Source of the DNA: Paludifilum halophilum
GTDB taxonomy: Bacteria > Bacillota > Bacilli > Thermoactinomycetales > DSM-45169
Assembly (NCBI RefSeq): GCF_002245355.1
Contig: NZ_NOWF01000002.1
Location: 280,996-304,995 of the forward strand
DNA: 24,000 nucleotides
Reading direction: 5' to 3'
Shown here: positions 1-24,000 of the stretch, in pieces
Numbering within the stretch: position 1 is the stretch's first letter
How the letters are laid out: each line of letters opens with the position of its first letter
The notes under the pieces: generated by a model
What the model saw: only the letters and a program-made list of their open reading frames with translations
What the model was told of the DNA's origin: nothing
Database searches by the model: none
Made by a program: the position numbers and the translations under genes

Positions 1-324
1 TTCCTTTTTCAAATCGGAATTGCACAAGATAATGTTGTAATGGTACATGTTAGCGATATCTTCGATTCCCCGGGTCAATTCAGCAAAAAAAGCGGAACTG
101 ATGTCCGGGATCACCACACCGACCGTGGTCGTCTTTTTACTGGCCAATCCGCGGGCAACCGCATTCGGCCGGTAACCCATGTTGCGAATCGTCTCTAAGA
201 CTTTTTTCCTCGTAACCGGCTTCACATTGGGGTTGCCGTTGACGACACGGGAGACCGTAGCCATGGAAACCCCCGCTTCGCGAGCGACATCATAAATGGT
301 GATCGTCTCTTTTTTCTTCCCCAT
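1..324 (-). CDS. ccpA: Catabolite control protein A (LacI family), N-terminal 108 codons; rest lies beyond the window start
   Basis: Absent from the ORF track because it runs off the edge. Reverse complement from ATG 324..322 reads [77 protein letters not shown], closely matching the HTH and early core of Bacillus CcpA. It lies directly downstream of aroA, as in B. subtilis. Confidence 0.9.
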
Positions 325-509
325 TCTTTATTCCACACCCAATTCCGTTATCGTTTGCGAATCAGTTCTCTGTTAGAATACGACAAAATCCATGCTTGGT
401 GCAAACGTCTTCAAAACTTCGTCCGGATCGTCCAAAAGTGTTCAAAAATCCGGAGCCGCACGGTTCATTCCTTCTAGGGAGCGTTTGCCCATCGTTTATC
501 CCGAATGGC

Positions 510-540
510 AAAAAAGAACCGACCGTAAAAAGCCGGTTCC
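510..540 (-). terminator. Intrinsic terminator after aroA
   Basis: Minus strand reads GAACCG-(12 nt)-CGGTTC followed by TTTTTT, about 30 nt after the aroA stop at 572. Confidence 0.6.
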
Positions 541-571
541 TCGTCCTATCTGTTCCCATGACTGCTTCATG

Positions 572-1663
572 TTATCCGGTTGTCGTTTTGGCGGGTTTGA
601 TCAACCCTGTGACCCGCATATCTTCCATAAACGTCTCAAACTGCGGAATATCAATCTGCTGATTGGCGTCGGACAAGGCCACCGACGGGTCAGGATGAAC
701 CTCCAACATGATCCCGTCCGCCCCTGCCGCCAGAGCCGCCTTCGCTACCGGCCTCTGGATATCCCTCCGCCCGGTGGAATGGGTGATATCCACAAACACC
801 GGTAAATGACTTTCCTGCTTCAGGAGGGGAACAGCGGAAATATCCAGGGTGTTCCGCGTCCATTTTTCATAAGTGCGGATTCCCCTCTCACAGAGCATCA
901 CCTGCGTGTTTCCTCTGGAGACGATGTATTCGGCGGCGAAGAGAAACTCTTCCACCGTCGCCGACATGCCCCGCTTCAGGAACACCGGCCGCCGAACCGA
1001 ACCGGCGGCTTTCAGCAGTTCGAAATTTTGCATGTTGCGAGCTCCGATCTGGATGACATCCACATAGCGCTCGGCCATTTCCATATCCGAGGGGTTGACG
1101 ATTTCGCTGATCACTTTCAGGTCGTATTCATCGGCGGCTTTCCGTAACATCTGCAGTCCCTCTTCTCCCATTCCCTGAAAGTCGTAGGGAGAGGTTCGCG
1201 GTTTAAAAGCACCGCCTCGAAGCAGCCGAATTCCCTGCTTTTTCAATGATTGGGCCACTTGACGGACCTGTTCCTCCGACTCTACCGAACAAGGACCTGC
1301 CACAATCGTTCGTTTTCCGTCTCCGACCGGTTCGTCTCCCACCATGACCACGGTATCCTCCGGATGCCGCTTTCGGCTGACCAACAATACCTTTTTGTGG
1401 TTTTGCTTCTGCAAATCGAGGGAAGCTTTGAAGATTTGCTTAAATAAGTGACGCACCGTGTCATCATCAAACGGACCGGGATTTTTCCCGACGATTTGGT
1501 CCAGCATGTCTCTCTCCCGGACAGGATCGAATCGGTTAATCCCCTGCTTCTTTTTCACATCGCCTATGGCTCGAACCAATTCGGCACGCTGGCTCAACAG
1601 TTCCAACAACTTCGTGTTGATCTCATCCACCTGTCCCCGTAAATGCTCCAGTTGATGACTCAA
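572..1663 (-). CDS. aroA: Bifunctional chorismate mutase / 3-deoxy-7-phosphoheptulonate (DAHP) synthase, type I-beta
   Basis: 363-aa ORF with an N-terminal AroQ-like chorismate mutase segment ([23 protein letters not shown]), then DAHP/KDO8P-synthase motifs ([26 protein letters not shown]). TTG start preceded by GGGGAG. Synteny with ccpA supports the call. Confidence 0.9.
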
Positions 1664-1695
1664 CGGTGACTCCCCTCTCCAAATTTTTAATGACT

Positions 1696-1724
1696 ATTAT
1701 ATCGAAATTGCAACCGTCTGTCAC
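1696..1724 (-). promoter_or_regulatory. Sigma-A-type promoter for aroA
   Basis: Minus strand reads GTGACA (1724..1719), 17-nt spacer, TATAAT (1701..1696), about 35 nt upstream of the aroA TTG start. Confidence 0.5.
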
Positions 1725-1916
1725 CGATAAATTCATGCTATAAAAGAACCGATTGGCCCAATTTCAAAGGGACCTATCCCAACACTTCCCGGTTTCTTCT
1801 CCAACGCTGGGTACCACACATCCAACACCATAAATGGTTGGATCGGTATCTATTTATATTTCCTCCATCTCTATGGCCATTGGGTCAGCGGAACCCATAT
1901 CAGAGGCATAAATAAC

Positions 1917-1941
1917 AAAAACCCTGCCAGGATCAGCAGGG
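1917..1941 (-). terminator. Intrinsic terminator after the anti-sigma gene
   Basis: Minus strand reads CCCTGC-(8 nt)-GCAGGG followed by TTTTT, about 65 nt after the stop at 2006. Confidence 0.6.
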
Positions 1942-2005
1942 ATTTTTGTATCGCAATCTTTTGGAATGGATCCAGGTGGTACCGATCCGCCGCGCCGAAC
2001 AAGAC

Positions 2006-2770
2006 TTATTGCAGTGTTGACGGAGCCGCCAGATTATCAAACCATTGCGAGATGTTCTGTTCATTGTCAGGAAAGGTGAACGTCTCCACTTGAGGTTGAT
2101 CACCCGTCGTCAAAATCACGGAAATGGGAAATGTGTCCTCGGTAAAGTCGTGATCTCGGTATTGATCCCGGGAAAAGCCCGCTGAATGCAAAAGTTCCTC
2201 CATCGTATCCCCGTCGGGTACCCGTATGAAAACGAATCGCTTGATCCTTTTGACCCATCCTTGTCGATCCTTCATCAGGGTGGGGATCGCACTGGGATAA
2301 ACCATGGCCGTTTCGTAATTCAGATCCCCCTCCATGTGACGGGGACGAATCACCTGGACATAATCGTTTTCGGGAATATGCAACTTCTCCGATGATGTAG
2401 CCAGCACCATGACAGTGGATCGGGACACCGACTGTTCCGGTCCCGCCACGGGAACCTGTTCCGCTGTCTGTCCATTCATCGAACCGGATTGATGCTGCTG
2501 GAGCTGGGGAACGAAGTAGACCATAAAAGCGATCGCCGTATACACCGCCGCCCATTTGACCATATGGTTGAACACCGTCGCCGGGCGGCGGGAATGTTCA
2601 TGGCGGCGGATCTCCTCCAGTGAATGGACGAGGGCGATCATCTCCTGAAGGCTCTGTCGGCAGGATCCGCAATGATCGACATGCTCACGCAGGCGCGCCA
2701 GATCCGCTTTATCGATCTCCTGGTCCACATATAATTGAATCAATCGATCCATATCCCTGCAAGAAGACAT
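2006..2770 (-). CDS. Membrane anti-sigma factor (zf-HC2 type) with uncharacterised extracytoplasmic domain
   Basis: N-terminal H-x3-C-x2-C motif (HVDHCGSCRQ), one TM segment (WAAVYTAIAFMVYFV), then ~165 aa with no motif I recognise. Starts 12 nt after the ECF sigma stop, with GGGGA as RBS. Confidence 0.75.
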   Translation of the reverse strand: MSSCRDMDRLIQLYVDQEIDKADLARLREHVDHCGSCRQSLQEMIALVHSLEEIRRHEHSRRPATVFNHMVKWAAVYTAIAFMVYFVPQLQQHQSGSMNGQTAEQVPVAGPEQSVSRSTVMVLATSSEKLHIPENDYVQVIRPRHMEGDLNYETAMVYPSAIPTLMKDRQGWVKRIKRFVFIRVPDGDTMEELLHSAGFSRDQYRDHDFTEDTFPISVILTTGDQPQVETFTFPDNEQNISQWFDNLAAPSTLQ

Positions 2771-2782
2771 CCGTCGATCCCC

Positions 2783-3319
2783 TTACTTTTTGGAGAGTCG
2801 TTCTTTTAACATTTTCCGCGCCCGGAACAATTGGGTTTTTACCGTTCCCTCGGGAATTTCCAGCGCTTCGCTGATTTCGGTATAGGAGTATCCATGAAAA
2901 TGGCGCAGGACGACAACCCGCCGATAGATATCAGGCAGGTCCTGAATCTCCTCTTTCACCTGTTCCAGCATCAGCCGCTGTTCCACTTGTTCTTCCACCG
3001 ACAGCATATCCGTCGAATGGGGGGGCTCTGATTGTATAAACGCGTCTTCCAGGGCCACCAGTTTCAAACTTTTTTTCCGTTTTTGGTCGCGAAACCGGTT
3101 GGTCATCATTGTTCGCAACCATGCTTTCAAAGATTTTTCATAGACATACCGGTTGGATTTCCGGTGAGCCTGCCAGATGGTTTCCTGCATCAAGTCCTTG
3201 GCATCTTCCGTATTCCCCGTCAGCCGGTATGCGATATGATACAGATAACGCCGGTGCTGCTGAAGGCGTTCCAGAAATTCATCCGTCATCGATTTTTTAG
3301 ACGTCTCCTCACCACTCAT
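2783..3319 (-). CDS. ECF (sigma-70 family, group 4) RNA polymerase sigma factor
   Basis: Region 2 (YRLTGNTEDAKDLMQETIWQAH) and region 4 HTH (YSYTEISEALEIPEGTVKTQLFRARKML). The ORF extends to 3349, but ATG at 3319 has GGGAGG 7 nt upstream, so I prefer 3319. Confidence 0.85.
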   Translation of the reverse strand: MSGEETSKKSMTDEFLERLQQHRRYLYHIAYRLTGNTEDAKDLMQETIWQAHRKSNRYVYEKSLKAWLRTMMTNRFRDQKRKKSLKLVALEDAFIQSEPPHSTDMLSVEEQVEQRLMLEQVKEEIQDLPDIYRRVVVLRHFHGYSYTEISEALEIPEGTVKTQLFRARKMLKERLSKK

Positions 3320-3522
3320 AGGTACCTCCCGCTTCTGTATCGATCCCATCGTTTCGGAACCGGGTTTTTATAAAATCGGAATTATTGTCCACAATCAAAA
3401 CAACCTCTTCTCAGATACAGGAGAACATGTTCACGAAAAAAGAACAACCCATCCCAATACGGATGAGCTTTCACACAAGCGGGCATTCTACTCGATTCTC
3501 TTTTTTTTACATGCGTTTGCAT

Positions 3523-3945
3523 TCAATCCCCCAGCAGGATGACACCAGTCACCACAAAAAGGACTCCCAGAGCCTTACCCAGAGTGACGGATTCCCCGAA
3601 GATCATGACAGAGAGGAGAAAAGCCAATACCGGAAAGCTTCCCACCACCGGCATCACCCGTCCCACATCTCCGAACTGCAGAGCTTTGAAATAAAAAAAC
3701 TGAGCGAACAAAACTCCAAATACGCCTCCGAGGAGAACGTAGATGAGCGATTTCAGATCCAGTACGGCGGCCGACGTACCTCTTTCCGAAAAAAAGAGAT
3801 AAATGGCGACCAATAACGTGGTAACCGCGGCTCGTAAAAAAAGAGCCATCGTGGGTTCCGTCCGGCTCAGCCCCAACTTTTCAAAAATAGGGGCTATACC
3901 AAAACTGAGCGCCGCCAGCAATGCATAAATCATCTCCCTGCTCAT
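3523..3945 (-). CDS. Half-size EamA/DMT-superfamily membrane transporter (single EamA domain)
   Basis: 140 aa with four to five hydrophobic helices. EamA-like pattern throughout (ALLAALSFGIAPIF ... FFYFKALQFGDVGRVMPV ... IFGESVTLGKALGVLFVVTGVILL). Confidence 0.7.
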   Translation of the reverse strand: MSREMIYALLAALSFGIAPIFEKLGLSRTEPTMALFLRAAVTTLLVAIYLFFSERGTSAAVLDLKSLIYVLLGGVFGVLFAQFFYFKALQFGDVGRVMPVVGSFPVLAFLLSVMIFGESVTLGKALGVLFVVTGVILLGD

Positions 3946-4014
3946 GGCAACCCTCGTCTCCTCGATGTTTGTCCTATGTATATGTCAAGGAGAACCCGGA
4001 TAGACATCCCCGGC

Positions 4015-4048
4015 AAGATAAAGAAAAGCGCCCGTCAACCGGGCGCTT
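4015..4048 (-). terminator. Intrinsic terminator after ytxH (hairpin could act in both directions)
   Basis: AAGCGCCCG-(5 nt)-CGGGCGCTT with T-rich runs on both strands, immediately after the ytxH stop at 4064. Confidence 0.6.
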
Positions 4049-4063
4049 TTCTTCTTCGTCTTT

Positions 4064-4414
4064 TCAGGATTTCAGCTTGTTCGCTGTTTTCTCGCCGATT
4101 TCCTCCACTTTTTTACCGGCTTTCCCCATCCCCTCTTCGACAGTCGAAGCCGCTTCTTTAAAAGTGTCCGCCGCGGATTCGCGAATGTCGGTCCACTTGT
4201 GGGAGGTGACTCCTTTTACATCCCCATAGCGTTGAGCCATCTGTTCCGATTTTTCCTTGACCGCTTCCTTCGCTGTTTCCAATCCCTTGTACAGGTCGGC
4301 ACGCGTTTCACGGCCGGTTTTGGGAGTGAGAAGCAAAGCGGCCGTCGCTCCAATGGCACCGCCGATGACTGCACCGATAAACAGATCTTTTCCGTTCATC
4401 CCGTCTTTGGACAT
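4064..4414 (-). CDS. ytxH: YtxH-family general stress protein
   Basis: N-terminus (KDLFIGAVIGGAIGATAALLLTPKTGRETRADL) is the characteristic YtxH helix/G-rich motif. The remainder is a charged helical region. Lies directly downstream of ytxG, as in B. subtilis. Confidence 0.8.
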   Translation of the reverse strand: MSKDGMNGKDLFIGAVIGGAIGATAALLLTPKTGRETRADLYKGLETAKEAVKEKSEQMAQRYGDVKGVTSHKWTDIRESAADTFKEAASTVEEGMGKAGKKVEEIGEKTANKLKS

Positions 4415-4433
4415 CCTCCCGTCTCCTTTTCCC

Positions 4434-4856
4434 TTATTTTACCCGGACTCTTTTTTTCTTATCAACGTTCTTATCTGAACGCCACTTTTTGAAGAGATCC
4501 AACCCTGCCCCGATCAGGGCGGTCACATTCCCCAGACGTTCCTTCTGAACGGCAGCTGTCCGCGTAATCGTAGAAGATAATTCCTGAATATGATTGCTGA
4601 CATGTTCCACCGTCTCAAACAGCGAATCCGTCTGCTGGCTTTTCGCCCGCAGATCAGCCAATAACACATGGGCCTCACCGAGGGTTTTCTTTGATTCCTC
4701 AGCCACTTCCTCCAATTGGGGCTGGACCTCATTCAGCGTGGTATTCACAGAGTCCAGTGTTCGATTCACCTTGCGCAGAGAAACAATCAAGGCAACCACC
4801 AGGGCGACAAAGGCCGCGGCGGCAACACCCGCACTAATCTCGATGATCAGATTCAA
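4434..4856 (-). CDS. ytxG: DUF948 / YtxG-family membrane-anchored protein
   Basis: N-terminal TM (LNLIIEISAGVAAAAFVALVVALIV) followed by a long helical region (LDSVNTTLNEVQPQLEEVAEESKKTL). GGAGGAGG sits just upstream of TTG 4856 / GTG 4859. The track ORF continues in frame to 5006, but that extension looks non-coding (see findings). Confidence 0.7.
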   Translation of the reverse strand: MNLIIEISAGVAAAAFVALVVALIVSLRKVNRTLDSVNTTLNEVQPQLEEVAEESKKTLGEAHVLLADLRAKSQQTDSLFETVEHVSNHIQELSSTITRTAAVQKERLGNVTALIGAGLDLFKKWRSDKNVDKKKRVRVK

Positions 4857-5086
4857 CACCTCCTCCGACACGATCTCTAGAAGCCTTGTGATTAGCACGT
4901 CTTTGGTGGGTCGGGGTGGGGTTCCACACTCCGTTTCGTTGTTCTGACGAGCCAAAGGCACTCCGTGTGAAACCCCACCCTCCCGAACAGGGGACTTTTT
5001 CACCATGCTTCTAGCTCTTTCTATACAAAAAAACCGGAACCTTTTTTTATTACCCGATCAAATACCATCCAATCGCTGAAGGGGGA

Positions 5087-6856
5087 TCACGGTTGCGTCC
5101 TCCCGTGACCCGCGGGGTACATTCCGGGGATTTCCACCGGGAGCTTCCCTGTGATCGGAATCTCGCCTGTGATCCCTTTCACGGCGGCCCGAAGAGCAAC
5201 AGGGTTGGAACTGTATAGGGCCAGATACGTACTCACTCGGGGAAAGGATAAAAGATCATAGGGGGTATCCAACCCGAGGACAATCACGGGTTTTCCCGTC
5301 GCCTCCAGCTCTTGAACCAAGTCAGCCTGGGACGGATGTTTCCCGGCTTGGCTCGTCCCAATCACGATCGCATCCGCCCGGGCCGCCTCCCTGGACAGTC
5401 GGCGAATCACAGATGAGTCGGGATCCGGATCGATCGACCGGGTAACCGGACGGAACCCCCGGGAGGCGAAAGCTTTTCCTAAAACATCCGCGTGGTTAGG
5501 GGAGAGGGCCAGCACCCGGGGGGTCTTTTTCGGGTTCAGCGGCAGATGATCGGAGTGATCCCGGACCTGTGTCAACGCGGCCTCCGCAATTCGGAGCGCC
5601 TGTCGCTGATGTTCTTCGGTACCTACCCCATCATCCACCTGTGATATCTCTACCTTTGGCTGGTGCAAAACAGCACGCTCCCCCAGCTTTTCTGTCTTTA
5701 ATTTTAAAATGCGGCGCAGGGATCGGTCAATCCGATCTTCAGAAATATCTCCTTTTTTCACCGCTTTTTTCACGGATCGAATCGACTGTCGTTGACGAGT
5801 GAGGTCGTGGGAGACCAAAATCATGTCTGCTCCCGCTTTGACAGCGCGGACAGCGGCTTCATCCGCCCCGAAGTTCTCCACAATCGCCCCCATCTCCATA
5901 TCGTCGGTGATAATCACACCGTGATAACCCATTTTTTCCCGCAATAACCCCGTTAATACCTTCTTCGACAGGGTTCCGGGAAGGCCCGGCGTGTCATCGA
6001 TCGCCGGAAATGTGATGTGGGCGGACATGACGGCATCCACCCCCTGTTCGATGGCCTTTTGAAAAGGCACCAGTTCTACCTTTTCCAACCGCTTCAAAGA
6101 GTGGGGGACCGTCGGTACATCGATATGAGAATCCGTCGTCGTGTCCCCGTGGCCCGGAAAATGCTTTACCGCCGTTAAGACGCCCCCTTGTCGGTACCCC
6201 TTCAGGTTGGCGGTCGCCATCCTGGCGGCCAGAACGGGATCCCCGGCAAAGGAGCGTACTCCGATAATGGGGTTTTTCGCGTTGTTGTTCACGTCCAACA
6301 CCGGTGCCAGATTCATGTTAATGCCCATCGCCCGCAGTTCCTCTCCGGTTATGCGGCCTGCCCGATAGGCTAAAGAAGAATCCCTGGTCGCCCCGATCGC
6401 CATGTTTCCGGGGAAAACCGTCACCCCTTCCCTCATCCGGACAATCTTTCCCCCTTCCTGATCCATGGAGATCAATAAAGGGATTCCCGGGGAGGAAGTC
6501 AGGGATAACTGCTGCAATCTCCGGGTCAACCCCGCTACTTGCCAAGGATTTTCCACATTGCGGTCGAATAGGATGATGCCTCCGACATGTTCTTCCAAAA
6601 TCAGTTTTTGAACTTGCTCGTTCACTTCCCTCGCCGGTTGATCTCCATTTTGAAAACCGACCATAAACATCTGACCTATTTTTTCATCCAGTGTCATTTG
6701 GGCGATTTTTTTCTCCACCCAGCCGCTTTTGTCGGGATCAGGTTGGTTCCAGACAGCAGCGGTCATCGGGATGGAGGAGGGCAACAAAAGCAAAAGAGAG
6801 CATATCAGAGCAAAAAAAATACCGCTTCTGACGGGATAGCCCTGCAAAAACAACAC
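5087..6856 (-). CDS. nagZ: Secreted glycoside hydrolase family 3 beta-N-acetylhexosaminidase (NagZ/YbbD-like)
   Basis: Hydrophobic N-terminal signal-like segment. GH3 N-domain motifs KHFPGHGDTTTDSHIDVP and ITDDMEMGA, plus a C-terminal alpha/beta domain. Start is ambiguous: AAAGGAG overlaps GTG 6856, and TTG at 6847 has better spacing. Confidence 0.85.
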   Translation of the reverse strand: MLFLQGYPVRSGIFFALICSLLLLLPSSIPMTAAVWNQPDPDKSGWVEKKIAQMTLDEKIGQMFMVGFQNGDQPAREVNEQVQKLILEEHVGGIILFDRNVENPWQVAGLTRRLQQLSLTSSPGIPLLISMDQEGGKIVRMREGVTVFPGNMAIGATRDSSLAYRAGRITGEELRAMGINMNLAPVLDVNNNAKNPIIGVRSFAGDPVLAARMATANLKGYRQGGVLTAVKHFPGHGDTTTDSHIDVPTVPHSLKRLEKVELVPFQKAIEQGVDAVMSAHITFPAIDDTPGLPGTLSKKVLTGLLREKMGYHGVIITDDMEMGAIVENFGADEAAVRAVKAGADMILVSHDLTRQRQSIRSVKKAVKKGDISEDRIDRSLRRILKLKTEKLGERAVLHQPKVEISQVDDGVGTEEHQRQALRIAEAALTQVRDHSDHLPLNPKKTPRVLALSPNHADVLGKAFASRGFRPVTRSIDPDPDSSVIRRLSREAARADAIVIGTSQAGKHPSQADLVQELEATGKPVIVLGLDTPYDLLSFPRVSTYLALYSSNPVALRAAVKGITGEIPITGKLPVEIPGMYPAGHGRTQP

Positions 6857-7022
6857 TCCTTTTCCGCTTCGGAAGGGAAGTCATTGTTCTATTATATCCC
6901 TCCGGCTCCCCGAGAAAAAGAAGAGAGTGAGAGATTATCATTCCGATCGGTTTTCCGAATCTTCAGCGGTGTGGTAGAAGCCCGGAACTCCCGGTATAAT
7001 GATGTAGGAATCGACTTGCGAG

Positions 7023-8114
7023 GTGATCATCTTGGATGATAAAAAAAGTATCGTCGTGTTGGAAGGCGACCAAACCGGCCAAGAGTTGCTGGAAGAAGCG
7101 CTTCGCGTGCTCGCGGCGGATGTGATCGGTTTTGACATTGAACTTCGATCCTTTGATCTCAGCCTTGAAAACCGGCGGAAAACGAATAACGAGGTGGTCT
7201 TTGAGGCCGCCCGGGCGATGAAAGAATCGGGATACGGGCTGAAGGCGGCCACCATCACTCCCGAAGAAAAAGGGGATGTGGGCAGCCCCAACGCCATTCT
7301 GCGGAAGGAGATTGACGGAAAGGTGATCGTCCGTACCGGCCGGCGCATCCCGGGAGTCAACCCCATCGCCGGAGCCTTCGCCCCGATCTCCGTGATCCGG
7401 ATGGCGGTGGGTGATGCCTATGGCGCCAAAGAATGGCGGGAAGGAGACGGTGTGGAAGAAGTAGCATACCGGACGGAAACCATCGACCGGAAAACCTGCC
7501 GCGCTGTAGCCGAGTACGCCTTCCGCCACGCCAAGCGGACCAAAGGAAAAGTCTTCGGCGGACCCAAGTATACGGTCAGCCCCATCTATGAAGGGATGCT
7601 GAAGGAAGAAATGGATGCAGCCAGTCAACGTCACCCGGAAGTCCCCTACGATCCGCAACTGATCGACGCCACTTACGCCCTGCTGTTGAATAACCCCGGT
7701 GACCCCATGGTCATCCCCGCCCTCAACCGGGACGGAGATTGCCTGAGCGATATGGTCTTGCAATTGTTCGGTTCCATCGCCGGTGCCGAATCCATCCTGA
7801 TGGGTGTGGACAACGAATTCAACCCGCAAGTGGTGATGGCGGAAGCCCCCCACGGTACGGCCCCCACCCTCCGCGGCAAAAATATCGCCAACCCGATGGC
7901 GATGATCCTGGCCACCGCTTCCCTGTTGACCCACTTGGATGATGAACGGGCGTCCGCGGCCTCCCGGGCGATTTATGAAGCGACAATTGAAACGGTTCGG
8001 GAAGGGCACCGTACGGCTGATTTGGGCGGAAGTGCGACAACATCGGAGTTTACCGATGAAGTGATCAACAAGGTGAAAACAAAGTTGGAAGTATGGACCA
8101 GTCTCCGGATGTAA
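7023..8114 (+). CDS. Isocitrate/isopropylmalate dehydrogenase family protein (short, subfamily-II-IDH-like N-terminus)
   Basis: Motifs LEGDQTGQEL, KAATITPEE, NRDGDCLSDMV and EAPHGTAPTLRGKNIANPMAMILA match beta-decarboxylating dehydrogenases. Start is GTG 7023 or TTG 7032 after GAGGTGA. Confidence 0.8.
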   Translation: MIILDDKKSIVVLEGDQTGQELLEEALRVLAADVIGFDIELRSFDLSLENRRKTNNEVVFEAARAMKESGYGLKAATITPEEKGDVGSPNAILRKEIDGKVIVRTGRRIPGVNPIAGAFAPISVIRMAVGDAYGAKEWREGDGVEEVAYRTETIDRKTCRAVAEYAFRHAKRTKGKVFGGPKYTVSPIYEGMLKEEMDAASQRHPEVPYDPQLIDATYALLLNNPGDPMVIPALNRDGDCLSDMVLQLFGSIAGAESILMGVDNEFNPQVVMAEAPHGTAPTLRGKNIANPMAMILATASLLTHLDDERASAASRAIYEATIETVREGHRTADLGGSATTSEFTDEVINKVKTKLEVWTSLRM

Positions 8115-8183
8115 TCCCGCTGAAAGAATGCATCCATAGGGTCTGAAACGTTTTCCTCCCGGACACATCATGCCCGTGGAGAC

Positions 8184-8217
8184 GCCCGTCGTTTTTTTGC
8201 GGCGGGCTCTTTATTTC
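8184..8217 (+). terminator. Intrinsic terminator after the dehydrogenase gene
   Basis: GCCCGTCG-(8 nt)-CGGCGGGC (8 bp including one G-U pair) followed by TCTTTATTTC. Confidence 0.55.
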
Positions 8218-8242
8218 AAGGGGAAATCGGGTGAGGTATAAT
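8214..8242 (+). promoter_or_regulatory. Sigma-A-type promoter for the 8289 membrane-protein gene
   Basis: TTTCAA (8214..8219), 17-nt spacer, perfect TATAAT (8237..8242). AGGAGG follows at 8271..8276. Confidence 0.45.
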
Positions 8243-8288
8243 CGATTTATTGTCACCTTTCATAGAATAGGAGGTTGAACCAAACACC

Positions 8289-8978
8289 GTGAGGATACCG
8301 ATCCGAAAAATCATCTACCGGGCTCCCGAAGGGATACTGCTCGCCGGGATCACCGGTCTGGGCTATTTTTCCTCGTATTTGAGCGACCTCGGCTACAAAT
8401 TACACTTTCAAATTCCGTCCATGTTCGTGGAAGTCCACACCAATTCCGTCATTCTGTCCGCCTGTATCATCATCCTGACTCTGTTGATCGCCTATCTGTC
8501 CGAGGTCATCAATGGACTGAACCGATACGGGAGGATTTTGTTTTCCTTGTTGATCCCCGCCTCCATCGCCGTCATCATCGGGATGAAGGTGGGTTTCCGG
8601 ATCGAAGGAGATCTTTGGAAATGGATTCTTCTCTATCTATTACACTGTGTGGTGTTCTATCTCTTTTTTTATTCCGCCGAGAAACGCCATCCGGCTATGC
8701 TGATCACCTCTGTATCCATCCTGATTGCATTGATTATTTCGATCGCCACTTGGAGCGGATTCATTATTGCCAAATCTCAAAACTATTTTCTGGTATCGGA
8801 AACCCCTTCTCCCATGGTGGTTGTCGATGTCTACGATGATTCACTGATCGTAGCCCCGCTGGACATGGAAAAGAACCGGATTGAGCCGGAATACCGGTTT
8901 ATCCACTTGGAATCGGATATCAACGAAAAGATGAAGTTCAAAATGAGAGACGTCGGACCGCTTACAGTAGCTGACTAG
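8289..8978 (+). CDS. Hypothetical polytopic membrane protein with small C-terminal soluble domain
   Basis: 229 aa, GTG start, four to five hydrophobic helices, then a ~65-aa charged tail (VVVDVYDDSLIVAPLDMEKNRIEPEYRFIHLESD). Has its own promoter and terminator. Visibly more AT-rich than its neighbours. No family recognised. Confidence 0.55.
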   Translation: MRIPIRKIIYRAPEGILLAGITGLGYFSSYLSDLGYKLHFQIPSMFVEVHTNSVILSACIIILTLLIAYLSEVINGLNRYGRILFSLLIPASIAVIIGMKVGFRIEGDLWKWILLYLLHCVVFYLFFYSAEKRHPAMLITSVSILIALIISIATWSGFIIAKSQNYFLVSETPSPMVVVDVYDDSLIVAPLDMEKNRIEPEYRFIHLESDINEKMKFKMRDVGPLTVAD

Positions 8979-9017
8979 CAACACTGTTTGATTTTTGACG
9001 GAAAGGACCCTAAAGAA

Positions 9018-9051
9018 GCCCTATCGATCGGGATCATCGATGGGGCTTTTT
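9018..9051. terminator. Shared (bidirectional) terminator hairpin between convergent genes
   Basis: GCCCTATCGAT-(7 nt)-ATCGATGGGGC followed by TTTTT on the plus strand and TTCTTTA on the minus strand. Lies between the stops at 8978 (+) and 9064 (-). Confidence 0.6.
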
Positions 9052-9063
9052 ATAGGCAGAGCT

Positions 9064-10113
9064 TCACCAATCAACCAGCCAACCCGATACCAGTGACAGA
9101 AATACGGAAGCGATCAACATGGCGATCAGAGGCTTCAGCGCTTTCTGTTTCAGACTCCGAAAATGAATGTTCAAGCCTAATCCCACCATGGCACTGGCGA
9201 GGAGGAAAGAACCCAACGCGCTCAATCCCTCTGTCACTTCCTGAGGAACAGGAAGATAAGAACCGATGAGACAAGTACCGACAAAACCGGCCAGGAACCA
9301 GGGAAAAGGGACTTTCCCCCCTCGATCGCCTCCTCTCTTCCGCTTGATCCAGAAGATCAGAACCAAACACAATGGAATGAGTAGGAAAACCCGTCCCAGT
9401 TTGGTCAACAGAGACACCGCCAGGGCATCTGTCCCCGCCGGAGCGGCAGCAGCGGCCACATGGGCCATCTCGTGCAGACTCAACCCCGACCAGATCCCGT
9501 ACTGAGATGCACTGAAGGGTAAAAACGGGCGCAGCAATGTATAAAGAAGAGTAAACACCGTACCCGCCAGAGCGATGATTCCCACCCCGGTTGCCGTATC
9601 CTCCTCCTTGGACCCGATGATCGGGGAAACGGCGGCAATCGCCGCCGCTCCGCACACTCCGGTTCCCACCCCCAGTAAAAAGGAAAGATCCCGATCCGCG
9701 CCCATCAGGCGAGCGAGAACAAGAACCGCCATCAGGGCCAGAAGAATGGAAACGGCATCTTTCCACAACAAGGTAAAACCCTCACCCAAAATCTGTTCCA
9801 TATTCAACTGGAACCCGAACAAGATGATCGCCAGGCGGAGAATCTTTTGAGAAGAAAACTGAATTCCTTCCCGGATGCGTTCGGGATAACCCGACCAATG
9901 CCGATAAACAACTGCCAGGAGGATCGCCGGGATCATCGTTCCCAACCGATTCACCACCGGCAGCATCGAAAGCAGATAACCCGCCCCTGCCACGACCATC
10001 GTAAATAGAATCCCTCCCGCAAAAGAGAGGGTCCGACGCAGACGCCTCTCCGGAAGTGGACCTTTCAACATACCGGGCTCTTTCATTTTCCACTCAACTC
10101 CCTCTCCCCCCAC
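9064..10113 (-). CDS. YeiH/UPF0324-family putative sulfate-exporter-type membrane protein
   Basis: ~10 TM helices. Family-typical GVGTGVCGAAAIAAVSP and SGLSLHEMAHVAAAA segments. Divergent LysR neighbour as for E. coli yeiE-yeiH. A more likely start is ATG 10086 (MKEPGML). Confidence 0.8.
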   Translation of the reverse strand: MGGEGVEWKMKEPGMLKGPLPERRLRRTLSFAGGILFTMVVAGAGYLLSMLPVVNRLGTMIPAILLAVVYRHWSGYPERIREGIQFSSQKILRLAIILFGFQLNMEQILGEGFTLLWKDAVSILLALMAVLVLARLMGADRDLSFLLGVGTGVCGAAAIAAVSPIIGSKEEDTATGVGIIALAGTVFTLLYTLLRPFLPFSASQYGIWSGLSLHEMAHVAAAAAPAGTDALAVSLLTKLGRVFLLIPLCLVLIFWIKRKRGGDRGGKVPFPWFLAGFVGTCLIGSYLPVPQEVTEGLSALGSFLLASAMVGLGLNIHFRSLKQKALKPLIAMLIASVFLSLVSGWLVDW

Positions 10114-10147
10114 CTTACCCCTTTTCCTTTCATAAGTGAAATTAATT

Positions 10148-10167
10148 CTTATTATGATTATAATAAG
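10148..10167. promoter_or_regulatory. Candidate LysR-type operator in the divergent intergenic region
   Basis: CTTATTAT-GATT-ATAATAAG: perfect 8-bp inverted arms, AT-rich, T-N11-A compatible. Located between the YeiH-like and LysR starts. Confidence 0.45.
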
Positions 10168-10201
10168 AAGAAGCTATCATAAAGGGTTAGGGTGAGGAAA
10201 G

Positions 10202-11092
10202 ATGGACCGTTCGTTATCGGTCTTCATGACCGTAGTCAAAACCCGGAATTTTTCCCGAGCGGCGGAAGAATTGCACCTGACGCAACCCGGAGTCAGTCTT
10301 CATATTCAGTCCCTAGAGAAAAAATACGAAACCCGGCTGTTGGATCGAAGCAGTAAGTCCGTCCGTCTGACTCCCTCCGGGGAAATTCTCTATCGACACG
10401 GCAAGGAGATTTTAAACCAATACGCCAGGGTGAAACGACTGATCGCCGATTTAACCCAATCCGCCAGCGGTACACTGTCCATCGGAGCCAGCTTCACTTT
10501 CGGGGAATATGTCCTTCCCCGGATCATCGCCGGTTTCTGGGCCACGTATCCCCGGATCACCCCGACCATTACCATCGAGAATACCAAGGAAGTAGGGGAA
10601 CAGGTCGTCCGCCGGGAACTGGACCTGGGAGTCGTTGAAGGGCGATTGACCCACCCCGACCTGGTCATTCAACCGGTCGCCACCGATGAACTGGTTTTAG
10701 TCCTCCCATCCGGCCACCGACTGGCGAACGCCGAAGAAGTGAGTATGGAGCAACTGCGAAAGGAACACTGGATCCTGCGGGAGATCGGCTCTGGTACCCG
10801 CTCTGCCGCCGACCGCCTGTTTCAATCCCTGCACTTCACCCCCGCCTCTGTCATGGAGTTTGGCAGTACACAAGTGATCAAAGAATCGGTAGAAACAGGG
10901 TTAGGCATCACTCTGTTATCGAAGTGGGCCATCCGCAAAGAAGTATCCTTGGGGACCCTGCGCCCCCTCCGGGTGCAGAATTACCCGATCCGGCGGAAGT
11001 TTTATTCTTTGACTCATGCCTCGTCCTTTCATACGAAGGCCATGGATCTTTTTTCTACTTATCTCGAGCAACAATTGAACCGGCATTCATGA
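10202..11092 (+). CDS. LysR-family transcriptional regulator
   Basis: N-terminal wHTH (FSRAAEELHLTQPGVSLHIQSLEKKYETRLLDR) plus a LysR substrate-binding domain, 296 aa. RBS GGTGAGGAAAG. Confidence 0.9.
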   Translation: MDRSLSVFMTVVKTRNFSRAAEELHLTQPGVSLHIQSLEKKYETRLLDRSSKSVRLTPSGEILYRHGKEILNQYARVKRLIADLTQSASGTLSIGASFTFGEYVLPRIIAGFWATYPRITPTITIENTKEVGEQVVRRELDLGVVEGRLTHPDLVIQPVATDELVLVLPSGHRLANAEEVSMEQLRKEHWILREIGSGTRSAADRLFQSLHFTPASVMEFGSTQVIKESVETGLGITLLSKWAIRKEVSLGTLRPLRVQNYPIRRKFYSLTHASSFHTKAMDLFSTYLEQQLNRHS

Positions 11093-11261
11093 AAAAAGCA
11101 AAAGGGCCGCTAAACCCTCAATCCTCCGAAAACTCGCTGCAAAGTCATTTTTGGTGGACAGACCGTCCCGGTTTTGAAAAGATAGTTTTAAACAAGCGAC
11201 GATCCGGTCGGGGGTGTGGGTTCATCCATACACCTGATCGGTATAGGAAAGGAGGAAATCC

Positions 11262-11618
11262 ATGACTGACCGGGATGATCCCTGGATGACCCTGGAACTC
11301 CAGGGGGACTACGGCCACTTAGTGTACATTCATCGCGAAACGAAACGAAATGATCACCCCTTGCGGGCCAAGATAAAAAGGGAGTCCCTATTTCACTGGA
11401 AAATCTATATCGAAGGGGAGTTGTACATCAACGGCAGTCAAGTGCGGGGCTGGATCCTGCAAGAGGTTCAGTATCTCAAGTCCCGGGCCATCCAAAAAGC
11501 GAAAGCCTTACTCGAAGCGAGTCGAAATCAGGAAGCTACACTGTCCCATCCCAAACCCCCGAACGGCAGCTATCCTTTGGTGAAAAACAGACTTTGGGGG
11601 GAAGAGGGGGAACCATAA
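11262..11618 (+). CDS. Hypothetical protein (118 aa)
   Basis: Strong RBS (AGGAAAGGAGGAAATCC-ATG). No motif recognised. Confidence 0.55.
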   Translation: MTDRDDPWMTLELQGDYGHLVYIHRETKRNDHPLRAKIKRESLFHWKIYIEGELYINGSQVRGWILQEVQYLKSRAIQKAKALLEASRNQEATLSHPKPPNGSYPLVKNRLWGEEGEP

Positions 11619-11680
11619 AACACGAGTGACTGTGGAGGTCCCGGCCGCAGGTAAAGAACGGACCGAGAAGGGGACCGCGT

Positions 11681-11708
11681 AAAAAAAGCCGGGGGATTTC
11701 TCCCCGGC
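11681..11708 (-). terminator. Intrinsic terminator after the 11728 gene
   Basis: Minus strand reads GCCGGGG-(7 nt)-CCCCGGC followed by TTTTTTT, 20 nt after the stop at 11728. Confidence 0.65.
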
Positions 11709-11727
11709 CTATGTAATTACGGATCAT

Positions 11728-12018
11728 TTAGGTTTGTACGGCGGCCTGCTCTTCCTCCAGACCGTTTTCAATCCCGATCACCACTTCATCGACAGTCATC
11801 TGATCTTCCAGATAAAGCTGAATCAGTTCATAGACCACATCGGTCTGTTTTTCCGGATATTCCACAGCTTCCAGCATCTCGTTCAGCGGATCAAAGGTGC
11901 GGGATAAAATCTGTACACTTCCGGAGTTAAGCACCTCTTCCAGCTGGGTCGTTTTCTGGTAAACTTCTTTGATCATGGTAAGAATAATGGCCATCATCTT
12001 TTTTTTCTGAGCATCCAT
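11728..12018 (-). CDS. Hypothetical acidic protein (96 aa)
   Basis: ATG 12018 (MDAQKKK) is preceded by GAAGGTGGGAAGG. The track ORF starts 4 codons earlier at a GTG inside that RBS. No family recognised. Confidence 0.55.
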   Translation of the reverse strand: MDAQKKKMMAIILTMIKEVYQKTTQLEEVLNSGSVQILSRTFDPLNEMLEAVEYPEKQTDVVYELIQLYLEDQMTVDEVVIGIENGLEEEQAAVQT

Positions 12019-12186
12019 GTTCCTTCCCACCTTCTTTGATGATTTTCAGAGGCCCGAGGGCCTCTCCAAAAAACGCCAGCGGATGGATCATAAAATATAT
12101 ACCAAGCAGGCGTATACAGGAAACTCAAATGTAATTATTATTTTATACGACTCATCCCAAAATTGCAGGGGTGTTTTTTATTTTTG

Positions 12187-12216
12187 TTGATAATTGTACC
12201 GTCCAGACGGTATAGT
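12187..12216 (+). promoter_or_regulatory. Promoter with embedded palindromic operator upstream of the TetR-sugE operon
   Basis: TTGATA (12187..12192), 18-nt spacer, TATAGT (12211..12216). The palindrome TACCGTC-CA-GACGGTA (12197..12212) fills the spacer and overlaps the -10. Confidence 0.5.
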
Positions 12217-12251
12217 CAGGGGAGAATGTTTCTTGAATAAGGAGGAAATCT

Positions 12252-12791
12252 ATGACTCCGTCACCTTTATCCACTCGAGAAAAGCTGGTCCAATCAGCCA
12301 ACCGGCTGGTACTGGAACAAGGAGTTGAGCAACTGACTCTGGATGCGGTTGCCCGCAATGCCGGCGTCAGTAAAGGGGGGCTCCTCTATCACTTTCCGTC
12401 CAAAGAAGCCCTGATCTCAGGGATGATGGACCACTTGTTAGAGCGATACACGGAGTATCTGCATCAAGGATCCAAAGAGGATCCGGAACCGGGAAGCTGG
12501 CTTAGGGCCTTTATCCGAGCGTCGGATCTCGACGAACGGCAACGAGAAAAAAGCGCCGGCCTGTTGGCTGCCGTTACCACCAATCCCGAACTGCTCACCC
12601 CTCTTCGCACCCGTTACCGGGAATGGCAACAGATGATCGAAGATGACGGAGTGGACCCGGCCCTGGCCAATCTGGTCCGATTAGCCGCCGACGGACTTTT
12701 TTTCTGCGACCTCCTCGGACTGGCTCCTTTGGAAGGAGAACTCCGAGAACAAGTGGTGGAGAAGATGATCGACCTCACTCAAACACCCTAG
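12252..12791 (+). CDS. TetR/AcrR-family transcriptional regulator
   Basis: N-terminal TetR HTH ([28 protein letters not shown]), 179 aa. RBS AAGGAGG. Confidence 0.9.
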
Positions 12792-12807
12792 AAAGGAGAG
12801 TCTTCAC

Positions 12808-13131
12808 ATGGCTTGGATTTTCCTGATCATCGGCGCCTTTTTTGAAACAGGATGGGCTGTCGGACTTAAATACACCGAAGGATTTTCACGGCTTTGGCCC
12901 AGTGTATTCACAGTGATCGCCATGGCCCTCAGCTTTCACTTCCTGTCCCAAGCGATGAAAACACTGCCTGTCGGAACAGCTTATGCCGTTTGGACCGGAT
13001 TGGGAGCCGTGGGTACGGCGGTGCTCGGGATGGTTCTCTTCGGCGAGTCGCGGGAATGGCTCCGCATCCTGTGTCTGTTGCTTATTTTCACCGGCGTCAT
13101 CGGATTAAAATTCATTACTCCCCAAACGTAA
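12808..13131 (+). CDS. sugE: SMR-family SugE/Gdx-type (guanidinium) exporter
   Basis: 107 aa, 4 TM. Closely tracks E. coli SugE as I recall it ([37 protein letters not shown] ... [19 protein letters not shown]). Starts 17 nt after the TetR stop, with AAAGGAG as RBS. Confidence 0.9.
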
Positions 13132-13142
13132 CCGACGAAAAT

Positions 13143-13189
13143 AAGCGCCCATCCATCCGCAGTTACCGGAAAGAAGGGCGCTTGTTTTT
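13143..13189 (+). terminator. Intrinsic terminator after sugE
   Basis: AAGCGCCC-(25 nt)-GGGCGCTT followed by GTTTTT. A second small hairpin, CCCGG-TAAA-CCGGG, follows. Confidence 0.5.
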
Positions 13190-13217
13190 CCAACCCGGTA
13201 AACCGGGCTTTGATTTT

Positions 13218-13514
13218 TTACCTCTTCCTTCTCTTGCCTCGGGGCTGTACGGGTTTCTTGCCCTGCAGCATATCCATTCCCATCTGCGGATTGCGCTGAA
13301 CGGAATCGGCAAAGTCTTTCAATTCCTGCTTGCCCACATCAGCTTGGGTCACTTTCATTAAATATTCCAGGACAGCGCCCATTCCTCCCCGTTCGTTGGC
13401 TTTTGTGGCACCGGACAGAATTTGGTTGAGCTGTTGTTCCGATAATACCCGTTGTCCCAGGACATTGTTGATCAGTTGCGTCATTTCCTTTGTTGAAAGG
13501 CCTTTCCCCGCCAT
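13218..13514 (-). CDS. Hypothetical protein (98 aa) with basic C-terminal tail
   Basis: ATG 13514 (MAGKGLSTKEM) is preceded by GGGGGGAT. The track ORF starts 11 codons earlier. No family assigned with confidence. Confidence 0.5.
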   Translation of the reverse strand: MAGKGLSTKEMTQLINNVLGQRVLSEQQLNQILSGATKANERGGMGAVLEYLMKVTQADVGKQELKDFADSVQRNPQMGMDMLQGKKPVQPRGKRRKR

Positions 13515-13739
13515 GCTTATCCCCCCATGTTTGGACTTTCCCTTCACCTTATGAAGGGAACGACCGGAGGGGGCAGGCCGATGCCCCGATCACCGCGTAA
13601 TTTGGGCGTGATATTCGCTCGATCCGTTCCTGGACTGGGCTCTTCTCTCAGTCAATGGAACAGGCCACCGAATATCTTAAATCATGAACCGATTGCGGGT
13701 TCATCAGGTTCCCGCCGGTTCGGGAGGGGGAACACCATC

Positions 13740-13877
13740 ATGTACAGCCCGTACTACAGGCGGAATCGCAAGGGTTATCCGTGGCCCGGTGAAAAGGAAG
13801 CCCTGCATCGACTTCTGCTGTTTCTATTGATTATCCCCACTATTTTTTGGTTTGCCGGAGCGCTGGACGATTATTAG
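13740..13877 (+). CDS. Candidate small membrane peptide (45 aa), paralog of the 14017 peptide
   Basis: ATG 13740 preceded by GGGAGGGGG. Product is MYSPYYRRNRKGYPWPGEKEALHRLLLFLLIIPTIFWFAGALDDY. Its hydrophobic core matches the second peptide at 10 of 14 positions although the DNA has diverged. Confidence 0.35.
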   Translation: MYSPYYRRNRKGYPWPGEKEALHRLLLFLLIIPTIFWFAGALDDY

Positions 13878-14016
13878 GGTCTTCCGGCTTCCTCCTGTTT
13901 TCCCGCCAGACACGCACTCCACCAGTGACCATTTTCCCCGGATGGGATATCCGCCTGTACACATTCACCCCCCGGCGCATATTTTATAGCATCAACAAGA
14001 GGAAGGAGGAGTTGGA

Positions 14017-14112
14017 ATGACCGGCTCTTACTACGGATTCGGCTTGCGCCGTCTTTTAATCTTCCTGTTGGTGATCGCCACGATCTTCGCTGTCCTCGGT
14101 ATCTGGTATTAA
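14017..14112 (+). CDS. Candidate small membrane peptide (31 aa)
   Basis: Not in the ORF track (too short). AGGAAGGAGGAG lies 5 nt before ATG 14017. Product is MTGSYYGFGLRRLLIFLLVIATIFAVLGIWY. A terminator follows. Confidence 0.5.
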   Translation: MTGSYYGFGLRRLLIFLLVIATIFAVLGIWY

Positions 14113-14127
14113 ACGAAACACTTTCCT

Positions 14128-14151
14128 CCCCCCGTCCAGGGGGATCTTTTG
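14128..14151 (+). terminator. Intrinsic terminator after the small peptide gene
   Basis: CCCCC-(5 nt)-GGGGG followed by ATCTTTTG, 16 nt after the stop at 14112. Confidence 0.45.
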
Positions 14152-14165
14152 TATGATCGTCCCTT

Positions 14166-15590
14166 TTACCGTAACCGACGGATCAGCCATCGCGAAAGTC
14201 TGGACAACCCCTTCGACGAGGATAAAGTTTCCCTCCGATGCAAATCCGCCAACCTCTGTAACGCTCCAGCGCGAGTCGGATAGGGGTGAACCGTCCGGGA
14301 GATATCCCCGAATTTGTGGCCGTGGCGTTTGGCGAAAACCGCTTCCTGCATCCAATCTCCAGCGTCAGGTCCCACAGCATGGGCTCCCAGGATTTTTCCC
14401 CGGCGATCCGTGATGACTTTCACCAATCCCTCCGTCTCCCGGTCCGTAACAAACCGGTCCACCTGATTCAGACGAGTCTTGAAAACACGGATCTCCCCCG
14501 CCTTTTCCCGGGCTTCTTCTTCCGTCCAACCCAGGTGAAACACTTCCGGGTCGGTAAATAGAACCCGGGGCAGATCGGTATCATCCACTTGACCCCGCAA
14601 TCCGAGCAAAGCGTTATAAACAGCGGCTTTCCCCTCCGTTTGCGCCGCGTGAGTAAAGGGGGCCCCACCGTTAACATCTCCGATAGCAAATATGTGGGGA
14701 ACAGAAGTTTGTAAACGGGGATTGACGGAAATAACCCCGTCTTCTGTACGGAGACCGGCACGATCCAATTGCAGGCGATCCGTATTGGGTTTTCTCTCCG
14801 CCGCCGCTAAAATTCCATCCACAGTAAGGGAAAAGGTTTTTTCTCCCTGTTTTACCACCGCACGCTTTTTTTCTTCCTCCGCCTGTACTTCAACAACCCG
14901 GGCACCGGTGATCATCCGAATCCCTTCCCGTTTTAGCGCCCGTCGAATAAAGGGGATCAGTTCCGAATCTTCCTGGCTCAAAATCTCCGGTTCCGTCTCC
15001 ACCACAGTCACCCGGCTGCCCAACCGGGCAAAGGCCTGAGCCAATTCCAAATCGATCGGACTCCCGCCAATCACCAGCAGGGAATCCGGCAACTCCTCCA
15101 ACTGCCATGCCGTCTCGACGGTGAGAAAGTTCTCCTCGGTTAAACCGGTAACCGGGGGAACGACAGGATAGGAGCCTGTCGCGATGACGATCCGTTTACC
15201 ATGGATCACTTCAATCCCCCCGACACGAATCTCATGAGGGGATTGAAAATGCCCCGCCCCGTGATACACATCCACTCCCAGCTCCCGAAATCGGTCCGGA
15301 TCATTCTGCAGAGACATTCCCCGGATGGACCGGTTGATCCGGTTTTGAACGGATTCCCACCGCAACTTCCCGGTTGTCTTATTACCCAATTCCTCAGCTT
15401 TTCGGGAAGCGTCAAGGATTTTGGCAGATCGCATCAACGATTTGGAAGGCAGACACCCCGACCAAAGACCATCCCCGCCCAATTTTCCTTTTTCGATCAA
15501 AGCGGTTTTCGCTCCCAGCCCGGCCGCTTCCGCCGCGGCGACTAAGCCGCCAGAACCGCCGCCGATCACGATCATATCGTATTTTCTCAT
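14166..15590 (-). CDS. FAD/NAD(P)-dependent pyridine nucleotide-disulfide oxidoreductase (Lpd/MerA/RclA-like class I fold) with altered redox motif
   Basis: 474 aa. FAD GxGxxG (IVIGGGSGG), NAD(P) site (VIGGSPIDLELA), FAIGDVNGG, and a dimerisation domain with HPYPT. The active-site segment reads GGDGLWSGCLPSK, not GG(T)CxxxGCxPSK. RBS GGGAGGAG. Confidence 0.85.
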   Translation of the reverse strand: MRKYDMIVIGGGSGGLVAAAEAAGLGAKTALIEKGKLGGDGLWSGCLPSKSLMRSAKILDASRKAEELGNKTTGKLRWESVQNRINRSIRGMSLQNDPDRFRELGVDVYHGAGHFQSPHEIRVGGIEVIHGKRIVIATGSYPVVPPVTGLTEENFLTVETAWQLEELPDSLLVIGGSPIDLELAQAFARLGSRVTVVETEPEILSQEDSELIPFIRRALKREGIRMITGARVVEVQAEEEKKRAVVKQGEKTFSLTVDGILAAAERKPNTDRLQLDRAGLRTEDGVISVNPRLQTSVPHIFAIGDVNGGAPFTHAAQTEGKAAVYNALLGLRGQVDDTDLPRVLFTDPEVFHLGWTEEEAREKAGEIRVFKTRLNQVDRFVTDRETEGLVKVITDRRGKILGAHAVGPDAGDWMQEAVFAKRHGHKFGDISRTVHPYPTRAGALQRLADLHRRETLSSSKGLSRLSRWLIRRLR

Positions 15591-15638
15591 GATGGACTCC
15601 TCCCAATCTCCTATTTACGGCTCCATCACGGATCAACC

Positions 15639-15669
15639 AAAAAAAGCAACCCTGCGGGAATCGGGTTGC
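15639..15669 (-). terminator. Intrinsic terminator after ytxJ
   Basis: Minus strand reads GCAACCC-(10 nt)-GGGTTGC followed by TTTTTTT, starting right at the ytxJ stop codon. Confidence 0.65.
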
Positions 15670-16047
15670 TCAACGAAGGTGACTGGCGAGAACCTCCTCC
15701 AAGGCTTCCTTCTTGATATGCCAGTGAGAAGTGTGCCAAACCGGCTTTCCATTCTTCAGCAGGATCGTTTGAGGGGATTGATGTTTTACTCCGAGATCTT
15801 CCGCGATCCGGTCAGACACCTCCCTGGATTCCAACACTTTGACAATCACATAATCCATGTCGGAGCGGGGTTGATCCTCTGTGTATTTTTTACATTCCTC
15901 CCAGGCATCGGCACTCACCGGACAGCGCGTACTGTGTTTCATCACCAGCACCGGTCGCTCCTCTGATTGTTGAAACGCCTGATTCCACTCGTTGAAGGTC
16001 GTTATTTCATTCCACTGGGCCAAACGAACTCCCACTCCTTTATCCAA
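15670..16047 (-). CDS. ytxJ: YtxJ-family monothiol thioredoxin-like protein (DUF2847; bacillithiol-system associated)
   Basis: Thioredoxin-like length. Has the family-defining single-Cys motif T-x-C-P-V/I-S (HSTRCPVSADAW). Start uncertain: TTG 16047, or TTG 16023 after AAAGGAG. Confidence 0.8.
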   Translation of the reverse strand: MDKGVGVRLAQWNEITTFNEWNQAFQQSEERPVLVMKHSTRCPVSADAWEECKKYTEDQPRSDMDYVIVKVLESREVSDRIAEDLGVKHQSPQTILLKNGKPVWHTSHWHIKKEALEEVLASHLR

Positions 16048-16062
16048 AACTCTTTTCTTCTC

Positions 16063-16091
16063 ATCATACCTTATTTCATAAAAGGTTTCAC
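16063..16091 (-). promoter_or_regulatory. Sigma-A-type promoter for ytxJ
   Basis: Minus strand reads GTGAAA (16091..16086), 17-nt spacer, TATGAT (16068..16063). Confidence 0.4.
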
Positions 16092-16117
16092 CCGGTGAAC
16101 ATAAAAAGAAAACCCGT

Positions 16118-16570
16118 TCAGGCTTCTCCTGAGTTTCGGGATTCCAATTGATGAATTCGCGCGTTTCGGTTTTTATTACTTAATAAATGGACCAGAAGCT
16201 GATATTCCTCCATCAGCAGTTGTTCAAAAAATTTCATTTCCTCCCGCAGTTTTCGATTCTCTTTAAGGAGACGATCCAACTGATCATGGTTGGTGCGGGT
16301 AATCTGCTCCAGTTCATCCATCCGGTTTCTGATCGATTGCGGCTCCTTCTCCATCTCCGCCCCTTTTTTATGTCGAGGGGATCCAGACGATTCCACATCC
16401 CGCACCCGCTTCACTATTTTCTTCCACCTCGCATAGCAGGCGTTTTCACTGCGGTTCAACTTTTCCGCCACCATTTCAAAGGTCTGCTTTCGCGTCATCC
16501 CGATTTTTCTGCAATTCGTCACCCATTGCAACAGAGACCGGTCTTCGTCGGCACTCCAGGAACGGGGCAA
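16118..16570 (-). CDS. RsfA-like Myb/SANT-domain regulator, diverged paralog (150 aa)
   Basis: N-terminus (RSWSADEDRSLLQWV ... NACYARWKKIVKR) follows the RsfA W-x(n)-W Myb-like pattern. C-terminal coiled coil (LDRLLKENRKLREEMKFFEQLL). Confidence 0.65.
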   Translation of the reverse strand: MPRSWSADEDRSLLQWVTNCRKIGMTRKQTFEMVAEKLNRSENACYARWKKIVKRVRDVESSGSPRHKKGAEMEKEPQSIRNRMDELEQITRTNHDQLDRLLKENRKLREEMKFFEQLLMEEYQLLVHLLSNKNRNARIHQLESRNSGEA

Positions 16571-16617
16571 ACGAGTGCACCTCTTTTCTGTTTACATTCC
16601 CATCCGTATTCCATACA

Positions 16618-17217
16618 TTATGACCCCGTTTCCCAATCCGTATCCACGCTTGACCCGCGCACCTCTTCCTCGGGCGGATGATTCACCTCGATCTCCACTT
16701 CGGTTGGTCCGTTGGCTTCTGGTTCTTCTTGACGGATAAGTGCCCCGGCGGACTGCAATAATTTCAACAAATGGGCGTACCGGTCTTTAATATCATTCTG
16801 AAAGCTATGATAAGCCTCCCACTCCTCCTTGAGTCTCCGATTCTCCTCGGCTACCCCTCGCAACTGACGCTCTTTCTTTTTCAACTGCCTTTCCAACCGT
16901 TGAATCGCTTCCCGGTCCGCCCGGTATTCACGATCGAAGGCCCGGAGTTGCCGAATCAGATTTTTTAAGGAAAAAGCAGTAGCTTTCTTTTTTTTAAGAT
17001 GGCTGGCCACCCGTTGCTTCTTCGCCTGATTGAAAGCCTCAGCCTGCTTTTTTCTTACGACGGCATTCCAGCGAAATCCGCAGGCACCGGGCGTTCGCCC
17101 GATTTTTCGGGCCACTCGTTCAAAAGCGTCCAGCTGATTTCCGCCTTCGCGAATCGATTGTAAAACCTGTTCTGCCAAAAAACGGTCCTCTTCTTCCGTC
17201 CAACTGCGCCCTTTCAT
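16618..17217 (-). CDS. rsfA: RsfA-family (prespore-specific) transcriptional regulator
   Basis: N-terminus (RSWTEEEDRFLAEQVLQSIREGGNQLDAFERVARKIGRTPGACGFRWNAVVRK) closely parallels B. subtilis RsfA as I recall it. Coiled-coil C-terminal half. RBS GGAGAAGGAGGG. Confidence 0.8.
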   Translation of the reverse strand: MKGRSWTEEEDRFLAEQVLQSIREGGNQLDAFERVARKIGRTPGACGFRWNAVVRKKQAEAFNQAKKQRVASHLKKKKATAFSLKNLIRQLRAFDREYRADREAIQRLERQLKKKERQLRGVAEENRRLKEEWEAYHSFQNDIKDRYAHLLKLLQSAGALIRQEEPEANGPTEVEIEVNHPPEEEVRGSSVDTDWETGS

Positions 17218-17440
17218 TTTAAACCCTCCTTCTCCATCGATTCTATGGGTATATTATGCGGTGCCCAAAAATCAGTGTTTCCTTCGTTTGCTTCCGTTCA
17301 ATGAAAGGTATTTTCTCAAAAGATGTAGAATTTTTCACGATAAACACAACCTGTTTTACCGGCGGGAAAAACGTGTTGTAATATGGAATAAGAACAAGAG
17401 GCGTTTAAAACGTATCCTCGCTGTGACAGGAGGTTGATTG

Positions 17441-18463
17441 ATGAAAGACGGAATGAAGCAGAGAGATTATTATTTTGATAATGTCAAATTTATTCTTATT
17501 CTTTTAGTGGTAGTCAGTCATGCTATCCGACCCATGCTCAATGAAAGCGACTTACTGAAAACGCTTTATTTAACGATGTTTTCATTTCATATGCCCTTGT
17601 TCATCTTGATTGCGGGGTACTTTGCAAAGAACTTCCGCAAACCGGAGCAAAACAAAAAAATCCTTGTCACGATTTTTATTCCCTACGTCATCTTTCAAAC
17701 GCTCTACCTGGTCTTCGACTACGTACTCTACCGACCGTCCGAATGGAACGGGTCCATCTTTGACCCCTACTGGATTATGTGGTTTTTACTCAGCCTCTTT
17801 TTGTGGCGACTGATATTACCGTATTTTATTCAGTTGAAACACCCGCTCATCCTTTCTGTCATTTTAGCGATCCTGATCGGGTATGTCAGTGATGCCGACG
17901 ATTTCCTCAGCTTATCCAGGACTGTTGCTTTTTTCCCCTTCTTTCTGGCCGGATTTTATTTGAAACGACATCATTTCGAGAAGCTGTTTTCCCCATGGAA
18001 GCGGGTGACGGCCGTCTTGGGATTGATCGGGATCACCGCTTTTCTCTATTATCTGGAATTTCATTCTCCTCTCGGTCTGAGTATCCGTAAATGGTTGTAC
18101 TTCGTATTTCCTTACGAAGAAGTGGGGCACGGGGAATGGTATGCGGGAGTCCATCGCCTTTTCTTTTACGGTTTGGCGGTTCTCTCATCCATCTTCGTTT
18201 TGACACTCATTCCCCAACGAAAGAGCATCATCAGCCGATGGGGAGCCCGTTCTCTTTATGTTTATGTGTGGCACGGATTTTTCATCGAAATCTACAAGGC
18301 CTTGGATCTGAAGGATATACTGCCTTCCCCTTACCAGCACGTGGTGATTATGGCAGGGGCCGTCCTGCTGACTTGTTTCCTAGCCTCCAATTTCGTACAA
18401 AAAATCACCCGGCCCCTTGTCCAGCCCAGGCTGGAATGGCTGTTTCAAAAAAACAACCGCTAG
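17441..18463 (+). CDS. Membrane acyltransferase family 3 protein (O-acyltransferase, no SGNH domain)
   Basis: ~10 TM. N-terminal RDYYFDNVKFILILLVVVSHAIRP is typical of Acyl_transf_3. ATG 17441 lies 7 nt after AGGAGG (the track starts one codon earlier, at TTG). Confidence 0.8.
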   Translation: MKDGMKQRDYYFDNVKFILILLVVVSHAIRPMLNESDLLKTLYLTMFSFHMPLFILIAGYFAKNFRKPEQNKKILVTIFIPYVIFQTLYLVFDYVLYRPSEWNGSIFDPYWIMWFLLSLFLWRLILPYFIQLKHPLILSVILAILIGYVSDADDFLSLSRTVAFFPFFLAGFYLKRHHFEKLFSPWKRVTAVLGLIGITAFLYYLEFHSPLGLSIRKWLYFVFPYEEVGHGEWYAGVHRLFFYGLAVLSSIFVLTLIPQRKSIISRWGARSLYVYVWHGFFIEIYKALDLKDILPSPYQHVVIMAGAVLLTCFLASNFVQKITRPLVQPRLEWLFQKNNR

Positions 18464-18823
18464 GGCGTGTCTGGTAAATCGTCGAAAGGAGCTGGGCACC
18501 GATTTCCAGCGTAGCGACGTTTGCATCCAAAGGGCACAAGTCTCGCCTCGGTCGCTCCGCTCCCGGGTCTCGCTATGCCCGACAACCTAGCGGAGTTTTC
18601 GAAGGACCGAACCAGCGGCCACTTTGCTCTTCCTTTGGCCGCTGATTCGGTCCGGAGAAAATGGAGCCGACCGTTTTGCATCCGCGGGAGGGGAACCTGG
18701 CGCGGAGTCGGAAAGCGGCCCCCGCACCCAGTTGTCGTTAATGATCAGATACACCCCAGCGAGGTGCCCGAAGATCCGGCAATCATTCACCGGGCAGACC
18801 GGAAAGCGGAGAAAGTTTGAGTA
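18464..18823. other. Unassigned GC-rich, hairpin-rich non-coding block (candidate structured RNA or long structured 3' UTR)
   Basis: No convincing ORF in six frames. 17-bp helix GGACCGAACCAGCGGCC / GGCCGCTGATTCGGTCC (18604..18620 / 18637..18653, one mismatch). Further helices (CTGGTAAATCG/CGATTTCCAG; GGGCACC 18494..18500 vs GGTGCCC 18763..18769). Direct repeat GAC(C)GTTT(T)GCATCC at 18516 and 18669. Confidence 0.3.
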
Positions 18824-18854
18824 GAAAAAACGGCGGGGAAATGTCCCTGCCGTT
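18824..18854 (-). terminator. Intrinsic terminator (minus strand; weak in the plus direction)
   Basis: Minus strand reads ACGGCAGGGA-(4 nt)-TCCCCGCCGT (one G-U pair) followed by TTTTTT. Confidence 0.65.
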
Positions 18855-19034
18855 TCTATAAAAAATGAAAAACCATCAGCTTCCGGTTTTAAAGTTTAGG
18901 AATTGGGATGATCAGGAATCGGGGATTTAAAGACAAGAAAAAGACCAGGATAGGACCTGGCCACATGAAAGAGGGTCAAGATTAAGGAGTTAAGAAGCGT
19001 GGTAGCATAAGCAAGGAGGTCAACCTCGCTTACA
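18824..19034 (-). ncRNA. Candidate ~210-nt promoter-to-terminator transcript of unknown function (alternatively the 3' UTR of the TPR gene)
   Basis: Bounded by the promoter at 19041..19069 and the terminator at 18824..18854. AT-rich. 5' hairpin TAAGCGAGG-(7 nt)-CCTTGCTTA and internal hairpin CCAGG-(6 nt)-CCTGG. No ORF with a usable RBS lies downstream of the predicted start site. Confidence 0.3.
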
Positions 19035-19040
19035 AATCTC

Positions 19041-19069
19041 ATCATACCATAATGTTCGAAATTTGTCGA
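19041..19069 (-). promoter_or_regulatory. Strong sigma-A-type promoter with extended -10, no obvious protein gene downstream
   Basis: Minus strand reads TCGACA (19069..19064), 17-nt spacer, TGG-TATGAT (19049..19041). The -35 is bracketed by a perfect 9-bp inverted repeat, ATGTTCGAA / TTCGAACAT (19052..19060 and 19088..19096). Confidence 0.5.
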
Positions 19070-19115
19070 TATGTGCTTATTATTTTTTTCGAACATTTGC
19101 GATAGTCCTTTGTGC

Positions 19116-19823
19116 TTAGGACCACACTTTCCTGAAATAGCGTTTTAAGCCTCGCTCGCCCTTCCTCTGCGCTTTTAACGCCCTCCGGAACTGAGTGCGG
19201 ACTTGACGGTCCCCGGAATCGGACACCAGCTTTCGGCGCAGCCGTCTCGCTTCTTCACCCAATTCGCCGAGCTTCATCAGAACTTTCGCATATACTTCAT
19301 AGTAGTCCTTATTGTCCGAAGGAAAACGCGCCGCGATTTTTAAATGAAGCAGTGCCTGCTGTTTGCGATCGGTTTGCGCGTACACTTCCGCCAACAATGC
19401 ATGGGCAAAGGCGTCCCGGGGATTTTTCTCCAGCCCGCTGAGAAGGTGAGTTTCCGCTTCACCGAAAGCCTCCCGGCTGAGAAGCAAAAAACGTCCATAT
19501 TCCCGGTAAGCCTGGCTGAAGTCCGGATGATAGTCCAATACTTTCTCATAGACGGCCCGGGACTCGTCTCCACGGTCCAAACGTTCCAGGATCCGGGCGT
19601 TCAACAGCATCCCCTGAGCGTGGAAAGGCTCGTCCCCCAATAATTCCTCCACTGCGGCCAACGCTTCCGAATACTTTCGTTTCGCGTATTTCAGATGAGC
19701 GCGCTCGTATACCTGCGAGCGATCCGGATTCGCATCGGCGTACTCCCGGGATTCTCCCGTATCCACCGTTCCGTCGATGGGACGGATGGGTTCCGCCTCT
19801 GTCGCCGCACCCGGTCCAGTCAT
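19116..19823 (-). CDS. Tetratricopeptide-repeat (TPR) protein with basic C-terminal tail
   Basis: 235 aa. Repeated A/Y/L helical-pair pattern (YSEALAAVEELL, AVYEKVLDYHPDFSQAYREYGRFLL, FAHALLAEVYAQTDRKQQALLHLKIA). RBS GAAGGGGGAA. Confidence 0.8.
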   Translation of the reverse strand: MTGPGAATEAEPIRPIDGTVDTGESREYADANPDRSQVYERAHLKYAKRKYSEALAAVEELLGDEPFHAQGMLLNARILERLDRGDESRAVYEKVLDYHPDFSQAYREYGRFLLLSREAFGEAETHLLSGLEKNPRDAFAHALLAEVYAQTDRKQQALLHLKIAARFPSDNKDYYEVYAKVLMKLGELGEEARRLRRKLVSDSGDRQVRTQFRRALKAQRKGERGLKRYFRKVWS

Positions 19824-19997
19824 CTAGATTCCCCCTTCTCCCTTTGACTCAAAAGGATTCCCGTCTCTCAACGCTTCAGGGTCTTTCAATCAACGATTCG
19901 ATTTTATCGCATTCGACAATTTTTGTCACGTTTTTTCGACAAAATCGGCATTTCACCACAAAAATAGGCCGATTCCGCCTCTTTTGTTTCTATTTCA

Positions 19998-20510
19998 TTA
20001 GAACGTCAGGTGCTGTTTCTTCATTTGCACCCGGTTCATGGTATCTGTCTCGTAGTAATCCAATTCATCCCTCAGTATTTCAAAGATCTTGGAAAGAGTA
20101 AATGTAACTTTTTTCATCGACTCCGGAGGCCTCCGACGGAACCGGATCGGATCATGGTTGGTATAGGAGTAACGGCTGTCCTCTTCGTACACTTCGTTTC
20201 GAGGGTAGTAAAAATTGTGGATACAAGTGTGAACCACTTCATTCAAAACACGTTCCGCAAAATCCTCGCTGAATGTTGCCCGCCTCAAAACCAAGCTGAC
20301 CTTTTCATAACCCAGTTCGCAGGATACCAATAGATAGCGCAGATCGGACAGGAATTCTTTTAAATAATCTTCCGCATCTTTCCCCTCCGGACTCTCCTCC
20401 ACCAACTTCCGGATGTCCGTATGGTTCAGAAAATGCTCTACCAGACCATGAACCTCCGACAGCTTATCCCGGGTCAATTGACACAGCTCTTTTGTTTGCT
20501 CCGCAGGCAT
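19998..20510 (-). CDS. Hypothetical cytoplasmic protein (170 aa)
   Basis: Preferred start is ATG 20510 (MPAEQTKEL), because the predicted promoter lies inside the longer track ORF (to 20594). No domain assigned with confidence. Confidence 0.6.
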   Translation of the reverse strand: MPAEQTKELCQLTRDKLSEVHGLVEHFLNHTDIRKLVEESPEGKDAEDYLKEFLSDLRYLLVSCELGYEKVSLVLRRATFSEDFAERVLNEVVHTCIHNFYYPRNEVYEEDSRYSYTNHDPIRFRRRPPESMKKVTFTLSKIFEILRDELDYYETDTMNRVQMKKQHLTF

Positions 20511-20555
20511 GCCGATCAGGTACCCCCTTGAAAGTTTACAACCTGAACACGTAAC

Positions 20556-20584
20556 AGTATAGCACGTTTTCCCCATTCTCGACG
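20556..20584 (-). promoter_or_regulatory. Extended -10 promoter for the 19998..20510 gene
   Basis: Minus strand reads TGC-TATACT (20564..20556). The -35 region is weak (CGTCGA at 17-nt spacing). Confidence 0.4.
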
Positions 20585-20686
20585 AACCGGCCAAACGCGT
20601 ACATGTCAGAGAAGTTCGCCCCAGAGGACTCTATCCTCCCCCTAGCTGAACCAGTCTTGCGTATGATGCTGTTTCTCCAAAATGCC

Positions 20687-20719
20687 AAAAAACCCGGCTA
20701 CCATCAACCGGCAGCCGGG
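20687..20719 (-). terminator. Intrinsic terminator after the 542-aa repeat-protein gene
   Basis: Minus strand reads CCCGGCT-(13 nt)-AGCCGGG followed by TTTTTT, ~25 nt after the stop at 20745. Confidence 0.65.
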
Positions 20720-20744
20720 ACATAAAGGCGTGCTTTTTCAATTT

Positions 20745-22373
20745 TCATGAGCGAGCGGCCTCGGGAACTTCCAGCCTTACTCGACGACTGTAGTGGTTAT
20801 TCCCACGGCTTCCGCCGCAGGATTTACGGCGTCGATCCGTAAAAGGGGAAGTGACCACCCTGCCGATCCGTGCAAAACCACCGGATATGCCCCCTGAAAA
20901 AGGATTTCGTCCCCCTGATGACGGTACTTGCGGGATGCCATGAAAGATCCAGGACTGAACCGTTTTTCCGGCTCCAAGTTGAAAACCGTTGACAAATAAC
21001 CGGCTGAAAGAGGCCCCATCGCTCTGTTTCCAGATATCCAGCCGGCACAGGTATTGATCCAGAAGAAAGATATACCTGATCCTGCCGCTGTGAATAACCT
21101 TATCCACAGGATCCACGACCCGGCCGTCCACCCGGATCCGCCTCTTACCCGAAAACCAAAGCCGCTGTTCCAACCGTACCGTATGCAGGGTGCCTCCCAG
21201 TTCAAACATCCACTCTGTTTCTTTTCCATCCAATTTCAGAGGCAATAAATGTTCACCGGTATCTACACAGATTCCATCCAGAAACAACCGGAAACGATAC
21301 TCATCATCGTCCCTCTCTGAAAAAAACACCGCACCATTGCGGTTCCCGACTTTAAAGAAGTGACAACGGTTGCCGGATCTCCTCCACACGGGATGGTGAG
21401 CCAACTTCACCCCGTCCACCGTGATCATCTCTGAATAACCGGTCCGTTCGGCTGTCACCCGGTGGGAACCATCCCCTAAGTCGACCAGCCACGTTTTTCT
21501 CCGATCGGAAATATCATCACCGGCAGGGAACAACACGGTTTCCCCGGTCAAGGCGGATACCCCGTCGACCACCAGATCATATCGGTATTGTATCATGGCC
21601 TTCTTCTCGATATCTACCGCACAACAATGATCCCCAATCGAAAAAGTGTAACGAGTACTCCGTTTGTCCAAGCGAAGGCCGATACGGAGGAAAATATTTC
21701 CGTCCACTCTGACCTGAGTCTGATTCCACAAGCTTTGATGTTTCAATTCGATGGTATGAACTCCATTTTCCAGAGACAAAAACCATATCTTTTGACGGCA
21801 CTCGATCGGTGTGGGTTCAAAAAAGACAGGGAGGCCGGTTTCCCAAGAAAATCCGTCCACTGATAAATCGTAGGTAAAAGTCTCCTTCTCTTCCCGGTGC
21901 AGGTGTATTCCGATGCGATGCTTTTTCCACAAAACCAGATGATTGCTGTTTCTCTCGTCATAGACATAGCTTTCCTCCACAAGACGCCCGTTCCACCGAA
22001 TGCAGCGCTTACCGTACGGTTCATGCTGAAATGTCAATATATGAATTCCGCCGTCCAGACAAAACTCCCAACTCTTTGTCATTCCCGCCGACGGGGAAGA
22101 GCGGTGGAAAGGAAGGTCTTTGCCGTCCACCACAGAGACACCGTTCAGGGAAAAATCATAGCAATAGCCGCTAACACTGCTTTCATAAAAAATATGAAGT
22201 CCGCAGCGGTGTCCTTTAATAAAAAAGATATGGTGGGAATTACGGTCGTCGTTGAGAACCCACTCCTCCACCAACCGACGGTCTACCCATATGGTTCCCC
22301 CATTCGGCTCATGTTCCATCTCCACGACATGATGCATTCCTTCAATCTGAACTGCCCAGCTTCTTCTTTCCAT
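20745..22373 (-). CDS. Repeat protein: five tandem FAIM1-like (Fas apoptotic inhibitory molecule-like) modules plus Gly/Arg-rich tail
   Basis: 542 aa. RBS GGGAG 7 nt before ATG 22373. Modules start at W6, W102, W197, W295 and W388. Each has W-x3-L-x2-G-x-H-x-hydrophobic-x ... (V/W)(D/N)G ... (Y/F)-x-L-x-(V/L)-(D/N)-G. Tail residues 476-542 are rich in G/R/S. Confidence 0.75.
   Translation of the reverse strand: MERRSWAVQIEGMHHVVEMEHEPNGGTIWVDRRLVEEWVLNDDRNSHHIFFIKGHRCGLHIFYESSVSGYCYDFSLNGVSVVDGKDLPFHRSSPSAGMTKSWEFCLDGGIHILTFQHEPYGKRCIRWNGRLVEESYVYDERNSNHLVLWKKHRIGIHLHREEKETFTYDLSVDGFSWETGLPVFFEPTPIECRQKIWFLSLENGVHTIELKHQSLWNQTQVRVDGNIFLRIGLRLDKRSTRYTFSIGDHCCAVDIEKKAMIQYRYDLVVDGVSALTGETVLFPAGDDISDRRKTWLVDLGDGSHRVTAERTGYSEMITVDGVKLAHHPVWRRSGNRCHFFKVGNRNGAVFFSERDDDEYRFRLFLDGICVDTGEHLLPLKLDGKETEWMFELGGTLHTVRLEQRLWFSGKRRIRVDGRVVDPVDKVIHSGRIRYIFLLDQYLCRLDIWKQSDGASFSRLFVNGFQLGAGKTVQSWIFHGIPQVPSSGGRNPFSGGISGGFARIGRVVTSPFTDRRRKSCGGSRGNNHYSRRVRLEVPEAARS
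20949..22361 (-). repeat. Five tandem protein-level repeats (~93-98 codons each) within the 542-aa CDS
   Basis: Approximate module boundaries: 22361..22110, 22076..21822, 21791..21528, 21497..21237, 21218..20949. The DNA copies are strongly diverged, so this is not a recent duplication. Confidence 0.7.
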
Positions 22374-22527
22374 GGATCCGCTCCCAAAAAAGGCTGTATA
22401 TTATTATTCGTAAACTCATATTTTTTTGTGTCCTTTTCAATAGTTTTAAATCAACTTGCGGTTTAAGACCCTGTGCCCATGGATGGAATTCGTGGACTCC
22501 AACGGGACCACGGGTATTTTTTTGCAT

Positions 22528-22565
22528 CAAAAATAAAAACCCTTCACCCCATTTGGGTGAAGGGT
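22528..22565 (-). terminator. Intrinsic terminator after the 22596 small gene
   Basis: Perfect 11-bp stem ACCCTTCACCC / GGGTGAAGGGT, followed on the minus strand by TTTTTATTTTT. Confidence 0.7.
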
Positions 22566-22595
22566 CGTGCCCAAACCGGCAACCCATATGACAGC

Positions 22596-22787
22596 TCACT
22601 GATAAGGAGCCCGATTATGGTGTTGAATCGTCTGCTCGATAATCTCACTGAGGTCTTCCCGGTTCAACTTCCCCAGATCGGTAACGATCACTTCGGATTC
22701 AAGCTCTTCTTCCCGGAGTAGCTCATATAATTCAGGTGAAAAAGTCAAAATCAGTGTGGAGAGCTTCATGGTTTCCACAGCGATCAC
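22596..22787 (-). CDS. Hypothetical small acidic protein (57-63 aa)
   Basis: ORF with GAGGTGAT upstream. Possible starts are GTG 22787, GTG 22778 and ATG 22769. A strong terminator follows. No family recognised. Confidence 0.45.
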   Translation of the reverse strand: MIAVETMKLSTLILTFSPELYELLREEELESEVIVTDLGKLNREDLSEIIEQTIQHHNRAPYQ

Positions 22788-22928
22788 CTCTGCTTCGAGA
22801 GAATGTGACCCCTCGATTATATTATGTTTCTACACGACCCCGGATTGTCAATGCTCAACCATCTATTTTTGCAGGGAGGAGAGGAGCCTTATTTTGGCGG
22901 CCCCTCTGTCATTTTAACATCCCCATGC

Positions 22929-23402
22929 TTACTTACGGCCTTCCTTACCGAGCAAAACAGCGTGATCCACCTTGATGCACCGGTCCATCACCACTGTCAA
23001 TCCCGCTTGGGAGGCAATTGAAGCCGCTTCCTCGTTGATAACTCCCTGCTGAAACCAAATCGCTTTAGCTCCCGCCCGAACGGCGTCCTCCGCCACCGGG
23101 ACACAATGTTCACTCCGCCGAAAAACATCCACGATATCGATCGGTTCTCCAATCTCCTCCACAGATGCGTAGGGTGTTTCCCCCAGAACAGGCCCCTTCA
23201 GAGTCGGGTTGACGGGAAAAATTCGATATCCCGCTTCTTGAAGGGCTTTTCCGATCATGTGGCTGGTTCGGAAAGGCTTGTCGGACAGACCGACAACGGC
23301 GATATGGTTCGCTTCCTTCAACAATTGTTTGATCTGTTCACGATCCGGGTTCCGATGCAAAACGATCACTCCTTCCATCATTCGCTTCTCTTCCAGAGAC
23401 AC
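22929..23402 (-). CDS. CoA-binding domain protein (YneT/YccU family)
   Basis: IAVVGLSDKPFRTSHMIGKALQEAGYRIFPVNP ... IDIVDVFRRSE ... AKAIWFQQGV is the CoA_binding_2 Rossmann-like pattern. 157 aa. Confidence 0.85.
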   Translation of the reverse strand: MSLEEKRMMEGVIVLHRNPDREQIKQLLKEANHIAVVGLSDKPFRTSHMIGKALQEAGYRIFPVNPTLKGPVLGETPYASVEEIGEPIDIVDVFRRSEHCVPVAEDAVRAGAKAIWFQQGVINEEAASIASQAGLTVVMDRCIKVDHAVLLGKEGRK

Positions 23403-23611
23403 CGCTGAATCATCGGCACAAAGGATACGGCTCCGGAAAATCCGTCCTCTTTCACATCGAACCGGATTTCCATCCGTTTACTATTTCCAAAAAACGAGAT
23501 CTGTTGAATAATGAAAGAAGATAAAGATGATGTTCTATACCTTTTTATAGATTCTGATGATACTGTCCGCCGTTCCGTTCCTTCTCCTCTCTTGGTCGAA
23601 CATTCTACGGT

Positions 23612-23638
23612 CTGCCGATGGAACGGCGGTTTTTTTTT
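23612..23638 (+). terminator. Terminator-like hairpin plus T9 on the plus strand, with no plus-strand gene upstream
   Basis: CTGCCG-(6 nt)-CGGCGG (one G-U pair) followed by nine T. The stem is short. Confidence 0.3.
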
Positions 23639-23663
23639 GGAAAGACCTGCGATCGGAGTGTTC

Positions 23664-24000
23664 CTAAGCCGGGAGTCCCGGATGTTCCTTCCGTGTTGAT
23701 TTCTGTCCGTCTTCCAATTCCCAAACGGCGCCCCGTTCATCCTTGTAGACGACATGGTGACGGTCCAACTCCACCGGCGACTTGGTTCCGGCGGCGGCGG
23801 CCACCCGGAAGAGGCCTTTCCGGAGAGAGAGAACATAGTTAGCGACCCGGTACTTTTTCTCTTCCACCACCAGGCCCCGCTGTAATTTGGAATCCGTGGT
23901 GGCTACACCGACCGGGCAATCATTCGTGTGACATTTCAAAGCTTGGATACAACCGACACTGATCATCATGCCCCGGGCGATATTGACCAGATCCGCCCCC
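23664..24000 (-). CDS. Glutamate synthase-related FMN-binding protein (GltB domain-2-like, YerD-like), C-terminal part; N-terminus lies beyond the window end
   Basis: The reading frame is open to the window edge. GADLVNIARGMMISVGCIQALKCHTNDCPVGVATTD is the conserved C-terminal FMN/Fe-S-proximal segment of this family. Confidence 0.8.
   Translation of the reverse strand, partial: GADLVNIARGMMISVGCIQALKCHTNDCPVGVATTDSKLQRGLVVEEKKYRVANYVLSLRKGLFRVAAAAGTKSPVELDRHHVVYKDERGAVWELEDGQKSTRKEHPGLPA

Follow-up and report, generated by a model that had tools for sequence, protein, structure and literature searches.

Locus organisation and expression signals

The window, by which we mean the whole 24,000-nucleotide stretch of DNA analysed here, from the halophilic, spore-forming bacterium Paludifilum halophilum, carries a five-module gene at 20745..22373 on the minus strand. 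The gene, taken from the list of open reading frames, is complete (542 codons followed by a TGA stop), and its product is 100% identical to a P. halophilum hypothetical protein (P0001). The initial annotation, made from the sequence alone, had described a 542-aa open reading frame at this position with its own ribosome-binding site and terminator, and each of these was recovered. Specifically, the frame opens with an ATG, an assignment fixed by the alignment of its N-terminus (MERRSWAVQI) with those of orthologues (MEKRCWAVQI and MERKSWAVQI); a GGGAG ribosome-binding site read from the sequence at 22381..22385 (minus strand) lies 7 nt 5' of this ATG; and a terminator scan found an intrinsic terminator at 20693..20719 (minus strand; 11-bp stem with 8 GC pairs, then a T run), immediately 3' of the stop codon. 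The protein strings which that annotation had quoted (SWEFCLDGGIHILTFQHEPYGKRCIRWNGR, FTYDLSVDGFS and YTFSIGDHCCAVDIE) are likewise all found in the product. Given that the terminator scan also placed the terminator of the upstream 60-aa gene at 22538..22566 (minus strand), the five-module gene is monocistronic, forming a separate transcription unit.

A conserved -10-like box, CGAATAAT, lies at 22403..22410 (minus strand), 37 nt upstream of the ATG, and is a candidate promoter element: of six related loci with which it was compared, five (L005, L015, L016, L017 and L018) have the same or a similar box at a similar upstream distance. A sigma-70 scan returned no promoter upstream of the gene. 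When compared by eye with consensus sequences, the box gave no convincing match to those of sigma-E, K, F, G, H, B or ECF, nor to the CIRCE and CtsR operators, so that no sigma factor is assigned, and the region upstream of the gene showed no recognisable element of heat-shock or stress regulation. Tandem Repeats Finder detected no tandem repeat in the DNA, meaning that the repeat is apparent at the protein level only, and there was no compositional island at the locus.

Module architecture of the protein

The product contains five diverged modules of about 95 aa, anchored on tryptophans at exactly the residues originally proposed (W6, W102, W197, W295 and W388), all encoded on the minus strand. 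Module 1 (aa 1-97, anchor W6; 22083..22373) begins at the N-terminus of the protein, with no signal peptide before it, and is followed by module 2 (aa 98-192, W102; 21798..22082), module 3 (aa 193-290, W197; 21504..21797), module 4 (aa 291-383, W295; 21225..21503) and module 5 (aa 384-480, W388; 20934..21224). We compared all modules with each other in local alignments against 300 shuffles. For 8 of the 10 module pairs, z ranged from 6.7 to 22.4 and no shuffle reached the observed score (e.g., z = 22.4 for modules 1 and 2, 13.4 for modules 3 and 5, and 11.1 for modules 3 and 4); the weakest pairs were modules 2 and 4 (z = 3.3) and modules 4 and 5 (z = 2.7). As judged from these alignments, the module repeat is far above chance. 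The five modules are collinear with those of orthologues over their full length at 35-44% identity, and the Trp and Gly core residues are invariant in every module across orthologues. The protein is 2.0% Cys and 4.8% His; it had no match in an NCBIfam scan, and none at E <= 0.01 to PADLOC defence models or PHROGs phage families.

Family and fold of the modules

When scanned as a whole, the protein matched the Pfam FAIM1 model (PF06905) at E = 4.8e-26 and 91.9 bits (gathering cut-off 22) in five stretches, module 4 being one of them. Scanned singly, modules 2 (E = 6.8e-5, 23.1 bits against the cut-off of 22) and 3 (E = 4.6e-12, the most FAIM-like module) exceeded the cut-off, while modules 1 (E = 3.9e-4), 4 (E = 0.02) and 5 (E = 0.0029) fell within the range of 4e-4 to 0.02. 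All five, module 1 included, match positions 4-80 of the 172-position profile, i.e., its N-terminal domain (NTD) half. A profile of 15 orthologous modules, searched against PDB sequences, found the human FAIM-NTD (3mx7, E = 1.5e-9) and the C-terminal domain (CTD) structures 2kw1 (E = 4.7e-5) and 2kd2 (E = 4.6e-4), with no other match below 0.06. The module profile also retrieved FAIM1 proteins of animals, choanoflagellates and filastereans, with E-values as low as 4e-19, and the human FAIM strings that the initial annotation had quoted agree with the PDB sequences.

In the FAIM-type fold, which 3mx7 and 2kw1 exemplify, two sheets are built from about eight antiparallel beta-strands (PMC6628066). 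The AlphaFold model of module 3 (pLDDT 87.3) has 7 strands that are 3 or more residues long as well as 2 short ones, and the module 1 region of the whole-protein model (pLDDT about 90) is predicted to be all-beta. Searched with Foldseek, the module 3 model had as its top three matches 3mx7, 2kw1 and 2kd2, all with a probability of 1.00 and with predicted similarity at TM-scores of 0.62-0.73 and 21-27% identity; the next PDB match stood at E = 0.18 and a TM-score of 0.26, and no viral structure matched with E below 0.08. Matches of the whole five-module model to beta-propellers and peptidases (TM-score 0.10-0.17, rmsd above 19 Å) were rejected as meaningless. Weak Pfam matches to Pam3_gp18, BT domains, Laminin_G and Fn3-II, all below their cut-offs, were regarded as generic beta-sandwich noise. 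The modules thus almost certainly have the FAIM1 (PF06905) fold and belong to this family, and the earlier reading of FAIM1-like tandem modules in a bacterial protein is borne out by Pfam, the module profile and Foldseek together.

Compared with holozoan FAIM1, the window protein has in common the signature W-x3-L-x-DG-x-H-x-[IV]-E-x-EH ... VDG ... Y-x-Y-D-L-x-[IV]-[DN]-G, a tandem duplication, and the lack of a signal peptide or enzymatic motif. The two differ in architecture, holozoan FAIM1 consisting of an NTD and a CTD in about 180 aa whereas the window protein has five modules, all NTD-like, in 542 aa and a Gly/Arg tail. They also differ in Cys content (2.0% in the window protein, as against the 1.4% stressed for FAIM; PMC7056718). 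Finally, the window protein is bacterial and its closest named relatives are all from Thermoactinomycetaceae, which places it outside the holozoan orthologue group.

Distribution of the module in bacteria

A homologue survey of 1.84 billion representatives identified the module in 717 clusters with E <= 1e-3, and 98 of the best 151 of these clusters have predicted transmembrane helices C-terminal to the module. The commonest form is a bacterial protein of 150-450 aa in which one N-terminal module is followed by 1-5 transmembrane helices. In the relatives, no signal sequence precedes the modules, which begin at residue 3-6 (single-module members start MxKKxW...), and all ten single-module proteins tested passed the Pfam FAIM1 cut-off. 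Single-module members were found in metagenome-assembled genomes of Acidobacteriota, Cyanobacteria, Symbiobacteriaceae and Chloroflexia, and fusions place the single module N-terminal to an M54 peptidase as well as to membrane domains that are varied and unrelated to each other. Single-module proteins (e.g., P0016, P0023, P0034 and P0039) resemble the window protein in carrying a PF06905-matching module at the extreme N-terminus, but they have one module plus 1-5 transmembrane helices and span several phyla, whereas the window protein, with its five modules, lacks a transmembrane helix. A locus search with alignment A6 gave 5 loci, a word-indexed homologue search returned 20 matches for 34 single-module sequences and none for the 15-module alignment, and a related-locus search with alignment A1 matched 64 stretches, 0 of which were confirmed.

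Multi-module relatives with 3-6 modules were found in Desmospora, Polycladomyces, Staphylospora and metagenome contigs; those named by organism are all Thermoactinomycetaceae, the only family in which 3-6-module versions have been seen so far, and they usually end in 2-3 membrane helices. Among them are D. profundinema WP_309868442.1 (36% identity to the window protein), Desmospora sp. 8437 EGK11253.1, Polycladomyces subterraneus WP_301238730.1 and Staphylospora marina WP_124727083.1 (six matched stretches). The five-module ones are collinear with the window protein, and the group differs from it in having a conserved C-terminal block of 2-3 transmembrane helices in place of a soluble basic tail. 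The five-domain architecture had been described as unusual, which holds; it is nevertheless not unique, as five-module orthologues and 3-, 4- and 6-module relatives exist. The multi-module subfamily is an expansion of the broad bacterial family of single modules with transmembrane helices, and the multi-module form has probably evolved from bacterial single-module membrane proteins.

The C-terminal tail and the missing membrane anchor

Residues 481-542 (20748..20933, minus strand) form a Gly/Arg-rich, basic tail (pI 11.9, 11 Arg, 10 Gly), and residues 476-542 are predicted to be disordered (pLDDT about 30 in the whole-protein model). The initial annotation had pointed out this tail, which is indeed present; it is no feature of the family, having been found in the window protein only among the relatives aligned, and it replaces their transmembrane anchor. 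No hydrophobic segment was detected in it (maximum 19-residue Kyte-Doolittle mean 0.48, against a threshold of 1.6). We also considered a cryptic or frameshifted anchor, and rejected it: the three frames of the 3' end are neither hydrophobic nor like the tails of relatives (z <= 3.3). Among eleven multi-module relatives examined (P0003-P0013), one or more transmembrane helices are predicted in ten, nine of which have 2-3, while P0002, the closest relative, has none and is cut within the first helix, adjoining an MFS/PadR insertion. As read from these sequence comparisons, the membrane anchor has been lost in the window protein, which is therefore expected to be soluble in the cytoplasm.

Loss of the anchor by 3' deletion or replacement may alternatively have left the gene without a function or decaying into a pseudogene, the tail being translated former non-coding DNA. 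In favour of such a remnant are the helices present in nearly all multi-module relatives examined, a tail that is unique, disordered and of low complexity, and the similar truncation of P0002. On the other hand, the 480 module codons are still open, with core residues kept in all five modules and 35-44% identity to orthologues; the start codon, ribosome-binding site and terminator are intact; and animal FAIM functions anchor-free. We consider decay of this kind rather unlikely.

The topology of the relatives also bears on where the modules reside. In P0003-P0007, the 20 residues before the first transmembrane helix contain 5-9 Lys and Arg, and since most five-module relatives have such a Lys/Arg-rich stretch and no signal peptide is present, the modules would face the cytoplasm. 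An extracytoplasmic, adhesin-like array of beta-sandwiches on the cell surface is accordingly disfavoured and very improbable. Beta-sandwiches repeated in tandem are a typical feature of surface proteins, and the weak, sub-threshold Pfam matches mentioned above concern Fn3-like, laminin G and phage baseplate domains; yet no signal peptide precedes the first module, which begins at residue 3-6, the anchor of relatives is C-terminal (in several after a Lys/Arg cluster), and Pfam and NCBIfam show no cell-wall sorting or S-layer motif.

Gene neighbourhood and a possible link to sporulation

The neighbouring genes had been described as uncharacterised, a description that fails for the supposed 170-aa hypothetical protein, which is a DUF3907 (PF13047) protein (E = 4e-46). 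Flanking genes for CoA_binding_2, a 60-aa protein, DUF3907 and a TPR protein are common to the window, the D. profundinema locus (L015) and contig L005. The neighbours differ at L016, L017 and L018: Desmospora sp. 8437, Polycladomyces and Staphylospora do not share this synteny. Within the syntenic group, two RsfA-family sporulation regulators lie a few genes from the multi-module gene. A single-module relative adjoins spoIVB and spo0A in a Firmicute contig. Neighbourhoods of the multi- and single-module members compared are heterogeneous, and no conserved operon or guilt-by-association partner emerged from them.

These neighbourhoods raise the question of whether the protein is instead a structural or morphogenetic scaffold of sporulation, located in the spore envelope or at the membrane of the forespore or mother cell. 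Such a protein would have no chaperone action, and a sporulation promoter would drive its expression. Consistent with this are the nearby RsfA-family regulators, the spoIVB/spo0A-linked relative, the restriction of the multi-module subfamily to endospore-forming Thermoactinomycetaceae, and the presence upstream of most orthologues of CGAATAAT, which does not look like a sigma-70 element and has no properly spaced -35 TTGACA. However, the synteny is lost in three of the genera or strains named above, the box does not convincingly fit the sigma-E, -K, -F, -G or -H consensus, and single-module members occur in non-sporulating phyla. A dedicated sporulation role therefore seems to us improbable.

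Proposed role

The window protein is probably a cytoplasmic, non-enzymatic binding protein. The proposal of protein binding rests on the lack of a catalytic motif, nucleotide-binding site or operon partner, together with the fact that animal FAIM binds aggregating proteins without ATP. In the joint explanation we favour, to which we give slightly better than even chances, it would act as a multivalent, FAIM-module protein-binding or holdase scaffold that has lost its anchor. Each module would be a protein-binding beta-sandwich, the five-module chain may serve as a multivalent, ATP-independent holdase or anti-aggregation scaffold, and the basic tail would at most tether the protein electrostatically to membrane or nucleic acid. 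A holdase or anti-aggregation role specifically, argued by analogy, is unlikely though conceivable.

To our knowledge, ATP-free binding of misfolded or aggregating proteins by animal FAIM is the sole biochemistry of the FAIM fold. In a cell-free setting without ATP, recombinant FAIM both blocks amyloid-beta aggregates and dissolves them (PMC8712662), and FAIM-deficient cells build up aggregates after heat or oxidative stress (PMC7056718). Anti-apoptotic and ATP-independent anti-aggregation activity is known for mammalian FAIM only (PMC7056718, PMC8712662), and our literature search found no experiments on bacterial members. Several observations count against the favoured explanation: the functional analogy spans the divergence from bacteria to animals at 21-27% identity; anchor loss could equal loss of function; and E38, reported to be important for the NTD-CTD contact of FAIM (PMC6628066), falls on a Leu position that is not conserved in the module profile. 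Nor was a stress regulatory element recognised upstream, and the single-module fusions (to membrane domains and the M54 peptidase) would suit a generic dimerisation or regulatory domain as well as they would a holdase.

By functional analogy only, the modules would resemble small heat-shock proteins, each being a small beta-sandwich acting without ATP; the fold and sequence family are unrelated, the window protein has no Pfam HSP20 match, and we know of no oligomeric cage for FAIM. FAIM itself is reported to act like and alongside small heat-shock proteins (PMC9570119; PMC8712662).

A further alternative is that the module is a generic oligomerisation or regulatory domain, the protein forming a self-assembling cytoplasmic lattice or an adaptor with one or more specific partners and no general holdase activity. 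The FAIM-NTD has been reported to be dimeric, and NTD and CTD to bind each other (PMC6628066); the whole-protein model (pTM 0.61) suggests predicted packing between modules, and the single module is placed N-terminal to unrelated membrane domains and a peptidase. Since the gene neighbourhoods indicate no partner, we regard this alternative as doubtful, indeed clearly improbable, and retain the multivalent binding scaffold as the favoured reading.

Novelty and implications for the FAIM family

Pfam/InterPro already lists the FAIM match, and some protein names at NCBI and UniProt reflect it: PF06905 stands in the precomputed annotation of P0001, and at NCBI EGK11253.1 of Desmospora sp. 8437 bears the name 'fas apoptotic inhibitory molecule superfamily protein'. 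What is new is therefore the architecture, the context of the membrane anchor and a biology yet to be examined, and not homology detection; our literature search found no paper describing the window protein. Publications on FAIM state that it has no homologues outside Holozoa and describe what it does physiologically as "a long-standing enigma" (PMC7056718; PMC8712662; PMC6628066). Going by sequence matches, the Holozoa-only claim is contradicted, the FAIM domain occurring in hundreds of bacterial clusters from several phyla, mostly in membrane-tethered form.

Bacterial FAIM modules raise a testable hypothesis on the evolutionary origin of the domain. One far-reaching version, which we hold to be a long shot, is that the FAIM fold is of bacterial origin, that the ancestor of animal FAIM was a bacterial membrane protein with a single module, which the holozoan stem lineage acquired and duplicated, and that the bacterial modules, those of the soluble five-module chain among them, would already have had the activity reported for human FAIM, i.e., anti-aggregation or disaggregation independent of ATP. 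If this were true, the window protein would belong to a class of multivalent bacterial holdases so far unrecognised in the proteostasis of prokaryotes. Being bacterial and in many cases naturally single-domain, these FAIM proteins are simple systems for asking what the FAIM fold binds.

FAIM1 modules repeated in tandem in a bacterial protein

The FAIM-module gene occupies 20745..22373 on the reverse strand (ATG start, 542 codons), and Paludifilum halophilum has a hypothetical protein that is 100% identical to its product. It has a ribosome-binding site (GGGAG) 7 nt before the ATG and, by terminator scan, a strong intrinsic terminator after the stop codon (20693-20719); as the terminator of the upstream gene lies at 22538-22566, the gene constitutes its own transcription unit. 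The ORF with its own ribosome-binding site and terminator agrees with the initial annotation, whose quoted protein strings are all present in the translation and whose proposed module anchors (W6, W102, W197, W295 and W388) each coincide with a tryptophan.

The protein consists of five modules of ~95 aa with a pairwise identity of only about 24%, followed by a C-terminal tail. When module pairs were compared with 300 shuffles, 8 out of 10 gave z = 6.7-22.4 (3.3 and 2.7 for the two weakest), which supports the reading as diverged tandem repeats. No tandem repeat was detected in the DNA of the gene at nucleotide level, and its base composition resembles that of the remainder of the window.

The modules had been described as FAIM1-like, and both profile and structure searches bore this out. 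Specifically, the Pfam FAIM1 profile (PF06905; cut-off 22 bits) matched the whole protein in five stretches with E = 4.8e-26 (91.9 bits) and modules 1-5 scanned singly with E = 3.9e-4, 6.8e-5, 4.6e-12, 0.02 and 0.0029, all five aligning to profile positions 4-80, i.e., the N-terminal-domain half; the tail alone gave no Pfam match. We then built a module profile from an alignment (A2) of 15 modules from this protein and two orthologues. Its best match in the PDB was the human FAIM N-terminal domain (3mx7, E = 1.5e-9), with C-terminal-domain structures at E = 4.7e-5 (2kw1) and 4.6e-4 (2kd2) and the first match beyond FAIM at 0.067. An all-beta AlphaFold model of module 3 built with A2 (pLDDT 87.3, pTM 0.78) retrieved 3mx7, 2kw1 and 2kd2 as its top three Foldseek matches in the PDB (probability 1.00, TM 0.62-0.73, rmsd 2.7-3.2 Å), all non-FAIM matches having E >= 0.18 and TM <= 0.42. 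In the whole-protein model (pLDDT 75.8, pTM 0.61), five all-beta modules are followed by disorder from residue 476. The protein thus belongs to the Pfam FAIM1 domain family by both HMM match and predicted fold. The halves of animal FAIM are two similar eight-stranded beta-sandwiches (PMC6628066), and these sequence and fold results together make the module homologous to both.

Distribution of the module

We scored the A2 profile against 1.84 billion representative proteins and obtained 717 matches at E <= 1e-3, of which 121 reach <= 1e-10 and 12 reach <= 1e-30. They fall into three groups. The first comprises about a dozen proteins with 3-6 modules (P0002-P0013), whose named members come from Desmospora, Polycladomyces and Staphylospora, all of them, like Paludifilum, Thermoactinomycetaceae. 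The second contains two-module proteins of ~180 aa; where entries were looked up, most proved to be genuine animal FAIM1 (rotifer, nematode, insect, leech, brine shrimp), and beyond animals there are matches from a choanoflagellate, a filasterean and one Picozoa single-cell assembly. For the last of these, P0045 (168 aa), there are two readings: contamination, or a eukaryotic FAIM from outside Holozoa.

The third group, which holds the majority, consists of proteins of 80-450 aa in which one module begins at residue ~3 (consensus MAKKxWxxxLxDGxHxVELEHGYxSGKRxIxVDG) and 1-5 transmembrane helices are predicted after it. Among the best 151 of the 717 matches, 98 had transmembrane helices and 17 were short fragments. 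All ten single-module proteins scanned with Pfam FAIM1 scored above the cut-off, and genomic examples include MAGs of Acidobacteriota, Cyanobacteria (Phormidesmis, Nostoc), Symbiobacteriaceae and Chloroflexia. Some carry an extra domain joined to the module via membrane helices, namely an archaemetzincin-type Peptidase_M54 (P0031), DUF3592 (P0152) or DUF6585 (P0072), fusions that might be a clue to the regulatory target of the module. Four proteins of ~1100-1400 aa (P0058, P0061, P0102, P0151), one of them named cupredoxin-like copper-binding protein, matched the C-terminal part of the profile in 8-12 short partial stretches; they are probably unrelated beta-rich repeat proteins outside the true family.

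Loss of the membrane anchor

At least one membrane helix is predicted in 10 of the 11 further multi-module relatives (P0003-P0013), and 9 have two or three. The five-module relatives (P0003-P0007) all lack a signal peptide and carry a Lys/Arg-rich segment ahead of the anchor (5-9 K+R per 20 residues), so by the positive-inside rule their module arrays should face the cytoplasm.

The Paludifilum protein has neither signal peptide nor anchor. Its tail, correctly described as Gly/Arg-rich, is 62 residues long (11 Arg, 10 Gly, pI 11.9, pLDDT about 30), contains no hydrophobic stretch and is directly followed by the terminator. An anchor hidden in another frame of the 3' end was considered and rejected, as those frames showed neither hydrophobicity nor likeness to the relatives' tails. 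The closest relative, P0002 (44-45% identity), ends within the first helix, a dozen residues from where it starts. On its contig (L001, 5090-8649) the gene is broken off in that helix, and a divergently oriented MFS transporter gene and a PadR regulator gene replace DUF3907, in what looks like an insertion that shortened the gene. Given the anchors in most multi-module relatives and the truncation of P0002 within a helix next to this block, the anchorless state is derived. Lacking the anchor, the Paludifilum protein is an atypical member of a bacterial family built of module plus membrane anchor. It could be a functionless remnant left by anchor loss, a reading that we consider doubtful; the five modules are intact in both anchorless proteins. 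Display as a surface adhesin is disfavoured by the absent signal peptide and is very improbable.

Genomic context

The order CoA_binding_2, a conserved 60-aa acidic protein, FAIM-module gene, DUF3907 and TPR protein is common to Paludifilum, a syntenic contig (L005) and Desmospora profundinema (L015); L001 keeps only the upstream half. The neighbours are wholly different in Desmospora sp. 8437, Polycladomyces and Staphylospora, three single-module loci compared had no neighbour in common, and scans of PADLOC, PHROGs and NCBIfam with the protein gave no match. Genomic context thus points to no mechanism.

The acidic protein gene directly upstream (22596-22778, reverse strand) has its own terminator. 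Its product is 68-81% identical to the L005 and L001 counterparts, far above the conservation of the FAIM-module protein, ends in HH(N/H)R(A/S)P(Y/F)(Q/H) and has no counterpart in the Pfam, NCBIfam, PHROGs and PADLOC collections. The 170-aa neighbour previously called hypothetical is in fact a DUF3907 protein (PF13047, E = 4e-46; 19998-20510, reverse strand), probably starting at the ATG at 20510, which gives 170 aa, rather than at the TTG at 20594 of the ORF list; its orthologues have 171 aa. An ORF-poor gap of about 650 nt (18464-19115) adjoins an Acyl_transf_3 gene (17438-18463, forward strand) and contains no ORF >100 aa, Rfam family or tRNA. In the syntenic loci a DUF309 gene follows the TPR gene; tblastn detected no remnant of this DUF309 gene in the gap.

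A few genes beyond the TPR gene lies a Myb-like pair (16118-16570 and 16618-17217, reverse strand), retained in L005 and L015, with matches under the family cut-off to the sporulation regulator family RsfA (TIGR02894, E = 5.9e-33 and 2.4e-7). A sporulation-linked structural role for the FAIM-module protein seems rather unlikely.

Comparison of upstream regions revealed a box, CGAATAAT, at 22403-22410 (reverse strand), 37 nt upstream of the FAIM-module ATG. Variants (CGAATAA[CT], CAGAATAAT or CCATATAAT) occur at similar distance in five of six related regions (L005, L015 and the Desmospora sp. 8437, Polycladomyces and Staphylospora loci L016, L017 and L018; not L001), and the box is probably the -10 element of the promoter. 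A TTGACA is present in L005 and L015, 21 nt upstream of AATAA[CT], a spacing too large for a standard sigma-70 promoter.

Possible function and relation to known FAIM

The protein would be cytoplasmic and non-enzymatic, with five equivalent beta-sandwich modules by which it binds other proteins. To our knowledge, mammalian FAIM is the sole source of biochemistry for this fold, and for that reason a multivalent, ATP-independent holdase or anti-aggregation scaffold may be proposed as the single most likely mechanism, at a probability that we keep low because none of that biochemistry comes from a bacterial protein. Cells deficient in FAIM build up aggregates once exposed to heat or oxidative stress (PMC7056718), and recombinant FAIM, in a cell-free setting without ATP, prevents and partly dissolves amyloid-beta aggregates (PMC8712662). 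That the modules instead serve self-association, or act as adaptors for specific partners, we judge quite improbable.

The protein is not a FAIM1 orthologue, since it has neither the two-domain architecture nor holozoan descent. Its homology to FAIM is already on record: PF06905 is assigned to it in precomputed annotation, NCBI names the Desmospora sp. 8437 relative "fas apoptotic inhibitory molecule superfamily protein", and UniProt lists a protein from Desmospora activa as "FAIM1 protein". Our literature search found no paper discussing bacterial FAIM-domain proteins. A protein-family curator would find this protein unsurprising; to a FAIM specialist it would be both surprising and experimentally usable.
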